Of a DNA stretch of 64,000 bases, positions 1 to 64,000 are shown in pieces. The notes beneath the pieces are model-generated. The model was given only the letters and a program-made list of their open reading frames with translations, searched no databases and was not told the DNA's origin. The stretch spans positions 40,949-104,948 of the forward strand of contig DATKCZ010000027.1 in NCBI GenBank assembly GCA_035512955.1. The letters are read 5' to 3'. Source of the stretch: Acidimicrobiia bacterium (lineage in GTDB: Bacteria > Actinomycetota > Acidimicrobiia > Spongiisociales > ZC4RG35). A program made the position numbers and the translations under genes. Positions within the stretch are counted from its first letter, which is position 1, and every line of letters begins with the position of its first letter.

Positions 1-1046
1 GTGGCCATCGACACCTGGAGGCCGCCGAACAGGTTGCGCCTGCCATCGTTCTCGTGAGCGGGGCCCACCATGATCTCCTGGAGAGTCCCCCGGTCGCCCA
101 CCCTGACGCGCGCCCCTCTGGGCAGCGTGGGGTGGAAGGTCGCCATGCCCCAGTGATAGCCCTTGCCGGGAGCCTCGGTGGCCGAGGCCAGTGGTGATCC
201 GATCATCACCGCATCGGCCCCACAGGCAATGGCCTTGGAGACGTCACCACCGGTGCGCATCCCACCATCGGCGATCACGTGGACGTACCTCCCGGTCTCG
301 TCCAAATAGCGCATCCGTGCCCCGGCGGCATCGGCGATAGCCGTTGCCTGTGGCACGCCGACGCCAAGGACCCCACGGGTGGTGCACGCCGCACCCGGGC
401 CCACTCCGACCAGGACACCGACGGCCCCGGTCCGCATGAGATGGAGGGCGGTGGAGTAGCTGGCGCATCCCCCGACGATGACCGGCACCGGGCAGTCGGC
501 GATGTATTCCTTGAGGTTCAGAGGCTCTTCACGACTCGACACGTGCTCGGCGGAGACCACCGTCCCCTGGATGACCAGGATGTCGAGGCCCCCGTCCAGC
601 GCCTTGGGTGCCCAGTCACGAACCTTCTGGGGGGTGAGGCTGGCGGCGGTGACCACGCCGGAAGACTCGACCTCTGCGACGCGCGCGGTGATCAACTCCG
701 GCTTGACCGGCTCGAGATAGATCTCCTGCATCCGACGGGTGGCCTTCTCGTCGGGGAGCTCTGCTATCTCCTCGTAATACGGCAGCGGGTCGTCATATCT
801 GGTCCACAGACCCTCGAGGTTGAGGACGGCCAGGCCACCGAGACGGCCGATGGTCACCGCGGTCTCGGGACTGATCGCAGAGTCCATCGCCGAGCCCATC
901 ATCGGGAGTTCGAACGTGAAAGCGTCGAGCTGCCAGGAGATGTCGACGTCGTCGGGGTCGCGGGTGCGACGAGAAGGGACGATTGCGATGTCGTCGAAGC
1001 CGAAGGCCTGCCGACCCGACTTGCCGATGCCGATGTCGATTTCCAT
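1..1046 (-). CDS. guaB3: GuaB3-family IMP dehydrogenase-related protein (3' end runs off the window)
   Basis: Translated by hand from ATG at 1046: [31 protein letters not shown]...[16 protein letters not shown]...[35 protein letters not shown] upstream. Absent from the ORF track because it is open at the window edge. Confidence 0.88.
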
Positions 1047-1124
1047 TTGCCGATCCTTGTCCAGCGCTGGTGGTCTCGCAGGGTAACAGTGGCCCGGGTG
1101 ATCGCAGTTGTAGGCTCACTCCCG

Positions 1125-1829
1125 GTGCCTAGATCTTGGTCGGTGGTCGATTTCGTCTTGGTCTGGCTGGGTGGCTTGATGGGGAGCGCGGTCTTCACCG
1201 TCACCGGTCTCGCCCTCGAAGTCGACGACTGGCTGATCATCGTCGGCTTGATCGGCCATTACCTCGGGATCCTCGTCGTCTTCTGGCTGCTCTCCCAACA
1301 CAAGGACGATCCGGGTATCGGGTTCAGCGTCCGGAGCCGAGACGTCACCTACATCGGGATCGGGCTCCTCGCCCAGATCGCCCTCGCCCTGGTGATGCTC
1401 CCCATCAGCAACTTGCTGCTCCCCGACGGCGGTCCCCCACAGGTGATCATCGACATCTTCGCCGAGGCGGACACCGTCCTCCTCAGAATGGCTCTGGTCA
1501 CTTTGGCGGTGGTTATGACACCGATCACCGAGGAGCTGGTGTATCGCGGCGTGCTGTTGAGGGCACTCCAGCCCCGGGGGAGAAGGTTTGCGATTGTCGT
1601 CAGCGCCGCCGTCTTCGCCTTGATCCACTTCGACGGCCTCGATTTCGACCGTCTCTGGCAGTCGGCGGTGGTGGTGTTGCCGCCGATCTTCATCCTCGGT
1701 CTGCTCCTCGCCTGGGTGACCGAGCGACAGGGGCGTCTCGGGCCGGCGATCTTCATCCACTCCGGCTGGAATCTCCTGGCGGCGCTGGTCCTCCTCCTCC
1801 CCTCCGAGCTGCTCGAACAGGCCGCCTGA
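1125..1829 (+). CDS. CPBP (Abi/CAAX protease-like) intramembrane metalloprotease
   Basis: 3' part of ORF 279..1829. Multi-TM protein with PITEELVYRG, FALIH and IHSGWN motifs. GTG 1125 chosen as start because TAGGCT (-10-like) lies 8 nt upstream. Confidence 0.85.
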   Translation: MPRSWSVVDFVLVWLGGLMGSAVFTVTGLALEVDDWLIIVGLIGHYLGILVVFWLLSQHKDDPGIGFSVRSRDVTYIGIGLLAQIALALVMLPISNLLLPDGGPPQVIIDIFAEADTVLLRMALVTLAVVMTPITEELVYRGVLLRALQPRGRRFAIVVSAAVFALIHFDGLDFDRLWQSAVVVLPPIFILGLLLAWVTERQGRLGPAIFIHSGWNLLAALVLLLPSELLEQAA

Positions 1830-1843
1830 CCCCTCTGCTCGCG

Positions 1844-2827
1844 TCAGACGAGACCGACCGCTTGCCTGACCTGGGCCATGGTGGCCTCGGCGGAGGACCG
1901 TGCCCGCGCCGCGCTGTCGGCCATCACCCGGAACACTTCGGCGTCCGACAGGCCCTCGTATGCCTCGCGAATCGGCTTGATCCCGTCGGCGACGGCCTCG
2001 GCCACCGCGGTCTTGAAGGTCCCGTAGCCACCCGAGCCGTACTCGGCGACCAGATCGTCGATGGGACGGCCACTGAAATAGGAGAAGATCTCCAACAGGT
2101 TGGAGATCCCGGGCTTGCCCTCCCAGTCGTAGGCGACCTCGGTGCCGGTGTCGGTGACCGCCGATCTCACCTTCTTCATGATCTCGTCTGTCGTGTCAGT
2201 CAGGTAGACGGTGGCCTTCGAGTTGGGGTCGGACTTGGACATCTTGACCATTGGGTCCTGGAGGGACATCACCCGGGCGCCGATCTCGGGCGTGATCCGC
2301 TCCGGGACCGGGAAGACATCGCCAAAACGGCTGTTGAACCGTTCGGCCAGGTCGCGGGTCAGCTCGAGGTGCTGGGTCTGATCGTCACCCACCGGCACCG
2401 CGTGCACCCGGTGGATGAGGATGTCGGCCGCCTGGAGCACCGGGTAGGCGAGGAGCCCGAACCCCTGTCCGGAGCGGTCCGACTTCTCCTTGAACTGTGA
2501 CATCCGCTGCAGCTGGCCCACCCCGGCGAGGGTGCCGACGATCCAGCAGAGCTCGGTGTGCTGGGGCACCTCCGACTGGTAGTAGAGCAAGGACCGTTGG
2601 GGGTCGACGCCGGCGGCGAGGATCATCTTGGCAATCGAGACCCGGGACTCGGACAGCTCGGCCGGCAGGTAAGGGGTGGACATGGCGTGGAGGTCGACGA
2701 CGCAGTAGATGGTGTCGTAGTCCTCCTGCATCCCCACCCAGTTGCTGAAGGCACCGATCAGGTTGCCCACATGGGCCCCGCCTCCGGTGGGTTGCATCCC
2801 CGAGAAGACACGTTTTCGATCTGTCAT
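1844..2827 (-). CDS. trpS: Tryptophan--tRNA ligase
   Basis: FSGMQPTG, HVGN (HIGH-like), YPVLQAADIL, VPVGDDQTQHLE and KMSKS motifs. Confidence 0.97.
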   Translation of the reverse strand: MTDRKRVFSGMQPTGGGAHVGNLIGAFSNWVGMQEDYDTIYCVVDLHAMSTPYLPAELSESRVSIAKMILAAGVDPQRSLLYYQSEVPQHTELCWIVGTLAGVGQLQRMSQFKEKSDRSGQGFGLLAYPVLQAADILIHRVHAVPVGDDQTQHLELTRDLAERFNSRFGDVFPVPERITPEIGARVMSLQDPMVKMSKSDPNSKATVYLTDTTDEIMKKVRSAVTDTGTEVAYDWEGKPGISNLLEIFSYFSGRPIDDLVAEYGSGGYGTFKTAVAEAVADGIKPIREAYEGLSDAEVFRVMADSAARARSSAEATMAQVRQAVGLV

Positions 2828-2841
2828 TTCGATCCTCGTTC

Positions 2842-2871
2842 AAACAAAAAGCCGCCGGGGAGCCCGGCGGC
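2842..2871 (-). terminator. Attenuator intrinsic terminator upstream of trpS
   Basis: Perfect 9-bp stem GCCGCCGGG/CCCGGCGGC (2851-2871) with a 3-nt loop, followed on the minus strand by UUUUUGUUU, ending 14 nt before the trpS ATG. Confidence 0.85.
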
Positions 2872-2898
2872 GACATCATGGCAGGTGAGAGTCGTCCG

Positions 2899-2940
2899 CT
2901 AGACGGAGGACCACCACGCGTCGTTGAGATCGTGCATCAC
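2899..2940 (-). CDS. trpL: Trp leader peptide (M)MHDLNDAWWSSV
   Basis: GTG ATG CAC GAT CTC AAC GAC GCG TGG TGG TCC TCC GTC TAG. Tandem Trp codons just upstream of the antiterminator/terminator. TACGCT -10-like hexamer 6 nt before the GTG. Confidence 0.8.
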   Translation of the reverse strand: MMHDLNDAWWSSV

Positions 2941-3036
2941 GCCCACAGCGTATTACTCGGGACGGTCCTCATCAAGCGGTGACCCGCTGTGAATCCAGAT
3001 ACCTCTGCTGATATGCGACCAGTCCGGCGACGCTCA

Positions 3037-4101
3037 TTAGCCGGTCGCGCCGAGGACGACGCCCCTGTCGGTAGCAGTCGCCGACAGGAACTCGGCGACC
3101 AGCTCGTCGATGGGCTCAGAGGGGAGGAGCACTGCCGCGCCGGTCTCTGTTGTGGCGTCATAGACAGGCACCTCCAGCTCCACGATCGAGCCCGATCCGA
3201 GACCGCGCAGGGTCCAAGCCAGATTCACGGCATCGACGAGACTGAGCTCGGAGTCGACCGTGACGAACGGTGCCACCGCCTGGCCGGCAGCTGCCATGTC
3301 CTGAGGACTGGTCAGGTCGGCGAACCGCCCCATCATGTCGATGAGAAACGACCTCTGGCGCTCATTCCTCACCAGGTCGTTGACTCCGGGCATGACGCGC
3401 CAGCCATCCTCGGTCAGCTCCTGGGTGCGACGCGACCGCATCCAGGCCAGGGTCTGCTCGCCGGTGGCGAGGATGCACCCCGCTGCCAGCTCGAGTTTCG
3501 CCCGCTGATCACGCACCGGCCGCTCCACGCAGATCTCATAGCCCCCCACCGCGTCGACGGCCTCGGGGAACCCGGCGAGGTCGACGAGGGCAAAGTGGTC
3601 GATGGTCTGGCCTATGAGCTGTTCGACGGTCAGTGTCAGCAGGGTGGCGCCATTCATGATGCGGCAACCCTCCAGCATGGCGCTGAGTCGGTCCTCGCCA
3701 CCTTCACACCGGTTATCCACCAAGAGGTCACGGGGAAGGGACAAGAGCCCGGTCTTGAACCCGTCCTTGAACAAGATCATGACGACGTCGGCGCGGTTGC
3801 CGTCGAACTCGCCGAAGCCCTCGATGTCGTCGAGGTCCTCCCTCGAGTCGGATCCAACGAGCAGGAACACCTTTCGATCAGGGTCGAATGTCGGCTGCGC
3901 CACCGCCTCGTCACTGTCGTCGGGCGTATCGTCCTCCTGGGCAACCGGGCCCCCTGAATCGTCGGGATCCGGGCGATCGATGGTGACCCGATTGACCTCG
4001 TCCCACGTCGAGAGGACGAACAGGACCCCCCCGGTGAGCACCACAAATGCGGCAATTGCCGCACCAATCAAGATACGTCGTCTGAGAGCGGAAGAACTCA
4101 T
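3037..4101 (-). CDS. LCP (LytR-CpsA-Psr) family cell-wall glycopolymer transferase
   Basis: Single N-terminal TM helix; LLVGSDSR, RADVVMI, LSLPRDLLV, WMRSR and RNERQRSFL motifs. ATG 4101 preferred over TTG 4125. Confidence 0.9.
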   Translation of the reverse strand: MSSSALRRRILIGAAIAAFVVLTGGVLFVLSTWDEVNRVTIDRPDPDDSGGPVAQEDDTPDDSDEAVAQPTFDPDRKVFLLVGSDSREDLDDIEGFGEFDGNRADVVMILFKDGFKTGLLSLPRDLLVDNRCEGGEDRLSAMLEGCRIMNGATLLTLTVEQLIGQTIDHFALVDLAGFPEAVDAVGGYEICVERPVRDQRAKLELAAGCILATGEQTLAWMRSRRTQELTEDGWRVMPGVNDLVRNERQRSFLIDMMGRFADLTSPQDMAAAGQAVAPFVTVDSELSLVDAVNLAWTLRGLGSGSIVELEVPVYDATTETGAAVLLPSEPIDELVAEFLSATATDRGVVLGATG

Positions 4102-4143
4102 AGCCCCACGCAGAATTGTACGCAATCGTGGGACGGCGGCGAA

Positions 4144-5910
4144 TCAGACGGGCTCTGGGACGAGCACGTCTGCGGTATTCGAGGCCAGTGGGAGAGCGAG
4201 CTCGAAATGGTGCTGTCCATCGCGCGAAACATAGGTGAGCGTGCCATCCATCATCTCGGCGAGTTGTCTGGAGACAGCGAGGCCGATGCCAACTGAACCA
4301 GGCTGGGTGGGCGACTGGGCGCTCCGGTAGTACCGCTCGAAGATCAGCTTGGCCTCGTTCTCCGCCACCCCTGTCCCGTTGTCGGTCACCACCACCGTCG
4401 CCATGTCGGCGTTCTCACGGATGGTGACGATGATCTGGTCACCACCGTACTTGATGGCGTTGGTGACCAGGTTGCGGATGACCTGGCGGACCCTGAGCGG
4501 ATCGGCCCAGGCGGTCAAGGCTTGCGTCTCGAACCTGACCGTCTTCTGGTCATGGGTCGACTCACGCAGCCCTTCGAGCACTCGCTCGACCTGATCGCGC
4601 AGATCGATGGTCTCGGCGCGGATCGAGAGGTTGCCGAAATCGGCCCTTGAGGCCACCAACAGGTCCTCGACCAGCTCGGCCAGCTCCCGGCTCTGAACTG
4701 CGATGATCCCACAGAGCTCGTCGAGCTCGTCCCCCTTCATCGTGGCCCCACTGGAGACGATCTCTTCCGAAAGCCCCACGATCGCGGTGAGCGGGGTCCT
4801 GATCTCGTGAGACACCGACGCCAGGAGCTTGTCCTTGGAGTCGTTGGAGGCCCGCAGGGCCTCGGCGTCGTCTTGTCGTCGCCAATAGGCTCCCACCATG
4901 TCTGCGGCCCGCCACAGGGTCTGAATCTCGTCGTAGGACCAACTTCGCTCCTTGGTGTACTCGACGAAGCCGATGGTTCCCCTGAACTCCTCACCGATGA
5001 AGATGGGCACGCATAACTCGGAGAGAATGTCATCTCGTTCATAGAGCTCGCGTTCGGCCCCGATCAGATCGCTGGTGTGGATGACGGAGGCCTTGCCCAG
5101 GCGGAGCGTCTCGAATGTGGTCGGGATCGAGGTGTATCGACCGACCCGCCATCCGTTTCCGGTCTCGTCTCCATGGGCGGAGGCACTGGCGACGATCTCC
5201 CAACCGAGACCGTCCCCCATGTCGATGGTGCGATCGACGTATGCGTAGTCGGCGTCGGTGGCCTCGAACATCGCCCGAACCGCCTCGTGGAGAGCGAACG
5301 AGTCGGGATGGACCAACAGTGCTTCCGAGCACCGCGCCACGGCATCCTGGAGACGTCGCGATCGGTCGTAGGCCCGGATTGCCGAGGTCAGCTGGTCGTA
5401 GAGCTCGGCGACGAGAGCAGTGGTGAAGATGACCCCGGCGACCGCGACGACGACCCTGACCCCCATCGCATCGATCGGGTCGCCGGTGAGGACCCCGACG
5501 GTGATGACCCAGGCCGCGATGCAGGAGGCCAGACCCCCCGCCCAGACCAGCCTGCTGCCTATCGACAGGGTGCCGGCAAGGACCGCGAACAACATCATCA
5601 AGCCGTAGGCCGTGCCAAAGTCGAACGAGGTCACGTCGGCGGCGAAGAGCGACTCGATGATGACCAGGGAACCGATGAAGCCCATCGCACCGAGGACGAG
5701 ATGTACCGCCCTGGGCTCCGCCGACCTGGCGACCACGATTGCCCAAATCATGAACACCAACGGACCGACCAGCCGGGCCAGAGCAGCCGTCCCGCCTTCC
5801 TGGGCGCGTGCGTACTCGACGACGGCCACAAACGGCAACGTCGTCGCCAGGAGCACAGCCACATAGCGATGGAACCGCTGTCGCGCCGCCACATGGGCGC
5901 TTGATCTCAC
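4144..5910 (-). CDS. Membrane-bound sensor histidine kinase (multi-TM + GAF + HisKA + HATPase)
   Basis: About 6 TM helices; GAF-like SELCVPIFIGEEFRGTIGF; H-box VSHEIRTPLT; N box NLVTNAIKY; G boxes DNGTG and GIGLAVS. Confidence 0.9.
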   Translation of the reverse strand: MRSSAHVAARQRFHRYVAVLLATTLPFVAVVEYARAQEGGTAALARLVGPLVFMIWAIVVARSAEPRAVHLVLGAMGFIGSLVIIESLFAADVTSFDFGTAYGLMMLFAVLAGTLSIGSRLVWAGGLASCIAAWVITVGVLTGDPIDAMGVRVVVAVAGVIFTTALVAELYDQLTSAIRAYDRSRRLQDAVARCSEALLVHPDSFALHEAVRAMFEATDADYAYVDRTIDMGDGLGWEIVASASAHGDETGNGWRVGRYTSIPTTFETLRLGKASVIHTSDLIGAERELYERDDILSELCVPIFIGEEFRGTIGFVEYTKERSWSYDEIQTLWRAADMVGAYWRRQDDAEALRASNDSKDKLLASVSHEIRTPLTAIVGLSEEIVSSGATMKGDELDELCGIIAVQSRELAELVEDLLVASRADFGNLSIRAETIDLRDQVERVLEGLRESTHDQKTVRFETQALTAWADPLRVRQVIRNLVTNAIKYGGDQIIVTIRENADMATVVVTDNGTGVAENEAKLIFERYYRSAQSPTQPGSVGIGLAVSRQLAEMMDGTLTYVSRDGQHHFELALPLASNTADVLVPEPV

Positions 5911-5957
5911 GTTTGAACTTCGTCAGAAGTGAGCCCGACGCATAGGGGCCGATTGGC

Positions 5958-6488
5958 CTATTCGTCGAGACCGAGCATTTGGCGCACCATGCGGGCGGTG
6001 GCGCCCCAGAGAGTGTCACCCTCGAGGTCGTAGTACCAGACCTTCCAACCGTTCCAAGGTAAGTGCCACCAGTTGGACTCGTCGGCGAGATCGGCGAGCA
6101 GCGGCGTGTAGATCTTCGCCACCTCCCGTTCGGAGGGGACCAGGCCGAGCGGGGTGGCAATGCGCGCCACCACCGGGACGACCAGCAATGTGAACTCGAC
6201 GGTGTCGATCGGCGCCAAGAAGCCGAGCACTTCGACCTGGTGCTCGTCGATGCCGACCTCCTCTCTGGCCTCGCGGATCGCGGTCTCCACCGGGCCACGG
6301 TCCCCCGGGTCGGGTCTTCCGCCCGGGAAAGAGATGTGGCCGGCATGGGTGGGCATCGTGTCCGGCCTCTTGGTCAACACCACTCTGACCTCGCCCGACT
6401 CGTCCTCGAATAGGGGCGCCAGGACCGCGGCCATTGGCCGGTCGCCCGGTTCGGGATGACTGTCGAGCAGATTGAGTCGATCCCACAT
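5958..6488 (-). CDS. Nudix hydrolase, CoA pyrophosphatase (NudL/YeaB-like)
   Basis: LTKRPDTMPTHAGHISFPGG, Nudix box AIREAREEVG, C-terminal LWGATA. ATG 6488 lies 7 nt after TAATCT. Confidence 0.88.
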   Translation of the reverse strand: MWDRLNLLDSHPEPGDRPMAAVLAPLFEDESGEVRVVLTKRPDTMPTHAGHISFPGGRPDPGDRGPVETAIREAREEVGIDEHQVEVLGFLAPIDTVEFTLLVVPVVARIATPLGLVPSEREVAKIYTPLLADLADESNWWHLPWNGWKVWYYDLEGDTLWGATARMVRQMLGLDE

Positions 6489-6523
6489 GTCGTCAAGATT
6501 AAGCCCGCCTGTAGCCTGACCCG

Positions 6524-7105
6524 GTGCCACGGCCGCTACTGGAGAATGAGAGGCTGACGCTTCAGCGTTTCACCCGTCGCGATGCGCCCACGCTCGACGA
6601 CGCCATCCGGGCGTCGCTACCCGATCTGAACCAGTGGCTCCCTTGGGCGAGGCTCGACTACACGCCTTCGGACACCGCGGCCTTCATCCGCGAGTCGCTC
6701 CAGGCCTGGAAAGAGGAGAGGGCCTGGGACTATTCGATCAGGAACAAAGACGACCCGAGACGCCACCTCGGCAACATCTCGTTCTGGACGGTCTCCAAGC
6801 TGGGCAAGATCGCCGAAGTGGGTTACTGGGTCCGCTCCGACGAGACCAGCCGGGGGGTGTGCACCGAGGCGGTGGGGTTGCTCCTCGACGAGGCCTTCAA
6901 CTCGTTGGGCTACCACAAGGTGGTCCTCCGCATCGCCGTGGGAAACGACGCCTCCGACCGGGTGGCCGAGAAGCTGGGCTTCACGAGGGAGGGCATCCTC
7001 CGCGAGGAGTTGTTGATTCGGGGCAACTGGGTGGACCACACCCTCTGGTCGTTGCTGGACCGCGAGTACCGGGCGGCGCGCCGGAGCCGGGTCACCCGGG
7101 CCTGA
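6524..7105 (+). CDS. RimJ/RimL-family GNAT N-acetyltransferase
   Basis: AEVGYWVR, RGVCTEAV, NDASDRVAEKLGFTREG motifs. Confidence 0.9.
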   Translation: MPRPLLENERLTLQRFTRRDAPTLDDAIRASLPDLNQWLPWARLDYTPSDTAAFIRESLQAWKEERAWDYSIRNKDDPRRHLGNISFWTVSKLGKIAEVGYWVRSDETSRGVCTEAVGLLLDEAFNSLGYHKVVLRIAVGNDASDRVAEKLGFTREGILREELLIRGNWVDHTLWSLLDREYRAARRSRVTRA

Positions 7106-7113
7106 GGGCGCGG

Positions 7114-8595
7114 TCAGCCCCCGGTGGCGAGGACCTGGGCCGCGTCTCTCACGAACGCGGCCATGCTCGGGTAGACGCCGATCGCCACGGTGAGGGCGAC
7201 CGCGACCCCGAGGGCCAGCCGGAGCGAGCCGGCGGGAGCAGCCGCTGCATCGCCGGGGAACTCCCCAACCGGGTCGTCGAGCCACACACTCTTGACCACC
7301 TTGGCGTAGTAGTAGAGGGCGATCACCGTGTTCACTGCGGCGATGACGGCAAGGGAGATGGTGCCCGGATCGGCGATGATCACCGAGCGGAACATCTCGA
7401 ACTTGGCGAACCAGCCGGCGAGCGGCGGGATCCCGGCGAGGCTGAAGAAGAACACCGCGGTCAACACCCCGAGGATGGGATCGACCCGGGCCAGACCCGC
7501 CCACCGTGAGAGCTCCCCCGAGGCGGTCTTGCGGGCCCCCGCGATGACGACGGCGAACGCGCCCAGGTTCATCACTGCGTAGATGACCAGGTAGATGAGG
7601 GTGGCGCCGAACGCCTGTTGCAGGTCGGCCCCGGCCACCGCCGCCGCGGCAAACGGCACCAACATGAACCCGGCCTGTGCCACCGAGGAGTAGGCGAGCA
7701 ACCTGACGATGTTGGTCTGACGCAACGCCGAGAGGTTCCCGATGGTCATGGACAGCGCGGCCAGCAGCCACAGGATGGGGGCCCAGACGTCGGAGGCACC
7801 GGGCAGTGCCTGGTACATCACGATGAGCATCGCCACGAAACCGGCCGCCTTGGAGTTGACCGAGAGGTATGCACTGATCGGGGTGGGGGCCCCTTCGTAG
7901 GTGTCGGGGGCCCAGAAGTGGAAGGGCACGGCCGCGATCTTGAACCCGAAGCCAACCATCATGAACAGGATCGCCATGACCAGCGCCGGCTCATCGCTCA
8001 TGCCGGCGGTGGCCGCGGCGATACCGGCGAAGCTCACCTCGCCGGTGAGCCCGAACACGAGTGACATCCCGTACAACAGGATCGCGGTCGACAACACCCC
8101 GAGGATGAAGTACTTCATCGACGCCTCGTTCGACTTCACATCCCCCTTCCGCCACCCGGCGAGGAGGAAGAGGGGCCCGGTGACCAGCTCGAGACCGATG
8201 AAGAGCACGATCAGGTCGCGTGAGGAGGCCATCACCAGCGAGCCGAGGACCGAAGCCAGCAACAAGAAGTAGTACTCGCCCTGGTAGTAGCGCTCGGACT
8301 CGATGTAGTGGTGCGACATGAGGAAGACGAGGTACGCCGCCACCAGGAACAGGCCCTTGAGGACCAGGGCGAAGTCGTCGACCACGTACGAGCCGTCGAA
8401 CATCGAGATGGTCTCGTCGTTCAAGGCCAATAGCCCCAAGGGGAGCAGGGCGAGGGCGGTGCCGGCTACCGCCACCGTCGCCGTCCAGTACTTTTGGGGA
8501 CGGGGCAGGATGAGATCGAGCACAAGTACGAGGATCAGCGTCCCGACGATGATCAGCTCGGGAGCGAGCGCCAGATAGTCGATCTCGAACGGCAC
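7114..8595 (-). CDS. nuoN: NADH-quinone oxidoreductase subunit N (operon 1)
   Basis: EASMKYFILG, GFGFKIAAVPFHFWAPDTYEGAPTP, RLLAYSSVAQAG motifs. Confidence 0.95.
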   Translation of the reverse strand: MPFEIDYLALAPELIIVGTLILVLVLDLILPRPQKYWTATVAVAGTALALLPLGLLALNDETISMFDGSYVVDDFALVLKGLFLVAAYLVFLMSHHYIESERYYQGEYYFLLLASVLGSLVMASSRDLIVLFIGLELVTGPLFLLAGWRKGDVKSNEASMKYFILGVLSTAILLYGMSLVFGLTGEVSFAGIAAATAGMSDEPALVMAILFMMVGFGFKIAAVPFHFWAPDTYEGAPTPISAYLSVNSKAAGFVAMLIVMYQALPGASDVWAPILWLLAALSMTIGNLSALRQTNIVRLLAYSSVAQAGFMLVPFAAAAVAGADLQQAFGATLIYLVIYAVMNLGAFAVVIAGARKTASGELSRWAGLARVDPILGVLTAVFFFSLAGIPPLAGWFAKFEMFRSVIIADPGTISLAVIAAVNTVIALYYYAKVVKSVWLDDPVGEFPGDAAAAPAGSLRLALGVAVALTVAIGVYPSMAAFVRDAAQVLATGG

Positions 8596-8598
8596 CCG

Positions 8599-10224
8599 TC
8601 AGCCGCCCCTGGCCAGGGTGGGGAGCGAAGCGGTGGTCTCGGTGCCGAAGGCCATGTCGACCAGTGAGGTCACCGCGTCCGTAGTGGTGTCGAATATCAC
8701 CCTGGGATAGAACCCGATGATCACGATCAGGATGATCAGCGGAACCCACGCGGTGAGCTCGAAACGGTCGACGTCGTGGAACTCGTGGCCCTCCCATTCG
8801 GTGCTGGGCTCACCGAGGTTGACCCGCTGCAGCATCAACAGCATATAACCGGCGGTGAGCACAGTGCCGATCGCCCCGAGCACCATCGCCGTGCGAAACA
8901 CCCCCAGCGACAGTCCGTCGAGTGGGTTGTACGCCGAGACCAGCGACATGAACTCCCCCCAGAACCCGGCGAGACCGGGCAGGCCCAAGGAGGCCATGGC
9001 GGTGAAGGCGAAGATCCCGCCCATCACCGGCATCAGCTTGATGTTCCCCCCGAGACGGGCCATCTCCCTGGTGTGGTAGCGATGCGACATCGACCCGGCA
9101 AGGAAGAAGAGCAGCCCGGTGATCAGGCCATGGGCCACCATCCCGATGATGGAGGCGTTGATCCCGATGTCGGTCATGGTGGCGATGCCCAGCATCACGA
9201 ATCCCATGTGGCCTACCGAGGAGAAGGCGATGAGCCGTTTCATGTCGGTCTGGGCGAGACAGGCCAACGACCCGTAGATGATCCCGATGACGGCGAGGAT
9301 GGCGATGAACGGAGCCCAGGTGACCGCCTCCTCGGGAAGTATCGGCAGCGAGATCCTGATGAACCCGTAAGAGCCCAGCTTCAGCATGATGGCCGCCAGC
9401 AACACCGAGCCCACGGTGGGGGCGGCGGTGTGGGCGTCGGGCAGCCAGGTGTGTAGCGGCCACATCGGGACCTTGACCGCGAATCCGAGGAACATCGCCC
9501 CGAAGACGAAAAAGGCGAAATCCCCGGTGAACGCACCTTCGGCACCCAGTTGGGTGAGCTGGGGAATGTCGAATGTGTTGCCGAAGCGGGAGTCGCCCGA
9601 CTCGAAGTAGAGGGCGAGGAATCCCAACAGCATGAACGCCGAGCCGAACAAGGTGAATAGGAAGAACTTGATCGCAGCGTAGAGCCGGGTCTCGAACGGC
9701 TTCGAGAAACCGGGCACGTCCCGCGGCGTCTTGTCACCCCAGATCCCGATCATGAAGTACATCGGGAGCAGCACGATCTCGAAGAAGATGAAGAAGAGGA
9801 CCAGGTCGAGGGCGACGAAGGTGCCGTTCAGCCCGGTGGCCAGGATGAGCATGAGTATGAGGAACGCCTTGGGGTTCTTCGGCTCCTCCCAGTGGTTCCA
9901 CGAGTAGATCACCGCGAGGGTCATCACGAAGGTGGAGAGCACGAGGAGGGGGAGGCTGATCCCGTCCACCCCGACGTGGTAGTTGGCGTTGATCGCGCCG
10001 ATCCAGGTCTGGTTGACCTCGAACTGATAGGTGTTGTAGGGGCCACCGCCGAATTCGAACCCGGCGACTACCGCAACAGAGGCGGCGAACGCCAGCACGA
10101 CCACGGCCAGAGCCGTGCGCTTGAGGGCGTTCTCGTTGTCCCGGTTGATGAACCCGAGGAGTAGGGCACCCGCCACCGGCAGAAAGACGGTGATCGTCAG
10201 TCCCCAGGTCTCTAACCATTCCAT
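8599..10224 (-). CDS. nuoM: NADH-quinone oxidoreductase subunit M (operon 1)
   Basis: FFEIVLLPMYF, AVKVPMWPLHTWLPDAHTAAPT, KRLIAFSSVGHMG, PGLAGFWGEF motifs. Confidence 0.95.
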   Translation of the reverse strand: MEWLETWGLTITVFLPVAGALLLGFINRDNENALKRTALAVVVLAFAASVAVVAGFEFGGGPYNTYQFEVNQTWIGAINANYHVGVDGISLPLLVLSTFVMTLAVIYSWNHWEEPKNPKAFLILMLILATGLNGTFVALDLVLFFIFFEIVLLPMYFMIGIWGDKTPRDVPGFSKPFETRLYAAIKFFLFTLFGSAFMLLGFLALYFESGDSRFGNTFDIPQLTQLGAEGAFTGDFAFFVFGAMFLGFAVKVPMWPLHTWLPDAHTAAPTVGSVLLAAIMLKLGSYGFIRISLPILPEEAVTWAPFIAILAVIGIIYGSLACLAQTDMKRLIAFSSVGHMGFVMLGIATMTDIGINASIIGMVAHGLITGLLFFLAGSMSHRYHTREMARLGGNIKLMPVMGGIFAFTAMASLGLPGLAGFWGEFMSLVSAYNPLDGLSLGVFRTAMVLGAIGTVLTAGYMLLMLQRVNLGEPSTEWEGHEFHDVDRFELTAWVPLIILIVIIGFYPRVIFDTTTDAVTSLVDMAFGTETTASLPTLARGG

Positions 10225-10240
10225 TGCTCTCAGCCTCTCC

Positions 10241-12271
10241 TTAGATCACAAACACGAACAAGACGACGAGGATCAACGCCCCGGCCACGAAGCCCGATGC
10301 GTACTGCTGCACACGGCCGGTCTGCATCTTGCGCAGCGCCGAGCCGGCGCTGTCGGCCGCGGCCGACAGCCCGTTGAAGACACCGTCGACACCGAGCTGG
10401 TCGAGACCGTTGTAGACCAGACCCCCTAGGGCCTTGGTGAGCCCGCCTACGATGTTGACAATTCCATCGATGATGTAGTTGTTGGTCCAGTCGACGAACC
10501 TGGCGAGCGGACCGGCGGTGACCCCCACCACCCCGAGGGCGGCGTCGTCGATGTAGTAGTTGCGACGGAGCAAGGGGTAGAGAGCGGGCACCTTGAAGCG
10601 GTCGCGTTGCTCTTGGGTCTCATGGTCCTTGCCGTAGATGAGCCAGCCGACGGCGATACCGGCCAGCGCCGCCGCCAGACCGATGGCGGCGAGAGCGAAG
10701 TCGATTCCCTCGGCATGGTGGTCGCCCATCGCCACCACCCTGACCCCGAGCCACTCGGTGAAGTTGCCGATGCCGGGCCAGGAGAGCCCGGGGATGTTGA
10801 GCAGCCCGAAGAGGATCGACGGGATCGCCAGCCCGATCAACGGCCCGGTCATGATCCGGGGCGACTCGTGTGGCTCGCCATGTCCCTTGTAGGTCCCGAA
10901 GAAGGTGAGGGCGACGGCGCGGGTCATGTAGAAGGCGGTAACGAAGGCGCCGGCGATGGCAATCCACATCACCGCGTTGTATCCCTCGAAGCCGAGAGTC
11001 GCCAGGATCTCGTCCTTGGACCAGAACCCGGCCAGCGGGAAGATCCCGGCGAGGGCGAGAGACCCGACGACGAAAGTCCAGAAGGTGGTGGGCATGGGCT
11101 TGCGCAGCCCACCCATGTCACTCATGTTGTTGGAGTGGACGGCATGGATCACCGAGCCCGCCCCGAGAAAGAGAAGTGCTTTGAAGAAGGCGTGGGTGAA
11201 GAGATGGAACAGACCGGCGGTGTAGCCGCCGGCGGCCACCGCGGTCATCATGTAACCGAGCTGGGACACCGTCGAGTAGGCGAGCACTCGCTTGATGTCA
11301 TTGGCGACGAGGGCGAGCAGCCCGATGGCGAACAGGGTGATGGCGCCGATGGCCACCATCCACACCCTGGTGTCCTGGGCGAGATTCTGGAAGAGGGGGA
11401 ACACCCTGGCCATCAGGTAGACCCCCGCGGTCACCATGGTGGCGGCGTGCATCAGCGCCGACACCGGCGTGGGGCCGGCCATGGCGTCGGGGAGCCATAT
11501 GTGAAACGGGAACTGGGCGCTCTTGCCCATCGCGCCGAGGAACAGGAGCAGACCACCGGTGAAAGCCACCGCACTCAGGGCTTCGGCATGCTCGGCAGCG
11601 GCCTCGGCCAGGGTTGAGAAGTCGAAGGAGCCCAGGGTGACACCGATGATGACCGTCCCCAGGATGAGGCCGATGTCGGCCACCCGGTTGGTGAGGAAGG
11701 CCTTGTTGCCCGCCCTGACGTTGTCGAGGTCGTCCCAGTAGAACCCGATCAGGAAGTACGAGGCGAGACCGACCCCCTCCCAGCCGATGATCATCTGCAC
11801 CAGGTTGGGAGCGCCCACCAGGATGAGCATGGAACCGGCGAACAGGGAGAAGGCGGCGAAGAACCACGGCACCCGAACGTCTCCGCGCATGTAACCGAGT
11901 GCGTAGATGAACACCAGGAGGCCGACAAAGTTGACCAGGAAGAACATCATGATCGAGAGACCGTCCACCACCCATCCCAGCTCGAAGACCAGGTCGCCAC
12001 CCAGTCGGCCGACCTCGAAGGTGGTCTCGTCGAGGACACCGCCGGTCATGTTCATGACGAACAGCACGGTGGCCCATATCAGGTTGATGCCCAGTGCGGC
12101 CACCGCGATCTCGCCACCTTGGTGCTTGAGTCGCTTGCCGATGGCGAGGATGGCCAGGAAGGCGAGGAAGGGCGTCACCAGCATGATCCCGGCGGTGTCT
12201 GCCCAGAAGCCACCGGTGGCCGCGTCGATGACAGCACCTTCTTCAGCGGCGAGAACCAGCCAATTGCTCAT
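10241..12271 (-). CDS. nuoL: NADH-quinone oxidoreductase subunit L (operon 1)
   Basis: GWEGVGLASY, NRVADIG, GKSAQFPFHIWLPDAMAGPTPVSALMHAATMV, HAFFKALLFL motifs. ATG 12271 preferred (TGATG-coupled to an upstream micro-ORF); GTG 12280 is the alternative. Confidence 0.95.
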   Translation of the reverse strand: MSNWLVLAAEEGAVIDAATGGFWADTAGIMLVTPFLAFLAILAIGKRLKHQGGEIAVAALGINLIWATVLFVMNMTGGVLDETTFEVGRLGGDLVFELGWVVDGLSIMMFFLVNFVGLLVFIYALGYMRGDVRVPWFFAAFSLFAGSMLILVGAPNLVQMIIGWEGVGLASYFLIGFYWDDLDNVRAGNKAFLTNRVADIGLILGTVIIGVTLGSFDFSTLAEAAAEHAEALSAVAFTGGLLLFLGAMGKSAQFPFHIWLPDAMAGPTPVSALMHAATMVTAGVYLMARVFPLFQNLAQDTRVWMVAIGAITLFAIGLLALVANDIKRVLAYSTVSQLGYMMTAVAAGGYTAGLFHLFTHAFFKALLFLGAGSVIHAVHSNNMSDMGGLRKPMPTTFWTFVVGSLALAGIFPLAGFWSKDEILATLGFEGYNAVMWIAIAGAFVTAFYMTRAVALTFFGTYKGHGEPHESPRIMTGPLIGLAIPSILFGLLNIPGLSWPGIGNFTEWLGVRVVAMGDHHAEGIDFALAAIGLAAALAGIAVGWLIYGKDHETQEQRDRFKVPALYPLLRRNYYIDDAALGVVGVTAGPLARFVDWTNNYIIDGIVNIVGGLTKALGGLVYNGLDQLGVDGVFNGLSAAADSAGSALRKMQTGRVQQYASGFVAGALILVVLFVFVI

Positions 12272-12282
12272 CAGAGCCACTT

Positions 12283-12301
12283 TCGGCGAGGGCAGAGTCG
12301 G
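12283..12301. repeat. Truncated copy C of an interspersed hairpin repeat (nuoK-nuoL junction)
   Basis: TCGGCGAGGGCAGAGTCGG matches 13343..13361 at 18 of 19 nt. Confidence 0.7.
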
Positions 12302-12319
12302 TCGATCATCAGTCTGCTC

Positions 12320-12625
12320 CTACCACCGCATCAGGTTGAGATCGTCGACGTTTGCGGAGCGGCGGTTGCGAAAGATCATCAAGACGATTGCCAGACCGAT
12401 CCCCACCTCGGCGGCGGCGACGGTGATCACGAAGATGGCAAACACCTGCCCGACGGCCTCAGGCGTGTTCAGCATCGACTCGAAGGCGACCAGGTTGATG
12501 TTGACCGCGTTGAGCATGAGCTCGACCGACAACAGGATGAGAACGATGTTGCGGCGGACCAACAGACCGTAGACACCGAGGGCGAACAACGCCGCAGCCA
12601 GAATGAGGAACTGGTTGACGATCAC
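12320..12625 (-). CDS. nuoK: NADH-quinone oxidoreductase subunit K (operon 1)
   Basis: LLSVELMLNAVNINLVAF, VAAAEVGIGLAI motifs. Confidence 0.95.
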   Translation of the reverse strand: MIVNQFLILAAALFALGVYGLLVRRNIVLILLSVELMLNAVNINLVAFESMLNTPEAVGQVFAIFVITVAAAEVGIGLAIVLMIFRNRRSANVDDLNLMRW

Positions 12626-12683
12626 CGCGCACCTCCGGTGCTATGCGATGTGCCGGGTGCCAGGTATCGAGTGCTGCGAGCCC

Positions 12684-13235
12684 TCATACCGACGCCCTCT
12701 CCTCTTCCTCGATCGGGGTCAGGTCGCGGCGGGCGATGGTGATGCCCCCGATCAGGGCGGCGAGGAGGACGAAGGACACCACCTCGAAGGGGACCACGAA
12801 ACGGCCGAGGAGGGACTCCCCGAGCAGCTCGGTCGAAGTGGCCGAGCCGGTGGTGATCACCTGGTCGGTCCCAAACGCCTCGATCGAGCCCCAACCCATC
12901 GCTACGAACAGGGCCACAGACAACAAGGAGGGCCACGCCTTGTTGTCGGAGTCGAGACCTTCGTCGAGCCCGGTGGGGGCGCGGGTGATCATGATGCCAA
13001 AGAGGAACAGGACGATGACAGCTCCTATGTAGACCAAGACGAGGACCCAGGCGACGAACTCGGCGGAGAGAAGCAGGAACAACCCGGCGGTCCCGGCAAG
13101 GGCCCCCACCAGATAGAGGGCGGCATGCACCACGTTCTTGGCCGTCACCACCCTGAGCCCGGTGAACAGCACCACCAGGCCGATGGCGAGGAACACCCAG
13201 TTGACGGGCTGGGATATCCAGTCGGCGAACGTCAA
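12684..13235 (-). CDS. nuoJ: NADH-quinone oxidoreductase subunit J (operon 1)
   Basis: 3' part of ORF 12684..13718: NVVHAALYL, VLVYIGAVIVLFLFGIM, PFEVVSFVLLAALIGGI. TTG 13235 preceded by GGGAG. Confidence 0.92.
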   Translation of the reverse strand: MTFADWISQPVNWVFLAIGLVVLFTGLRVVTAKNVVHAALYLVGALAGTAGLFLLLSAEFVAWVLVLVYIGAVIVLFLFGIMITRAPTGLDEGLDSDNKAWPSLLSVALFVAMGWGSIEAFGTDQVITTGSATSTELLGESLLGRFVVPFEVVSFVLLAALIGGITIARRDLTPIEEEERASV

Positions 13236-13272
13236 CTCGAGACTCCCTTGCTGTGGGTGCGCAAGCAGCCGA

Positions 13273-13361
13273 CCGACCGGCGTCTGTTTGCCTGAGCCTG
13301 ATCTGAGAGGAACGAGTATGCACTCACGCCTGGATCCGAACATCGGCGAGGGCAAAGTCGG
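13273..13361. repeat. Copy A of an interspersed hairpin repeat (nuoI-nuoJ junction)
   Basis: On the minus strand CCGACTTTGCC...GGCAAACAGACGCCGGTCGG. The 19-mer (13273-13291) is identical to 14983-15001 in the opposite orientation. Confidence 0.8.
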
Positions 13362-13377
13362 TTGGCCATCAAAGCTG

Positions 13378-13875
13378 TCACTTTTCCAATGCCGGCGGCT
13401 CGGGAACGGTGGCCAGCCAATCCTGGAGACGGTCCATGTCGTGGAGCATGTCACCCATGTGGGCCTCGGAGTACTCGTACTCAGGGCTCCAGAAGAGGGC
13501 GTCGAAAGGACATACCTCGACGCAGATCCCGCAGTACATGCAAAGGGCGTAATCGATGTCGAACCGGTCCAGCTTGTTGCGCACCTTGATCCGGCCACCG
13601 GGCTTGTCGGGCGGGATCTCGTCCTTGTGGCCCTCGATGTAGATACACCAGTCGGGACAGGAGCGGGCACACAGCATGCAGACCGTGCAGGCCTCCTGGT
13701 CGAGGGCGATGACACCACGGGCCCGGGGCACCGGTGTCTCCTTCACCTTGGGGTAGTTGACGGTCGCCAGGTACTTGTGGGGCAGGAGGATGGTCTTGAA
13801 CATCGTGGAGATGGTCACCCAGAGACCCTTGAGCATCCCGGTCCCCGGGATCACCCGGTTGCGGTTCGTGGCCAT
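13378..13875 (-). CDS. nuoI: NADH-quinone oxidoreductase subunit I (operon 1)
   Basis: [12 protein letters not shown] and [12 protein letters not shown] [4Fe-4S] motifs; lies between nuoH and nuoJ. Confidence 0.93.
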
Positions 13876-14885
13876 CAGAGGACCACCTTCAAAGTCGCGG
13901 TGACGGCGATGTTGAGCAGGGCGAGGGGCACCAGCCAGATCCAGGCGAGACGTTGCAGTTGGTCCTCACGGAAGCGGGGGAACGTCCAGCGGAACCAGAT
14001 CATCACGAAGACGAGCAAGAACACCTTGGCGATGAGGATGATCGGCCCGGCGAACTCGAGCACGTCTTCGGGCACCCCGGGCAGCCAGTAGCCGCCGAGG
14101 ACGAGGGTGGCGGCGATCGCCGACATGGTGAACATGTTGGCGAACTCGGCCAGGAAGAAGAAGAGGAAGCGAAAGCCGGAGTACTCGGTGAGGTAGCCCA
14201 TCACCAGCTCGGACTCGGCGATGGGCATGTCGAAAGGGATCCGGGTCAGCTCGGCCAGGGTGGCGATCATGAAGATGGCGAAACCGACGAACTGCAAGAT
14301 GATGTAGGGGTAGCCGGCGTCGATCTGCGCCTGGACGATGCCCTGCATGCTCATCGTCCCCGCCAGGATCACCGCACCCACCACCGCCAGGACCAGGGGA
14401 AGCTCGTAGGCGATCAACTGGCCGGCGGCGCGCAGCCCTCCGATCAGCGAGTACTTGTTGGCCGACGACCACCCCGCCATGAGGACACCGATGGTGCTGA
14501 GCGAGGAGATGGCCAGGGCGTAGAAGATGCCCACGTCGAGGTCGCGGAAGATCAGGTTGGGGCCGAAGGGGACCACCACCAACAGGGCGACCGTGCCCAC
14601 CAGGACCAGGATCGGGGCGCCCATGAACACCGGGCGGTCGGCGTCGTCGGGAATGATGTCCTCTTTTTGGAAGAACTTCACCCCGTCGGCGATCAACTGG
14701 GCCCATCCCCACCGTCCCCCGGCGAAGTAGGGGCCCACCCTGGCCTGCATCTTCGCCGAGAGCTTCATCTCGGCGAAGCCGATGACCATGCCGACGAGGG
14801 GGATCATCAAAGCCACGAGAAGCAGCTTCCCCCCGAGGGAGACCCAGAAGTTGGAGAAGAGTTCGACCACCCAATTAGGCATCAT
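13875..14885 (-). CDS. nuoH: NADH-quinone oxidoreductase subunit H (operon 1)
   Basis: [49 protein letters not shown] motifs. Start taken at MMPNW. Confidence 0.95.
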
Positions 14886-14893
14886 GATGGCGC

Positions 14894-15001
14894 CCGACTT
14901 TGCTCGATTGCCCCTGGGCTGCATGCTCTGGGCGAGGCCGGGGATCCACCCTGACCACGCCGCTCCTGACGAAGTTCGTCGAGCAAACAGACGCCGGTCG
15001 G
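14894..15001. repeat. Copy B of an interspersed hairpin repeat (nuoD-nuoH junction)
   Basis: On the plus strand CCGACTTTGCTCGA...TCGAGCAAACAGACGCCGGTCGG. Terminal CCGAC/GTCGG inverted repeat. Confidence 0.8.
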
Positions 15002-15034
15002 GCGCAGCTAGCACCGCGTGTCACGGTTTCCCCT

Positions 15035-16228
15035 TCACCTATCGACATCCCCGAGCACGAAGTCGAGCGAGCCCATGATGGCGATGATGTCGGGCACCAG
15101 CACCCCCTCGAGGATCCAGGGGAGGATGGAGATGTTGGAGAAGCTCGCCGAGCGGATCTTCAGCCGATAGGGGCCGGTGGCGCCGTCGGAGACGATGTAA
15201 TAGCCCATCTCCCCCTTGGGGTTCTCCGCTCGCACGTAGGTCTCGCCCTTGGGGACCTTGATGATCTTGGGCACCTTGGCCAGGAGGTCACCCGCGGGGA
15301 TGCTGTCGATGGCCTGTTGGATGATCTTGACCGACTCCCTGATCTCGCCGAGACGGACAGACCACCGGTCCCAGCAGTCGCCGTTCTCACCGGTGACGAC
15401 ATCGAAGTCGAAACGGTCGTAAGGGAGGTAGTCCTGGGTCCTCCGAAGATCGAAAGGCACTCCCGACGCCCTCAGGTTGGGGCCCGACACCCCATAGGCG
15501 GCCGCCACCTCGGGAGGGAGCACGCCGACACCCCTGGTGCGGGCGAGGATGATCTCGTTACCCGCCACCAGGCTCTCGAGCTCGTCCACCGCGGTCATGA
15601 CCTTGTCCATGGCATCACGGGTCGCCTGGAGAAACCCTGCCGGCAGGTCCTGGGAGAGCTTGCGTGTGGCGGAGCCGGCAGCGTAGACGGGCTTGACCCC
15701 GCCGATCCGGTTGAAGTTGGGATGGAACCGGCCCCCGGTGACGCTCTCCAGCAGGTCGAGGACTCTCTCCCGCTCGCGCAAGGCGAAGAAGAGAGGTGTG
15801 GCCGCCCCCAGCTCCAACGGGTAGGAGGCGTTGAATACCAGATGTGACGCGATGCGGGCCATCTCGGTGAGGATCAGCCGGATGTACTGGGCGCGCTCGG
15901 GGACCTCGACCTCCATCAGCTTCTCGGTGGCGACGATGAACGGGATCTCGTTGGCGTAGCCCGACACCCAGTCGATGCGGTTGACGATGGTGACGATCTG
16001 GGGATATGTCCTCACCTCGGAGAGCTTCTCGTAGCCACGATGCATGTAGCCGATGACCGGCTGCACATCGAAGCAACGCTCACCGTCGACCCGGGCCACC
16101 AGTCTGAGCACGCCGTGGGTCGACGGGTGCTGCGGCCCGATGTTGAGGGTCATGTCCTCGGTCTGCAGCTCCACCGAGACCTGGGTCTCGCTGAGATGGC
16201 GGATCGTGTCGTGGTCAATCGTCGTCAT
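15035..16228 (-). CDS. nuoD: NADH-quinone oxidoreductase subunit D (operon 1)
   Basis: NIGPQHPSTHGVLRL, GYMHRGYEK, AENPKGEMG, C-terminal GDVDR. No NiFe CxxC motifs. Confidence 0.95.
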   Translation of the reverse strand: MTTIDHDTIRHLSETQVSVELQTEDMTLNIGPQHPSTHGVLRLVARVDGERCFDVQPVIGYMHRGYEKLSEVRTYPQIVTIVNRIDWVSGYANEIPFIVATEKLMEVEVPERAQYIRLILTEMARIASHLVFNASYPLELGAATPLFFALRERERVLDLLESVTGGRFHPNFNRIGGVKPVYAAGSATRKLSQDLPAGFLQATRDAMDKVMTAVDELESLVAGNEIILARTRGVGVLPPEVAAAYGVSGPNLRASGVPFDLRRTQDYLPYDRFDFDVVTGENGDCWDRWSVRLGEIRESVKIIQQAIDSIPAGDLLAKVPKIIKVPKGETYVRAENPKGEMGYYIVSDGATGPYRLKIRSASFSNISILPWILEGVLVPDIIAIMGSLDFVLGDVDR

Positions 16229-16818
16229 GACTCGGGGTTCTCGGTCGACGGCTCCTCGGCGTCCGAATGGGGCATGGCCTCGACGTCGACCGTGCCCGGC
16301 CAGGGCTTGACCTCGCGGCTGAGGAGGGGAAAGCTCTTGCGCAGCGGGTTCCCCACGAATGCGTCGGGCAGATAGAGGTGGATGAGATTGGGGTGACCCT
16401 CGAAATCGATGCCGAACATCTCAAAGGCCTCCCGCTCGTGCCAGTTGGCGCCGGCATAGACCTCGATCAGGGTCGGTGCTCTGGGGTCGTCCTTGGACAG
16501 GTCGGTGGAGAAGATGACGAGGTGGCCATCGTCGAGGTCGGAGAGGGCACTGAGAAGCTCGATACGCTCCTCGACCTGCTCCTTGAGCGGATCCCCGGCC
16601 TCAACCTCATTGGACCAGTCGATCGCCGAGAGCCACGAGAAGAACACCAGGTCGAGCTGGTCTCGGGCCACACGGTGCGCTTCGACCCAGGAGTCGACCG
16701 GGACCTTGACCTTCACCGTGTCGAACTGGATGTCGGCGGTCCCGCCTACGGCCGCGACCACCCGATCGGCCAGTTCTTGGAGTGGGTGCGCTTCGGTCTC
16801 AGACGGGCTCGAGGTCAC
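16225..16818 (-). CDS. nuoC: NADH-quinone oxidoreductase subunit C (operon 1)
   Basis: [22 protein letters not shown]...PLRKSF motif. Confidence 0.93.
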
Positions 16819-17296
16819 GCTGATTCCACTTCTCTTTCAGGTCTTCGTTCTTGATGAGCTGTTGGAGGAGCACGATGCCGTCCATCAGTGCCTCGGGACG
16901 GGGCGGGCAGCCGGGCACGTAGACGTCGACGGGGATGATCTGGTCGACCCCCTTGGTCACCGAGTACGAGTCCCAATAAGGCCCGCCACAGTTGGCACAC
17001 GAGCCCATGGAGATGACGTACTTGGGCTCCGGCATCTGGTCGTAGAGACGCTTCACGGAGGGGGCCATCTTGTCGGTGACCGTGCCGGCCACCACCATCA
17101 GGTCGGCCTGCCGGGGAGAAGCGGGGAGGGGGATGATCCCGAATCGCATGAAGTCGTAACGAGGGCCCGAGGCGGCCATCATCTCGATGGCACAGCAGGC
17201 CAACCCGAACTGAAACAGCCACAGCGAGTATTGACGGGACCAGTTGAGCAGCCAGGAGATCGGCTTGGGGGCCCCGAACTTCTGGATCAATCCCAC
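16799..17296 (-). CDS. nuoB: NADH-quinone oxidoreductase subunit B (operon 1)
   Basis: [44 protein letters not shown] 17296 overlaps the nuoA end. Confidence 0.95.
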
Positions 17297-17652
17297 CGCA
17301 GCACTCCCTTGCGGATTGCATAGACCAGGCCGAGGAACAGGATGATGATGAACGCACCCATCTCGACCAGACCGAACACCGCCAGGGACTCGACTCGCAC
17401 CGCCCACGGGAAGATGAAGACGGCCTCGACGTCGAAGATCACGAACAGCAGGCCGAACACGTAATAGCGAACGTAGGTCTGGCTCCAGCCCGACCCCACC
17501 GGGTCGACCCCGCACTCGTAAGTCATCTGCTTGGCCCTGGTCGGCTTGACCGGCCGCAACACAGATGCGACACCCAGCATCACCAACACCAGAACGGCGC
17601 CCAGCGCGGCGAAGGCGCCAACAGTCAGGTAGCTCTCAAAGTATGGGCTCAT
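17287..17652 (-). CDS. nuoA: NADH-quinone oxidoreductase subunit A (operon 1)
   Basis: [30 protein letters not shown] motifs. Confidence 0.95.
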
Positions 17653-17685
17653 GCCTCATTGTGTCTGGGGGACCGACCGCGGGCG

Positions 17686-17691
17686 AGTATA
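17686..17691 (-). promoter_or_regulatory. Putative -10 element of nuo operon 1
   Basis: TATACT on the minus strand 33 nt upstream of the nuoA ATG; GAGG SD-like sequence just before the ATG. Confidence 0.45.
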
Positions 17692-17738
17692 CGCACTGGG
17701 GCAGATACGTCGAAGTCGCCCCTTCTAGCCTGCCACCA

Positions 17739-18815
17739 ATGCAAAAACGGCCTTCGCACGACGGTTCGAGCCTGGTCAACCTGGTCTCCGAGCTCGAGCG
17801 GCGCATGATCGGCGGCTCCCCTTCGCCGGGGATGGCCGATCGATCGGCGATCCCCGACGGCGCCACTCTCGTGCTGGTGCTCTTCGATGGGTTGGGAATG
17901 GCCCAGCTCGCCCATCCCGGGGCGGAGGTGTTCCGCTCCTCACTCGCTGCGGTGCTCAATGCCCCCTTTCCCTCGACCACGTCGGTCTCATTGTCGACGG
18001 TGGCCACCGCGCTCCCCCCGTCCCGCCACGGCCAGGTGGCTCATTTGAGCTGGTATCCCGACCTCGGCGAGGTGGTGAACACCCTCAAGTGGGTGACCGT
18101 GAACGGAAACCCGGTGAGTTACGACTACGGATCGCTCCTCCCCCGGCCCAATCTCTGGGAGCGGCTTCGCGCCGCCGGTGTCGAGCCGATCACCGTCCAA
18201 CCCGCCGATTTCCAGACCACTCCGTTGACACGGGTGCTCTACCGGGGGGCGCGCTTCGAAGGGGCCTGGGACACAGCCGACCTGGTGGAGGCCACGGTGA
18301 GCCTGGCGGCGCAGCCGGGAAGGCTCGTCTTCACCTATGTGCCCTTCGTCGACGTGGCAGGGCACATGTTCGGCCAGGGCTCAGACGAGTTCACCGAGGC
18401 GATCAAGGCCGCCGCCGGGGTGTGGGAGGGCATCGCCGGGCGTCTGCCCCCCGGGGCGGCGCTGCTGGGGACCGCCGACCACGGTCTCATCGAGGTCTCC
18501 GAAGACGACAAGATCCTGGTGCGAGACCCCCGCTTCGACTCACTGCGCTTCGCCGGGGACACCAGGGGCGTCCATCTCTGGGGCGACCCCGGGCTGATAT
18601 CCGAACTGGCGGCGTCGGTGGAGGGTGAGTTGGTCGATCCCGCTCTCCTTTTCGGCCCGGACCCCACCGAGGAGACGTTGGGCCACCTCGGCCAGCGGAT
18701 TCTGCTGGCCCCGCCCGGCAAGGCGGTGATCCCCAGGGGTTTCGACAAGCGTCTCCGCTGCTATCACGGCGGTCTCATGCTCGAGGAATTGGAGGTCCCC
18801 CTCCTGGTGGGGTGA
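17739..18815 (+). CDS. Alkaline phosphatase superfamily nucleotide pyrophosphatase/phosphodiesterase
   Basis: LVLFDGLG, PSTT, VDVAGH, TADHG and HGGL metal-site motifs. ATG 17739 lies 7 nt after TAGCCT. Confidence 0.85.
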   Translation: MQKRPSHDGSSLVNLVSELERRMIGGSPSPGMADRSAIPDGATLVLVLFDGLGMAQLAHPGAEVFRSSLAAVLNAPFPSTTSVSLSTVATALPPSRHGQVAHLSWYPDLGEVVNTLKWVTVNGNPVSYDYGSLLPRPNLWERLRAAGVEPITVQPADFQTTPLTRVLYRGARFEGAWDTADLVEATVSLAAQPGRLVFTYVPFVDVAGHMFGQGSDEFTEAIKAAAGVWEGIAGRLPPGAALLGTADHGLIEVSEDDKILVRDPRFDSLRFAGDTRGVHLWGDPGLISELAASVEGELVDPALLFGPDPTEETLGHLGQRILLAPPGKAVIPRGFDKRLRCYHGGLMLEELEVPLLVG

Positions 18816-18943
18816 GCTCCTCGTCCCGGGCTGCGGCAGACGTTCCGATGCCGGGTCACGGGCATTCGACCCCTTGGTTGAGGGGTGAGGAAGCCACCTG
18901 CCTAGACTCGGCCGCCCCCCGGCCATCGAGTGAGTGGGTCTCG

Positions 18944-20914
18944 ATGGCCGTCTTCGTTGACAGGAGTTCAGACTTGAGTCCCGAAACGGTGCGGTCCCAT
19001 CTGGGGCGTCTCGCCGCCAACTACCGCTGGACCTGGTGCTCTTCCACGCGGGCTCTATTCGACCGCCTGCCCCACGCCGGGGATGGCCTGCATCCTGTCG
19101 AGACCGTCGCCGCGCTCAGCCGGGCCGACCTCGAGGACCTCGCCCGGGATAACCAGCTCGCCGGCTCGCTGGACGAGGAGATCAGGGGTCTCGAGTCGTG
19201 TCTCGAGTTTCCTCAGAACCCACGAATCGCCTACTGCTCACCGGAGTTCGGGCTGAGCTCGCTCCTCCCCCAATACGCGGGCGGGCTCGGGGTCCTGGCG
19301 GGAGACCACCTCAAGAGCGCAAGCGATCTGGGCGTCCCCCTGGCCGGAGTTGGTCTCTTCTATCGCGAGGGGGTCTTCCGCCAGGTCATCGAGAGCGGCG
19401 AGCAGACCGAGAGATATGACCGGACCGATCCCGAGAGGGTGGGAGCCAACGATACGGGGGTGATGGTCTCGATACCCTTCCCCGGTCGGAAGGTCCATGC
19501 CCGGGTCTGGCGCATCGATGTCGGCCGGGTTCCGCTGCTGGTCCTCGACACAGATGTCGACGAGAACACTGCAGATGACCGCAAAATTACCGATCGCCTC
19601 TACTCCGGGTCGCCATTGCACCGGCTCGAACAGGAGATGGTGCTCGGCGTCGGTAGCGCCCGGGCTCTCGCCTCGATCGGCTGGGACATCGAGTTGCATC
19701 ACCTCAACGAGGGCCATGCCGGGTTCATCGTCCTCGAGCTGCTCGACCGCGTGATCGGTGACGTCGGCTTCGAGCGGGCGAGGGAGACCGTCAAGAACGG
19801 CTTGGTTTTCACCACCCACACCCCGGTCCCCGCGGGTATCGACCGGTTCGAGGAGGACACCATCGGGCCCTATCTGCAACCGTGGGCGGAGAGCTGGAAC
19901 ATCGCCCTCGGACCGCTCATGGAGCTCGGAGAGGATCCGGTGCACCGTGGGACGTTCAACATGGCGGCGCTGTGCCTGCGCAGCTCGCGCACGGCCAACG
20001 GGGTTTCCGAGTTGCACGGTGCGGTCAGCCGCAAGCTCTTCGCCGGGGTGGGCCTCGGGGACGACATCGGCCATGTCACCAACGGCGTGCACGCCCGGAC
20101 GTGGACCGCAACCCACACCCAGGACATCTTCGACGCCGCCCTCGGCCGGGGATGGGCCGTGGGTGAGGCCGAGGCGTGGCAGAAGGTGACCGCGATCGAC
20201 GACGACCTCCTGTCCGCGACCCGGCAACGATCCTCGCGGATCCTGGCCGACCTGGTCCGCGCCAGGACGGGTGAGGACCTCGACCCCGAGGCGTTGATCG
20301 TCGGCTTCGCCCGCAGGTTCGCTCCCTACAAGAGGGCATCTCTCCTGCTGCGTCAGCCGGAGATGCTCGAAGAGCTCCTCGCCGACGACAACAGAGCGGT
20401 GCACTTCGTGTTCGCCGGCAAGGCCCACCCCTCCGACGCCGCCGGGAAGGGGCTGGTGGCCGAATTGGTCCAGGCGACCTCCGGCGGGCTGGTCAACGGG
20501 CGGGTCACCTTCATCCCCGACTACGAGATGGAGATCGCTCATGCCATGGTCCAGGGTGCCGACATCTGGCTGAACAACCCGATCAGACCGAGAGAGGCGT
20601 CCGGCACGAGCGGGGAGAAGGCCGTCCTCAACGGCTCGCTGAACTGCTCGGTGCTCGACGGGTGGTGGGCGGAGATGTACGACGGGGAGAACGGCTGGGA
20701 GATCGCTGTCAGTGACTCCCCCGACCCCGACCAGCGGGACCGTGAGGAGTCCTCCTGCATGCTTCGGACCATCGGGGACATCGCCAACGAGTACCACGCC
20801 GCACACCCCATGTTCTTGGGCCGAATCCGGCACGCCTGGGCGACCTTGGGGCCGCAGGTCACCGCGGCGCGCATGCTCCGCGACTACCAGGACCGTGTCT
20901 ACCGCCTGAGCTGA
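18944..20914 (+). CDS. glgP: Alpha-glucan (glycogen) phosphorylase
   Basis: Reads on the PLUS strand (track label is wrong): 18812 GTG AGC TCC..., stop TGA 20912-20914. YAGGLGVLAGDHLKSASD, HLNEGH, FARRFAPYKR and EASGTSGEKAVLNG (PLP Lys) motifs. In-frame GTG 18812 is an alternative start. Confidence 0.95.
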   Translation: MAVFVDRSSDLSPETVRSHLGRLAANYRWTWCSSTRALFDRLPHAGDGLHPVETVAALSRADLEDLARDNQLAGSLDEEIRGLESCLEFPQNPRIAYCSPEFGLSSLLPQYAGGLGVLAGDHLKSASDLGVPLAGVGLFYREGVFRQVIESGEQTERYDRTDPERVGANDTGVMVSIPFPGRKVHARVWRIDVGRVPLLVLDTDVDENTADDRKITDRLYSGSPLHRLEQEMVLGVGSARALASIGWDIELHHLNEGHAGFIVLELLDRVIGDVGFERARETVKNGLVFTTHTPVPAGIDRFEEDTIGPYLQPWAESWNIALGPLMELGEDPVHRGTFNMAALCLRSSRTANGVSELHGAVSRKLFAGVGLGDDIGHVTNGVHARTWTATHTQDIFDAALGRGWAVGEAEAWQKVTAIDDDLLSATRQRSSRILADLVRARTGEDLDPEALIVGFARRFAPYKRASLLLRQPEMLEELLADDNRAVHFVFAGKAHPSDAAGKGLVAELVQATSGGLVNGRVTFIPDYEMEIAHAMVQGADIWLNNPIRPREASGTSGEKAVLNGSLNCSVLDGWWAEMYDGENGWEIAVSDSPDPDQRDREESSCMLRTIGDIANEYHAAHPMFLGRIRHAWATLGPQVTAARMLRDYQDRVYRLS

Positions 20915-20919
20915 CCGTA

Positions 20920-23900
20920 TCAACCGAGGACACTGATTATCCCGTGGATCGGGATGTTGATCCAGTCGGGCCGGTTGTTCACCTCATACTCGAGCTCGTA
21001 GGCCGCCTTCTCGATGATCAGGGCGTCGAGCAGGCGGCGGACGTGAACCGGATCGGCCGGCACGATCGAGGAGCCTGCCACCGTCTCCAGATAACCGCGA
21101 AGAAAGGACGCTGACAGCCAGGCATGGATGGCGTTGGCCCAGCCGACAAGGACGGCATATGTCTCGGCATCGATCCCGGCCTCCGCCACCTGGTGGAGAG
21201 CCATGACGATGGCGTAGTGATAGGACCGAATCATCCCGGCGACGTCGCGAAGGCCGAGTCTCCGCAGCCGTCGCTGGGAGAGCGGGCGCTGCGGCTCTCC
21301 CTCGAAGTCGATGATGTAGAAGTCGTTACCGGTGAACAAGACCTGTCCGAGGTGATAGTCACCGTGGATGCGAATCCGATCGCACTCGATCCGCTCCGAC
21401 GTGATCTCCTTGAGACGCTCGAGAATCGCCTCTTCCGCGGCCACCGCGGCATCGATCAAATCCGCATCCTCGGGTCTGAGATGGGAGCGCCGCCGACGCA
21501 GCAGAGCCATGCTCGTGCGCACCGCGGAGCGGATCGCCTGATACGTGGAGCGCTGCCGGAGCGTTGAGAGCCGTTCCGGAGCGAACGCCGGATCGACCGG
21601 GTCCGAGGCAAGGGTCAGATGCATCTCACCGGTCCGCTGACCGAGAAGGACCGCCTCGGAGAGATAAGCGCCCATGACCTCTCGGGCCCCGTCCAACTCG
21701 CTGTCGGCGACCTCCAGAGGATGCCGGACCCGAGGTGGCGGCCCCATCGGGGATGCGAGGATGGTCTCCAAAGTCAGCACGGCGCCATCAAAGGTGTGAT
21801 CGAAGAGGTTCTGTTGGCTTGCCACGAAGTCTTGGAGGAACACGATCGCCGATTGCTCACCCCGCACCTCCGCCATGATCAGCCCGGCCGCCCTCGGCGT
21901 GTTGCTGAAGCCCCGGCGTTCTGTGAGGAACCGGCTCAACTCGACCTCGGGATTGGGGCCCGGCTCGATCTTGCGAAACAGCTTCATCATCAACTCGTCC
22001 CCGAAGAACACCGAGGTGTTCGTCTGCTCGGCGTCGGCCATTCGCACCTGGACCTCCCCCACCAGCCTGCGCAGACGACCCGACCCCTCCAGCCCCACCG
22101 GGAGCAGGCTGACGTGACGCCCCCGGATCTTGCGGCGACCTGCGGCCAACCGGAGGAGCTCGTGGGCGAGTGCCGGCAGATACATGGCGTCATAGAGGAG
22201 GGCGCCCTCGTCGGCGCCGCTCACCTCGGCAACGACCAGATCGGGCCGCTCGGTCATCACACGCTCGGCGTCAGGGCCGGCAGCCAGGGCGAGTGGCATC
22301 ACATAGGTCTCAGAGTCGGCGTCGAGATAGTCGAGTCTCAAAAAGGCCAGTCTCGCCCCTGAAGCCGGCATCTCGACGAGATCGACGATCTCACTCTCCC
22401 TGAACGTGCGCGCCTTGCTCCGGAACCATCTGCGCCTGGCGATGTCGTCGACCAGCGCCCGTTGCAGCTGCGCCCTGGCCCGCCATACTGATTCGAGCTC
22501 TCCTGTCCGCAGGACGATGCGGGGTCGGCTCTCGGGTAGCAGCTCTCGCGGGGGAGTTAGGGATAGCCAATAGATGTCGTGTGCGCCCACCGTCAGGAAA
22601 TAGCTGCCCTCACCGATGGGAGGGAAGGGGGCCCGACCCAACACCTCGATCGGCTGCAGCCCGGCGAAACCCTCCAGCTCCAACACCACGGGCTGGACAT
22701 GGCGGGACAGGTTGGCAACGGCGAGGACCGCCCGGTCGTCGAGACGACGCAGGAAGGTGAGAACCTTCGGATTGTCACTCGGGACGATCTCGAAGTCGCC
22801 TCTCGACAGCTCGGGAAGGCTCTTGCGCAAGGCAAGGGCCCGCTTCATCCACCACCAGAGCGAGTTGGGGTTCTCCCGTTGGACCTCGACGTTGATCGAC
22901 TCATAGTGGTATTGCGGGTCGGTGATCACCGGGAAGTAGAGGCTCTGTGGATTGGCCTCGGAGAATCCCGCGTTGCGGTCAGAGGACCACTGCATCGGGG
23001 TCCTCACCCCGTCGCGGTCCCCCAGGTAGATGTTGTCACCCATCCCGATCTCGTCCCCGTAGTAGATGACCGGAGTCCCGGGAAGAGACAGGAGGAGCCC
23101 GTTGAGGAGCTCGATCTCACGTCGGTTGTTGCCGAGCAAGGGAGCGAGACGACGTCTGATGCCTCCATTGATCCTCATCCGGGGGTCGTCTGCGTAGGCC
23201 CGGTGCATGTAGTCACGCTCTTCGTCGGTGACCATCTCGAGGGTGAGCTCATCGTGATTGCGCAGAAAGATGGCCCACGCAGCCGACTCGGGTATCTCGG
23301 GTGTCTGTTCGAGGATGTCGATGATCGGGAACCGGTTCTCCATGCGCAGTGACATGAACAGCCGCGGCATCAGGGGAAAGTGGAACGACATGTGGCACTC
23401 GTCGCCGTCACCGAAATAGGCGGCCGCGTCCTCCGGCCATTGGTTGGCCTCGGCGATGAACAGCCTCCCTTCGTGCAGCTCGTCCATGCGGGCACGAAGA
23501 TTCTTCAAGAACTCATGGGTCTTGGGGAGGTTCTCACACATCGTGCCTTCCTCCTCATAGAGATAGGGGACGGCGTCGAGTCGAAGACCGTCCACCCCCA
23601 TGCCGAGCCAGAAGTCGAGGACGTCGAACACCGCCTCGTGCACTGCTGGATTCTCGAAGTTGAGATCGGGCTGATGGGAGAAGAACCGATGCCAGTAGTA
23701 CGCCCCCGCCTTGGGGTCCCAGCTCCAGTTGGAGGTCTCGGTGTCCTGGAAGATGATCCGCGCTTCGGGGTAGAGGTCGGGGGTGTCCGACCAGACATAG
23801 AAGTCGCGCTCGACCGTGCCCTCCCCGGCGTTGCGCGCCCGCCGGAACCAGGGGTGCTGGTCTGAGGTGTGATTGATGACCAACTCGGTGATCACCCTCA

Positions 23901-24175
23901 TGTCCCGGCGATGGGCCTCGCGCAACAACCGCTTGAAGTCCCCCATGGTGCCGTACGAGGGGTTGATCGACGTGTAGTCGGCGATGTCATAGCCGTCGTC
24001 CCGCAACGGAGAGGGGTAGAAGGGGAGCAACCACAGCGCGGTCACGCCCAGATCTCTCAGGTAGTCCAGCTTCGATATCAGGCCCCTGAGATCCCCGATC
24101 CCATCAGCGTTGTCGTCGCGAAATGCCCGCACATGGGCTTCGTAGATGATGGCGTCCCGGTACCAATCACCTCGT

Positions 24176-24198
<23 letters not shown>
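20920..24198 (-). CDS. treS: Trehalose synthase-maltokinase fusion (TreS-Mak/Pep2)
   Basis: GH13 TreS motifs (DGLRLDAVPY, IAEANQW, FLRNHDELTLEMV) followed by a kinase domain (EQTNTS, RIHGDYHLGQVL, IIDFEGEP). Confidence 0.95.
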
Positions 24199-26161
<1,963 letters not shown>

Positions 26162-26172
26162 CCGGGCCGAAT

Positions 26173-27780
26173 CTAGCCAGACGGTTTCTGACCGCCGGTG
26201 GCGACGCCCCGATGACGGCCCATGTACGGGGTCACTGAGCGTGCGTAGACATCCCGCCCCGTCATACCGTCGACATTGGAGGATGCCAGGCCGAGGATCT
26301 CGAGGAAACCGGGCTCGAGGTCCTTTTCCAGCGTCCCCCGAGCCAGATCGATGACCCTTCCGGCGTGACGCAGGACGAACACCGACTCGAGACCGGAGAT
26401 GTCGTCGAAGAACCAGCCGCACGAGGTGTACATCAGCATGGCGCGATGCTGGATCTCGAGCAGGTTCACAGCCATCTCCCGTTGATCATCGGTGAGTCCC
26501 CGTCTCCCGTGCTCATCGAGAAACGAATCGGTCGAGCGTCCCAGCATCACCTCGATGTAGTGATCACGGGCGTCCCATGGATCGACCAGAGCCGTAGCCC
26601 CGAGCGATTCGAAGTCACGGACCAGGGAGTCGCGCAGGAAGTTGAGGGCGTCGCGGAGATGGGCGCGCCACTGCTGATCCCACTCCGGATGCCGGCCGGT
26701 GGAACAACCGCAGTCGCCACGCCACCTATCGACACCGTGCGCACAGCTCCAGGAGGTCCCCTCGATGATCCGTACCACCCGCGTAGGGGGATGGTTGGCC
26801 AGGAAGACGCCGTAGCTGGTCAACTCGACCCCGGGGTCGGCGTCGAGGTCCTCGATCGCCTTGGCCAGCGCCATCTCCCCATGCCGGTGATGGTGCCCGT
26901 AGGTCTCGCCGTCGGTGGCCACGTGGGAGAGCCGGGCTTCGACCCCCGGCTCTCCGAGCGCCTGCACCAACCTCTTGGCCAGGATCGAGCCGTCCTCGAG
27001 GATGCCGTTGAAGGCGATCTCTTGGGAGAGGGGGCCGTTGTAGAAGAAGACACTGATGCTGCGACCGCCAAATAGCTGGACGGTATGGGGCACGGTGGTG
27101 TCGATCCCGCCCTCGCTCACATCGGCCCACCCGCCCTGGTCGAGCACCGAGTCTGCCTGATACGGCGAGAGGATGGTGTACCCGATCCCCGCCTCGGCCA
27201 ACAGCTCGAGACTCTCGAGGTCGACCGCGGTCTCGGGCAGCCACATGCCCTCAGGGTGACGGCCGAACCGGTGCTCGAAGTCGGCGATCCCCCAGATGAT
27301 CTGGGTCCTCTTGTCACGACGATTGGACAGCGGGAGGATGGTGTGGTTGTAGGTGTGGCCCACCGCAGTCCCGTGACCGTCGAACCTCTCCATCGATGCG
27401 CGGTCCGCTTCCACGATGCTGCCGTAGGTGTCCGGATGATGCTTCTCCAGCCAATCGAGGAGGGTCGGGCCCCAGTCCGAGCTCACCCACTCGTAGTTGT
27501 TGACGCGCCTGCGAACCGAACCGTCCTCACCCAGGATCTCGGCCTTGGTGTTCGGCTCGTAGCACTCGGCGGTGATCCTCTCGTTCCAGTTTGGGAACGG
27601 CCCGGCCGAGGTCTGGTCGTCCACCACCCCGGTGAAGGGGTTCTCCCGGGGGGGCTGATACCAGTGGCCATGGATGCAGACATAGCTCTTATGGCTCAAT
27701 GCGTGCCCCAAAATAGGCCTGGCCGGGGCGTTACCACCGGCACTCTGCGGCTCGATATCGCCCGCGCCGCTGCGGGTCAC
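26173..27780 (-). CDS. GH57 glycoside hydrolase (DUF3536-type)
   Basis: [24 protein letters not shown] (nucleophile Glu), [10 protein letters not shown] (acid/base Asp), [10 protein letters not shown] motifs. Confidence 0.9.
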
Positions 27781-29696
27781 TCCACCTTGGCCGCCGATTC
27801 ACCCACAGCCAGATGCTGGAGCACGATGGTGGCGAGAGGGGGAAGGGTGAGGTCGATCGACTCCGGTCGGCCCCGGCTGGGGACGGACAAGGGACCAGTC
27901 TCCACGCCACCGAGGTTGCCTTGGCCGGAGCCGCCATACAGGGCGGAGTCGCTGTTGAGCAACTCCAACCAGCGGCCGGGACGGGGCACACCCACCCGAT
28001 AGCCGTCCCGGGGGACAGGGGTCAGGTTGTGCACCACGAGGAGGGTTCCCCCATCAGGCGCATGGCGGAAGTAGGCGAGAACACTGTTCTCCGAGTCGTT
28101 GACCACCGCCCATTCGAATCCCTCGGGACGACAGTCGGTCTCATGGAGCGCCGGGTGATCACGGTAGATCCGGTTCAGGTCGCCCACGAGGCGAGCGATG
28201 CCCTGATTGGCCTGGTGTTCGGCGAGTGCCCATGCGAGCTGGGATTCATGGGCCCACTCCGAGGCCTGGGCCAGCTCAGCACCCATGAACAAGAGCTTCT
28301 TGCCTGGTTGGGTCCACATCTGGCAGAGCAACAGGCGGAGGTTGGCGAGCTGCTGCCACTCGTCGCCGGGCATCTTGGCGAGCAGCGATCCTTTGCCGTG
28401 GACCACTTCGTCATGGGACAAGGGCAGCATGAAGTTCTCCGTGAAGGCATACACCGCGCGGAAGGTGAGCTCATGGTGGTGGTGACTGCGGTGCACCGGG
28501 TCGTTGGACAGATAGGCGAGCGTGTCGTGCATCCAGCCCATGTCCCACTTGAGGCCGAAACCGAGGCCGCCCAGGAACGTGGGGCGGGAGACCATCGGCC
28601 ATGCCGTCGACTCCTCTGCGATGGTCTGGGCGTCGGGGTGGTTCAGGTAGACGGCCTCATTGAGGCGACGGAGGAACGAGATGGCCTCGAGATTCTCCCG
28701 ACCCCCGTGGATGTTGGGCGCCCACTCCCCCTCGGCTCGTGAGTAGTCGAGGTAGAGCATCGAGGCCACCGCGTCGACCCGGAGGCCGTCGATGTGGTAT
28801 CGGTCCAGCCAGAAAAGGGCGTTGCTGATGAGAAAAGCAGGCACCTCGGTCCGGCCGTAGTTGAAGATCAGCGTGTCCCAGTCGGGGTGAAAGCCCTTCT
28901 TGGGGTCGGAGTGCTCGTAGAGATGGGTCCCGTCGAAGAAAGCCAACCCGTGCTCGTCGGCGGGGAAGTGAGAAGGCACCCAGTCGAGGATGACGCCGAT
29001 CCCGGCGCGGTGACAGGAATCGATCAGTGTCATGAAGTCCTGGGGCGTCCCGTACCGCGAAGTCGGTGCGAAATAGCCCGTCACCTGATATCCCCACGAC
29101 CCATAGAAGGGATGCTCGCTCACCGGGAGAAACTCGACATGGGTGAACCCGAGGTCGGACACATACCTCGGAAGCAGATCCGCCAATTCGAGATACGTGA
29201 GATGCCGACCGTCCTCGCCGCGTCGCCACGAGCCGAGATGCGCCTCATACACGCTTATCGGACTGTCGAGGGAGTTGCGCCCCGATCGTTGGGCCATCCA
29301 TGCTTCGTCGCTCCACTCGTAGTCGAGGGCCCAAACCCTCGAACCGGTGGCGGGTGGTGTCTCATGGTGGAAACCGAACGGATCGGCCTTGTCGACTCGG
29401 AAGCCGCCATTGACGATGTGGTACTTGTAGGTCGAGCCGTGACCCGCTCCGGCGATCACCCCCTCCCAGATTCCGGACACTCCACGCGGGGTCAAGGGCT
29501 CCGAGTCGGGGTCCCAACCGTTCCAATCGCCGATCACCGACACCAGCTCGGCATTCGGCGCCCAGACCGCGAAATGAGTGCCCTCCTCGGTGGGATGCGC
29601 CCCCAGCTTGTCGTAGAGGCGAACATGGGAGCCTTCGTTCCACAGATAGAGGTCCTCCTCGGTGATCGGGGACCCGGCTCGACTCGATGACGCCAC
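27777..29696 (-). CDS. glgB: 1,4-alpha-glucan branching enzyme (short form without the extra N-terminal domain)
   Basis: [39 protein letters not shown] motifs. Confidence 0.96.
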
Positions 29697-29750
29697 GTGG
29701 ACTTCCGTTTGCAGACTGTCGTCGAGGCTAACGCCGAGCGCGGTTACGAG

Positions 29751-30272
29751 TCATCCGCGGTGATCAGGGCTCCCCATCCTGGCCAGCCAGGCCTCCGCCA
29801 CCTCGAAGAAGGGCTCCCCGCGCCCGTTCAGGACCTCCACCACCCGGTCGGTCTCCTCCCTGGCCCGACGAATCATCTCATGGCGGTACCCGTAGCGGAC
29901 CTGGTGGATCTCGAACTCGTCCTCGTCCTGGACCTCGATGGCCCCATCGTGATGCACCGCGACGTCGAGATCGAGATCGATCATCTCGTATCGATTCTCC
30001 GACACCCACACCGGTGGGGTGACTATGTCGATGAAGTGTGAGTAGTTGTCCGCATACGAGCCGCTGTAGTGGAGATGCCACCACTCCCCTCTGGGAGCGC
30101 AGAAGACCGCGTCGAAACCGGTCGGCAACACATCCTCCGCCCCCTTCCACCTCTTGGAGCCGGCGGGCACCGCCATCCAGTCGCCCCACTCGTCCTCCCC
30201 GAGCCAGACCGCCTCGAATCCCCAGTGGGGGATGTCGGGGTTCTTGAGAAACTGGACCGTCACCTGGCGCAT
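29751..30272 (-). CDS. DUF402 family protein (nucleoside di/triphosphatase-like)
   Basis: EMIDLDLDV and VQDEDEF acidic motifs typical of DUF402. Confidence 0.8.
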   Translation of the reverse strand: MRQVTVQFLKNPDIPHWGFEAVWLGEDEWGDWMAVPAGSKRWKGAEDVLPTGFDAVFCAPRGEWWHLHYSGSYADNYSHFIDIVTPPVWVSENRYEMIDLDLDVAVHHDGAIEVQDEDEFEIHQVRYGYRHEMIRRAREETDRVVEVLNGRGEPFFEVAEAWLARMGSPDHRG

Positions 30273-30369
30273 GGCTCGGCCAAGTTATATCGGGAAGCAA
30301 TTTGCACTACGCCCATAGTGGTAATAACTTCTGCTGTCGTTTGGTACCTAACGATCGCGGAGGTCTCCC

Positions 30370-31356
30370 TTGAAACGCGTTGCCCCTCTCATCGCGGTGG
30401 CCGCCCTGGTCCTCGCCTCCTGCGGCTCCGATGAGGGCAGTGGGCCCCTGATCGTCTACTCGGGTCGAAGCGAGGAACTGGTCGCGCCCCTCATCGACCG
30501 ATTCTCGGAGGAATCCGGGATCGACGTCGAGGTGCGCTACGCCGGATCAACCGATCTGGCCGCCACCCTCCTCCAGGAAGGCGAGACCACCGACGCCGAC
30601 GTCTTCTATGCCCAGGACCCGGCTTCCCTGGGCTCGGTCGCCTCACTGTTGGCGGTGCTCGACCCATCGCTCCTCGAACGCGTCGAGCCGCGCTTCAGCG
30701 ATGGGGAAGGGCGATGGGTGGGAACATCGGGGCGGGTCCGGACATTCATCTACAACACCGGAACCGACATCGAGCTTCCCCAGACCATCGACAACGTGAC
30801 CGACCCCGAATGGACGGGACGGGTCGGAGTGGCGCCCACCAATGGGTCGTTCCTCGCCTTCGTCAGCGCCATGATCCTGGAGAGGGGTGAGGAGGCCACC
30901 TTGGGCTGGCTCGAGGACCTCGCCGCCAACGACCCACAGGAGTTCGACTCCAACAGCCCGATAGTGGCCGCAGCCGACACCGGAGAGGTCGCCGGCGGGT
31001 TGGTGAATCACTATTACCTGCTTCGGCTTCGGGCCGAGGGTGAAGGAGACGACGCCGAGAACTGGTTCATCCCCGCCGGTGACGTCGGGTCCCTGGTCAT
31101 GCCCGCGGGCGCCGGGATCATCGAAGGGACCGACATGCCCGAGGCGGCGAGCCGATTCGTCGAATTCCTACTGTCGGACACGAGTCAGGAGTACTTCGCC
31201 ACCGAGACATTCGAGTTCCCGCTGGTCGAAGGGGTGGAGGCCCCCCAAGGCCTCCCCGACATCGGCGAGATCGACTCCCCCGACATCGACCTGTCAGAGT
31301 TGGCCGATGTGCTGGACGACGCAACCCGTCTGGTGGCCGAGGCCGGCCTGGTCTGA
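30370..31356 (+). CDS. fbpA: Fe3+-type ABC transporter substrate-binding lipoprotein
   Basis: Lipobox LASC; YSGRSEEL, ADVFYAQD, GLVNHYY motifs of the FbpA/AfuA/FutA family. Substrate is inferred. Confidence 0.85.
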   Translation: MKRVAPLIAVAALVLASCGSDEGSGPLIVYSGRSEELVAPLIDRFSEESGIDVEVRYAGSTDLAATLLQEGETTDADVFYAQDPASLGSVASLLAVLDPSLLERVEPRFSDGEGRWVGTSGRVRTFIYNTGTDIELPQTIDNVTDPEWTGRVGVAPTNGSFLAFVSAMILERGEEATLGWLEDLAANDPQEFDSNSPIVAAADTGEVAGGLVNHYYLLRLRAEGEGDDAENWFIPAGDVGSLVMPAGAGIIEGTDMPEAASRFVEFLLSDTSQEYFATETFEFPLVEGVEAPQGLPDIGEIDSPDIDLSELADVLDDATRLVAEAGLV

Positions 31357-31359
31357 CCG

Positions 31360-32955
31360 GTGACGGCGCGGCCGACCGCCATCCCGGCCACGCCACAACC
31401 GTCGGGGCGCGGCACCTATCGCTCCGGCTGGGGCTGGTGGGCCGCCGCCGTCGTCGTGCTCCTGCCGGCGCTGATCCCGCCGCTCAGCCTCGTCTACCAG
31501 GTGGTCACCGAAGGCACCGGTTCGTCGGTGCCTTTCTCCCGTCTCGCCATCCTCTTCGCGGGGACCATCGGCTTGACCGGCGCGGTCACGGTGACCGCCC
31601 TGGCCGTGGGGACCACCACGGCCTGGCTGACCACTCGGACCAACCTTCCCGGACGCAGGACTTGGACGATCGTGACCGCGCTGCCCCTGGTGATCCCGTC
31701 ATACATGGCAGCACTCACCATCATCGGGGCGACCGGCCCTGGAGGTCTGCTCTCCTCCTGGCTGGGGATAGAGGTGCCCACCCCCTACGGCTTCGTCGGT
31801 GCCTGGCTGGCGCTGTCGGTCTTCCTCGCCCCCATGGCGCACTTGATAGTCACGCCGGGCCTGCGCGCCATCGACCCGGCCACCGAGGAGGCGGCCACCG
31901 GTCTCGGAGCCTCCGGGCTCAGGGCGTTCTTCACGGTCACCCTCCCCCAGTTGCGCCCCGCCCTGGTCGCCGCGGGTCTCATGGTCGGCCTGTACACGGT
32001 GAGCGACTTCGGTGCGGTGTCACTGCTCAGGTTCGACACCTTCACCAGGGCCATCTTCACCCTCTACGCCGGCCAGCTCGACCGTCGCCCGGCGGCCACC
32101 CTCTCGGTGGTTCTGATGGCCCTCGCCCTGGTGATCCTGTTGCTGGAGCGACGCACCCGATCGCGTGCTGCCTACGCCACCGCGGCGCCCAAGAGAACCA
32201 GACGGCCCGTCCATCTGGGGCGCGGACCGCGTCTGGCATCACTCGGGTTTCTCGGTGGATATGCAGTGGTCGCTCTGGGCATCCCCGTCGCAGTTCTCGT
32301 CTTCTGGTTGACCCGGGGGTTGGCGGCCGGTGCGGAAATGGGCGGGTTGTGGGCGGAGACCACCAGATCCGTGGTGGTGTCGGTGGGCGCGGCACTGCTC
32401 GGAGTGGTCGCCTCTTTCCCGGTGGCGATGGTCACCACCTGGCGGCGCCGGCGGCTCTCGGCCGCCGTGGAGACCTCGGTGTGGTCGATCTACTCACTGC
32501 CCCATATCACGGTGGGCGTGGCCGTCGTCGCCTTCGCCCTCCAATTCGTCAGACCCCTCTACCAGACACTGGCGCTGCTCGTCGTGGTGTATGTGGGCAT
32601 GTTCATGGCCCAGTCGGTCTCCTCGATCCAGGACTCCCTGCAGCGGGCCAGCCCCGACCTCGAGGACGCCTCGCGTGGCCTGGGGCGCAGCCCACTGCAG
32701 ACCCTGGCCAGGGTCACCGTCCCCCTGACCACGCCGGGCATCCTCGCCGGCACGGCCCTGGTGTTCCTCTCGGTCATGAAAGAGCTCCCGGCGACGCTGC
32801 TTCTCCGGCCGAACGGCTTCGAGACCCTGGCGATTCGGATTTGGAGCGCCACGGGCGAGGGCTTCTACACCAGGGCCAGCGCGGCGAGTCTGGCTCTGCT
32901 TGCGGTCTCGATCGTGCCACTCTTGGTGTTGACGCATCGTGACCTCAGCTCCTGA
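31360..32955 (+). CDS. fbpB: Fe3+-type ABC transporter permease
   Basis: Two EAA loops (EEAATGLG, EDASRGLG); MKELPATLLL motif. Confidence 0.88.
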   Translation: MTARPTAIPATPQPSGRGTYRSGWGWWAAAVVVLLPALIPPLSLVYQVVTEGTGSSVPFSRLAILFAGTIGLTGAVTVTALAVGTTTAWLTTRTNLPGRRTWTIVTALPLVIPSYMAALTIIGATGPGGLLSSWLGIEVPTPYGFVGAWLALSVFLAPMAHLIVTPGLRAIDPATEEAATGLGASGLRAFFTVTLPQLRPALVAAGLMVGLYTVSDFGAVSLLRFDTFTRAIFTLYAGQLDRRPAATLSVVLMALALVILLLERRTRSRAAYATAAPKRTRRPVHLGRGPRLASLGFLGGYAVVALGIPVAVLVFWLTRGLAAGAEMGGLWAETTRSVVVSVGAALLGVVASFPVAMVTTWRRRRLSAAVETSVWSIYSLPHITVGVAVVAFALQFVRPLYQTLALLVVVYVGMFMAQSVSSIQDSLQRASPDLEDASRGLGRSPLQTLARVTVPLTTPGILAGTALVFLSVMKELPATLLLRPNGFETLAIRIWSATGEGFYTRASAASLALLAVSIVPLLVLTHRDLSS

Positions 32956-33964
32956 CCGACTGACAATCCGGGCCCGCGGCCTCACCAAGAGCTATGGCGA
33001 CGTGGTGGCCCTCAACGACTTCAACCTCGACGTGTGGGAGGGGAGTCTGCTCACCCTCCTCGGTCCCTCGGGGTGTGGCAAGACGACCGCGCTACGGGTG
33101 ATCGCCGGGTTCGAGTCCGCTGCGGGAACCGTGGAGATCAGGGGTCGAAGAGTCCTCGGGGAAGGAGTGTTCGTCCCACCGGAGAAGCGACGGGTGGGGA
33201 TGGTGTTCCAGGACTATGCCCTGTTCCCTCACATGACCGTGGCCCGCAACGTCTCCTACGGGCTGGGTCGCGGCACCGACGCCACCCGCGTCGATGAGGT
33301 GCTCGAGTTGGTGGGGATGCAGGGTCTGGGAGACCGCATGCCACACGAGCTGTCGGGTGGCCAGCAGCAACGAGTCGCCTTGGCGCGGGCGATGGCCCCC
33401 TCCCCCGACGTCGTCCTCCTCGACGAGCCCTTCTCCAATCTCGACGCCAACCTGAGAGACCGGGTGCGACGTGAGCTGAAGCTGATCCTCACCGAGGCGC
33501 GCACCACTGCGGTGCTGGTGACCCATGACCAGGAGGAGGCATTGGCCACCTCCGACCTGGTGGCGGTGATGTACCAGGGTCGGGTCGTCCAATTCGACTC
33601 GCCTTCCCAGCTGTACACCGCACCCGCAGACCCTTGGGTCGCCGACTTCCTCGGCGATGCCGACGTGCTCCATGCCACCGGGCACCGCGGGTACGCCGAC
33701 ACCATGCTGGGACGTTTCAAGACCGACCTGCGAGGACCGGTCCTGGTCGTGGTCAGACCAGAGGATGTCCAGCTCTCCATCGGTGAGGCACCCAACGCGG
33801 TGGTGGCCCACACCGAGTTCTTCGGCCACGATCAATTGGTGACGGTCGCCCTGCCCGGGGGCACCCGGGTCCGGTCCCGGATCGGGCCCCGCCCCAAGTA
33901 CGACCCCGGGGACAACGTGCGGGTGAGGGCCGTCCATGCCCGGGTCTTCGCGGTCCGTTCCTAG
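32939..33964 (+). CDS. fbpC: Fe3+-type ABC transporter ATP-binding protein
   Basis: Walker A GPSGCGKTT, LSGGQQQR signature, VLLDEP, C-terminal TOBE-like region. Confidence 0.9.
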   Translation: MTSAPDRLTIRARGLTKSYGDVVALNDFNLDVWEGSLLTLLGPSGCGKTTALRVIAGFESAAGTVEIRGRRVLGEGVFVPPEKRRVGMVFQDYALFPHMTVARNVSYGLGRGTDATRVDEVLELVGMQGLGDRMPHELSGGQQQRVALARAMAPSPDVVLLDEPFSNLDANLRDRVRRELKLILTEARTTAVLVTHDQEEALATSDLVAVMYQGRVVQFDSPSQLYTAPADPWVADFLGDADVLHATGHRGYADTMLGRFKTDLRGPVLVVVRPEDVQLSIGEAPNAVVAHTEFFGHDQLVTVALPGGTRVRSRIGPRPKYDPGDNVRVRAVHARVFAVRS

Positions 33965-34026
33965 TCTTGCCCACCCCACGCCGCCAGGGTCCAGACCAGG
34001 AGGGCAATGGCGAGAGGGAGCCTCAT
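33961..34026 (-). CDS. 21-aa hydrophobic peptide MRLPLAIALLVWTLAAWGGQD (microprotein or truncated gene remnant)
   Basis: ATG overlaps the moaA stop (ATGA); its TAG shares CTAG with the fbpC stop on the other strand; a single TM-like helix. Confidence 0.4.
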   Translation of the reverse strand: MRLPLAIALLVWTLAAWGGQD

Positions 34027-35030
34027 CCGCCGATGTAGGACATCTCGACCGGGACCGCGAGACGGGAGGTGTTCGAGGAGCGGACCTCTGAGTAGCGGTC
34101 GTCACGCTTCCCCCAGACCTCATCGATGGTCGCCCCGACGTCTCCACCGGACCGGATCACCTCACGCAGGCTGGTTCCCGACGATGCAAACAGACAGGTG
34201 TACAACGAGCCTTCGGCCGAGATCCTGGCCCGGGTGCAAGATCCGCAGAACGGCTTGGTCACGGAGGCGATCACCCCCACCTCCCCCTGGCCGTCGAGAT
34301 ACCTGAAGCGATTCGCCACCTCGCCGGGATAGTTGGGCGGCACCGCCTCCAACGGAAACTCGGCGTTGATCGCCTCGATGATCCGATCGGCGGGCACCAC
34401 ATCGTCGAGACGCCATCCGTTGGTGTTACCCACGTCCATATACTCGATGAAGCGTACGATTTGGCCGGTGCCACGGAAGTGACGGGCCATGTCGACGACG
34501 GCGTGCTCGTTGACCCCCCTCTTGATCACTGCGTTGACCTTGACCGGGCCCAGCCCGCACTCCGATGCCACCTCGATCGCCCTGAGGACCGTCGCCACGG
34601 GAAAACCGACATCGTTCATCTTCTGAAAAGTGGGATCGTCCATCGCGTCGAGGCTGACGGTGACCCGGTCGAGCCCGGCGGAGGCCAGAGCCTCGGCCTT
34701 CCTCTCGAGAAGAGACGCATTGGTCGTCAACGTCAGGTCATGGACCCCTTCGACCGTGGAGATCATCCCGATCAGATCTTCGATCCCTTTGCGGAGCAAC
34801 GGCTCGCCACCGGTGAGCCTCGCCTTGGTGACCCCGCGGGCGACGAACTGACCCACCACCGCGGTTATCTCTTCGAAGGTGAGCAATTGGTCCCGGGGCA
34901 GGAACTCGTAACCGGGCCCGAACACCTCCTTTGGCATGCAGTAGGTGCAGCGAAAATTGCATCGGTCGGTCACCGAGATCCTGAGATCCCGCAACTGCCG
35001 ATCGAACAGATCGGTGGCGACTGCCATCAC
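34023..35030 (-). CDS. moaA: GTP 3',8-cyclase
   Basis: LRISVTDRCNFRCTYCMP (radical SAM), FCGSCTRARISAEG, C-terminal MSYIGG. Confidence 0.97.
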   Translation of the reverse strand: MMAVATDLFDRQLRDLRISVTDRCNFRCTYCMPKEVFGPGYEFLPRDQLLTFEEITAVVGQFVARGVTKARLTGGEPLLRKGIEDLIGMISTVEGVHDLTLTTNASLLERKAEALASAGLDRVTVSLDAMDDPTFQKMNDVGFPVATVLRAIEVASECGLGPVKVNAVIKRGVNEHAVVDMARHFRGTGQIVRFIEYMDVGNTNGWRLDDVVPADRIIEAINAEFPLEAVPPNYPGEVANRFRYLDGQGEVGVIASVTKPFCGSCTRARISAEGSLYTCLFASSGTSLREVIRSGGDVGATIDEVWGKRDDRYSEVRSSNTSRLAVPVEMSYIGG

Positions 35031-35161
35031 CCGACAAGCCTAAGCAACTGGCACCGATACGCCGGATGCAGGACCAGGCGTCGTCCGGGTTGGGCCCAAC
35101 GGCCCACACAGGAACTCTCCTCACCGATCGATGGTTGGGGACCAACCGTGGGAACCGTCGA

Positions 35162-35341
35162 ATGCGTCAAGTGAAACACGGCCGTCATGAGCGGAGCGAG
35201 TGCCGGCATCGCAAGAAGAAGATCCACGAGACCGCGGGTCTCCGCCGCACCGTGTGCCCGAAATGCAGGAGCGTCACCGTCGACTTCATCCACGACGTAT
35301 TCGCCGAGGCACAAGAGCAGCTGCGACGATTGACTGACTAG
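35162..35341 (+). CDS. Small Cys/His (putative zinc-ribbon) protein, paralog 1
   Basis: MRQVKHGRHERSECRHRKKKIHETAGLRRTVCPKCRSVTVDF...; motif aligns without gaps to the next ORF. Start is uncertain (35066 is possible). Confidence 0.65.
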   Translation: MRQVKHGRHERSECRHRKKKIHETAGLRRTVCPKCRSVTVDFIHDVFAEAQEQLRRLTD

Positions 35342-35402
35342 TCACAATGAGTCGATCGACGATGGCACCCAAGACCGTGGCGCCAAGACCGATCAAGAGA
35401 CC

Positions 35403-35591
35403 ATGACATTCAGCAGCAGGGCCAGACGGCGTGCCATTTACGACTGCACCCATGAGACCACGGTGCAAACCGAGATCTCCGGTCTCAGGCGGTCGGTGTG
35501 CGAGACGTGTGGTCATGTCAGCTTCGAGTACGTCGCGAACCACCTCAAGCCCGAGCAGATCGAGGCCGTTCAGGCCGCATCGTCCAACTGA
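35403..35591 (+). CDS. Small Cys/His (putative zinc-ribbon) protein, paralog 2
   Basis: MTFSSRARRRAIYDCTHETTVQTEISGLRRSVCETCGHVSFEY...; same C-x-H-x6-E-x2-GLRR-[TS]-V-C-x2-C motif. Confidence 0.7.
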   Translation: MTFSSRARRRAIYDCTHETTVQTEISGLRRSVCETCGHVSFEYVANHLKPEQIEAVQAASSN

Positions 35592-36730
35592 GCGCGCCAG
35601 GTCGCCATCCACGCGCCGAGACCGAGGGGTAGCACCGCCAACGGCACCAGCCAACCCACCCAAGGCAGGTACCAGACCAACCCGACGAGGATCGAGCCGG
35701 CCATGATCGCCCCGTAGAGGTCGAACCGTCTGAAGAGAGCGCCACCCAACCATCCGACGGTGGGAGCCCCCGCCACCAGGCTCAGACCGAAGGCGAGACC
35801 CACCAGTGCGAGGACCAGCGGAGCCAGCACCGCGAGCAGGGGGAAGGCCGCCGCCGCCGGCGCCAGACCAAGCACCAGCCCCGTGACCAGCATCGCCAAC
35901 AACGGAGACGACAGGACCAGGGCGCCGGCCAGCCACCTGCGCAACGGGGCCCTACCCACTTCGGCGATTGCCTGACCTGTCCTCCGTGGCCAACCGTAGG
36001 CGGCGCTCAACGCGGCCACCGAGAGGAACAAGACCACCATGAAACGGCCGAGGAGCCCGAGCGCCCTGACCCGGAGGTTGGGGGGCAGCGGTGTCTTGTG
36101 CGCCACGGTGCCGGCGACCTCGCCGAGCTCCAGTCCCTGGGCCTCACGATCGGAGCGATAGCCCAGGTCTCCCCCCACCGTGAGACTCTCCACCACCGTG
36201 AGGCGCGCGGTCGACACGTCGACATCGCCGGCGATCGTCCCGGCCAGTTCGAGGTGGCGGGGTGTCCCGGTGAGGTCGGCCCCTATCGCACCGAGGAGCT
36301 CGGCGTTCCACGCCCACATCAACACGTCACCGGCGACCCTGGACGACGCTGAGAGCTCGGCGTCGAAGACCGCTGCCACGACATCTCCTGCCACCACACC
36401 GGTGATGGTGAGACGGTTGGCGGACACCCGCAGCGAGTCTCCGATCTCGCCGTTGACCGTGATCCTCGGGGTGAGCGCCACCACCGATCCGGTTATGGTC
36501 CCGTCGATGACGATCTCCTCGGCGGCGAACGCGATCAAGTCGCCTTCGATGGTCCCTTCGACCAGAACCCGGATCGCCCCCGCATAGAGATCGTCGGGGA
36601 AGACGTCGTCCTCGCGAATGATCACGAACTCGGCGTTCGAGGTCTCGGCAGCGAGCACCGGTGCAGACATGCCGAAGAGCAGCAACCCGGTGACCACGGC
36701 GAGCAGCGCCTTGTCAGAGCGGGAGCGCAT
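35570..36730 (-). CDS. Secreted beta-helix (bactofilin/polymer-forming-like) domain plus multi-TM membrane protein
   Basis: Signal peptide, repeated (I/V)xGx(I/V)xGD(V/L) beta-helix turns, then about 5-6 hydrophobic helices. Start overlaps the nuoN stop. Confidence 0.7.
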   Translation of the reverse strand: MRSRSDKALLAVVTGLLLFGMSAPVLAAETSNAEFVIIREDDVFPDDLYAGAIRVLVEGTIEGDLIAFAAEEIVIDGTITGSVVALTPRITVNGEIGDSLRVSANRLTITGVVAGDVVAAVFDAELSASSRVAGDVLMWAWNAELLGAIGADLTGTPRHLELAGTIAGDVDVSTARLTVVESLTVGGDLGYRSDREAQGLELGEVAGTVAHKTPLPPNLRVRALGLLGRFMVVLFLSVAALSAAYGWPRRTGQAIAEVGRAPLRRWLAGALVLSSPLLAMLVTGLVLGLAPAAAAFPLLAVLAPLVLALVGLAFGLSLVAGAPTVGWLGGALFRRFDLYGAIMAGSILVGLVWYLPWVGWLVPLAVLPLGLGAWMATWRAQLDDAA

Positions 36731-38171
36731 TGGCCGCCATGCTGAGGAGCGACCCGGGGAGGATGCCCCAGACGATCGTGGTGCCCACCGCCGCGGCGAG
36801 AACCCACCTGACCGTGCCGGGCACGTCGACTTCGGAGACCTCGCCGTCGTCCATGTACATCGCGACGATTATCCGCAGATAGAACGCAAAGGCGATCACC
36901 GAGGCCAGCACCGCCACCACCACCAACCACTCGTGGCCGGCGCGCCATGCCTCGGTGAAGACCCCGAACTTGGCAATGAATCCCGACGTGACCGGGAGAC
37001 CGGCCATCCCGAGCAACAAGACGGTGAATGACCCCGCCAGGAGCGGGCTGCGACGGCCCAGACCTCTGTATGCCTCGAGCGCCGACTCCGAGTTGTCCGC
37101 CCCCGACACTGCGGCCACCACCGCGAACGACCCCACCAGTTGCAGCGAGTACACCGCGACATAGAAGAGGACACCTTCGACAGAGCCCCCGACGACCCCG
37201 GTCAAGATGAACCCGGCATGGGCCACACCGGAGTAGGCGAGCATCCGCCTGACGTCACCCTGAACCAGGGCGAGCATCGATCCGACCAGCATCGACAGAG
37301 CAGCCATCCCCGACACGACGGGCACCCAATCGGCTTCGAGAGAGCCGAGCCCGGTCACCAGGATGCGGGCGATGGCGACGAACCCGGCGATTTTTGCCAT
37401 CGCTGCCATGTATCCGACCAATCCTGCCGGCGCGCCTTGATAGACGTCGGGCGCCCAGGAGTGGAAAGGTGCCGCCGACACCTTGAACCCGAGGCCCACG
37501 ATCACGAGACCGAGGCCGATCAGGATCACCGCCGGTGACAAGACCACGAAGTCGTTGAGATAGCCCCGTATCGCCAGGACCTCGAACTCGCCGGTCCCGG
37601 CATAGAGGAGAGCCACGCCATAGATGAAGATGGCCGAGGCGAACGAGCCGAGCAGGAAGTACTTGATGGCCGCCTCGTCGGACCGGGAGTGCTCCCGTGA
37701 CATCCCCGCCAGGACGTAGAGGGCGATGGAGCCGATTTCGAGACCGAGGAACATCATGACCAGGTTGTTGGAGGCCACCATGATCGAGAAGCCTGCCGTG
37801 GCCAACAGGACCAGGGCCACCGCCTCGGCGCCGCGTCGGCCCAGGCCGACGAGGTACCGCCAGCCGGCGAGGAGCCCGAACCCGGTCGCCGCGAGCAGGG
37901 CGAACCTGGCGAAAACGGCGAAACCGTCCATCACGATCAGCCCGGAGAAGACGATGAGGTCACCGCTCTGGCCGAGACCGGCTGCATGAGCGGCAAGGGC
38001 CCATTGCAGCACGGAGAATGCCGAGGCGAACACCACGGTGCCCGCCGCGATCGTGCCCAGAGTGGCGGCCGCCGGCTTCCACTGCACTTCTACGAGGAGC
38101 ACCGCCGCAGCCCCCAGCGCGAGGAGGAGCTCGGGGGCGATCGCGATCCAGGAGATCTCCGGGGTGATCAT
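36714..38171 (-). CDS. nuoN: NADH-quinone oxidoreductase subunit N (operon 2)
   Basis: EAAIKYFLLG, FKVSAAPFHSWAPDVYQGAP, RRMLAYSGVAHAG motifs. Confidence 0.95.
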   Translation of the reverse strand: MITPEISWIAIAPELLLALGAAAVLLVEVQWKPAAATLGTIAAGTVVFASAFSVLQWALAAHAAGLGQSGDLIVFSGLIVMDGFAVFARFALLAATGFGLLAGWRYLVGLGRRGAEAVALVLLATAGFSIMVASNNLVMMFLGLEIGSIALYVLAGMSREHSRSDEAAIKYFLLGSFASAIFIYGVALLYAGTGEFEVLAIRGYLNDFVVLSPAVILIGLGLVIVGLGFKVSAAPFHSWAPDVYQGAPAGLVGYMAAMAKIAGFVAIARILVTGLGSLEADWVPVVSGMAALSMLVGSMLALVQGDVRRMLAYSGVAHAGFILTGVVGGSVEGVLFYVAVYSLQLVGSFAVVAAVSGADNSESALEAYRGLGRRSPLLAGSFTVLLLGMAGLPVTSGFIAKFGVFTEAWRAGHEWLVVVAVLASVIAFAFYLRIIVAMYMDDGEVSEVDVPGTVRWVLAAAVGTTIVWGILPGSLLSMAANALPL

Positions 38172-39700
38172 CCCTGGTCGCCTCCCGCCACGAAGACATC
38201 GCCGAGACGGCCCGGCTGTGGCACCCGATAGTCGGTCGTCGCCTCGATGTGATCGAGCACCGCCTCGGTGGACGGTGCGATCTTGTCGAGGAGGATGTTC
38301 GGGTAGAGGCCGAGCAGGAGGACCAGGGCGGCCAGCGGCGCCAGCAGGGAGACCTCACGGATCGACAAGTCGGCCAGCAGCTGGTTCTCCTCCTTGTCGG
38401 GTGCACCGGTGAAGACTCGTTCATACGCCCAGAGGAGATAGATCGCGGCGAGGATGACCCCGGAGGCGGCGATGATTGCCAGCACCGGGAGGGTCGAGAA
38501 GCTTCCGACGAGGACGAGGAACTCGCCAACGAAGCCGTTGAGACCGGGCAGACCGATCGAGGCGAAGATCATGAAGAGGAAAAACCCCGCATAGATCGGC
38601 ATGACCTTTTGCAGACCGCCGAGCTCGGAGATCTGCTTGGTGTGTCGTCTCTCGTAGATCATGCCCACCAGGAGGAACAACGCCCCCGTGGTCAGCCCAT
38701 GGTTGACGTTCTGGATGACCGCCCCCTGCAAGCCACCCGAGGTGAGGGCGAAAGTGCCGAGCACGATGAACCCGAGGTGGCTGACCGAGGAGTAGGCGAC
38801 CAATCTCTTGAGGTCGGGCTGCACGATGGCCACCACCGCCCCGTAGACGATTCCGATCACGGCCAGGACCCCCATGATCCACACCGCGTCGACCGTGGCT
38901 TCCGGGAACAGGGCGAGGTTGAAGCGGAGCAGCCCGTAGGTGCCGAGCTTCAGGAGGACGGCGGCGAGCAGGACCGAGCCCGCCGTCGGTGCCTCGGTGT
39001 GGGCGTCAGGCAGCCAGGTGTGCAGCGGGAACAAGGGCACCTTGATGGCGAAGGCGAGGGCGAATGCGGCGAACAGCCACCGCTCCGCCCCCGTCCCCAA
39101 CTCCAGGTTCAACAGGTCGGCAAGGGCGAACGAAGCCGAGCCGAACTGCTGGCCGTGGATGATGGCGAGGGCGATGATGCCGGCCAGCATCAGCGCCGAG
39201 CCGAACGCGGTGTAGATGAAGAACTTCATCGCCGCGTAGACCCGGCGATCGGTCCCCCAGATCCCGATGATGAAATACATGGGGATGAGCACCACTTCGA
39301 AGAACACGAAGAACAAGAAGAGGTCGAGGGAGAGGAACACACCGATCATCCCCGCTTCGAGGAGGAGGATGTAGACGACGAACTCCTTGGAACGGGTGGT
39401 GATTGCCGTCGAGGCGGCGAGGGCGATCGGCACCAAGATGGCGGTGAGCACCACCATGGGCATCGAGATGCCATCGACCCCGAGGTTCCAGGCGATGCCC
39501 CAGGGTTGATACCAGGAGTGGAGCTCGGTGAGCTGGTAACCCGCCACCGGCTCGAACACGGAGAAGAGATATACGGCCAGACCCATCGGCAATGCGGAAA
39601 GGGCGATCCCGAGAGGCAGATGGAGCTCGGTGCGGGCCCGGGGGGTGAGACCGACCACGATGGCGGCGGCGACAGGCAGAAGGATCAGCCAGGTCAACAA
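38168..39700 (-). CDS. nuoM: NADH-quinone oxidoreductase subunit M (operon 2)
   Basis: FFEVVLIPMYF, AIKVPLFPLHTWLPDAHTEAPT, PGLNGFVGEF motifs. Confidence 0.95.
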   Translation of the reverse strand: MLTWLILLPVAAAIVVGLTPRARTELHLPLGIALSALPMGLAVYLFSVFEPVAGYQLTELHSWYQPWGIAWNLGVDGISMPMVVLTAILVPIALAASTAITTRSKEFVVYILLLEAGMIGVFLSLDLFLFFVFFEVVLIPMYFIIGIWGTDRRVYAAMKFFIYTAFGSALMLAGIIALAIIHGQQFGSASFALADLLNLELGTGAERWLFAAFALAFAIKVPLFPLHTWLPDAHTEAPTAGSVLLAAVLLKLGTYGLLRFNLALFPEATVDAVWIMGVLAVIGIVYGAVVAIVQPDLKRLVAYSSVSHLGFIVLGTFALTSGGLQGAVIQNVNHGLTTGALFLLVGMIYERRHTKQISELGGLQKVMPIYAGFFLFMIFASIGLPGLNGFVGEFLVLVGSFSTLPVLAIIAASGVILAAIYLLWAYERVFTGAPDKEENQLLADLSIREVSLLAPLAALVLLLGLYPNILLDKIAPSTEAVLDHIEATTDYRVPQPGRLGDVFVAGGDQG

Positions 39701-39836
39701 CTCGTGTCACCTCCCCACGGGGCGACAGCTCCGGCCGGCCGGCGCATGCTCGTCCCGAGGAGTGCTGACCGGGCGACATCGAGCAGTGCCGGGCTGAGGG
39801 TCTCCGAGAGGCGTAGGCGACCCGAGTCGAACCTGG

Positions 39837-41720
39837 TCATGACCCGCTCACCAGCCAGATGACGACGGTGACGGTGCCCGCCAGGAGGAGCGCCCCGTAA
39901 TTGCGCACGAAACCGGTCTGCAGTGGACGGGCCCAGGTGCCCACGTCCCGCACCAGTCGGGCAACCCCGTTCACCGCACCGTCGATGACCGGGAGGTCGA
40001 GGTCGAATGCGGCGACTTCGGCGGTCCGCCTGCCCGGGGCGACGAGGACCCTGCCGTAGAGGTCGTCCACCCGGTATGCCTGCTCCCAGGTCCCCCACAG
40101 CGGCTCGAATCCATGCTCGAACCCCTCCCACTCCACCCGTGACCGGTTGTAGGTCAGGTATGCGGCGGCGGCCCCGGCGAGACCGGCGAGCACCGAGAGA
40201 CCGGCGAGAAGCACGAACATGCCGATCCCCTCGGGGGGGTGCTGCTGGCTGACCAGTTCGAAGGCCGGCTGGAGGAAGTGCTCGAGACCGAGACGGAAGG
40301 GAGTGTTCACCAGACCTCCCACCACCGAGAGCACGGCGAGGATGACGAGGGGGGCGGTCATCACCCGGGGGGATTCACGGGGCTGGGCGCCTTCATCCCA
40401 TCGGGGCTCGCCGAGGAAGACCATCACCCATTGCCGGGTCATGTAGAAGGCGGTGATCAGGGCCGTGACCAGGCCGATGACCCAGAGGACCGAGAACCAG
40501 CCGCCCCTGCCGAAAGCCGAGGAGAGGATCTCGTCCTTGGACCAAAAGCCGGCGAGCGGGGGGATTCCGGCGATGGCCACCGTGGCGATGCCCATCGTCC
40601 AAGCGGTCACCGGCATCCTCTTGAGCAGCCCGCCCATCTTGTGCATGTCCTGTTGGCCGTTCATCGCATGGATCACCGACCCGGCCCCCAGGAAGAGGAG
40701 CGCCTTGAAGAAGGCGTGGGTCATGAGGTGAAAGAGCCCCGCCACGTAGGCGGTGGCCCCGACGGCGAGGAACATGTAGCCGAGCTGGGAGACCGTCGAG
40801 TAGGCCAGCACCTTCTTGATGTCGCGCTGGGCCAGGGCGATGGAGGCCGCCCAGAGCGCGGTGAGGGCGCCGATGGTGGCCACCGTCACCTGGGCGACGG
40901 TGGACAGCTCATAGATCGCCGCGGAGCGGGCTATCAGATAGACACCCGCGGTGACCATGGTGGCGGCGTGGATGAGGGCCGAGACCGGTGTCGGGCCCTC
41001 CATGGCGTCGGGCAGCCAGACATAGAGGGGGATCTGCGCCGACTTGCCGGCCGCTCCCACCAGGAAGAGGAGCCCCACCGCCGTGGCCAGACCGCCGCTC
41101 AGCTCGTCACCGGCCCGATCGAAGATCCCGGCGTAGGAGAGGGTGCCGAACGTGGTGAAGACGATCATCAGCCCCACCATGAAGCCGAGGTCACCGATCC
41201 GGTTGACCACAAAGGCCTTCTTGGCGGCGGCGGAGGCGGAACGGCGGGTGAACCAGTACCCGATCAGCAAGTAGGAACAGAGACCGACCAGCTCCCAACC
41301 CAGGAACAGCATGGCGAAGTTGCCGGCGAGCACCAGCGTCAGCATCGAGGCGGCGAACAGGTTGAGGTTGGTGAAAAAACGCGGGAACCGCTCGTCGCCG
41401 TGCATGTAGCCGATGGCGAAGACGTGGATCAGGGTGCCCACACCGGTCACCACCAGGGTCATCAACGCCGAGAGCGGGTCCCACAGGATCTCCAAGTCGG
41501 CGCCGATGGCCGGCATCCACTCCCAGAGCAGAACGGTGTCACCGGTCTCGGCGCCCCGGAGGAAGGGCAGCGCGGCGACCGCGGCCAGCACGAACGAGCC
41601 ACCGATGGCGGCACTGGCGAGCCAGCCGGAGAGCGGCTCCTTCAGGTACCTGCCGAAGAAGTGGAGTCCGACCGCCCCACCGAGAGGTAGTGCGATGACC
41701 AGCCAGAGGAGGTCGGTCAC
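39837..41720 (-). CDS. nuoL: NADH-quinone oxidoreductase subunit L (operon 2)
   Basis: GWELVGLCSY, NRIGDLG, GKSAQIPLYVWLPDAMEGPTPVSALIHAATMV motifs. Confidence 0.95.
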   Translation of the reverse strand: MTDLLWLVIALPLGGAVGLHFFGRYLKEPLSGWLASAAIGGSFVLAAVAALPFLRGAETGDTVLLWEWMPAIGADLEILWDPLSALMTLVVTGVGTLIHVFAIGYMHGDERFPRFFTNLNLFAASMLTLVLAGNFAMLFLGWELVGLCSYLLIGYWFTRRSASAAAKKAFVVNRIGDLGFMVGLMIVFTTFGTLSYAGIFDRAGDELSGGLATAVGLLFLVGAAGKSAQIPLYVWLPDAMEGPTPVSALIHAATMVTAGVYLIARSAAIYELSTVAQVTVATIGALTALWAASIALAQRDIKKVLAYSTVSQLGYMFLAVGATAYVAGLFHLMTHAFFKALLFLGAGSVIHAMNGQQDMHKMGGLLKRMPVTAWTMGIATVAIAGIPPLAGFWSKDEILSSAFGRGGWFSVLWVIGLVTALITAFYMTRQWVMVFLGEPRWDEGAQPRESPRVMTAPLVILAVLSVVGGLVNTPFRLGLEHFLQPAFELVSQQHPPEGIGMFVLLAGLSVLAGLAGAAAAYLTYNRSRVEWEGFEHGFEPLWGTWEQAYRVDDLYGRVLVAPGRRTAEVAAFDLDLPVIDGAVNGVARLVRDVGTWARPLQTGFVRNYGALLLAGTVTVVIWLVSGS

Positions 41721-41784
41721 CGCTCACGTCCCTTTCCGCGCGGCCCAGAGCCGGCATCCGGGCTACCCTGCATCAGGAACGCGT

Positions 41785-42087
41785 TCATCCCCTGAGGTCC
41801 GAGAGCTCGTCGACGGAGGCGGTGGCCCGCAACCGAAATATGGCGACGATGATGGCCAACCCGACCACCACCTCGGCGGCCGCCACCACCAGGATGAAGA
41901 ACACCGCCACCTGGCCGTTGAGGTCGTTTAGGGCCCGGCCGGCAGCGATGAGGGTGAGGTTGACCCCGTTCAGCATCAGCTCGATGCACATGAACATCAC
42001 CAGGGCGTTGCGCCGCAGCAACAGCCCCACCGCCCCGATGAGGAAGATGGCCCCGGCGAGGGCCATGTACCAACCGGGATCGACCAT
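41785..42087 (-). CDS. nuoK: NADH-quinone oxidoreductase subunit K (operon 2)
   Basis: MCIELMLNGVN, VAAAEVVVGLAI motifs. Confidence 0.95.
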   Translation of the reverse strand: MVDPGWYMALAGAIFLIGAVGLLLRRNALVMFMCIELMLNGVNLTLIAAGRALNDLNGQVAVFFILVVAAAEVVVGLAIIVAIFRLRATASVDELSDLRG

Positions 42088-42614
42088 CAGGCGGCCTCCC
42101 TCCGACGGTAATGGGCCATGGCGATGGCCCCGGCGGCGGCGATCGTCAACAGCAGGGCGGTCGCCTCGAAGGCGAGCACCCAGTCGGTGAAGAGCGGCTC
42201 GGCCACCGCCTCGACGGTCCCGCTGGTGGCCGAGGCGATGGTGGTGGTGGTGGCGGCGGGCACCCAGACGAAGTTGCCGAACAGGGTCAGCCCACCGGCG
42301 AAGAGAACGATGACCAGGGCGAGCCCCCCGACGATCCAGCGTTGATAGGGCAGTGTCTCGTCGATCTTCTCGTCCTTGTCGACCCCGATCAGCATGATGA
42401 CGAACAAGAACAGGGTGAGGACCGCCCCGGCGTAGACGATCACCTGCACCGCGGCCACGAGATGGGCGAGCTGGACCACGTAGAGGACTGCCACCGAAAG
42501 AAGGGTGCCCAGCAGACCCAGTGCGGAGTGGACCGAGTTGCGGGAGACCACCACGGTCACCGCCCCGGCGAGGGCAGCCAGCCCCAAGACCACGAACAGC
42601 AGAGCTTCAGCCAT
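42087..42614 (-). CDS. nuoJ: NADH-quinone oxidoreductase subunit J (operon 2)
   Basis: [37 protein letters not shown]. Start at MAEALL. Confidence 0.92.
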
Positions 42615-43257
42615 TGGGCCCCTCAGACCGGGCGTCCCGCCCCTCCTGGGAGGGCTCGGGATCCCAAGAGGCGGGCCCCGGTGTCCCCCGCCACATCTGC
42701 ACACCCTCGTATGCGGCCAGTCCCGAGGGAGCGGTCGCCATGAGCCAGCCGTCTGCGGCGTTCAACTCGTCGGGGTCGGAGAGATGATCGTCGGGGAACA
42801 TGTGGGGGACGTGGCCCTGACGGTCCATGAGCAGCTCGTCCTTGGTGTAGATGGCGTCCTGGCGGTTGGTGGTCGACATCTCGAAGAGATGGGTCATGGT
42901 GATCGCCTCGGTGGGACAGGCCTCGACACACAACCCGCAGAAGATGCAGCGCAGCATGTTGATCTCGTAGACGTAACCGAACCGCTCCCCGGGCGACGTG
43001 GGGTTCGCCGGGTCGTTGTCCTCACCCCTGACGTAGATGCAGTCGGCCGGGCATGCCCCGGCGCACAGCTCGCACCCGATGCATTTCTCCATGCCGTCGG
43101 GGTAGCGGTTGAGCACGTGACGCCCGTGGAAGCGCTGGGGCTTGGGACGCATCTCCGTGGGGTACTCGGTGGTGACCATCTCGATCCCGGTGATGGTGCG
43201 CAACATCGTCGCCCCGGTCACCCGGAGACCCTTGAGAAACTCGGTGATGAGACCCAT
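42607..43257 (-). CDS. nuoI: NADH-quinone oxidoreductase subunit I (operon 2)
   Basis: [23 protein letters not shown] and [12 protein letters not shown] motifs. Confidence 0.95.
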
Positions 43258-43260
43258 GTG

Positions 43261-44337
43261 CTAACCCCAGGGAACGCCGAATAGACGGACACCGACTGCG
43301 ATGCTGGAGATGACTATCCAGGTCAGCGCGGCGGGGATGAGACGCTTCCAGCCAAGTGACATCAGCTGGTCGTAACGGAGTCGGGGAAGGGTCGCCCGCA
43401 GCCAGAAGAACACGAAGACGATGGCGTAGGTCTTGAGGAGGAACCAGACGGTGGGGAGCACCGCCGAGACGAAGGCGGGGACCGTGCCCTCCCAGGTCGG
43501 ACCATTCCACCCACCGAGGAAGAGGGTGGCGGCGATGGCCGACATCGAGAAGATGTTTACGTACTCGGCCAGGAAGAACATGGCGAACCGCATCCCCGAG
43601 TACTCGGTGTGGAAACCACCGACGAGCTCCTGCTCGGCCTCGACGAGGTCAAAGGGCGCCCGGTTGGTCTCGGCCACGATGGCGATCATGAAGATGACGA
43701 ACGCCACGAACTGGGGCACCAGGTTCCAGCGGGGGAAGATGCCGAACCAGGTGCCTTCCTGACGGGCCACGATCTCGGCGAGGCTCAGGGTGCCCCCGTC
43801 GCCCTGGGTGGCGGTGAACATCACCACGGCGACCATGGACAGACCCATCGCCGCTTCATAGGAGATGGCCTGTGCCGTGGCCCGGATCCCGCCGATCAGC
43901 GGGTACTTCGAGCCGGACGACCACCCAGCCAGGACTACCGCGTAGACCGCCATCGAGGACATGGCGAGTATGAACAGCAGACCGATGTTGAGATCGGCGC
44001 CCTGCAGGATCACCTCTTCACCGCCAATCGTGAACGGAGCCCCGAACGGGACCGTCATGAAGATGAGGAAAGCGGGGATGACGGCGAGGAACGGCGCCAG
44101 GAGATAGGTCGCCAACTCGGCCTTGCGGGGGGTGATCGATTCCTTGAAGAAGAGCTTGAGCCCGTCGGCCACGGTCTGGAGGATGCCCCAGGGCCCGGCT
44201 CGCTTCGGCCCGATGCGGCTCTGCATGTCGGCGACGATCTTTCGCTCGGCCCAGACGTTGATCAAGGTGGCCACCAGCAGCAAGGCGAACACCATCACCA
44301 CCCTCAGCCCGACGATCCCGACCTCGGCCCATCTCAT
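43261..44337 (-). CDS. nuoH: NADH-quinone oxidoreductase subunit H (operon 2)
   Basis: ERKIVADMQSRIGP, AETNRAPFDLVEAEQELVGGFHTEYSG, LPRLRYDQLM. ATG overlaps the nuoG stop. Confidence 0.95.
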   Translation of the reverse strand: MRWAEVGIVGLRVVMVFALLLVATLINVWAERKIVADMQSRIGPKRAGPWGILQTVADGLKLFFKESITPRKAELATYLLAPFLAVIPAFLIFMTVPFGAPFTIGGEEVILQGADLNIGLLFILAMSSMAVYAVVLAGWSSGSKYPLIGGIRATAQAISYEAAMGLSMVAVVMFTATQGDGGTLSLAEIVARQEGTWFGIFPRWNLVPQFVAFVIFMIAIVAETNRAPFDLVEAEQELVGGFHTEYSGMRFAMFFLAEYVNIFSMSAIAATLFLGGWNGPTWEGTVPAFVSAVLPTVWFLLKTYAIVFVFFWLRATLPRLRYDQLMSLGWKRLIPAALTWIVISSIAVGVRLFGVPWG

Positions 44338-46718
44338 GTCATCACCCTGAGCCTGACCACCGGATCGGTGCCGAGAGGGGCCCCACCCTCCTGGTTGAGG
44401 GGCACGTAGACGACGCCTCGTGGAGTTCCCTCGTCCAAAACCGCGCTGAACATTCCCTCGCCCTGGCTGGTGGACACTCTCACCGTCGCCCCATGAGTGA
44501 TGCCCAACCCGGGTGCGTCGGCCGGGTTGACATGGACCACCACACCGGGGGCGAGGGGATGCAGGGAGTGACAATGGCGGAGACGGACACCGTCGTCGTA
44601 CATGGTCCGTCCGCGGTGCAGGGTGAACTGGGCGCCGGGGGCGCTGGGGCCTTGGAGCGTCACCGGGATGTGATCGAAAGGCTGAGCTCCGCTCATCGGG
44701 ACCACGATGCCGTCGCGGTGGTCCCATTCGAGTGCATCGTGAGTCACCCCGTGGTAGACGGGGAGCGACTCTGCGATCTCTTTGGCGATGGTCTCCGCCG
44801 AGGCAAGGCCGAGGGGATGGTCCATATGGGAGGCGATGTCGTCGATGATCGCCCAGTCGGGACGGGCGAACCCGGGTGCGGGCCGCATCTGGTTCAGTTT
44901 CTGCACCCTCCCTTCGACGTTGGTCGCGGTGCCCTCCTTCTCGGCGAACCCCGAGGCGGGGAGGATGACGTCGGCGTGGGCATTGGAGTCGTTCTCGAAG
45001 AGATCGATGGCAACCACGTACTCGGCGGCATCCAACCCGCGGACCGCGATCCTCGGATCCGGCATGTCGCGTACCGGGTCGGCGCCGACTATCACCAGCC
45101 CGCGGATCTCCCCCGAGTCCAGACCCTCGAAGACCTCACGGGTGCCCCTCCCCGGTCTCTCCACGTCGACCCGTCCCGGCAGTAGGTCGGGGGCGAGACC
45201 CATGTCGAGGGCACCGAACGTGTTCGAACGCGAGTGGAGCGGGAGGATACGGCTGGAGGATGCCCTCTGCCGCACCAGCGCGGCCACCGACTCCGCCAGT
45301 TGCGCACCGTCGGCGAGACTGGCCAAACCGACGATGGCGACCACCTTGCCCACGGTGAGCGCGTTGGTGATCTCGACGTGACCGCCTGCGGCGATCTCGC
45401 CGAGGAGGGCGAAACCGGCGCCGGGGCGATAGGTGAGCTTGTGGGTGGCCCGGTCGTCGAGCCCGTTCGCCCTGGGGTGGATGAGCACCAGGGTCTTGCC
45501 CAGCTCCTGGGCGGCGCGACGCACCCGCAGATAGAGCGTGGGATGTTCCTCTTTGAGGTCCGGTGCCCAGACCAGGATGGTGTCGGCGTCGTCCAGATCG
45601 TTGACGAGGGCACGGTCCACCGTCGCCGCCAGGAAGTGGGAGGACAACGAGTCGTCCATGCGGCAGTCGATGTTCGGGGTCTCCAGCACCTCGCGGGCAA
45701 ACCGGGCCAGGGCGTAGGCGTCCTCATTGGTGCCGTTGGCCCCGCCGATGACGGCCAGGGCGTTCCCCCCGTCCTCTTCTTTGATCAGCCGGAGACGGGT
45801 GGCCGCGATGTCGAGCGCCTCCGACCAGTCGACCTCGACCATCGCCCCGTCACGGCGGACCCGGGGCTTGGTGAGCCGGTTCACGGATTGCAGGTACTCG
45901 AAACCCCACCGGGCCTTGTCGGAGAGCCACCCGTGGTTGGTGGCGTCGTTGTCGACACCGGTGTAGCGCACCACCTCGTTCTGACTGGAGTGGATCTCGA
46001 TGCGGGGGTGGGCGGTGTCGAACATCGAGGAGCTCTCCACCTTCTGCAGGTCCCAGGGCCGAGCCCGGAACCGGTAGGGAGTGGCGGTGAGGGCGCCGAC
46101 CGGGCAGATCTGGACCGTGTTCCCGGAGAAGTACGAGGAGAAGGGAAGATCGGGGAAGGTGTTGACCTCGGTCAGATTGCCTCGATCCTGGAACTCGATG
46201 AGCGGGTCTCCGGAGATCTCATCCGAGAAGCGGGTGCAACGGGCGCACAGGATGCAGCGCTCACGGTCGAGCAGGACCAGATCGGAGATGGGAATCGGCT
46301 TCTCGAACTGGCGCTTGATCTCGACGAAACGGCTCTCCCCCGGGCCGTAGGCCATGGCCTGGTCCTGGAGGGGGCACTCGCCGCCCTTGTCGCACACCGG
46401 GCAGTCCAGGGGGTGGTTGGCCAGCAGAAACTCGAGCACGGCCTCCTGGGCCTTCTTGACATCGTGGTTCTCGGTGTCGACCACCATCCCGTCGCTCACC
46501 GGGTTGGTGCAGGCGGTGATGATCATCGGGCCCCGGGGGGTCTCCACCTCGACCAGGCACATCCGGCACATGCCCACCGGTCTCATCCGCTCGTGCCAGC
46601 AGAACCGGGGGATATAGGTGCCGTTGTCCTGGGCCGCCTTGATCAGCATCTCCCCCGCCGGCACCTGATAGCTGGCCCCGTTGATCGTGATCTGGACCAG
46701 ATTGGTGTCCGACGTCAT
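44334..46718 (-). CDS. nuoG: NADH-quinone oxidoreductase subunit G
   Basis: IPRFCWHE, CRMCLVE, HPLDCPVCDKGGECPLQ, CILCARCTRF, CPVGAL Fe-S motifs. Confidence 0.95.
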   Translation of the reverse strand: MTSDTNLVQITINGASYQVPAGEMLIKAAQDNGTYIPRFCWHERMRPVGMCRMCLVEVETPRGPMIITACTNPVSDGMVVDTENHDVKKAQEAVLEFLLANHPLDCPVCDKGGECPLQDQAMAYGPGESRFVEIKRQFEKPIPISDLVLLDRERCILCARCTRFSDEISGDPLIEFQDRGNLTEVNTFPDLPFSSYFSGNTVQICPVGALTATPYRFRARPWDLQKVESSSMFDTAHPRIEIHSSQNEVVRYTGVDNDATNHGWLSDKARWGFEYLQSVNRLTKPRVRRDGAMVEVDWSEALDIAATRLRLIKEEDGGNALAVIGGANGTNEDAYALARFAREVLETPNIDCRMDDSLSSHFLAATVDRALVNDLDDADTILVWAPDLKEEHPTLYLRVRRAAQELGKTLVLIHPRANGLDDRATHKLTYRPGAGFALLGEIAAGGHVEITNALTVGKVVAIVGLASLADGAQLAESVAALVRQRASSSRILPLHSRSNTFGALDMGLAPDLLPGRVDVERPGRGTREVFEGLDSGEIRGLVIVGADPVRDMPDPRIAVRGLDAAEYVVAIDLFENDSNAHADVILPASGFAEKEGTATNVEGRVQKLNQMRPAPGFARPDWAIIDDIASHMDHPLGLASAETIAKEIAESLPVYHGVTHDALEWDHRDGIVVPMSGAQPFDHIPVTLQGPSAPGAQFTLHRGRTMYDDGVRLRHCHSLHPLAPGVVVHVNPADAPGLGITHGATVRVSTSQGEGMFSAVLDEGTPRGVVYVPLNQEGGAPLGTDPVVRLRVMT

Positions 46719-48133
46719 CCGCGATCCCCCTCCGACGAGGCGCTGTCAGATGATCGCCCATCCCCGGAAGCGCCAACCACGCGTAGCGAGCGGGGGGTCT
46801 GGGGGGTCGCCCCCCCAGATGTGGTGGTCACTCGCGCCCCCGGGAACCAACAGCCGCCCCTGGTGACGTGGGCCTCCACCTCATCGCGGAAGAAGTCCCT
46901 CAGCGCGATGATCGGCGAGACCGCCGACGGGCCGAGCGGGCAAATGGTGGTCATCTTCGGTGGCCAGGCGAGATCGATGCTGATCCCGTCGGAGATGTCG
47001 ATGGCCAGATCGAGGTCGACCATCCGGCCCTGGCCGTCCTCGATGCGGCGAAGGATCATCTCGAGCCAGGTGGTCCCCTCGCGGCACGGCGTGCATTGGC
47101 CGCACGACTCGTGGGAGAAGAAGCGGACGATGCGCTCGGCCGCTCGGACCATGCAGGTGTCGTCGTCCATGACGATGACGGCCCCCGAGCCGAGCATCGA
47201 GCCCGCCTCGGCGCAGACATCCCTGGTGATCTCGAGGTCGAGATGATCCTCTGGCACGAACCACGGCGCCGACGCCCCACCGGGGATCCACGCCTTCAAC
47301 TCCCGATCGTCACGGATGCCGCCGCCGATGTCGTAGATGAGATGCTCCCAGGTGATCCCATGGGGCAGCTCGTAGTTTCCCGGCCTCTTGACGTGGCCGG
47401 ACAGTGAGATAAGGAATGTCCCCGTGTCGATGGCATGAGTGAGCTCGGCATACTGCCTTGCGCCCATCGACAGGATGTGGGGCAGATTGGACACCGTCTC
47501 GACGTTGTTTACGATCGTCGGCATCATGTACAGGCCCTGGGCCGCAGGGAAGTTGGGGGGCTTGAGCCTGGGCTCGCCCCGGTAACCCTCCAAGGAGTTG
47601 ATGAGGGCGGTCTCCTCCCCGCAGATGTAGGCGCCCGCCCCGAGGTGGATGGTCAACTCCAGGTCGTAGGCTGAGCCGAAGATGCCCCCGCCCAAGTATC
47701 CCCGGGCGTACGCCTCGTCGACCGCCTGCTGCACCCGGCGGGCGGGTTTGGCGTACTCGCCCCGGATGTAGATGAAGGCATGGTGCACCTCGTTGGCGAT
47801 GGCGGTGATGATGATCCCCTCCAGCATCTGGTGGGGGTCCCGTTCGAGGAGCTGGCGGTCCTTGAAGGTGCCCGGCTCGGACTCGTCGGCATTGACCACC
47901 AGGTATGAGGGGCGAGCCGGGGCGAGGAAGCTCCACTTGAGGCCGGCGGAGAAGGCGGCGCCACCTCGTCCCAGAAGACCCGACGCCTTGACCTCCTCGA
48001 CCAGATCGTCACGGGTCAGGGTGAGGGCACGCTTCGCCTCGAGGTAGCCACCCGTGGCCTCGTACCGTTCGATGGTGTGCGAGTCGTCGGGATGATCGGT
48101 CATCCGTCTGGTGACTATCAGTGGGGTGCTCAA
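46715..48133 (-). CDS. nuoF: NADH-quinone oxidoreductase subunit F
   Basis: GRGGAAF, NADESEPGTFKDR, GAGAYICGEETAL, CGQCTPCREG, TICPLG. TTG 48133 overlaps the nuoE stop. Confidence 0.95.
   Translation of the reverse strand: MSTPLIVTRRMTDHPDDSHTIERYEATGGYLEAKRALTLTRDDLVEEVKASGLLGRGGAAFSAGLKWSFLAPARPSYLVVNADESEPGTFKDRQLLERDPHQMLEGIIITAIANEVHHAFIYIRGEYAKPARRVQQAVDEAYARGYLGGGIFGSAYDLELTIHLGAGAYICGEETALINSLEGYRGEPRLKPPNFPAAQGLYMMPTIVNNVETVSNLPHILSMGARQYAELTHAIDTGTFLISLSGHVKRPGNYELPHGITWEHLIYDIGGGIRDDRELKAWIPGGASAPWFVPEDHLDLEITRDVCAEAGSMLGSGAVIVMDDDTCMVRAAERIVRFFSHESCGQCTPCREGTTWLEMILRRIEDGQGRMVDLDLAIDISDGISIDLAWPPKMTTICPLGPSAVSPIIALRDFFRDEVEAHVTRGGCWFPGARVTTTSGGATPQTPRSLRVVGASGDGRSSDSASSEGDRG
46798..46819. 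repeat. GC-rich REP-like palindrome inside the 3' end of nuoF
   Basis: TCTGGGGGG-TCGC-CCCCCCAGA: perfect 9-bp stem, preceded by GCGTAGCGAGCGGGGGG. Confidence 0.6.
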
Positions 48134-48753
48134 GCGTCCCCCTCGGTCTTCACGGTCCCCAATGCCTCGAATGCCGGATAGGGCCCCACGGCTCCCATGT
48201 CGTCGGCGATGGCCCAGTCGAAGCTCGGTCTCCCCCCGAAGAGCTGTTGCATCTCGTCGGTGTTGACCACCTCGGGCCGTGCGGTCCTCAACCACTTGAC
48301 CAGCTCACCGCCCTTCTCGGGGGTCACGCCCTCGATGAGCTCGTAGTTGACCTGGAGCGCGGGGGCGCCTCCGCAGGCACCGATGCACTCGACGTGCTCC
48401 ACGGACAACAGACCCTCCCCATCGGTCTCACCGTGAGGAACTCCGGACTCGTCTTCTACGGCATGGAGGACGTCGTCGGCGCCGAGCAGCATGCAGGAGA
48501 TCGAGGTGCAGCACGAGATGAGGTACCGGCCGGTCCTCTCCCTCTTGAACATGGTGTAGAAGCTGGCGACCGCCAGGACCTGGGCCGGGGTGATGTCACA
48601 CCACCTGGCCACCTCCTCCATGCCTGCGTCGGTGAGATGGCCCTCCTCGGCCATCGCCAGATAGAGGAGAGGCATGACCGCAGACCGCTTCTCCGGATAT
48701 CGGGAGATGATCTGGCGGGCGCGCTCTTCGGTGGCCTCCGACCAGGTGCTCAT
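48130..48753 (-). CDS. nuoE: NADH-quinone oxidoreductase subunit E
   Basis: RSAVMPLL, VASFYTMF, CTSISCMLLG and VECIGACGGAP [2Fe-2S] motifs. Confidence 0.95.
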   Translation of the reverse strand: MSTWSEATEERARQIISRYPEKRSAVMPLLYLAMAEEGHLTDAGMEEVARWCDITPAQVLAVASFYTMFKRERTGRYLISCCTSISCMLLGADDVLHAVEDESGVPHGETDGEGLLSVEHVECIGACGGAPALQVNYELIEGVTPEKGGELVKWLRTARPEVVNTDEMQQLFGGRPSFDWAIADDMGAVGPYPAFEALGTVKTEGDA

Positions 48754-48831
48754 CGGGGGCGGAGAATAGGGAGTTAGCTGCTCGCTAGTGAAACCGGGAA
48801 CAAGCGCCGAATCGAACCTGCGGCCCGCCGC

Positions 48832-50178
48832 CTACCGATCGACATCGCCCATCACCGGGTCCATCGAGGCGATGGTGGCGACCGTGTCGGCGACCAGGCT
48901 GTCGGCCATGGCGATCGGCAGTCCCTGGAGGTTGTAGAAGGAGGGCGCCCGGGTGTGCATCCGGTAGGGGTTGGCCCCGCCGTCCGAGACGAGATAACAG
49001 CCCAACTCGCCCCGGGGTGACTCCACAGCCACGTAGGTCTCCCCGTCGGGGACCTTGAACCCCTCGGTGAACAGCTTGAAGTGATGGATCAGGGCCTCCA
49101 TCGACTCGTCGATCCGCGCCCGGGGCGGTGGGGTGATCTTGCGGTCGTCGACGCGGTAGTCGCCCTTGGGCATCGAGTCCATCACCTGTTCGACGATTTT
49201 CAACGACTCCAACATCTCCTCGATACGGACGCGGTACCGGTCGTAGACATCGCCGCGGGTGCCCAGGGGGACCTCGAACTCGTATTGCTCGATTCCCGAA
49301 TAGGGGAAGACCTTGCGCAGGTCCCAGTCGATGCCGGCGGCGCGCAATGCGGGCCCGGTGATCGAGTAGGCGATGGCCTCCTCGCCGGTGATCACCCCGA
49401 CACCCTCGGTGCGGGCCAGCCAGATCGGGTTCTCCTTGAGCAGGTCGTCATAACGGTCGATTCGTCTGGGCAGGTCGGCGAGGATGGCGGCTACTTCGTC
49501 TTTCCACCCGGGTGCCAGGTCGGCGGCCACCCCACCCGGCCTGATGTAGTTGTGATTCATCCGCAGTCCGGTGGTCTTCTCGAAGAAGGCGAGTATCGAC
49601 TCGCGCTCCCGAAAGCCGTAGACCATCATCGACAGGGCGCCGATGTCCAACCCATTGGTGGCCAGGGCCACCAGGTGGGAGGAGACCCGGTTCAACTCGG
49701 TCATCAGGATGCGGATGGCGGCGGCCCGAGGAGGGACCTCGATGTCGAGCAGGCGCTCGGCCGCCAGTGAGAAGGCGAGCTCGCAGTGGAGCGGCGCCAG
49801 ATAATCCATCCGGGTGACATTGGTCGTGCCCTGGGAGAAGGTGAGCTGCTCGGCAGTCTTCTCCATCCCCGTGTGGAGATAGCCGATGATCGGCTTGCTG
49901 CGCCGGATCACCTCTCCCTCCAGCTCGAGTTGGAGACGGAGCACACCGTGGGTCGAGGGGTGTTGGGGGCCCATGTTGACCACCATCCGCTCCTCATCCC
50001 CGATGTCGTCGTCGAAGACGTAGTCGTCTCCGACAACCCGACCGGACTGATCGGCCAGCCGGTGCCCGGTCTCGTCGGCGCCGATTTCTTGCGCACCCTC
50101 GTCGGTGGGCTGGAACTGGGGCTCCTCGGTGCCGGCGACCCAGACGTCCAGGGTGTCCGAGGTCTTCTCCTCCGTCAC
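48832..50178 (-). CDS. nuoD: NADH-quinone oxidoreductase subunit D (operon 2)
   Basis: NMGPQHPSTHGVLRL, TRMDYLAP, VESPRGELG, C-terminal GDVDR. GTG 50178 follows the nuoC stop. Confidence 0.95.
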   Translation of the reverse strand: MTEEKTSDTLDVWVAGTEEPQFQPTDEGAQEIGADETGHRLADQSGRVVGDDYVFDDDIGDEERMVVNMGPQHPSTHGVLRLQLELEGEVIRRSKPIIGYLHTGMEKTAEQLTFSQGTTNVTRMDYLAPLHCELAFSLAAERLLDIEVPPRAAAIRILMTELNRVSSHLVALATNGLDIGALSMMVYGFRERESILAFFEKTTGLRMNHNYIRPGGVAADLAPGWKDEVAAILADLPRRIDRYDDLLKENPIWLARTEGVGVITGEEAIAYSITGPALRAAGIDWDLRKVFPYSGIEQYEFEVPLGTRGDVYDRYRVRIEEMLESLKIVEQVMDSMPKGDYRVDDRKITPPPRARIDESMEALIHHFKLFTEGFKVPDGETYVAVESPRGELGCYLVSDGGANPYRMHTRAPSFYNLQGLPIAMADSLVADTVATIASMDPVMGDVDR

Positions 50179-50179
50179 C

Positions 50180-50659
50180 TCAATCCACCTTGTGCGCCGC
50201 TTTGAACTGGACAGGCACATATCCCACGCCGAAGTCCTTTTGGAGCGGGAATCCCTCCCAATCGTCAGGCATGAGGATCCGGGTCAGGTCGGGATGGCCT
50301 TCGAAGTCGATACCGAACATGTCGTAGACCTCGCGCTCGGCGAAGCCGGCACCGGGCCAGACCGGGGTCACCGAGGCGATCGTGGGCTCCTCGCGGCCCA
50401 CCGTGGTGATCATCCGGAGCCTCAGCCGGTGGGTCATCGAGATCAGGTTGGCTATCACCTGGTAGCGGTCGGGGCGCTGACGCATCCAGTCCACCGCGGT
50501 GACGTCGCTGCACATCTCGAAGCCGGCCTCCTTGGCGGCCTCCGCGAGCGCGCGCCAGTCGTCTCGGGGGACATGGGCCACGTCCTGGCCGTGTGACTGC
50601 TCCCAGATCACCGACTCGAATGACTCGGCCAGCGAGGCGAGCACCGGGCTCGGGCTCAT
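50180..50659 (-). CDS. nuoC: NADH-quinone oxidoreductase subunit C (operon 2)
   Basis: [40 protein letters not shown] overlaps the nuoB stop. Confidence 0.93.
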
Positions 50660-51123
50660 CTGACGATCTCCCCGGCCATGATCTTGTCGTGGAGGTTGAG
50701 GATGCCGTGCATCAAGCTCTGCGGCCCGGGAGGGCAGCCGGGGACGTAGATGTCGACCGGGACCACCTGGTCGACGCCCTGGACGAGGGCGTAGTTGTTG
50801 AACATTCCGCCCGTGCTGGCGCAGGCGCCCATGGAGATGACCCACTTCGGGTCGGGCATCTGGTCGTAGACCTGGCGGAGGACCGGCGCCATCTTCTGAC
50901 TGACCCGGCCGGCCACGATCATCAGGTCGGCCTGGCGAGGTGAGGCCCGGAAGACCTCCATGCCGAAACGGGCCAGGTCGAAGTGCGCCGCCCCGGTGGC
51001 CATCATCTCGATCGCACAACACGCCAACCCGAACGTGGCCGGGAACATCGACCGGGTCCTCGCCCAGTTGGCCGCCCTCTCGACGGTGGTCATCAGCAGG
51101 TTGCCCGGGGCGGTGGTCGCCAC
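50656..51123 (-). CDS. nuoB: NADH-quinone oxidoreductase subunit B (operon 2)
   Basis: [36 protein letters not shown] motifs. Confidence 0.95.
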
Positions 51124-51126
51124 GAC

Positions 51127-51534
51127 TCAGGCCGCCTCATCGATCTCTCGGGGGAGATAGCGGGCGCGGCGATGGACGTTCCAGTCGAGCGCGCCTCGTT
51201 TCCAGACATACATCAACGTCTCGATGACGAAGAAGGTGAAGATGAGGACCGCGGCCACGCCGTACCAACCCAAGGAGTCCCAGATCGACGCCCAGGCGAA
51301 GAGAAAGATGATCTCCACGTCGAAGATGACGAAGAGCATCGCCACCAGATAGAACCTGACCGGGAAGCGTTGTGAGGGCTCGACCTCGGGGAAGATCCCG
51401 CACTCATAGGGCTCCAGTTTCTCCGCAGTCGGATTGTCGGGAGAGACCATGCGGGACAGCAGCAGGGAGACGGCGACGAAACCGCCGGCCAGCAACAGCA
51501 TCACCAGGATCGGTGCGTAGTCCGCGAGAGTCAC
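51127..51534 (-). CDS. nuoA: NADH-quinone oxidoreductase subunit A (operon 2)
   Basis: [30 protein letters not shown] motifs. Confidence 0.95.
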
Positions 51535-51667
51535 TGCTCCTGAGGATAGGACTCCCCCGCCCTGTGCTGGTAATCAACGAACGCACCGACGGTGCGGCGA
51601 GCCCTTCGATGACTCCAGGGGGCGTGAAGGGCCGGAGAGACCCCCTCAGCAATTCTGCGACGGGCCA

Positions 51668-52906
51668 CTAAGCGGTGGGGAGAGTGCGCACCACCGCGGC
51701 GAGGGCGTCGTAGGCCCTCTCCCCAATGTGCTTGTCGTCCTCGTCCAAGAGATTGGCCATCACCTTCAGGGTCCACTCCATGAGCGAGCGGTTGCGCATC
51801 CCGGTGTGGGCGAGGGTGCGCATCACCGAGGGATATCCGATCAGCTGCACGAAAATCCGCGCCATCTTGTAGTACAGGCCGTACTCGTCGTCGAGCCGCT
51901 GCGGATAGCGACGGAGCAGCCCGAGATCGTCGTGGCCCAGGGCCTGGGCGACATATTCGGCTGCGATGCGGCCGGTCTCATAGCCATAGGCGATGCCCTC
52001 GCCGTTCCAGGGGTTGATGGCGCCGGCGGCATCGCCGATCGTGACCCAGTTCGCACCAACAAGCGGGCTCTTCGAATAGGACATCGTCAACTTGCCGCCC
52101 ATCGGCTTGCCCAGGCTCGCCTCCTCGCTCAAACCCCAGTAGTCGGGGGCGGTGGCGACATAGTCGTTCATCATGTGGGTGGTGTTGACGTCCTTCCACT
52201 TCTTGAAGGTGGAGAGCAGACCGACACCAACGTTCACGGTTCCGTCGCCGAGGGGGAAGACCCAGCCGTAACCGGGTATCGTCGCCCCCGAGGAATCGCG
52301 TAGGTCGAGCTGGCTCTCCAGGAACGGCTCGTCGGACCGGGGCGATGCGTAGTACCCCCGGGCGGCCATCCCCAGCGGGTAGTCACGTCGCCGCGACGTC
52401 CCCAGCTCTCGCCCGAACCGGTTCATGGAGCCGTCGGCGATGATGGTGACATCGGGGGTCACCCGCTCGTTGGCCTCGCCGTTGGCCAGAGCGACCGAAA
52501 TCAGCCGGCCGTCTTCGATGACAGGGGTGGCGGTGGTCTTCTCCCTGATCCGCACCCCCTCCTTCTCGGCGAGACGGGCCACCTGGACGTCGAGGTCCCG
52601 CCGTCTGATCACCCCGCCCCAGTTGGGGAAGCGGCTGTGCTCCGGCCAGGGCATCTCGATCATGAGGTCGTCCCCCGCATAGGACCGCAGGCCGGTGATC
52701 CGGTGGAACTCGGGAACGTCGAAGTCGAAACCCATGTCCTGGAGCTGGAGAATGGCTCTCGGGGTGAGGCCATCGCCGCATGTCTTCTCCCTCGGGTACT
52801 CCTTCTTCTCCACCACGGTGACGTCGATGCCGTCCCGGGCCATCCAATAGGCCGCGGCGGAGCCGGCGGGGCCCCCGCCGACAACGAGAACGGTGGGTGA
52901 TGACAT
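51668..52906 (-). CDS. Geranylgeranyl reductase-family flavoprotein (MenJ-like menaquinone side-chain reductase)
   Basis: VVGGGPAGS, PREKTCGDGLTP, GYGWVFP, GDAAGAINPWNGEGIAYG motifs. Position directly upstream of nuoA as in other actinobacteria. Confidence 0.85.
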   Translation of the reverse strand: MSSPTVLVVGGGPAGSAAAYWMARDGIDVTVVEKKEYPREKTCGDGLTPRAILQLQDMGFDFDVPEFHRITGLRSYAGDDLMIEMPWPEHSRFPNWGGVIRRRDLDVQVARLAEKEGVRIREKTTATPVIEDGRLISVALANGEANERVTPDVTIIADGSMNRFGRELGTSRRRDYPLGMAARGYYASPRSDEPFLESQLDLRDSSGATIPGYGWVFPLGDGTVNVGVGLLSTFKKWKDVNTTHMMNDYVATAPDYWGLSEEASLGKPMGGKLTMSYSKSPLVGANWVTIGDAAGAINPWNGEGIAYGYETGRIAAEYVAQALGHDDLGLLRRYPQRLDDEYGLYYKMARIFVQLIGYPSVMRTLAHTGMRNRSLMEWTLKVMANLLDEDDKHIGERAYDALAAVVRTLPTA

Positions 52907-52969
52907 GTGCGAGAGATGGTAAATCGTCGAGTGGGGAACCAAGAAGTGCGGCTGTATCGTCCAGCCCCG

Positions 52970-53578
52970 ATGAGCGGGCTTTCACGCGCCACCGTTGCCC
53001 GGATGCCGAGATATCTGCGGCTCCTCGACGACTTGCGGGAATCGCAGAGCACGGTCAGCTCGGGTGAGCTGGCGGACGCCGCCGGGGTCAACCCGGCCAA
53101 CGTGCGACGTGACCTCTCAGACCTCGGCTTTCAGGGGACCCGTGGGGTGGGGTACTCGGTGGGCGACCTCAGGTCACGGATAAGACGCGAGCTGGGCATC
53201 GACGGGCGCCGACGGGTGGCCATCGTCGGGGCGGGGAACCTGGGAACCGCCCTGGCCCGCTACAACGGGCTGATCCAGCGTGGTTTCGATGTGATGGCGA
53301 TCTATGACGTCGACCCGCGGCGGATCGGACAGCGGGTGGGAGATGTGGAGGTCACCGACGCCTCATCGATCGCCAACGACTGCCAGAGCGGCATGTTCGA
53401 CATGGCGATCATCGCGGTGCCTGCCGGGTCGGCCCAACAGGTGGCCAATCAGCTGGTCTCAGCCGGGGTCTCCTCGATCCTCAACTTCGCTCCGGTACGG
53501 GTGGTGGTCCCCGACCAGGTCGCGGTGCGTCATGTCGACCTCTCGACCGAGCTACAGATCCTCAGCTACTACGGATGA
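52970..53578 (+). CDS. rex: Redox-sensing transcriptional repressor Rex
   Basis: ATVARMPRYLR, VSSGELA, VRRDLS, GTRGVGY winged helix; VGAGNLG NAD-binding motif; ILNFAP. Confidence 0.93.
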   Translation: MSGLSRATVARMPRYLRLLDDLRESQSTVSSGELADAAGVNPANVRRDLSDLGFQGTRGVGYSVGDLRSRIRRELGIDGRRRVAIVGAGNLGTALARYNGLIQRGFDVMAIYDVDPRRIGQRVGDVEVTDASSIANDCQSGMFDMAIIAVPAGSAQQVANQLVSAGVSSILNFAPVRVVVPDQVAVRHVDLSTELQILSYYG

Positions 53579-53584
53579 GGGAGT

Positions 53585-53692
53585 CGTCCAACCCTGGGTT
53601 GCTGACTTCGCTGAGCGACGTTGGGAACCCTGGGTTCGCGGTGCGGCCAGGGTTCCGTCCAACCCTGGGCTGCTGACTTCGCTGAGCGACGT
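53585..53692. repeat. Tandem 54-bp REP-like units (unit 1 53585-53638; unit 2 begins 53656 and is split by the IS)
   Basis: CGTCCAACCCTGGG(T/C)TGCTGACTTCGCTGAGCGACGTTGGGAACCCTGGGTTCG at a 71-nt period. The tail of unit 2 resumes at 54980-54996. Confidence 0.85.
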
Positions 53693-54963
53693 TGTGTTCT
53701 TTCAGCGGATCCCTCACACATGTCGCGGGGCATCCCTCATGCCTGGATGGTGAGCAAGTGACCATCGGGGCTTATGAGAAGGGATGTGCCGATGAGTATC
53801 AGACGGTTGATCGTCGAGGTTGAGTTGGAGGGGTTGAACGTGACCGAGTTCTGTGCTCAGCACGGGGTGTCGACGTGGTTTTTCTATCAGCTGCGGAAAC
53901 GGTATGCGGCCGAGGGTGAGGCTGGTCTGGAGCCTCGTTCCAGGGCGGCGAAGACGGTGGCTAACCGGACTCCGGACTGGGTGGAGGATCTGGTGGTGGA
54001 GAAACGCAAAGAGCTCGTCGACGCCGGCTGGGATGCCGGGCCGGCGACGATCTGGACTCACCTGTCAGAGAGCCTTCCCCTCGAGTTGGTCCCGTCGGAG
54101 GCGACGATCTGGCGGATCCTGACCCGCCGGGGGTTTATCACCCCGGAACCAAAGAAGGCTCCGGAACACTCCTATCGGACGTTTGCTGCGGAGCGGGCCA
54201 ACGAGTGCTGGCAGCTCGACGACATCGGATACGAGCTCGTCGACGGCACCGCTGTGAAGATCATCACCATCATCGATGACTGCACTCGGCTGTGTCCCCG
54301 CCTGAAAGCAGTCGTATCGGTCAACGGCCAGGCCGCCTTTGACGCCTTCTGTGCCGCTGCCACAAGATGGGGTTGGCCCCAAAGGTTCCTATCCGACAAC
54401 GCCAACGCCTACAAGATCAGCCTCGCTGGCGCCGTCGGTGCCATCGGCGTCGACCACCGCCACGGACGCCCCGGCCACCCCCAGACCCAAGGGAAAGTGG
54501 AACGCTTCCACCAGACACTCCAGAAATGGCTCAAAGCCCAGCCGTCGCCATCAAACCTAGAAGCACTCCAATCCCAGCTCGACGACTTCACCGACCACTA
54601 CAACACGAAACGGCCCCACCGGGCCATCGGCCGCAAACCCCCCGCCACCATCTGGAAACAAACCCCCAAGACAGGACCAGCCGACCGGCCCCTAACCACC
54701 CCCACCAGCATCCACCGAGTCACCGTCACCGGCGGCATCTGCCACATCAACAAGACCTACTCCATCACCATCGGAGCAGCCCACACCGGTCAGCAAGCCA
54801 CCGTCATAATCACCGACCTCACCTGCCACGTGTTCATCGCCGGTCGACTCATCCGCCAACTAACCCTCGACCCCACCCGCCGCTACCAACCCCTATACGA
54901 TCGACCAGGAAGACCATGAGGTATGCCCCGCGACAACCATGAGGGATGCCCCGCGACAACACA
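53693..54963 (+). mobile_element. IS481-family insertion sequence (1271 bp)
   Basis: TGTGT...ACACA ends; two 21-bp subterminal repeats per end (TGTCGCGGGGCATCCCTCATG at 53721-53741, inverted at 54938-54958 and 54915-54935; degenerate copy at 53698-53718); flanked by a 16-bp direct repeat CTTCGCTGAGCGACGT (53677-53692, 54964-54979). Confidence 0.92.
53792..54919 (+). CDS. IS481-family DDE transposase
   Basis: N-terminal HTH (FCAQHGVSTWFFYQLRKRY), WQLDD, FLSDNANAY, GKVERFHQTL catalytic motifs; uninterrupted. ATG 53792 has an SD; 53774 is the alternative start. Confidence 0.93.
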   Translation: MSIRRLIVEVELEGLNVTEFCAQHGVSTWFFYQLRKRYAAEGEAGLEPRSRAAKTVANRTPDWVEDLVVEKRKELVDAGWDAGPATIWTHLSESLPLELVPSEATIWRILTRRGFITPEPKKAPEHSYRTFAAERANECWQLDDIGYELVDGTAVKIITIIDDCTRLCPRLKAVVSVNGQAAFDAFCAAATRWGWPQRFLSDNANAYKISLAGAVGAIGVDHRHGRPGHPQTQGKVERFHQTLQKWLKAQPSPSNLEALQSQLDDFTDHYNTKRPHRAIGRKPPATIWKQTPKTGPADRPLTTPTSIHRVTVTGGICHINKTYSITIGAAHTGQQATVIITDLTCHVFIAGRLIRQLTLDPTRRYQPLYDRPGRP

Positions 54964-55009
54964 CTTCGCTGAGCGACGTTGGGAACCCTGGGTTCGTCAA
55001 CCAAGCAGC

Positions 55010-55369
55010 CTAGCCCCCGGCCTCTTTGGTCTCCTCGAACTGGTGGAGGGCGACCAGGAAGACCAGAAACAGGACCAGGGAGACCAGGAGATAGGTGATG
55101 GGGATCACCCTGATCTCGAAGGCGTTGAGACCCTCGATGTTGTCGGGCTTGGGGCCGCGGGGCGCGTAGACGACGAAGAGCAGTGAGGTGATCGTCAGCC
55201 AGCCGAACACGGCTGCACCGGTCACCAAGAAGCCGAGCCGCTTGCCCAGGTTGGTTCGGTTGAACAGGTAGATCGAGCCGTAGAACAACAGCACCGAGGC
55301 CGCGGTGAGGATGATCCCTGTGACGAAGAGGTTCGCCGACAGCAGAGATCGGAAGAGCTCACGAAACAC
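55010..55369 (-). CDS. Small 3-TM membrane protein, last gene of the Rieske/cytochrome b operon
   Basis: Three hydrophobic segments; starts 2 nt after the cytochrome c stop. Confidence 0.75.
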   Translation of the reverse strand: MFRELFRSLLSANLFVTGIILTAASVLLFYGSIYLFNRTNLGKRLGFLVTGAAVFGWLTITSLLFVVYAPRGPKPDNIEGLNAFEIRVIPITYLLVSLVLFLVFLVALHQFEETKEAGG

Positions 55370-55371
55370 GC

Positions 55372-57078
55372 CTACTCCATCCCGTCCAAGTTGCCGCTGC
55401 GAAGATACCGCGCCAGTAGCTCGATGTCGGCCTGGTCGAGGATCAACCCGAAAGCGGGCATCCGACCCGATCCGAAACCGTTGAGCCCATATGGCGTCTG
55501 CGCCTCGGAGCCGTTGATGAGAAAGTCGACGAGCAGATCGGTCTCGGCTTCGTCCTGGGGGGGCTCACCGAACTGCACCACCGGGCGCCCGTCCCAGAGC
55601 GCCGGCCCGAACCCACCGGCGCCGGCCTCCTGGGTATAGGGGGTGCCGGCGCTGAAACCGGCGGTATGACATCGGGCACAGTTGGCGTTGAAGAGCCCCA
55701 CCGCCCGAAGGGCCTCGTCCTCGCTGGCTCCCATCGCCTCGGCGACACCGGGGATGTCGATCTCCCATGCGGCTTGTTCCTGGGCCATCAGCAAGAACTC
55801 CAGACCGGCCTCTTGCTGTGGGCGAATCCTCGATACGTTCTCCACCGTGACGCCGACGTTGATGGCCGCGGTCTCCAGGCCGCCAACCATGTTCGAGGCG
55901 GTTCTCATGTCGGGCTCTCCGGGCACCGACTGGGGATTGGCCGGATCGAGGTCGATCCGGGTCAGCGTGCGCGGGACGGTGGCGCCGCTGGCCGTGGTGA
56001 ACAGCGCAGAGATCGTGCCCTCGGCCCCGTCGGAGATCCCATCGCCATCGCTGTCGGGGTTCTCCGCAGTGATCTCATCGCCCTGCAACGCCGCAGTGAC
56101 GTCGGCCAGGGTGACCTGGAGAATCGGGTCGTCCTCGGACGCCTCGGTGAGCTGGGCGAGGGCATCGTCCAACAGCTCGGCGTCGGCTGTTTGAGGGTCG
56201 AGAGTCAATGCATCGACCACCCGGAAGTGATCGACCGCCGCGGCGGAGATGGCGGAAAGCTCGACTTCTGCGGCGTCGGACAACCCGTCCGCGTCGGTGT
56301 CTATCCCCTCCACCGCGTTGGCCAGCAACTCGGAGGCCCGCTCTGCCAGCGGCTCGATGACGACGAGGTCGGCGGCTGCCTGATCGATCTCGGCAACCAC
56401 CTGACGCTGGCTCACTATCGCCGCCTCCACCGTGGCGTCGGCGTTGGCGAGACGACTGAGCTGTTCGGCGGTGGCGGCCACGGTCTCGTCGACGGCCTGC
56501 TGTTGGGGGACCTGGATGGTCGCTAGGTAGTTGACGACATCACGGACCTGGTTCTCGTTCATTGGGCCGCCGCCATCGAGACCCCACGCCGGCATCGGGG
56601 TGTTGCCCCGGCCGTAGGTGACCCAGAAGTTGACCTCGTCCTCGTCGTAGCGAAAGAGAACATCGTCCAACGAAGGTGCGGTCCAGGACACGGTGACACC
56701 TGACCGCTTCTCCACGAAGGAGGCGACCCCGCCCGAGCCGAGGGGGCCGTGACAGTCGAAACAACCGAACTCGTCGACGAGGTGGAGGCCGCGTTCGATC
56801 GATGCTGTGGAGAACTCCTCGACAAAGCCGTCCTGGCGGTTCGACTCGCTGAGGAAGTAGAGAGGAAGGGAGATCGCCAGGAAGGCGGAGAAGGCTATCG
56901 CCGCCTTCTGGCCGCCCTCGAGACGTCTCGTCTCGAGTTGCTGGTCGTCGATTCCGGGCTTGAGGTTGGGGGAGACCTCCTCTGCACCACCCCGGTTCCT
57001 CAGCGCTGAGACCAACAGGAGGCCGAGCCACACGATCCCGGCCACCACTGCCAGGACCGTGATCACATCTGCGGTCAT
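55372..57078 (-). CDS. Membrane-anchored diheme cytochrome c with a large inter-heme insert
   Basis: Two N-terminal TM helices; CFDCH...MPAW and CARCH...MPAF; two DxDxDG[LI]SD repeats in the insert. Confidence 0.88.
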   Translation of the reverse strand: MTADVITVLAVVAGIVWLGLLLVSALRNRGGAEEVSPNLKPGIDDQQLETRRLEGGQKAAIAFSAFLAISLPLYFLSESNRQDGFVEEFSTASIERGLHLVDEFGCFDCHGPLGSGGVASFVEKRSGVTVSWTAPSLDDVLFRYDEDEVNFWVTYGRGNTPMPAWGLDGGGPMNENQVRDVVNYLATIQVPQQQAVDETVAATAEQLSRLANADATVEAAIVSQRQVVAEIDQAAADLVVIEPLAERASELLANAVEGIDTDADGLSDAAEVELSAISAAAVDHFRVVDALTLDPQTADAELLDDALAQLTEASEDDPILQVTLADVTAALQGDEITAENPDSDGDGISDGAEGTISALFTTASGATVPRTLTRIDLDPANPQSVPGEPDMRTASNMVGGLETAAINVGVTVENVSRIRPQQEAGLEFLLMAQEQAAWEIDIPGVAEAMGASEDEALRAVGLFNANCARCHTAGFSAGTPYTQEAGAGGFGPALWDGRPVVQFGEPPQDEAETDLLVDFLINGSEAQTPYGLNGFGSGRMPAFGLILDQADIELLARYLRSGNLDGME

Positions 57079-57081
57079 GCC

Positions 57082-57969
57082 CTAGGCCTCTTCATCCGCG
57101 GCGATGGCGCCGATGCAGCTCGGGCCCTGCGGATAGGGCACGCTCGGTGTGGCGGCGCGAGGGGTCTCGATGATCGATCCGGTGCGCACGATGAACCGAT
57201 CGCCGTCGCGCACCTCGACCTCGAAGCGATCGAGGTTCCTCGGGGCGGGCCCGGCGAAGTACTCGCCGACCGAGTTGTACTTCGACCCGTGACACGGGCA
57301 CTCGAATCCGATCGAGGTGGCGCACCAGGGAACGCGACAGCCGAGATGCACGCACCGCTGGAACAGGGCCATCAGCCCAGCCGCCTCGACGTTCCTGCCC
57401 TCGAACTGCTCGGAGAGAGTGTCGGGGGCGGGGACGATGTAGGCCCTGGCCTCGGGGACGAACACCGGGACCACCGAGCCGTCCGCCGTAACCGTCTGCG
57501 CGGTGATCGCCTCCACCGCGCCGGCGTCGACATCGGAGCCAAAGCCCCCAGTGAGCTTGGGCCAGAAGAACGCCAACGAGTAGAGCCCCATCAAGCCGAG
57601 GAACGAGCCGAAGGTGGCGGTGATTGCGCGATTGAAGAACTGGCGACGGCTGACCCCCGACTCCTCCACGGAGACCTCGACCACACGCTGGGTCTCGACG
57701 AGCTCGACACCGGCAGCCACCGGCTCGGGCTCGACCTCCTCGACGACGACTTCCTCGTCCAGGGCCGGGGGCTCATCCTCAGGGATCTCGATCGGCTCCA
57801 CCCGGACACCGGCCATCGATCGGTCTGCGCGCCGGGTCTCCTCGGAGACCCCGGCGGTGGGGTCGGGACGTTCGGCTCGGGTGCGGCGAAAGGCGATGGT
57901 GAAGGCACCGAGAGCACCGAAGATGGCGAAGAAACCGACGGCGACGAGGACCCAGTTGGTGAATGTCAT
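57082..57969 (-). CDS. Rieske [2Fe-2S] subunit of the Rieske/cytochrome b complex
   Basis: CVHLGC and CPCHGSKY boxes; N-terminal TM, acidic linker, then SRRQFF twin-arginine TM. ATG overlaps the upstream stop. Confidence 0.93.
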   Translation of the reverse strand: MTFTNWVLVAVGFFAIFGALGAFTIAFRRTRAERPDPTAGVSEETRRADRSMAGVRVEPIEIPEDEPPALDEEVVVEEVEPEPVAAGVELVETQRVVEVSVEESGVSRRQFFNRAITATFGSFLGLMGLYSLAFFWPKLTGGFGSDVDAGAVEAITAQTVTADGSVVPVFVPEARAYIVPAPDTLSEQFEGRNVEAAGLMALFQRCVHLGCRVPWCATSIGFECPCHGSKYNSVGEYFAGPAPRNLDRFEVEVRDGDRFIVRTGSIIETPRAATPSVPYPQGPSCIGAIAADEEA

Positions 57970-59054
57970 TCGAAATGCACCCAGTCCCTCAGGTCGTCGA
58001 AGAAGACCCCGTCCCGCCAAGGGTAGGAGAAGTTGAACCCCTGGCCCCGGAACAACACGCCGAACATCGTCAACGTGGCCGATCCGGCCAGGAACAGCGA
58101 GAAGAGCATGATGGCGAACTTCCGGTCGGACGGTCTCGTCGACGGGTTCTTGTCGACGTAGGGGATCATCATGAACCCGATCAGCCCGATGAAGAGCGGG
58201 ACCATGACACCGGCGATCTGGGGGTCGAAGTAGCTGAGCAGCTCCTGAAGCCCGAGGAAGTACCACGGGGCCTTCGAGGGGTTGGGAGTGCTGTTGAAGT
58301 TGGCGGGGTCCAACAAGGGTGAGTGGATGACCACCGACATGACCACCAGCACACCGGTTATGAGGAGCAACGCCCCGAACTCCATGAGCATCAAATGCGG
58401 CCAGGTGTTGACCTTGTCGGTGGGCTCGGGTCTGACGTTCTGGATCGCCCTGGCCTTGACCACCGTCAGCAGCCGTTGGGTCCGGACGCCCTCGGGGAGA
58501 CCCGCAGGCGGCACCGAAGGGCGGGGGCTCACCGTCGAGGCGACCTTGCCGTTGCCTGCGCCATCCGCACTCGGTGCCTCGACCGCCTCCACTTCGACTG
58601 CTGGGGCCAGCTCGTCCGTATCGGCCTCTTCGGTCACCGTCCCTTTGGCTTCCTCAGGCTCCGCTTCCTCAGGCTCCGCTTCCTCAGGCTCCTCTTCCTC
58701 GGGCTCCCCGTCCTTTGTCACCGCCACCGCCCCGGCTTCGGCCAGATTTGGCGCCGCTGACTCCGCGGGGGGCGGGATCTCGGCTTCGTGGGGGTCGACC
58801 GGGGCAACGTCTTGTTCCATGTTCGTCTCGATCTCCGGGGTCCCGGCATCGTCATCCTCGGGAACCTCGTCGACCGGGCTCTCGACGTCTTCGATGGTCT
58901 CGGTCACCGGGTCGGGCCCGGCGGCCGACTGGGGCACCTCGACCGGAGGGCCCTCCCCCTTCATCTCGGCCAGGACCTGGTCCACCGGCACACCAAGGGC
59001 CTTGGCCTTGGCTTCCGCCGATCTTCTCAGCAGGCTCTCTGGTATCTCAACCAA
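57966..59054 (-). CDS. Cytochrome b6 subunit IV (PetD-like) with a long acidic N-terminal extension
   Basis: TWPHL, PNPSKAPWYFLGLQELL (PEWY-equivalent), PYVDKNP. TTG 59054 preceded by GGAG. Confidence 0.88.
   Translation of the reverse strand: MVEIPESLLRRSAEAKAKALGVPVDQVLAEMKGEGPPVEVPQSAAGPDPVTETIEDVESPVDEVPEDDDAGTPEIETNMEQDVAPVDPHEAEIPPPAESAAPNLAEAGAVAVTKDGEPEEEEPEEAEPEEAEPEEAKGTVTEEADTDELAPAVEVEAVEAPSADGAGNGKVASTVSPRPSVPPAGLPEGVRTQRLLTVVKARAIQNVRPEPTDKVNTWPHLMLMEFGALLLITGVLVVMSVVIHSPLLDPANFNSTPNPSKAPWYFLGLQELLSYFDPQIAGVMVPLFIGLIGFMMIPYVDKNPSTRPSDRKFAIMLFSLFLAGSATLTMFGVLFRGQGFNFSYPWRDGVFFDDLRDWVHFE
58648..58707. repeat. 15-bp coding tandem repeat (EPEE[EA] x4) in the subunit IV linker
   Basis: GCTTCCTCAGGCTCC x3 exact, plus TCTTCCTCGGGCTCC. 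Confidence 0.8.
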
Positions 59055-59064
59055 CAGTGACTCC

Positions 59065-59838
59065 TTACAAGGGTCCGGAGATTCCGCCGTCCTTGCGGAC
59101 GCGCCAGAAGTGGATGGCCATGAAGATGACGATGATGAATGGGAAGGCGAGCACGTGGAGGACATAGAACCGGAGCAAGGTCGCACCGGTCACCTCGACC
59201 CCGGCCAACAAGGCAAACTTGACCTGATCACCGATCACCGGGGAGAAGCCGGCCATGTTGGAGCCGACGGTGACGGCCCACAGTGCCAATTGGTCCCAAG
59301 GCAGCAGGTAGCCGGAGAAGGAGAGGAAGAGGGTGAGGAACAACAAGACGACTCCGACGACCCAGTTGAACTCACGTGGCGGCTTGTAGGCACCGTGATA
59401 GAAGACTCGGCTCATATGGAGGAAGACGGAGAGGACCATGAGGTGGGCGCCCCACCTGTGGAGGTTCCTCACCAGCGACCCGAAGGCGACGTTGGTCGAG
59501 AGCGCCTCCATGTCGGCGTAGGCGATCTCCGCGGTCGGGGTGTAATAGAACATCAGGAAGATGCCGGTGATGGTGAGGAGGATGAAGAGAAAGAAGCTGA
59601 GCCCACCGAGACAGAGGGTGTAGGACAACTTGACCCCGTGACGTTTCACCTTGACCGGGTGGAGGTGATAGAGCACGTTGTTCATCACCACGTAGGAGCG
59701 GTTGCGGGGGCTGTCCGAATAGCCCTGCTTGAACGGGGATCCGGGACGCATGATCGACTCGGCGAGCTGTGAGCTCCACAGCCACTCGGTCCCTTCCCGG
59801 ATCCGGTCTCTCAGGCCGACTTTGTCTCCGTTAGCCAC
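59065..59838 (-). CDS. Cytochrome b6-type (split, 4-helix) cytochrome b
   Basis: YTLCLGGL (heme ci Cys), [37 protein letters not shown] (14-residue His spacing), C-terminal KDGGISGPL. Confidence 0.95.
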
Positions 59839-59847
59839 TACGCCTCC

Positions 59848-60297
59848 CTACCAGCGCATTCCGTACGTATAGCCATTCTTGAAGTCGCGCTGCCCGGTGT
59901 CGAAATCCCAGGGGCGGCGATCGAGACCTAGCTCGGCGGCCTGTTCGGCCAGCGAGCCCTCGAACTTGCCGAGTGAGATCACATTGGTCGGACAGCGGTC
60001 GACACAGAGCGCACACCTGGTGCACTCGTCCTCGTCGACGATGAAGAAGCCGAAGTTCTGCTCGTCCTCGATCGGGTGGTCGACGTTGACCGCCTCATCG
60101 ATGGCCGTCAGCGAGAGGTAAAAGATGCACTTCCACGGGCAGATATCGACACAGCCCTCACAGAGGATGCACTCCGATTGGTCGATGTGGAGGAACTGCT
60201 TGGGACGGAGCTTGTCGGCGAAGTACTCACCGTCGACCAGGGCGAGCTGGTAGTCGTCTCTGATCGGGGGCGTCTCGTCGACTACACCTTTGGGCAT
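59848..60297 (-). CDS. 2x[4Fe-4S] ferredoxin-like protein
   Basis: CILCEGCVDICP and CTRCALCVDRCP; no signal peptide or TM. Confidence 0.9.
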   Translation of the reverse strand: MPKGVVDETPPIRDDYQLALVDGEYFADKLRPKQFLHIDQSECILCEGCVDICPWKCIFYLSLTAIDEAVNVDHPIEDEQNFGFFIVDEDECTRCALCVDRCPTNVISLGKFEGSLAEQAAELGLDRRPWDFDTGQRDFKNGYTYGMRW

Positions 60298-60298
60298 C

Positions 60299-60928
60299 TC
60301 AGTTACCCTTCACCAGCGGCCGGCCATAGGGCGACTTCTTCTCGACCGGAGCCGCGCTCGGCGGCCGTCCTTGCTTCATCTTCTGTATCTGGATCGCCAG
60401 GAAACCGGCGAAGCCCAACAGTCCCAGGCTATATCCCATCTGGATGGAGTCCTTGATCGCGGCATAGCTGATCGAGAGGTCGTTGCCCAGGACCAGCAGC
60501 GGCGGGACGGTCACCGCCACCCGCTGTGAAGACCAGTCGAGATCGGTCTGTGCGTAGTTGAGCCACTCCGAGGGGACCATGCCGAAGTAGAACACCAACG
60601 CGGTGAAGGTGATGAGGGCGGCCACGGTGGCCCGTGCCCAGGTCATCCTCTGGTTGAGGACCCAGAGGAACGTGGCGCCGAGGAAGGTCATGGTGGTGGC
60701 GCCCAGGACGATCAGGTAGCCGATCCCCTTCCACACCGTGCCCCGCGGCCACCAGTTGAGGAAGTCGACGACCACTGGCACCTCGACGCCGTCGACCACC
60801 TCGGTCTGGGGGATCGACGACCAGTGGATCCAGATCACGCCCAACACCAGCCCGACAAAGCCGAGAGCCAGCAGGCCGGTGCCGATCATCCGGCGGCGGC
60901 TGTCGCTGAGTTCTGCGAGGCGGTACAT
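60299..60928 (-). CDS. Uncharacterised multi-TM membrane protein, first gene of the operon
   Basis: Several hydrophobic helices; stop lies 1 nt before the ferredoxin ATG. Confidence 0.75.
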   Translation of the reverse strand: MYRLAELSDSRRRMIGTGLLALGFVGLVLGVIWIHWSSIPQTEVVDGVEVPVVVDFLNWWPRGTVWKGIGYLIVLGATTMTFLGATFLWVLNQRMTWARATVAALITFTALVFYFGMVPSEWLNYAQTDLDWSSQRVAVTVPPLLVLGNDLSISYAAIKDSIQMGYSLGLLGFAGFLAIQIQKMKQGRPPSAAPVEKKSPYGRPLVKGN

Positions 60929-61103
60929 CTTGGTTATGCGATCCCGGGACGCGTAGAAAGCGTTCGTTGGTGCGTTTTTACCACAGGTGGAGGTTGGTTC
61001 GGGAACCCGACTGCCACACGGCGACAGTCTCGGGTCGGGCTGCGGACTCGATCCACGAAGTCGTTATGCTCCCGCCGTCTCATCTCTCGCGCGAGGAAGT
61101 CGG

Positions 61104-62543
61104 TTGGCTGACACCCGAAATGCAGACATTCGAGCCCTGCTCGGCGGTGGTTCCACCGAGGACCGACTCGCCGCGATCCATTTCATGGTGGGAGCCCTCT
61201 TTCTCGTCATCGGTGGCGCCATCCAACTGTTGTCGCTGGTGGCGCTGCGCTTTGCCGATCTGCTCCCCATCTCGTACGGCCTTCTCGAGCCGGCGGCCAA
61301 CCTGACGCTGATGATCGGTTTCGCCGCGATCTCCCTAGTCGGCGGGGTTTATTACGTCGTCCCCCGTCTCACCGGGGCCCGTCTGCGCAACGCCACGCTC
61401 GGGGGGCTCGGGCTGGCGGGGATGGCGGGTTTGACGGGTCTCGGTGTCGTGGCCATCTTGACCGGCTTGGGGGACGGGGGCCAACCGCTGGGCCTGGCCT
61501 GGTGGCTCGACATCCCCCTCGCCCTCGTCCTCTTCATTCCCGCGATGATCACTCTCGACACCATCCGGCACCGCACCGAGCGGCGCAGCTTCGTCACGCT
61601 GTGGTTCGTCGTGGGCGGTGTGGTCTGGCTTCCTTTGCTCTACCTCGCCCACCTGGTCACCGAGCTCCCTTTTGCCTCACAGGTCGGAATCGCCTTCGCC
61701 GAGACGTTCTTCTCCGCCGGTTTCGTCACCATGTTCCTGGTCACGGTGGGGTCGGGGCTGGTCTATTACACGACGGTCAAGGAGATGGACCTCCCCCTGG
61801 CCAGCCGTCAGCTCGCCCTGGTCGGGTTCTGGTCGCTCGGGTTTGCCGCGGCCTGGTGGGGCGCCGCGCAATTGCTGTTCGGTCCCGGTCCCGACTGGGT
61901 GGCCGGGGTCGCCGCCGCCCTCGGTCTTGCCTTCCCGCTGGGCGCGCTGGCCAACGCGGCGAACGTGTCGATGACCCTCGAGGGCTCGTGGTCCCGGCTC
62001 GCCGAGCAACCCGGCGTTCTATCGGGTGTGATCGGGCTCTACCTGACGGTGGGTGTGGCGGCGGTCGCCGCCCTGGCAGGCTTCCGCTCGGTCGGTTCGG
62101 TGGCTGCCACCACTCCGCTGTGGGAGGCCATCGAATACGTGCTCCTGGCCGGCGTCGCCACGCTGCTCGTCTCCGGTGTCGCCTTCGCCGCCCTGCCCAG
62201 GATCGTGGGGAGAGAGCTCGAGACCAAAGCCAAGGCACGACGCTTCCATCGGTTGACGGTGACGGGGGCGGTAGGTGTCCTCGTCACGCTGGGTGGGGCC
62301 GGAGTCCTGGCGGGCTACTCCTGGATCGGCGGCTCGAACAGCGGTGCCTACATCGACGCCGGCGAGGGCTGGGCCGCCGGAATGGGCGCCTCATATGACA
62401 CTTTGGTGCTCGCCGCGGTGGTCTTCGGCATCGTCCTCTTCGCCGGTCTGGGCGGCTATGCGTCGATCGTCTTCGGCACCGTGGCCAGGGGCAGGGCAGC
62501 CTCCCAGGAGGTCCTCGTTGCCAAGGTGGCCCGGGATGAGTGA
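61104..62543 (+). CDS. CcoN-like (cbb3 oxidase subunit I fold) protein lacking heme/Cu His ligands
   Basis: About 12 TM helices colinear with CcoN (SYGLLEP, YYVVPR, WWLDI, FVTLWF, PDW, MTLEGSWSRL, LPRIVGR). TTG 61104 lies 6 nt after GAGGA. Confidence 0.85.
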   Translation: MADTRNADIRALLGGGSTEDRLAAIHFMVGALFLVIGGAIQLLSLVALRFADLLPISYGLLEPAANLTLMIGFAAISLVGGVYYVVPRLTGARLRNATLGGLGLAGMAGLTGLGVVAILTGLGDGGQPLGLAWWLDIPLALVLFIPAMITLDTIRHRTERRSFVTLWFVVGGVVWLPLLYLAHLVTELPFASQVGIAFAETFFSAGFVTMFLVTVGSGLVYYTTVKEMDLPLASRQLALVGFWSLGFAAAWWGAAQLLFGPGPDWVAGVAAALGLAFPLGALANAANVSMTLEGSWSRLAEQPGVLSGVIGLYLTVGVAAVAALAGFRSVGSVAATTPLWEAIEYVLLAGVATLLVSGVAFAALPRIVGRELETKAKARRFHRLTVTGAVGVLVTLGGAGVLAGYSWIGGSNSGAYIDAGEGWAAGMGASYDTLVLAAVVFGIVLFAGLGGYASIVFGTVARGRAASQEVLVAKVARDE

Positions 62544-63306
62544 CCAGCTCGCCGCGGCCGCGGCGGCGATGGGCCTGCCCGAGGCGTTGGTGCAGCGATC
62601 GGCCGAGGCGCGCTCTGAAGAGACCGGCGCCAGCGTCGAGGACATCCTCGCCCAATGGGTGGCCGGTGAGACGGCCCCGGTGGCGGCGGCGCCCCAAGCA
62701 CCACCAGTCGAAGAGGCAGCCGAGCCTGACGAGGCCCTCCCCGAGGAGGCCACCACCACACCGGAGATCGTCATCGAGGTGCCCGATGGGGCCGAGACTC
62801 CGACCCCTGCGCCACAGCCCATCGCCGTCGGCCCCTACAAGCCACCTGTCCTGGTCGGCCACGAGGACAGCCCGATGACCCTGCTCGCCGGAGTCGTCGG
62901 GCTCTTCATCATCGTGATGATGGTGGGTCTGGTGGGCCCGTCGATCCCGGTCGACGAACCCGGTGCTCGCAGCTCCGAGATCGCGTTCTCGGAGGCTGCC
63001 CTGGCAGGCCGGGAGGTCTATGCCGTGTCGGGATGCGCGGCATGTCACACTCAGATGGTTCGCCCCGTCGTCGCCGACGTAGGTCTCGGCGCGGTGACAC
63101 TCAACGACACCAACCAGATCCTGGGCACGAGGCGGTTCGGGCCCGATCTCTCCGATGTCGGCTCGCGGGTCGGCTCCGATCAGATGCAAGCAATCGTCGC
63201 CGGTCAGGGCACCCATCCCGCCCACAATCTCAGCCCCACCGACCTCGAGAGCCTCGTCGCCTATCTGAGCGAGTCCCGGACCTCGTCAGGACCGGCGCCG
63301 TCGTGA
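62536..63306 (+). CDS. CcoO-like monoheme cytochrome c with an N-terminal module and acidic linker
   Basis: GREVYAVSGCAACHTQMVRP and LGTRRFGPDLSDVG are CcoO hallmarks; ATG overlaps the end of the upstream gene. Confidence 0.85.
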   Translation: MSDQLAAAAAAMGLPEALVQRSAEARSEETGASVEDILAQWVAGETAPVAAAPQAPPVEEAAEPDEALPEEATTTPEIVIEVPDGAETPTPAPQPIAVGPYKPPVLVGHEDSPMTLLAGVVGLFIIVMMVGLVGPSIPVDEPGARSSEIAFSEAALAGREVYAVSGCAACHTQMVRPVVADVGLGAVTLNDTNQILGTRRFGPDLSDVGSRVGSDQMQAIVAGQGTHPAHNLSPTDLESLVAYLSESRTSSGPAPS

Positions 63307-64000
63307 GTCTCAGCGCAGCAGCTCAGGCCCTGGGGCTCCCCGAAGCCCTGGTGCAACGATCCGCCGAGGCTCGGGCCGCCGAGAGCGGTGCCAGCGTCGA
63401 TGAGGTCCTCGCTGCCTGGGCGGGCGGTGGGGCCGTCGAGCCGGCCCCGGCGCCCGAGCCCGAGCCCGCCGGCGCCGAGGAGACGCCCGAAGCGGCCGAG
63501 ACGCCCGAGGAGACCGCCGCAGAACCGGTGGTCGAGGCGGCACAGCCCGCGGCCGCCAGCGCCGCCGCACCGGCTCCCACCCCTACAAGAGCCCCGGTCC
63601 CCGCGGAGGTCGGTGCAGCCGAAGCCGCTCATCTCCCCGAGGTGATCACCGTGCCGACGGCGGGGATCAAGGAGCGGACCAACTTCGTGATCCCCCGATG
63701 GCTGACGGCAGTCATGCTGGTCGCCCCTTTGTTCGCCCTCTTCGCCCTGGGGGGCTCGGCCACCGGGGAATGTGGGGAAGGCACCGAGCTGGCCATCGAC
63801 GTCATCTCCGGGGAGATCATCAACTGCGACGGCTCGGAGTTCACCGGTGGCGGGGCGGGTGGCGGAGGGACCGATTTCATCACCCTGGGCGCCGACCTCT
63901 ATTCGGGTTCGGTCACCCCGGCGGCCACCTGTGCCGGTTGTCATGGGGCCGGGGGGCAGGGCAGCGCCAGCTTCCCCTCGCTGGCCGACGTGGTCACCAC
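63303..64000 (+). CDS. Membrane-anchored cytochrome c (CcoP-position), runs off the window
   Basis: Hand translation from GTG 63303 (GTGA overlap): VSLSAAAQALGLPEALVQRSAEAR..., TM WLTAVMLVAPLFALFALGG, heme motif CAGCH near 63930. Confidence 0.82.
   Translation, partial: MSLSAAAQALGLPEALVQRSAEARAAESGASVDEVLAAWAGGGAVEPAPAPEPEPAGAEETPEAAETPEETAAEPVVEAAQPAAASAAAPAPTPTRAPVPAEVGAAEAAHLPEVITVPTAGIKERTNFVIPRWLTAVMLVAPLFALFALGGSATGECGEGTELAIDVISGEIINCDGSEFTGGGAGGGGTDFITLGADLYSGSVTPAATCAGCHGAGGQGSASFPSLADVVT

Follow-up and report, generated by a model that had tools for sequence, protein, structure and literature searches.

The window analysed here, a stretch of 64,000 nucleotides from an Acidimicrobiia genome of 2.1 Mb and 65% GC, contains two short open reading frames with matching cysteine and histidine residues in the gap that separates moaA from the end of the nuo operon. 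The questions raised by this locus are whether the two frames, termed A and B, are genes, how old the pair is, and what their products might do. A preliminary description of the sequence had placed both frames on the plus strand, divergent from moaA, and this arrangement was confirmed. The genes of the locus are as follows.

34023-35030, minus strand: moaA (GTP 3',8-cyclase), divergent neighbour of A and B
35162-35341, plus strand: ORF A, 59 amino acids (ATG 35162, TAG 35339-35341)
35403-35591, plus strand: ORF B, 62 amino acids (ATG 35403, TGA 35589-35591)
35570..36730, minus strand: gene for a bactofilin-like membrane protein of 386 amino acids, convergent with B, at the end of the nuo operon

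The locus and its conservation

The full gene order is moaA (minus), A and B (both plus), the bactofilin-like membrane gene (minus) and nuoN (minus). The same slot is occupied in 16 other genomes of the genus, which together with the window make up a syntenic set of 17 loci. B is present at 17 of 17 loci and A at 10 of 17; since A is missing from the other 7, the two do not form an obligate pair. They are probably transcribed separately. Both A and B are missing from one genome (G003), although it still has nuo, and in another (L027, G013:C156) an insertion into the pair leaves ∼3 kb between A and B. MoaA is 82–88% identical across the genus, its orthologues contain Radical_SAM and Mob_synth_C domains, and the protein encoded in the window has the C-terminus ...MSYIGG; judged by these features, the neighbour is a canonical MoaA and not a peptide maturase. 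The 386-residue membrane protein has an orthologue with a faint Bactofilin match. The 3' end of its gene overlaps that of B by 22 nt (35570-35591), and in other lineages the A-type gene and its convergent neighbour likewise overlap at their 3' ends, by 4–38 nt.

Two strings of 30 residues, one from each frame, align without gaps exactly as claimed in the preliminary description, and A matches B at E = 3e-7 by BLASTP. Common to both is the pattern C-x-H-x15-C-x2-C together with an invariant glycine and an invariant arginine. Translation of the 2.1-Mb genome in six frames yields the bare pattern no more than 7 times, 5 of them in family members, so that two copies lying 240 nt apart are not a matter of chance. 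The predicted ligands are C14, H16, C32 and C35 in A and C15, H17, C33 and C36 in B.

The reading frame, the start codon and the four ligands are kept across dozens of species. Protein-level selection had been suggested from the two sequences alone and is now supported by median pairwise dN/dS values of 0.15 (A) and 0.38 (B), calculated with synonymous sites near saturation. A orthologues at the 10 syntenic loci that have the gene are 47–78% identical and B orthologues at all 17 are 40–61% identical. The GC content is 0.73 at codon position 3 and 0.46 at position 2 in A, and 0.79 and 0.49, respectively, in B; this large excess of GC3 over GC2 is what marks coding sequence at a genomic GC content of 65%. 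From these comparisons we judge A and B to be real coding genes under purifying selection.

The conserved protein sequence starts about 12–14 residues ahead of the first cysteine. In relatives of A, a Shine-Dalgarno-like GAGGAG or GGGAG lies 6–9 nt ahead of the ATG, while the window has a weaker site (listed below). A longer version of A, of 91 residues from an ATG at 35066, is unsupported, as both the conserved protein sequence and the Shine-Dalgarno-like site fit the ATG at 35162. The product of A is very basic (pI 10.2; 11.3 for the first 36 residues) and is predicted to end in an acidic helix, DVFAEAQEQLRRL. In B the N-terminal flank is basic (SRARRR) and the tail hydrophilic and variable, while the protein as a whole is near neutral (pI 6.8).

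A lineage-restricted family with six subfamilies

To the profile of the family, searched against 1.84 billion representative proteins with a cut-off of E ≤ 0.001, about 376 clusters at 50% identity gave a match, and all of these proteins are small. Among the best 150 of the 376 clusters, 142 have the exact C-x-H-x15-C-x2-C pattern and 4 have it with slightly varied spacing, the remainder being 3 N-terminal truncations and 1 repetitive false positive; all 146 full-length relatives among these best matches thus keep the four ligands. When 33 copies from the genus are aligned, six columns prove to be invariant (C, H, G, R, C and C). The 'GLRR' patch that the preliminary description had singled out as conserved does not hold up as such, since only its glycine and one arginine are invariant. 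A basic flank is found in every subfamily. Members with a name are all designated 'hypothetical protein' and come from Acidimicrobiia metagenome-assembled genomes, mostly in soil catalogues.

Homologues with a conserved frame and Cys/His pattern, proposed earlier as a check on the family, were found from the level of the genus to that of the taxonomic family. Among 40 related genomes searched, all 21 other genomes of the genus have matches, with 3–10 copies per genome, and the genome of the window has 6. Across the class, 39 of 251 genomes match; most belong to the same taxonomic family as the window, with weaker matches in a few sister families of the order. Across the phylum, 4 of 301 genomes match at E ≤ 1e-5, all of them inside the same taxonomic family. 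The family is restricted to one taxonomic family of uncultured Acidimicrobiia, with few or no matches outside it.

A maximum-likelihood tree resolves six subfamilies, A to F, each monophyletic, with A, B and C grouping together (support 92/92). The genome of the window has members A, B and C (contig C13), E (C37) and F (C36) and a degenerate copy (C9). This last copy (C9:9914-10144, minus strand) retains G..RRVCETCG but no longer has the C-x-H knuckle, perhaps as a paralogue in decay. Because A and B fall into separate monophyletic subfamilies, they are not recent tandem duplicates. Hence the paralogy of the pair, asserted at the outset, stands, and on the evidence of the tree A and B are old paralogues that represent two of the six subfamilies. 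The preliminary description had overlooked the six-branch family, with its 3–10 copies per genome, as well as the promoter-like signals that B has of its own.

Predicted fold

In the AlphaFold2 models of both proteins, three antiparallel strands form a sheet and a helix makes up the C-terminus. The mean pLDDT is 79 for A, from an alignment of 126 sequences, and 68 for B, from 24 sequences. In the model of A the strands span residues 20–24, 27–31 and 38–42 and the helix residues 46–58. The C-x-H motif immediately precedes strand 1, and C-x2-C connects strand 2 with strand 3, so that the ligands are placed as in a zinc ribbon. A and B are therefore both predicted to be zinc ribbons, in agreement with the layout that had been recognized from the motif, and structure prediction, which had been named as a further check, bears that layout out.

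Foldseek searches of the PDB with the two models returned nothing at E ≤ 0.001. The best neighbours were generic zinc ribbons, namely Elf1/ELOF1 (E = 0.16), aIF2-beta, Brf1 and Thermus ZifS, with E-values of 0.16–2 and TM-scores of 0.3–0.46. All have the three-stranded ribbon topology in common with A and B, and Elf1 is, in addition, basic in its N-terminal stretch and acidic towards the C-terminus; however, all four use four cysteines, and the likeness goes no further than the generic fold.

Comparison with known families

No Pfam or NCBIfam model matched A, B or the other members tested above its cut-off. The sole sub-threshold match of A and B was to Zn_ribbon_8/FmdB (PF09723, TIGR02605), with A scoring 14.5 bits against Zn_ribbon_8 (Pfam cut-off 34.4) and 12.8 bits against FmdB (NCBIfam cut-off 31.3) and B matching neither model. 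PADLOC gave nothing at E ≤ 1 and all PHROG matches were at E ≥ 0.02, so that assignment to an anti-phage defence or phage protein family was rejected. A small sequence profile searched against the PDB matched only Fur (2w57; E = 0.43, over 27 residues around C-x2-C), and a profile of 126 sequences matched nothing. A and B were rejected as members of the Fur family, which would call for a significant match together with an N-terminal winged-helix domain. A zinc-binding anti-sigma factor (ZAS, zf-HC2) was also considered and rejected, as such factors have H-x3-C-x2-C in a helical domain, whereas A and B lack that motif, are predicted to have a core of beta strands and gave no match in Pfam. Nothing was found on the A/B family in the literature. 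The claim of an unannotated family of small proteins with an invariant Cys/His pattern is therefore upheld, in that no database family covers A or B.

Three known families merit closer comparison. FmdB/Ruc proteins (M. tuberculosis Rv0991c), like A and B, are small and cytoplasmic and have one N-terminal zinc ribbon with ∼15–17 residues between the knuckles; a further point of resemblance, seen in B, is the variable hydrophilic tail behind the ribbon. In contrast to FmdB, A and B have C-x-H in place of C-x2-C as their first knuckle and lack both the MPxYxY start and the FKGxGFY motif, and the family is multi-copy and confined to one lineage. Comparison of the family with the genus's own FmdB proteins by hhalign gave a probability of 11%, and a separate bona fide FmdB/Ruc-type gene is present in the window genome and in 11 of the 12 other genus genomes searched. 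The single FmdB/Ruc-type gene of these genomes (C44:17956-18075; L072-L087) encodes C-x2-C...H-x2-C in place of four cysteines.

NrdR, in which a bacterial zinc ribbon serves as the DNA-binding part of a repressor, resembles A and B in the arginine-bearing strand that leads into the second knuckle (G..IRRRReC..CGhRFtTYE in NrdR versus G..R.VCE.CGhVS..Y here). However, hhalign gave only 25% probability over 16 columns between the family and the zinc ribbons of the genus's NrdR proteins. NrdR (TIGR00244) also differs in its longer hairpin, with 24 instead of 15 residues between the knuckles, in its C-x2-C first knuckle and in its obligatory ATP-cone. At 59 and 62 residues, with no ATP-cone and no NCBIfam match, A and B were rejected as NrdR proteins.

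The likeness to Wbl proteins is one of organization: in both cases about six small metal-binding paralogues per genome, in one lineage, fall into orthologous groups of their own. Wbl proteins are helical and bind a [4Fe-4S] cluster through four cysteines. There is no sequence similarity between the two families, and A and B were rejected as Wbl proteins since they have only three cysteines and no Whib match, with true Wbl genes present elsewhere in the genome. As 3–7 Wbl genes per genome are already present, the zinc-ribbon family is an addition to them and not a replacement.

Subfamilies and their gene contexts

The subfamilies share the ribbon and differ in what surrounds it. Subfamily A combines a basic ribbon with the helix DVFAEEQxQL, and subfamily B starts with MTLNFRSKRR and has a variable, often acidic tail. 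Subfamily C proteins have two domains in ∼120 residues, the second of which (C-x2-C...C-x2-HAW...WVPIRID) is 68–85% identical over ∼100 clusters and is matched by no Pfam model. D genes are usually divergent from C genes, and an R-x-QF-x-R motif is common to D and F. Subfamily E ends in LPKAAGL, and its gene lies upstream of an S9 peptidase. The sequence CTAGTC upstream of F-type genes was discarded as a signal, since it mostly consists of the stop codons of preceding genes.

In several genera a gene for a methylmalonate-semialdehyde-type aldehyde dehydrogenase follows shortly after the C gene. The C gene of the window genome is

C13:66260-66658, plus strand: C gene (relatives at loci L044, L046, L048, L051 and L034)

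The region between C and D contains the palindrome TGAGTC-N4-GACTCA, and both genes have strong GGGAGG Shine-Dalgarno sites. At C-type starts (L044, L046, L048, L051, L017 and L018), a 20-nt sequence, CCTGTTGGGAGGCAGGTTGA, is invariant at the nucleotide level, and it is best read as the GGGAGG Shine-Dalgarno site plus a TTG start rather than as the peptide 'LLGGRL' given by the ORF finder.

A-type genes are found between moaA and the bactofilin-like gene in three other lineages of Acidimicrobiia as well. In these lineages a gene for an atypical CQPC thioredoxin is located directly upstream of the A-type gene on the same strand, between it and moaA (L036-L039, ∼4475-4843; L130:868-1329; L132:1-516). 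The genome of the window has no CQPC thioredoxin, its only thioredoxin being a canonical WCGPC protein (contig C38). One of the three lineages has another tandem ribbon pair, of 65 and 60 residues, with 18 nt between the genes.

In one cluster of relatives, which IMG names an excisionase-family DNA-binding protein, there is a fusion to an HTH_17-like domain (E = 7e-5, short of the Pfam cut-off). A metagenome protein of 126 residues (P0032) has a C-type ribbon joined to a different C-terminal part ending in ...VSFVKLVPLVGG, which recalls the GG terminus of ThiS/MoaD-like proteins, with no supporting Pfam match. It may be a chimeric gene call.

DNA signals upstream of A and B

Alignment of the upstream regions of A (10 loci) and B (17 loci) revealed several conserved elements.

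35090..35128, plus strand: conserved blocks 5' of A, comprising an inverted repeat TTGGGCC-N5-GGCCCA and a second CCGAT box (35124-35128)
35150-35153, plus strand: weak Shine-Dalgarno-like GGGA of A
35335..35344, no strand assigned: 10-bp palindrome TGACTAGTCA, overlapping the stop codon of A
35362..35373, plus strand: conserved block ATGGCACCCAAG (consensus ATGRCMCCCAAG), kept in 17 of 17 loci
35389..35393, plus strand: conserved CCGAT box, 10–14 nt ahead of the ATG of B, likewise kept in 17 of 17 loci

In the genome of the window, the conserved blocks upstream of A have a 5-nt deletion between them. The ATGRCMCCCAAG block lies 41–44 nt 5' of the ATG of B and occurs in all three reading phases, and any short peptides it might encode are not conserved, so it is a DNA signal and not coding sequence; for the same reasons it was rejected as the true start of B or as a conserved short uORF. 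We suggest that ATGGCACCCAAG represents a −35-like element of a promoter belonging to B and that the CCGAT box at 35389..35393 represents its −10-like element. The spacing of the blocks would then put the transcription start at or beside the ATG, and B is probably translated from a leaderless mRNA, which agrees with its lack of a Shine-Dalgarno site. No sigma-70 consensus promoter was found in 34900-35800 and there was no Rfam match in 34800-35800. The idea of an RNA element in the leader of B was dropped, as the region has neither structure nor covariation.

The palindrome TGACTAGTCA is perfect at 10 of the 17 B loci and deviates by 1–2 bases elsewhere, with an invariant CTAG core. It is retained at loci that lack A, and its distance to the next conserved block is always 24–25 nt. 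It is a candidate operator for a dimeric regulator of B. There are two exact copies in the window genome, and the genome-wide count is no higher than in a reversed-sequence control. The second exact copy (C29:46970-46979) lies 27 nt upstream of an HD-GYP-type gene; beside the exact copies of the palindrome retrieved from other genomes this gene was not found, and the site is probably due to chance. A regulon defined by TGACTAGTCA was accordingly rejected, given that its count equals the control and that the site before the HD-GYP gene is unconserved.

Possible functions of A and B

We tentatively propose, with a probability of roughly 0.4, that A and B are small zinc-dependent, perhaps thiol-redox-sensitive, regulatory binding proteins. 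In the proposed mechanism, a single Zn(II) would be bound jointly by C-x-H, where strand 1 starts, and C-x2-C, which separates strands 2 and 3, and would thereby fix the three-stranded sheet, with the invariant glycine forming the hairpin turn and the invariant arginine placed on strand 2. The ribbon and the basic stretch that precedes it would constitute a shared module for binding nucleic acid or part of the transcription machinery, and each paralogue would owe its particular partner to the subfamily-specific tail, which forms an acidic amphipathic helix in A and is hydrophilic and variable in B. Oxidation of the thiols and release of zinc would switch binding. The redox switch is suggested by the thiolate-rich site together with the thioredoxin found ahead of A-type genes in sister lineages, and a nucleic-acid or transcription target by the basic character of the proteins, the one HTH fusion and the palindromes. 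Against this proposal, neither hhalign nor the PDB profile nor Foldseek found significant similarity to any nucleic-acid- or RNA polymerase-binding protein, so that the binding function put forward in the preliminary description is not established. Moreover, B as a whole is not basic but near neutral, the HTH_17-like fusion is a single cluster with a sub-cut-off score, nothing ties the palindrome TGACTAGTCA to the A and B proteins themselves, and the linkage to thioredoxin and to moaA/nuo could be merely inherited gene order. A bolder version, which we consider improbable, is that the six subfamilies make up an unrecognized lineage-specific class of small zinc-ribbon transcription factors, organized like the Wbl proteins, docking on RNA polymerase, sigma factor or DNA and switched by oxidation. 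In such a class the basic Cys3-His ribbon would dock, the tail would recruit or sense, and the CQPC thioredoxin of the sister lineages would act as reductant.

The main rival to a regulatory binding role is that A and B are redox-activated holdase chaperones of the Ruc/Hsp33 type, in which oxidation of the zinc thiolates would lead to loss of zinc and uncover a disordered tail able to bind unfolding proteins. Ruc has an N-terminal four-cysteine ribbon followed by 7–61 disordered residues (PMC7448276), and the B-type proteins, with a ribbon of ∼45 residues and a variable, hydrophilic, often acidic tail, share its gross layout. Zn_ribbon_8/FmdB is moreover the only Pfam/NCBIfam match, and the thioredoxin next to A-type genes in sister lineages would suit a redox-activated protein. 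However, that match is far below the cut-offs (14.5 versus 34.4 bits) and the hhalign probability is only 11%; the genus genomes with a match, 11 of 12 others and that of the window, already have a bona fide FmdB/Ruc-type gene; the C-termini of A and of C to F are structured or motif-bearing rather than generically disordered; and no chaperone genes occur in any neighbourhood examined. The chaperone explanation thus suits the layout of B and not that of the other subfamilies, and we regard it as unlikely. Less probable again, in our estimate, is that the proteins are not regulators and are instead small accessory or assembly subunits for the neighbouring Moco synthesis or for respiratory complex I. 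Small zinc-ribbon subunits are common in large complexes, and the slot between moaA and the nuo end is conserved throughout the genus, with A-type genes occupying it in at least three further lineages as well; on the other hand, C lies beside an aldehyde dehydrogenase and E before an S9 peptidase, which are unrelated contexts, A is missing at 7 of 17 loci with one genome lacking both A and B, and the orientation of A and B matches that of neither neighbour.

Two further explanations concern the nature of the open reading frames as such. A pair of short cysteine-containing frames beside a radical-SAM gene recalls RiPP precursor peptides matured by the adjacent enzyme, but that enzyme is a canonical MoaA, with Mob_synth_C domain, C-terminal GG and 82–88% conservation. 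The products of A and B also have a conserved folded core with ligands invariant throughout, rather than a leader and core-peptide layout, and paralogues elsewhere have no maturase nearby, making this origin highly improbable. The other explanation is that A and B are untranslated chance frames, as high-GC genomes yield many long spurious open reading frames, and overlapping antisense frames do exist at this locus. Comparative data refute it for all practical purposes: dozens of species retain the reading frame, the start codon and the four ligands, dN/dS values stay well under 1, and GC3 greatly exceeds GC2.

Small proteins are poorly catalogued, and the A/B family is a well-delimited domain that can be annotated and for which there is no existing database model. 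New are the family itself, which is in none of the libraries searched, its unusual C-x-H first knuckle and its lineage-restricted expansion, while its fold class is known; nothing in the family contradicts current understanding. The host lineage consists of Acidimicrobiia from soil metagenomes, with no cultured representative among the matched genomes. The promoter-like blocks of B and its probably leaderless start provide concrete sequences with which transcription signals can be tested in this group. If the proteins are merely structural ribbons, the value of the finding would lie mainly in the definition of a new family. If, however, they are zinc- or redox-switched regulators, they would offer a handle on gene control in a lineage that has neither cultures nor genetics.

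Follow-up and report, generated by a model that had tools for sequence, protein, structure and literature searches.

The DNA analysed here (the window) is a 64,000 nt stretch from an Acidimicrobiia bacterium in which ORF calling yields seven minus-strand genes between positions 55010 and 60928, all of them present (Table 1). Raw ORF starts were over-extended for two genes and were corrected to position 59054 for subunit IV and 57969 for the Rieske protein. An earlier note on this DNA had described seven tightly packed genes with gaps of 10 nt or less, or with overlaps, and this was confirmed by reading the junctions. Specifically, the TGA of memA is followed after 1 nt by the ferredoxin ATG, the ferredoxin TAG lies 9 nt (including GGGAGG) ahead of the b6 GTG, and the b6 TAA is followed by 10 nt carrying an AAGGAG Shine-Dalgarno sequence before the start codon of subunit IV. 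An ATGA overlap joins the subunit IV and Rieske genes, and the remaining spacers are 3 nt (Rieske to cytochrome c) and 2 nt (cytochrome c to memB). Promoter- and terminator-like sites within the cluster do not rise above shuffled expectation. Because the spacers are 10 nt or less or are replaced by overlaps, Shine-Dalgarno sequences are present and internal signals do not exceed chance, the arrangement shows a single predicted operon for the only complex III of this organism.

Table 1. Genes of the b6-type complex III cluster, in operon order
Feature	Position	Strand	Assignment and details
memA, 209-aa membrane protein, first operon gene	60299..60928	-	3-4 TM by hydropathy; without family
2x[4Fe-4S] ferredoxin, 149 aa	59848..60297	-	Fer4 PF00037, two complete CxxCxxCxxxCP motifs
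Cytochrome b6, 257 aa, the N-terminal half (four helices) of cytochrome b	59065..59838	-	PF00033
Subunit IV, 362 aa	57966..59054	-	PF00032; TTG start
Rieske iron-sulfur protein, 295 aa	57082..57969	-	PF00355
Membrane-anchored dihaem cytochrome c, 568 aa	55372..57078	-	PF13442 + PF00034; CFDCH, CARCH
memB, 119-aa 3-TM protein, last operon gene	55010..55369	-	Hydropathy; without family

Two neighbouring genes, separated by the 10 nt spacer, encode the split cytochrome b of this cluster: b6 has 4 TM helices and subunit IV has 3. The b6 protein matches its Pfam family at 2.1e-46 and scores 296.8 bits against the NCBIfam cytb_ExtP model (cut-off 290), and a genome search identified it as the sole cytochrome b of the genome. 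Its CLGG motif in helix A (residues 76-79, positions 59613-59602) aligns to FYCLGG of b6, where the cysteine is Cys35, the histidines of helix B (H127/H141) and helix D (H228/H243) have 13 and 14 residues between them, and the protein finishes with a GISGPL end. The four His ligands are kept in 84-86 of 86 aligned b6 sequences. The CxGG cysteine, from which a haem ci is predicted for b6, is found in 85 of the 86, one of which comes from a genome lacking the ferredoxin; the lone exception belongs to a flavoprotein-type cluster in genome G066. Subunit IV (3.9e-7 to its Pfam family) begins with a cytoplasmic N-terminal module, which is followed by an acidic linker and then by the 3 TM helices. 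Its Qo motif is APWY, with KAPWYF found in 80 of 80 loci. Ahead of helix E stands WPHLMLMEF, whose Glu is invariant across the 80 loci and whose F falls at the F40 position when subunit IV is aligned to PetD.

The complex is thus shown to be of the b6 type, a predicted menaquinol:cytochrome c oxidoreductase of the APWY clade. The earlier note had pointed to a split cytochrome b of the b6f/Firmicutes type with CLGG, 14-residue helix D spacing and the GISGPL end, and each of these features was verified. It had also set the complex apart from actinobacterial QcrCAB, and this distinction holds: the closest solved relatives of b6 are cytochrome b6 chains (1.8e-46) versus 1e-22 for actinobacterial QcrB, and the NCBIfam QcrB, QcrA and QcrC models reach only 109.2, 23.8 and 15.5 bits against cut-offs of 500, 275 and 200, so a QcrCAB-type identity was rejected. 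QcrCAB (bcc-aa3) shares the phylum, the menaquinol substrate and a dihaem cytochrome c with the window complex, but its QcrB is unsplit and it has neither CxGG nor a ferredoxin.

The Rieske protein carries the boxes CVHLGC...CPCHGS and scores 70.6 bits as PetC-like, which is below the cut-off; its N-terminus comprises a TM helix, an acidic loop, a Tat-like SRRQFF motif and a second hydrophobic segment. Both cytochrome c families match the dihaem protein in two stretches each, and an acidic insert of approximately 350 residues separates its two haem domains. Family searches returned only a sub-threshold DUF7139 match for memA and no match for memB. The memB gene is seen in 59 of 80 loci, and some of the others may end too soon to show it.

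The second gene encodes the ferredoxin, which matches Fer4 (PF00037) at 1.1e-12; the Pfam search detected Fer4 only and no FAD or NAD(P) domains. A sequence and hydropathy check revealed neither a signal peptide nor a TM helix, consistent with the cytoplasmic location claimed in the earlier note. Among 125 ferredoxin sequences, the eight cysteines C43, C46, C49, C53, C92, C95, C98 and C102 are invariant, as are Y16, D51, P54, W55, C57, I58, F85, D88, R94, R101 and P103. Invariant residues also occur ahead of the Fer4 fold, in an N-terminal extension where the pattern PP.RDDY.L..VD...KPK is conserved, and a C-terminal tail (...RDFKNGY.YGMRW) is conserved in Acidimicrobiia-type ferredoxin sequences. 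Across Acidimicrobiia the ferredoxin retains 59-91% identity and b6 73-90%, with lower values for the Rieske protein, cytochrome c and memA. The ferredoxin is acidic (calculated net charge -15) and would face the N-terminal region of b6, which is basic (12 K/R in 78 residues).

Structural comparison places the ferredoxin among generic dicluster folds (TM ~0.33) on a monomer model of pLDDT 68, for which the best Foldseek E-value is 0.011. In sequence and fold it weakly resembles NdhI, PsaC and PscB. PsaC of photosystem I and NdhI/NuoI of complex I are likewise eight-cysteine dicluster proteins with a long inter-motif spacer that dock on the n-side, and the analogy proposed is that of a terminal wire to soluble ferredoxin. 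However, no more specific homology than the Fer4 fold was seen, at the same TM of ~0.33, and the window protein has N- and C-terminal extensions of its own and another host complex.

The ferredoxin is conserved together with the cluster, contrary to one refuting condition named in the earlier note, a lack of such conservation. The b6 gene lies within 400 nt downstream of the ferredoxin gene on the same strand in all 74 Acidimicrobiia loci that have room for it, and memA immediately precedes the ferredoxin gene in 74 of 75 loci. Among 401 Actinomycetota genomes (a 401-species sample), 157 have a strong ferredoxin match, 159 an ExtP-like b6 and 154 both, such that the combination occurs in approximately 38% of the sample and in 28 families. 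Where both genes were co-listed they are neighbours in 134 of 135 cases, and the one exception is a contig break. The same gene order is seen in each of three ferredoxin subfamilies that are 29-41% identical to the window protein. No adjacent ferredoxin was found in genomes with QcrB, or with a split b that carries TLGS or YCFGG instead of CLGG. The synteny survey that had been proposed earlier thus recovered a fixed memA-ferredoxin-b6 order across Actinomycetota, and gene order and homology show its co-inheritance throughout Acidimicrobiia and in no fewer than 17 other families (28 in total). The ferredoxin family appears to be confined to this phylum.

Four genomes, all of family f57, cleanly lack the ferredoxin gene but retain memA, b6 and the CxGG cysteine (YCLGG in G164, CLGG in G203), and a Firmicute-like YCFGG lineage also has CxGG without a ferredoxin. 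Since the haem-ci cysteine is kept in the four genomes, we infer that the ferredoxin is accessory to the Q cycle, which does not need it. Likewise, because CxGG is present without a ferredoxin, haem ci would be independent of the protein, and the predicted link between the two is one-way only. In b6 of the genomes that lost the ferredoxin, 10 of 128 near-invariant positions are changed versus 5 in ferredoxin-bearing sisters; this is little relaxation, and none of it is concentrated on the n-side. A 2-oxoacid:ferredoxin oxidoreductase is found in 23 of 27 ferredoxin-bearing genomes versus 10 of 17 ferredoxin-less ones, and two complete ferredoxin-bearing genomes are without this enzyme. A metabolic tie to it is not specific.

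Several known systems resemble the window complex in part. The b6f complex and the Firmicute/heliobacterial b6c complex share with it the b6 protein, a three-helix subunit IV, CxGG, the 13/14 His spacing and GISGPL. However, their Qo motif is PEWY or PDWY rather than APWY, their b6 N-terminus is approximately 50 residues shorter, and the window cluster adds the dihaem cytochrome c, two membrane proteins and a ferredoxin gene of its own. No bound dicluster subunit is listed in the solved b6f/bc structures matched by the window b6. The APWY clade of cytochrome b has been described previously and was suggested to operate unconventionally or in reverse (Kao and Hunte 2014, PMC4122944). Cbc6/ExtOPQ of Geobacter belongs to this clade and shares APWY, a split cytochrome b and CxGG, whereas the ext operon has no ferredoxin and encodes multihaem cytochromes (ExtKLMNS), a porin (ExtI) and a rhodanese (ExtH; PMC5877670). 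The ext system of selenite/tellurite reduction was rejected as an identity for this locus: despite the common cytochrome b clade, the NCBIfam ExtQ score is 52.5 bits against a cut-off of 150, and no multihaem cytochromes, porin or rhodanese are encoded in the window.

Outside its own family, the nearest relatives of the ferredoxin are dicluster domains predicted at the C-terminus of GltD-like NAD(P) flavoproteins. An exhaustive search gave longer matches from outside the family, and eight of the nine that were examined were GltD-like proteins with Fer4_20 and Pyr_redox_2 domains (approximately 550-730 aa, with one 285-aa fragment), and the match falls on the C-terminal dicluster domain. In another Actinomycetota genome (G066, locus L089) such a flavoprotein is encoded inside a Rieske/cytochrome b cluster, and its domain layout matches the description of the anammox cytoplasmic subunit. 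The window ferredoxin is 34% identical to it over 71 ungapped residues, although Fer4 domains are promiscuous and the likeness to Kuenenia is by description. Dibrova et al. are said to place the anammox Rieske/cytochrome b complexes in a subfamily G.

The earlier statement that anammox clusters carry extra cytoplasmic redox subunits is borne out by published work (PMC5600118, PMC12954380). In AlphaFold3 models of the Kuenenia complexes, an n-side FeS chain runs between haem cN (or the central haem b) and FAD, and these arms are proposed to take electrons out, making NAD(P)H (PMC12954380). The anammox clusters Kuste4569-4574 and Kustd1480-1485 are like the window cluster in having a b6-type core and FeS clusters on the cytoplasmic side. 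They differ in that the window cluster lacks a FAD/NAD(P) domain as well as multihaem or HAO-like subunits, and in that its ferredoxin holds two clusters where the anammox arm has about four. Furthermore, the window complex serves an aerobic-type heterotroph as its only complex III, unlike the anammox complexes.

We consider it about an even chance that the ferredoxin is a stoichiometric, cytoplasm-facing subunit that wires the n-side of the complex to a soluble partner, with inward electron flow favoured and as an accessory to the Q cycle. The protein would then be the membrane-proximal dicluster module of an anammox-type NAD(P)-flavoprotein arm, standing alone without the flavin, and its two [4Fe-4S] clusters would connect haem bH, haem ci or the Qi pocket with a soluble redox partner in the cytoplasm. 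Electrons may pass from a reduced low-potential ferredoxin through the clusters and haem ci to menaquinone at Qi, and the complex could be a built-in ferredoxin:menaquinone reductase or supply the second electron at Qi. Inward flow is favoured because it is downhill, whereas reducing clusters of approximately -400 mV from n-side haems is uphill, an argument drawn from general thermodynamics only. More tentatively, the complex might be a hard-wired ferredoxin:quinone reductase on a b6-type core that passes electrons via haem ci into Qi. If so, it would be a respiratory counterpart of the ferredoxin-to-b6f route of cyclic electron flow, which has long been debated, and, as a pared-down form, it could have preceded the anammox NAD(P) arm or derived from it. 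A literature search found no publication on this putative subunit. The arrangement is uncharacterised: the only quinol-oxidising respiratory complex of the genome is of a chloroplast-like b6 type with its own ferredoxin.

Electrons might instead flow outward by bifurcation, with the low-potential quinol electron passing from bL via bH/ci and the clusters to a soluble ferredoxin or flavodoxin and bypassing the Qi quinone. The kinship with dicluster domains of anammox-type NAD(P)-flavoproteins, the electron export proposed for the anammox arms (PMC12954380) and the reverse or unconventional operation suggested for the APWY clade (PMC4122944) would all fit such a route. We nevertheless judge it improbable, given that the cluster has no flavin or NAD(P) domain, that a sole complex III needs a working Qi site for ordinary respiration and that NADH is ample in aerobic heterotrophs; moreover, electrons passing from n-side haems to low-potential clusters would presumably move uphill, opposed by the membrane potential. 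It also seems unlikely that the ferredoxin is a bound subunit without soluble-partner exchange, one that would buffer electrons on the n-side, sense redox state or oxygen, or cap the complex structurally and so tune Qi or haem ci. A tightly packed subunit would typically show such sequence conservation and such invariant residues beyond the cluster ligands, Cys57 is an extra invariant cysteine beside cluster I, one lineage dispenses with the protein, and it does not co-vary with ferredoxin-producing enzymes. Yet two complete low-potential-type motifs are kept phylum-wide, which suggests electron conduction, and the relatives are conducting domains of oxidoreductases.

The chance is slimmer that the protein is no subunit and is instead a soluble, co-expressed ferredoxin serving another enzyme or biogenesis, for example n-side attachment of haem ci. 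In chloroplasts this attachment takes place on the n-side and requires dedicated factors, and the ferredoxin occurs only beside a CxGG-bearing b6. Against this reading, its gene keeps its place between memA and b6, translationally coupled, in 134 of 135 cases, its conservation equals that of b6, and the Firmicute-like and ferredoxin-less lineages retain the cysteine. It is hardly credible that the ferredoxin is a periplasmic FeS subunit carried across the membrane together with the Tat-dependent Rieske protein; certain exported FeS proteins do carry no signal of their own and the Rieske SRRQFF motif would suit such a path, but the ferredoxin, itself without a signal peptide, is strongly acidic, and its closest relatives lie in NAD(P)-binding, hence cytoplasmic, flavoproteins.

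Seven ORFs from the ORF list of the window make up the operon, and Pfam and NCBIfam models name a family for five of the seven encoded proteins (see the table). The close gene packing described in the earlier note is borne out by reading the sequence. Specifically, the memA–ferredoxin spacer is 1 nt, the ferredoxin–b6 spacer 9 nt (containing GGGAGG) and the b6–subunit IV spacer 10 nt (containing AAGGAG), an ATGA overlap joins the subunit IV and Rieske genes, and the final two junctions (Rieske/cytochrome c and cytochrome c/memB) span 3 and 2 nt. These junctions fix the true starts of subunit IV and the Rieske protein. The ferredoxin and b6 genes share a reading frame across the ferredoxin TAG codon, and consensus scans of the entire cluster revealed no internal site that beats shuffled expectation. 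The ferredoxin gene is a member of this operon. Also, a small helical module, EIPESLLRRSAEAKAKALGVPVDQVLAEMKG, opens subunit IV (58380-59054) and is followed on the cytoplasmic side by an acidic Glu/Pro/Ala linker of approximately 150 residues.

Features of the operon and its surroundings (window coordinates)
Feature	Position	Strand	Remarks
Operon, seven ORFs	55010-60928	minus	
memA, first gene		minus	209 aa; hydrophobic, no family
Ferredoxin		minus	149 aa; two complete CxxCxxCxxxCP motifs; Fer4, 1.1e-12
Ferredoxin Trp55	60133-60135		
Ferredoxin Cys57	60127-60129		
Cytochrome b N-terminal half (b6)		minus	257 aa; PF00033, 2.1e-46
CLGG of b6	59613-59602	minus	predicted haem ci attachment site
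Subunit IV	start 59054	minus	PF00032
Subunit IV Glu of WPHLMLMEF	58379-58381		
Rieske protein	start 57969	minus	boxes CVHLGC...CPCHGS
Dihaem cytochrome c		minus	568 aa; Pfam/NCBIfam
memB, last gene		minus	119 aa; hydrophobic, no family
Geranylgeranyl-reductase-like FAD protein	51668-52942	minus	
Rex-type redox-sensing repressor	52907-53578	plus	Put_DNA-bind_N and CoA_binding
IS481-type transposase	53774-54919		
Divergent intergenic region	60929-61130		
Divergent operon	60987-64000	plus	CcoN-like protein, CcoO-like protein, further cytochrome c

The assignment of the complex to the b6 type, rather than to the standard actinobacterial QcrB type, agrees with both model scores and solved structures. 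The window cytochrome b scores 296.8 bits on the NCBIfam cytb_ExtP model (cut-off 290) and 208.7 bits on the cytochrome b6 model, but only 109 bits on the actinobacterial QcrB model (cut-off 500); the QcrA and QcrC models likewise fall far under their cut-offs for the window proteins. Its closest solved structures are cyanobacterial and chloroplast cytochromes b6 (1.8e-46), followed by bc1 cytochromes b (~1e-36) and, last, mycobacterial and corynebacterial QcrB (~1e-22). In this alignment the window TLCLGG coincides with FYCLGG of b6, and the traits noted earlier (CLGG, a helix D His spacing of 14 residues and a GISGPL end) are all present. The source genome, an Acidimicrobiia MAG of 2.1 Mb that is 85% complete, encodes a single cytochrome b, so the operon specifies its sole complex III and not an auxiliary one.

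By the KAPWYF motif of its subunit IV, the complex belongs to the group of cytochromes b that Kao and Hunte call the ‘APWY clade’ (PMC4122944). This clade, of which no member has been characterised, includes Deltaproteobacteria, Chloroflexi, Nitrospirales, Planctomycetes and deep Actinobacteria, and Ilumatobacter (Acidimicrobiia) is listed among the split actinobacterial cytochromes b of the APWY or PEWY-cyt c clade (PMC4122944). The ExtP model match merely mirrors membership of this clade. The Geobacter ext cluster encodes multihaem cytochromes and lacks a ferredoxin (PMC5877670), whereas the window operon has a dedicated ferredoxin gene. Had Geobacter Cbc6/ExtM been an FeS protein, the ferredoxin would have been a known feature of the clade; this was rejected, as ExtM and ExtN are multihaem cytochromes (PMC5877670).

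The earlier note would have been contradicted by a ferredoxin that is not conserved with the cluster. A set of 5.8 billion proteins contains 1771 relatives of the window ferredoxin, the best 120 of which are at least 72% identical to it. The 80 species-level loci compared are all from Acidimicrobiia, Ca. Actinomarina and Spongiisociaceae among them. At all 74 loci with room for it, a b6 gene in the same orientation lies no more than 400 nt downstream, and memA is upstream of the ferredoxin in 74 of 75. An exhaustive HMMER search recovered distant full-length relatives that share an N-terminal PP.RDDY.L..VD...KPK extension. These define two further subfamilies, nearly all labelled Actinomycetota where the source is named (two bin labels are stray), each with the same order of small membrane protein, ferredoxin, b6, subunit IV, Rieske protein and cytochrome c.

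The same association extends across the phylum. Of 401 Actinomycetota genomes sampled, 157 match the ferredoxin strongly, 159 encode an ExtP-like b6 and 154 combine the two (28 families). The ferredoxin gene is adjacent to and upstream of b6 in 134 of 135 co-listed pairs, and the remaining pair is split over two contig ends. No ferredoxin was found in this sample near other cytochromes b, namely QcrB, a split type with TLGS for CLGG and a Firmicute-like YCFGG type, nor was one found in the two sampled Acidimicrobiia genomes with a QcrB-type cytochrome b. Thus the ferredoxin is conserved with the cluster, and the ferredoxin-bearing operon is a real, strongly conserved variant. Four long matches in the representative library that resembled Rosetta-stone fusions (P0131, P0171, P0189 and P0239) proved to be frameshifted assemblies.

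Sequence analysis detects neither a transmembrane helix nor a signal peptide in the window ferredoxin, which has 29 acidic and 14 basic residues; the N-terminal 78 residues of b6, on the n-side (cytoplasmic side), are basic. Across 125 family sequences none of the eight cluster cysteines varies, nor do D51, R94, R101 and Tyr16 of the N-terminal extension. The usual Fer4 sequence CPxxA is replaced by CPWxC beside the last ligand of cluster I, and its Trp55 and ninth cysteine, Cys57, are likewise invariant (125/125). An AlphaFold2 model of the monomer reached a pLDDT of 37 with 36 sequences and 68 with 125; in the latter the tails are disordered, and a Foldseek search against the PDB returned generic dicluster neighbours (FwdF, NdhI, PscB and PsaC; TM ~0.33). 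The docking site and function of the ferredoxin are what we infer.

On the haem ci side, the Glu of the subunit IV sequence WPHLMLMEF is invariant in all 80 loci with a subunit IV match. It directly precedes the residue aligned to Phe40 of PetD, which contacts haem ci. Low-potential complexes of the menaquinone type are reported to have a Glu as a haem ci ligand (cited in PMC12954380). Judged from the alignments, the subunit IV Glu could serve a low-potential haem ci as a ligand in an axial or near-axial position.

Four genomes of one family in the Actinomycetota sample (f57; G164, G203, G177 and G229, loci L087, L088, L094 and L095) encode an ExtP-like b6 with no ferredoxin anywhere. A memA gene was detected in three of them, with b6 as the next gene, 45-91 nt away. 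The b6 cysteine is kept in spite of the loss (YCLGG in G164, CLGG in G203), and subunit IV is still long in ferredoxin-less lineages (244-280 aa versus a core of ~170 aa). Sister genera retain the ferredoxin, which indicates that the gene was cleanly deleted and that the remaining complex persists. These natural knock-outs, with an otherwise intact operon, are usable as controls. Of 128 b6 positions that are near-invariant in the presence of the ferredoxin, 10 are changed in the four ferredoxin-less proteins versus 5 in ferredoxin-bearing sisters. The extra changes across these positions and four sequences do not cluster on the n-side and outline no docking footprint. Relaxation of n-side b6 residues after ferredoxin loss was consequently rejected, the difference being small and not localised.

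A different arrangement in another actinomycetotal genome, G066, bears on the origin of the ferredoxin. Its cluster (L089, G066:C78, 754-8720) encodes a histidine kinase, a response regulator, a 644-aa GltD-like flavoprotein, a cytochrome c, a cytochrome b without the CxGG cysteine, subunit IV (APWY), a Rieske protein and a further cytochrome c. Its b6, a related protein, reads SFGLGI at the place of the missing cysteine. Two genes upstream of b6, the small ferredoxin is replaced by the flavoprotein (Fer4_20, Pyr_redox_2), whose C-terminus is a 2x[4Fe-4S] domain. The window ferredoxin is 34% identical to this domain over 71 residues, ungapped across the long inter-cluster spacer. Furthermore, among the longer non-family matches in 1.84 billion representatives, eight of nine examined are GltD-like proteins (about 550-730 aa, with one 285-aa fragment), and these eight match the ferredoxin family through their C-terminal dicluster domain.

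The flavoprotein has the arrangement of domains described for the cytoplasmic subunit of anammox Rieske/cytochrome b complexes, and the cluster as a whole shares the layout of those complexes. Models of the Kuenenia complexes put an NAD(P) reductase on the negative side, where a series of [4Fe-4S]/[3Fe-4S] clusters connects haem cN, or a central haem b that is itself predicted, with FAD (PMC12954380). The simplest reading of these sequence comparisons is that the actinomycetotal ferredoxin may correspond to the membrane-proximal end of an anammox-type arm from which the flavin is absent. The evidence for this origin is suggestive and not conclusive, because Fer4 domains are promiscuous and the comparison with Kuenenia is one of domain layout.

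Regarding the direction of electron flow, the source genome encodes a 2-oxoacid:ferredoxin oxidoreductase alpha subunit (641 bits, contig C5:97644-99437), and a search of this 85% complete MAG for 2-oxoglutarate dehydrogenase E1 gave nothing above 26 bits. The closest sampled relative, G047, likewise has the oxidoreductase, with no E1 above that score. An aerobic cell with such a gene set would have to dispose of reduced ferredoxin in some way. In inward flow, electrons would pass from reduced ferredoxin through the clusters of the operon ferredoxin to haem ci and on to menaquinone. We favour this inward flow, on thermodynamic grounds only. Co-variation with the oxidoreductase or with loss of 2-oxoglutarate dehydrogenase was rejected as support: in 44 genomes the oxidoreductase occurs in 23 of 27 that bear the ferredoxin and 10 of 17 that do not, and two complete ferredoxin-bearing genomes lack it, so the link is not specific. 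Outward, bifurcating flow, as proposed for the anammox complexes, and a non-conducting role of the ferredoxin subunit as a buffer or sensor are less likely alternatives.

The purpose of haem ci, and n-side ferredoxin input into b6-type complexes, have been argued since the b6f structures appeared. The question is difficult in chloroplasts because any partner of b6f binds just transiently. The operon described here encodes a candidate partner of its own, which is conserved in ~38% of the 401-species Actinomycetota sample, including marine Ca. Actinomarina. Together with its natural deletion in a few relatives, this offers a stable complex to purify with a built-in control. The puzzling NAD(P)-linked anammox complexes would also be linked to a far commoner, simpler form. 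The b6-type core, the APWY clade, its occurrence in Acidimicrobiia and cytoplasmic oxidoreductase subunits on small cytochromes b are already published. No description of the ferredoxin subunit or its phylum-wide distribution was found among 8.4 million papers and preprints, some subscription literature aside. In databases the ferredoxin goes by misleading names (NuoI, PreA, formate hydrogenlyase subunit 6).

Several neighbouring genes recur. The Rex-type gene just past the operon end, separated from it in the window by the transposase, occupies this place at 40 of 80 loci. The distant subfamilies have it there as well, and loci L002, L086 and L093 are examples of the arrangement. A TGTG-N8-12-CACA site upstream of memA occurs at only 1 of 86 loci, and a Rex operator at this place was therefore rejected. 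The geranylgeranyl-reductase-like protein is a neighbour at 30 of 80 loci, and the divergent operon lies alongside the b6 operon at 74 of 80. The intergenic region between the two operons contains, upstream of memA, two short motifs that close relatives share, TGTGGTA(A/G)AAAC at ~17 loci and GGCGGGAGCATAAC at about 14-20; both are candidate promoter elements of the two divergent operons.

Follow-up and report, generated by a model that had tools for sequence, protein, structure and literature searches.

What is left for the catalytic subunit of a heme–copper oxidase (HCO) to do once every ligand of its haems and its copper has been replaced? Few catalytic scaffolds in biology are as conserved as HCO subunit I, and its six histidines are regarded as essentially invariant in the accessible literature. 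The question is raised by a gene in a 64,000-nucleotide stretch of DNA from a bacterium of the class Acidimicrobiia, the whole of which is called the window here. An earlier note, made without database searches, had proposed that this gene encodes an intact homolog of CcoN, subunit I of the cbb3-type oxidases, that lacks all six heme/copper histidines. The claim held under formal alignment, structure prediction, comparison with orthologs and dN/dS analysis. The features of the locus, in window coordinates, are as follows.

61104–62543, plus strand: CcoN-like protein, cbb3 subunit I fold, 479 aa (open reading frame, Pfam/TIGR profiles, alignment, AlphaFold/Foldseek)
62536–63306, plus strand: CcoO-like monohaem cytochrome c, 256 aa (FixO profile, CAACH)
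63303–64000, plus strand, extending past the end of the window to about 64304: cytc3, third gene of the trio, in the CcoP-like position, 333 aa
60929–61103: divergent intergenic region, 175 bp, separating the trio from the Rieske/b6 operon and presumed to serve both as promoter region
60299–60928, minus strand: membrane protein, 209 aa, first gene of the divergent operon; no family above cut-off
59848–60297, minus strand: 2x[4Fe-4S] ferredoxin-type subunit, 149 aa
59065–59838, minus strand: cytochrome b6-type protein (N-terminal half of cytochrome b), 257 aa
57966–59054, minus strand: subunit IV-like protein (C-terminal half of cytochrome b), TTG start at 59054 after AAGGAG
57082–57969, minus strand: Rieske [2Fe-2S] protein, ATG at 57969
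55372–57078, minus strand: dihaem cytochrome c, 568 aa
55010–55369, minus strand: small membrane protein, 119 aa, last gene of the seven-gene operon

A CcoN fold without haem and copper ligands

The CcoN-like gene starts with a TTG at 61104, preceded 5 nt upstream by GAGGAAG, and its stop codon occupies 62541–62543. The frame is already open from 60987, upstream of this TTG; the start at 61104 gives 479 aa, the length in most of 120 listed homologs, and alignments of 80 genome-derived orthologs begin at residue 1–7 of the query. The earlier claim that the reading frame is colinear with CcoN was borne out by TIGR00780 (ccoN), which matches with 94.4 bits over model positions 20–468 of 474 without reaching the NCBIfam equivalog cut-off of 583.15, and Pfam COX1 matches with 54.1 bits (cut-off 34.8) over profile positions 2–408 of 436. 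In a phmmer search of the PDB, cbb3 CcoN chains are the top matches (6xkw_n, E 4.7e-16; 3mk7_A, E 2.5e-13). The AlphaFold model (pLDDT 87.4, pTM 0.89) superposes on solved cbb3 CcoN chains, a check that the earlier note had proposed: the top Foldseek matches are 9g83_t, 3mk7, 8smr_E and 6xkw_n, with TM-scores of 0.84–0.88 at 19–22% identity. The protein, as modelled, retains the 12-helix CcoN fold. Both NCBI and JGI name the gene "cbb3-type cytochrome c oxidase subunit I".

Within this fold, profile alignment and a multiple sequence alignment (MSA) show the six haem/CuB histidines, the cross-link tyrosine and the calcium-site glutamate all to be replaced. The alignment pairs fgrlrplHt with ygllepaAn, GpHHL with GaaQL, tigHvH with eaIeY and keyaeln with gqplgla, reproducing the motif-by-motif pairings that the earlier note had made for the GRLRPLHTN, PHHL, WTIGHVH and KEYAELE regions; its pairing of GHNAV with TFFSAGFV held only in part, the alignment being gapped there, with still no histidine nearby in the CcoN-like protein. 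In the MSA with canonical CcoN (P0176), the canonical residues H, H, Y, H, H, H and H stand opposite A, A, A, A, Q, I and Y. In P. stutzeri numbering, the axial columns of low-spin haem b (H60, H347) carry Ala and Tyr (A/S/T/V and Y/F/L/I/V across the near family), the column of high-spin haem b3 (H345) Ile, the CuB columns H207, H257 and H258 Ala (Ser in the pairwise alignment), Ala and Gln, and the cross-link column of helix VII (Y251) Ala (V/A/I/M in orthologs). The asserted loss of the cross-link tyrosine and of the calcium-site loop thus also held. Only four histidines remain in the whole protein, at positions 26, 156, 183 and 382.

Since no histidine occurs at the haem b, haem b3 or CuB columns in any of 81 near-family and 17 order-level sequences, these losses cannot be attributed to chance or sequencing error. 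Alignment, predicted structure and orthologs together show that the known modes of binding haem b, haem b3 and CuB are closed to the protein, and therefore that it can reduce neither O2 nor NO by the known mechanism, as had been claimed. Across the His-less clade, no new metal-type motif and no alternative ligands conserved family-wide were found; the residues that are kept are G/P/W/R/Y positions also present in canonical CcoN, and the constraint on the shell likely acts on the fold only.

An ancient family under purifying selection

Is the gene decaying or maintained? A recent pseudogene or neutral remnant is all but excluded: no evidence for it was found, and it was rejected on account of a frame that is uninterrupted in the window and in all 97 relatives examined, and of an NG86 dN/dS of 0.04–0.14 in the 25 closest ortholog pairs. 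The depth of the clade, its conserved synteny and the overlaps that couple the trio genes translationally argue against it as well. The gene is under purifying selection. As a check on its claim, the earlier note had named orthologs with the same losses and a dN/dS well below 1; both were found, the ligand histidines being absent from 97 of 97 orthologs examined, all from uncultured Acidimicrobiia. A search with a narrower alignment returned close relatives only, all of them uncultured MAGs. Some records are labelled Acidobacteriota or Pseudomonadota; given their 58–62% identity and full synteny with the Acidimicrobiia locus, we treat these labels as submitter artefacts.

The trio is present in 87 of 201 sampled genomes of the class (~43%), and streamlined genomes of ~1.0 Mb and 36% GC, which we take to be those of marine Actinomarinales, retain the gene together with the entire 10-gene cluster. 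At the order level the CcoN-like protein keeps 33% identity as against 81% for cytochrome b6, the shell being the fastest-evolving of the ten cluster proteins, and a family alignment of 21 sequences holds no conserved stretch of 7–10 columns. His-less CcoN is a large and ancient family, under selection and with its fold kept.

Could the protein instead regulate, or form a heterodimer with, a catalytic CcoN that has its histidines and is encoded elsewhere? The heterodimer was an option of the earlier note; no evidence for either form was found, and both are as good as ruled out. The COX1 matches in the window's own genome are the CcoN-like gene and one weak, fragment-like match of 27 bits; in 40 relatives, 17 matches below 170 bits were extracted and aligned, all of them His-less, and the other COX1 matches reach at least ~190 bits, in keeping with canonical HCOs of the A-type or another kind. 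FixH/CcoH (PF05751) was detected in none of 26 genomes, with a positive Caulobacter control; the search for cbb3 maturation factors covered FixH/CcoH only, and not ccoQ, ccoG, ccoI or ccoS. Because neither a His-intact CcoN, in the own genome or the 40 relatives, nor CcoH/FixH in relatives was found, a catalytic CcoN partner is unsupported.

Redox partners, gene linkage and the proposed role

At unfused loci, the CcoN-like gene heads a translationally coupled trio and is followed by the CcoO-like haem c protein and a second cytochrome c, so that the operon with a CcoO-like cytochrome described in the earlier note held up. The CcoO-like reading frame begins within the end of the ccoN-like gene, the two sharing 8 nt (ATGAGTGA); the protein matches the FixO profile with 40.3 bits (cut-off 29.6) and has a cytoplasmic N-terminal 'LPEALVQRSAEAR' module joined by an Ala/Pro/Glu linker to one TM helix, after which comes the haem c domain with its CAACH. 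The start of cytc3 overlaps the ccoO-like stop in a GTGA, and the same N-terminal module, a linker and one TM helix precede its monohaem c domain (CAGCH, GGMPSH); the operon terminates after this gene. Compared with dihaem CcoP, cytc3 has a single CxxCH and scores 16.6 bits against TIGR00782 (cut-off 180). CxxCH is retained in the CcoO-like protein wherever the domain was recovered. At the canonical Met-ligand position the window protein has a histidine (GTHPAHN), and His replaces the axial Met in 81 of 82 aligned sequences of unfused CcoO-like forms.

In other relatives the carrier is part of the same polypeptide. Some 80 clusters have His-less CcoN fused to a CcoO haem-c domain, in which C551, C554 and H555 never vary and M625 and P626 hardly do; for one such fusion, the AlphaFold model reaches pLDDT 91 and pTM 0.93 over the full 647 aa. 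In ~10 further clusters the fusion is to a type-1 copper cupredoxin domain. The pairing of the shell with a haem-c or copper carrier is obligatory, and as the same shell occurs with interchangeable carriers, we argue that the shell is the anchor. The partner cytochromes likely stay redox-competent, an inference from sequence alone that draws on CxxCH retention and on the invariant ligands in the fusions.

The trio lies divergent from the seven-gene Rieske/b6/ferredoxin operon at every one of the 97 relatives' loci with enough flanking sequence. The ferredoxin subunit occurs in 178 of the 201 class genomes, as against 87 for the trio, and three loci (L109, L111 and L112) carry the b6 operon without the trio; because the operon is trio-less in many Acidimicrobiia, the trio module is accessory, and complex III can reach its acceptor without it. 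The subunit IV-like protein bears an N-terminal 'IPESLLRRSAEAK' motif. A restriction of the 'PE.L..RSAE.R' N-terminal module on subunit IV to trio genomes, suggested by a strict regex, was withdrawn on inspection of the sequences, since genomes without the trio also carry the motif on subunit IV.

In the cupredoxin subclade the linkage extends to complex IV. Four contigs have the order resABC, pseudo-CcoN::cupredoxin, ctaC, ctaD, ctaE, ctaF, ctaG and FixO-like cytochrome c, with a ctaC that includes a cytochrome c domain; a further cytochrome c follows the FixO-like gene on the two contigs that are long enough, and the gene set as a whole is divergent from the b6 operon. Outside this subclade, the cta genes are not adjacent to pseudo-CcoN. 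The linkage of the shell to complex III and, in this one subclade, to complex IV is fixed. A-type CtaD is found in 195 of the 201 class genomes and in nearly all genomes of the same genus, and a CtaC with a cytochrome c domain in genome G003; the actual O2-reducing oxidase of the class is probably a separate, caa3-type enzyme. In the window's own MAG, which is 85% complete, no cta genes and no cytochrome bd were found, and the co-occurrence of pseudo-cbb3 and caa3 is therefore unproven in this genome. The class is not known to have a soluble cytochrome c.

What, then, might the shell do? With moderate confidence, we favor a redox-dead descendant of CcoN that acts as a non-catalytic scaffold, on which one-electron carriers would link the b6-type complex III to caa3; this role is inferred, without biochemical, proteomic or transcript evidence. 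The pseudo-cbb3 module would comprise the CcoN shell as platform, the CcoO-type haem c and another cytochrome c anchored in the membrane; the shell would position the domains that carry single electrons on the outside of the membrane and dock them to the complex III of Acidimicrobiia, with its Rieske, cytochrome b6 and ferredoxin subunits, and electrons from complex III would be passed toward the separate caa3-type oxidase, the putative site of O2 reduction. Assembly into a single supercomplex and the direction of electron flow are inferred from gene linkage only. Among the three roles suggested in the earlier note, that of a scaffold is the best supported, because the pairing with haem c is obligatory, fusions to haem-c and cupredoxin domains exist, and the linkage to Rieske/b6 and (in one subclade) to ctaCDEFG is fixed. 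Bis-His c haems usually have low potentials; as the unfused CcoO-like haem has His for its axial Met, a simple high-potential relay from Rieske/cytochrome c to caa3 fits poorly.

It remains possible that the shell is a pure structural relic, kept through constructive neutral evolution only for the folding or assembly of the CcoO-like protein or of a b6 supercomplex. The cytochromes c would then do the work, and a single TM anchor could in principle replace the shell. In favor of this reading are the rapid evolution of the shell relative to the other nine cluster proteins, the purely fold-type character of the residues conserved family-wide and the fact that canonical cbb3 assembly goes via a CcoN–CcoO core. 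Against it are the strong constraint that the dN/dS values imply and the retention of a 479-aa, 12-helix protein in ~1-Mb streamlined genomes, where dispensable anchors normally vanish. In practice, the relic and the scaffold overlap, and differ solely in whether docking matters.

Where the cofactors once sat, the near family keeps buried polar residues (H26, N66, Q256, E344 and Y345), which a pure scaffold model leaves unexplained. Could they hold a non-canonical cofactor, one haem or metal ion, and confer a new redox or catalytic role? H26, in TM1, is present in 81 of 81 near-family sequences and in many fused forms, where canonical CcoN has F/W/Y, and Q256 (81/81), E344 (80/81) and Y345 (75/81) lie at former CuB/haem ligand columns. 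This is nevertheless unlikely, as all five residues are unconserved across the wider His-less clade, Y345 gives way to F, L, I or V even within the near family, and the Actinomarinales-like ortholog has a single histidine in 469 aa and other residues at these columns. Still less likely is an ion or proton conduit or transporter that reuses the emptied oxidase channels, the remaining suggestion of the earlier note. HCO subunit I does have proton pathways, and the near family keeps some buried polar residues, as noted; however, family-wide conservation extends to none of the charged or polar residues within the membrane, so that the idea has no positive support, the redox centres are gone and with them any energy source, and a shell that is always fused to or paired with redox carriers suggests another role.

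A bolder reading would make the emptied fold a working part of an unrecognised Acidimicrobiia supercomplex of ferredoxin, b6, subunit IV, Rieske, dihaem c, pseudo-cbb3 module and caa3. Here the old haem/CuB cavity would have been rebuilt as a polar site from the same five residues, for a non-canonical cofactor or for proton or conformational gating between complexes III and IV, and the bis-His CcoO-like haem would belong to a low-potential branch, such as one linked to the cytoplasmic ferredoxin subunit, rather than to the classical high-potential chain. We consider this doubtful.

Significance and comparison with known systems

A family that has lost its histidines and kept its fold shows the HCO shell leading a second life outside catalysis. 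No published description of a His-less CcoN was found in the full-text literature searched, subscription-only papers being outside its scope, which agrees with the earlier note's statement that no complex built on a ligand-less CcoN had been described. The cbb3 oxidase is routinely taken as a marker of high-affinity, microaerobic respiration, and reconstructions from Acidimicrobiia MAGs probably over-call this trait through misannotation, a risk that extends to the ~1-Mb, 36%-GC genomes. An acid-mine-drainage MAG study that reports 'caa3- and cbb3-type oxidases' is a possible example, its link to Acidimicrobiia or to the His-less family being unestablished. The gene orders that join the b6 operon, pseudo-CcoN, ctaCDEFG and CcoO-like genes provide a testable hypothesis for transfer from b6-type complex III to caa3.

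How does the Acidimicrobiia module compare with the systems it resembles? With cbb3 CcoN (P. stutzeri 3MK7/5DJQ, R. capsulatus 6XKW, P. aeruginosa 8SMR) it shares the twelve-helix fold (TM 0.84–0.88), the motifs YGRL.P, YY..PR, FWS and P.W, and, with a monohaem partner of the FixO family, the order ccoN-ccoO-(ccoP-like); supercomplexes of canonical cbb3 with bc1 are known as well (6XKW, 8SMR, 9G83). Unlike cbb3, it lacks the six histidines, Tyr251 and the calcium-site Glu, has no dihaem CcoP and no ccoH (26 genomes), carries His for the CcoO axial Met when unfused, and is fixed beside a b6-type Rieske/cytochrome b operon in a caa3-respiring actinobacterial class. The NorB subunits of cNOR and qNOR are the second-best structural match (4xyd_A, 3o0r_B; TM 0.74–0.77), weaker than CcoN, and NorB likewise partners a monohaem cytochrome c subunit (NorC), but it has all six histidines and the FeB-ligating Glu, none of which the CcoN-like protein has. 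The gNOR and other divergent HCO families (Murali et al., bioRxiv 10.1101/2021.10.15.464467) are similarly branches of the superfamily with altered active sites that emerged from metagenomics; the replacement of all six histidines in the Acidimicrobiia family is not described there. Finally, in the actinobacterial bcc-aa3 supercomplex (for example C. glutamicum 7QHM) complex III reaches aa3 via membrane-bound c haems without a soluble cytochrome c, and by analogy the Acidimicrobiia chain may do the same. The bcc-aa3 supercomplex relies on a dihaem QcrC and has no HCO-fold pseudo-subunit, whereas the Acidimicrobiia system has a b6-type complex III with a ferredoxin subunit and extra carriers on a dead CcoN shell.

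An intact CcoN fold without its cofactor ligands

The 479-aa CcoN-like protein heads a trio of genes that diverges from a seven-gene Rieske/b6/ferredoxin operon (hereafter the b6 operon):

61104-62543 (+), CcoN-like protein, 479 aa, TTG start
from 8 nt inside the end of the preceding gene, before its stop (ATGAGTGA), CcoO-like protein, 256 aa (FixO 40 bits; CAACH)
63303 to about 64304, cytc3, monohaem cytochrome c, 333 aa (CAGCH; GGMPSH), ending about 300 bp past the window and closing the operon
55010-60928 (-), b6 operon, in gene order a 209-aa membrane protein, 2x[4Fe-4S] ferredoxin, cytochrome b6, subunit IV, Rieske protein, dihaem cytochrome c and a 119-aa membrane protein

The CcoN-like ORF is genuine, with GAGGAAG ahead of its start. 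The frame is open already from 60987, yet most of the best 120 of more than 400 matches in a protein search (5.8 billion sequences; these 120 at 64-99% identity) are 479 aa long, and alignments of 80 genome-derived orthologs begin at query residue 1-7. As the second and third trio genes also overlap, via GTGA, the three are translationally coupled.

By sequence, the protein matches nearly the full Pfam COX1 profile (54 bits; cut-off 34.8) and positions 20-468 of the 474 in NCBIfam ccoN (TIGR00780), at 94 bits, under the equivalog cut-off of 583. Its closest solved structures are cbb3 CcoN chains (6xkw_n, E 4.7e-16; 3mk7_A, 2.5e-13). The AlphaFold model, built from 63 sequences (pLDDT 87.4, pTM 0.89), has as its top Foldseek matches CcoN from four independent cbb3 structures (TM 0.84-0.88, 19-22% identity), with NorB the second-nearest fold (TM 0.74-0.77).

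The earlier note had claimed that all six haem and CuB histidines and the cross-link tyrosine are absent. This held in full: HMMER alignment with R. capsulatus CcoN gives the same residue pairings, and a MAFFT alignment of 101 sequences that included canonical CcoN representatives puts the residues tabulated below at these sites. Only four histidines remain in the entire protein.

Residues at the ligand columns of the MAFFT alignment (P. stutzeri CcoN numbering)
Site; canonical; window
Haem b ligand H60; H; A
CuB H207; H; A
Cross-link Y251; Y; A
CuB H257; H; A
CuB H258; H; Q
Haem b3 H345; H; I
Haem b H347; H; Y

The protein is thus a C-family CcoN homolog and not a functional member, since the ligand set, the tyrosine and the equivalog score all fail.

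Conservation, phylogeny and distribution

Could the gene be a decaying pseudogene, or an oddity of a single genome? Both are ruled out. No histidine occurs at any of the six ligand columns in orthologs from 17 genomes, which span 12 families of the order, or from another 80, all of them uncultured MAGs, and dN/dS is 0.04-0.14 across the 25 closest pairs (Nei-Gojobori), so that the shared losses and the dN/dS well below 1 that the earlier note looked for were both borne out. Named entries among the best 120 matches read 'cbb3-type cytochrome c oxidase subunit I [Acidimicrobiia bacterium]'.

Across 1.8 billion cluster representatives, searched exhaustively with HMMER, 582 sequences matched; of the 150 best, 101 are full-length, and 66 of those have none of the six histidines. 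A maximum-likelihood tree places 54 of the 66 in a single clade (SH-aLRT 99) apart from canonical six-His CcoN; this His-less clade splits into an unfused ~470-aa branch, containing the window's protein, and a ~650-aa branch. Further total or partial losses arose independently in the canonical half of the tree. Partial loss in other CcoN lineages is seen in the proteins P0250, which keeps the three haem-ligand histidines and has lost all three CuB ones, P0260, P0193, P0166 and P0177 from the representative search. P0153 (locus L103) is a separate His-less lineage with an adjoining FixO gene and nuo genes and multihaem cytochromes nearby.

The CcoN-like protein is the fastest-evolving of the cluster, at 33% identity at order level versus 81% for b6, in keeping with constraint on fold and interfaces only. 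The near family of 81 close sequences conserves polar residues buried where the cofactors once sat: H26 (81/81), where canonical CcoN has an aromatic residue, N66, Q256 (81/81), E344 and Y345. None is conserved over the wider His-less clade and hence none defines the family, though a lineage-specific site remains conceivable.

Of the 201 genomes sampled from the class, 87 have a family member; among them is a genus with ~1.0-Mb, 36% GC genomes, which we take to be the streamlined marine Actinomarinales, an inference with which these figures are merely consistent. There the ortholog has a single histidine in 469 aa and the entire ten-gene cluster is kept; its survival in genomes this reduced speaks for a function the cell needs. 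Some MAG records with an Acidimicrobiia-type cluster (58-62% identity, full synteny; loci L040, L052, L057, L070 and others, plus L036 and L083) are labelled 'uncultured Acidobacteriota', 'Boseongicola' or 'Gammaproteobacteria', and are probably mislabelled or mis-binned.

Complex III, the trio and the terminal oxidase

The same ten genes occur in the same arrangement in every one of 97 relatives' loci having enough flank. The b6-type complex is the sole Rieske/cytochrome b set in the window's genome; its ferredoxin subunit is found in 178 of 201 class genomes, trio present or not, and three loci examined (L109, L111 and L112) carry the b6 operon without the trio. This makes the trio an accessory module, confined to some lineages, rather than part of core complex III. 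The Rieske/b6 operon with its 2x[4Fe-4S] ferredoxin is the general complex III of the class.

In the CcoO-like protein, histidine replaces the canonical axial methionine in 81 of 82 unfused sequences, including the window's 'GTHPAHN' (63150-63200). Forms fused to CcoN retain Met-Pro, such that axial-ligand type correlates with fusion state. Bis-His haem c is usually low-potential, and the CcoO-like haem may be awkward for a simple high-potential relay.

An N-terminal module, '[IVL]PE.L[LV].RSAEAR...G.SV[DE]..L', is common to the CcoO-like protein, cytc3 and b6 subunit IV (window 62536-62680, 63303-63430 and 58950-59054 (-); other loci L105, L106, L109, L111 and L112). The two cytochromes' copies are nearly identical in the 1-Mb genomes, and the first half, sometimes duplicated, also occurs on subunit IV of trio-less Acidimicrobiia. 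All copies lie before a TM helix and are thus cytoplasmic; they might all bind one partner, for example the ferredoxin subunit.

Of the 201 class genomes, 195 encode an A-type CtaD (about 510-555 bits), the 1-Mb ones among them, as does almost every member of the window's genus. The oxidase of a near-complete relative (G003) is caa3-type, as its CtaC is fused to a cytochrome c domain. The assembly that holds the window (85% complete) yielded no ctaB, ctaC, ctaD, ctaF or cytochrome bd, and no recognisable terminal oxidase; with caa3 in nearly all same-genus genomes, we attribute this, in all likelihood but without proof, to MAG incompleteness.

The earlier note had also proposed that the protein pairs with a catalytic CcoN encoded elsewhere. 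This is not supported: the window's genome has no His-intact CcoN, all 17 of the sub-170-bit COX1 matches extracted from 40 relatives and aligned are His-less, and FixH/CcoH is absent from 26 genomes. Elsewhere in the window's assembly (contig C37, locus L002, 239-1429 (+)), a 396-aa membrane protein matches COX1 weakly and only at its N-terminus (27 bits, profile 5-103) and carries the motif 'THVHAGTLGW'; similar ~400-aa weak matches in at least six relatives may point to another HCO-derived family.

Fusions and a putative docking platform

The shell's fusions and gene neighbours are the most telling evidence on its role. In ~80 protein clusters, a His-less CcoN is fused to a CcoO haem-c domain, with a linker and a single TM helix in between; CxxCH is invariant and the sixth-ligand Met-Pro nearly so, while the CcoN part keeps only fold-type invariants. 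AlphaFold confidently predicts one such fusion (647 aa) as a single rigid body (pLDDT 91.2, pTM 0.93). In ~10 clusters the shell's fusion partner is a type-1 copper cupredoxin domain instead (YYFFCDVHPTMKG; Cupredoxin_1 36 bits versus a cut-off of 27).

Four contigs of this cupredoxin subclade (proteins 56-100% identical) carry, divergently from the b6 operon, resA-resB-resC, pseudo-CcoN::cupredoxin, ctaC (with a cytochrome c domain), ctaD, ctaE, ctaF, ctaG and a FixO-like cytochrome c, followed by a second cytochrome c on the two that reach far enough. The caa3 oxidase genes thereby separate the dead CcoN from the cytochromes that usually accompany it. The loci of this respiratory 'super-operon' are L108 (G442:C13), L113, L114 and L115; at L113 and L115 the second cytochrome c is followed by an FAD protein and nuoA-D.

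Scaffold, ion conduit and heterodimer partner had all been entertained by the earlier note, whose overall reading is supported, with the scaffold favored over the other two. The CcoN-like protein would act as a membrane anchor or docking subunit; we favor a docking platform because it predicts interchangeable one-electron carriers on the shell and linkage to complexes III and IV. On genomic and structural-predictive evidence only, we lean modestly toward such a scaffold role.

No description of a ligand-less CcoN was found in the full-text literature searched. An acid-mine-drainage MAG study lists 'caa3- and cbb3-type oxidases', and its cbb3 annotations could conceivably rest on the His-less family, the MAG taxonomy being unconfirmed. 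This analysis adds the cupredoxin-fused variant and a conserved gene order, pseudo-CcoN / ctaCDEFG / CcoO-like, both of which tie the module to the caa3 oxidase.
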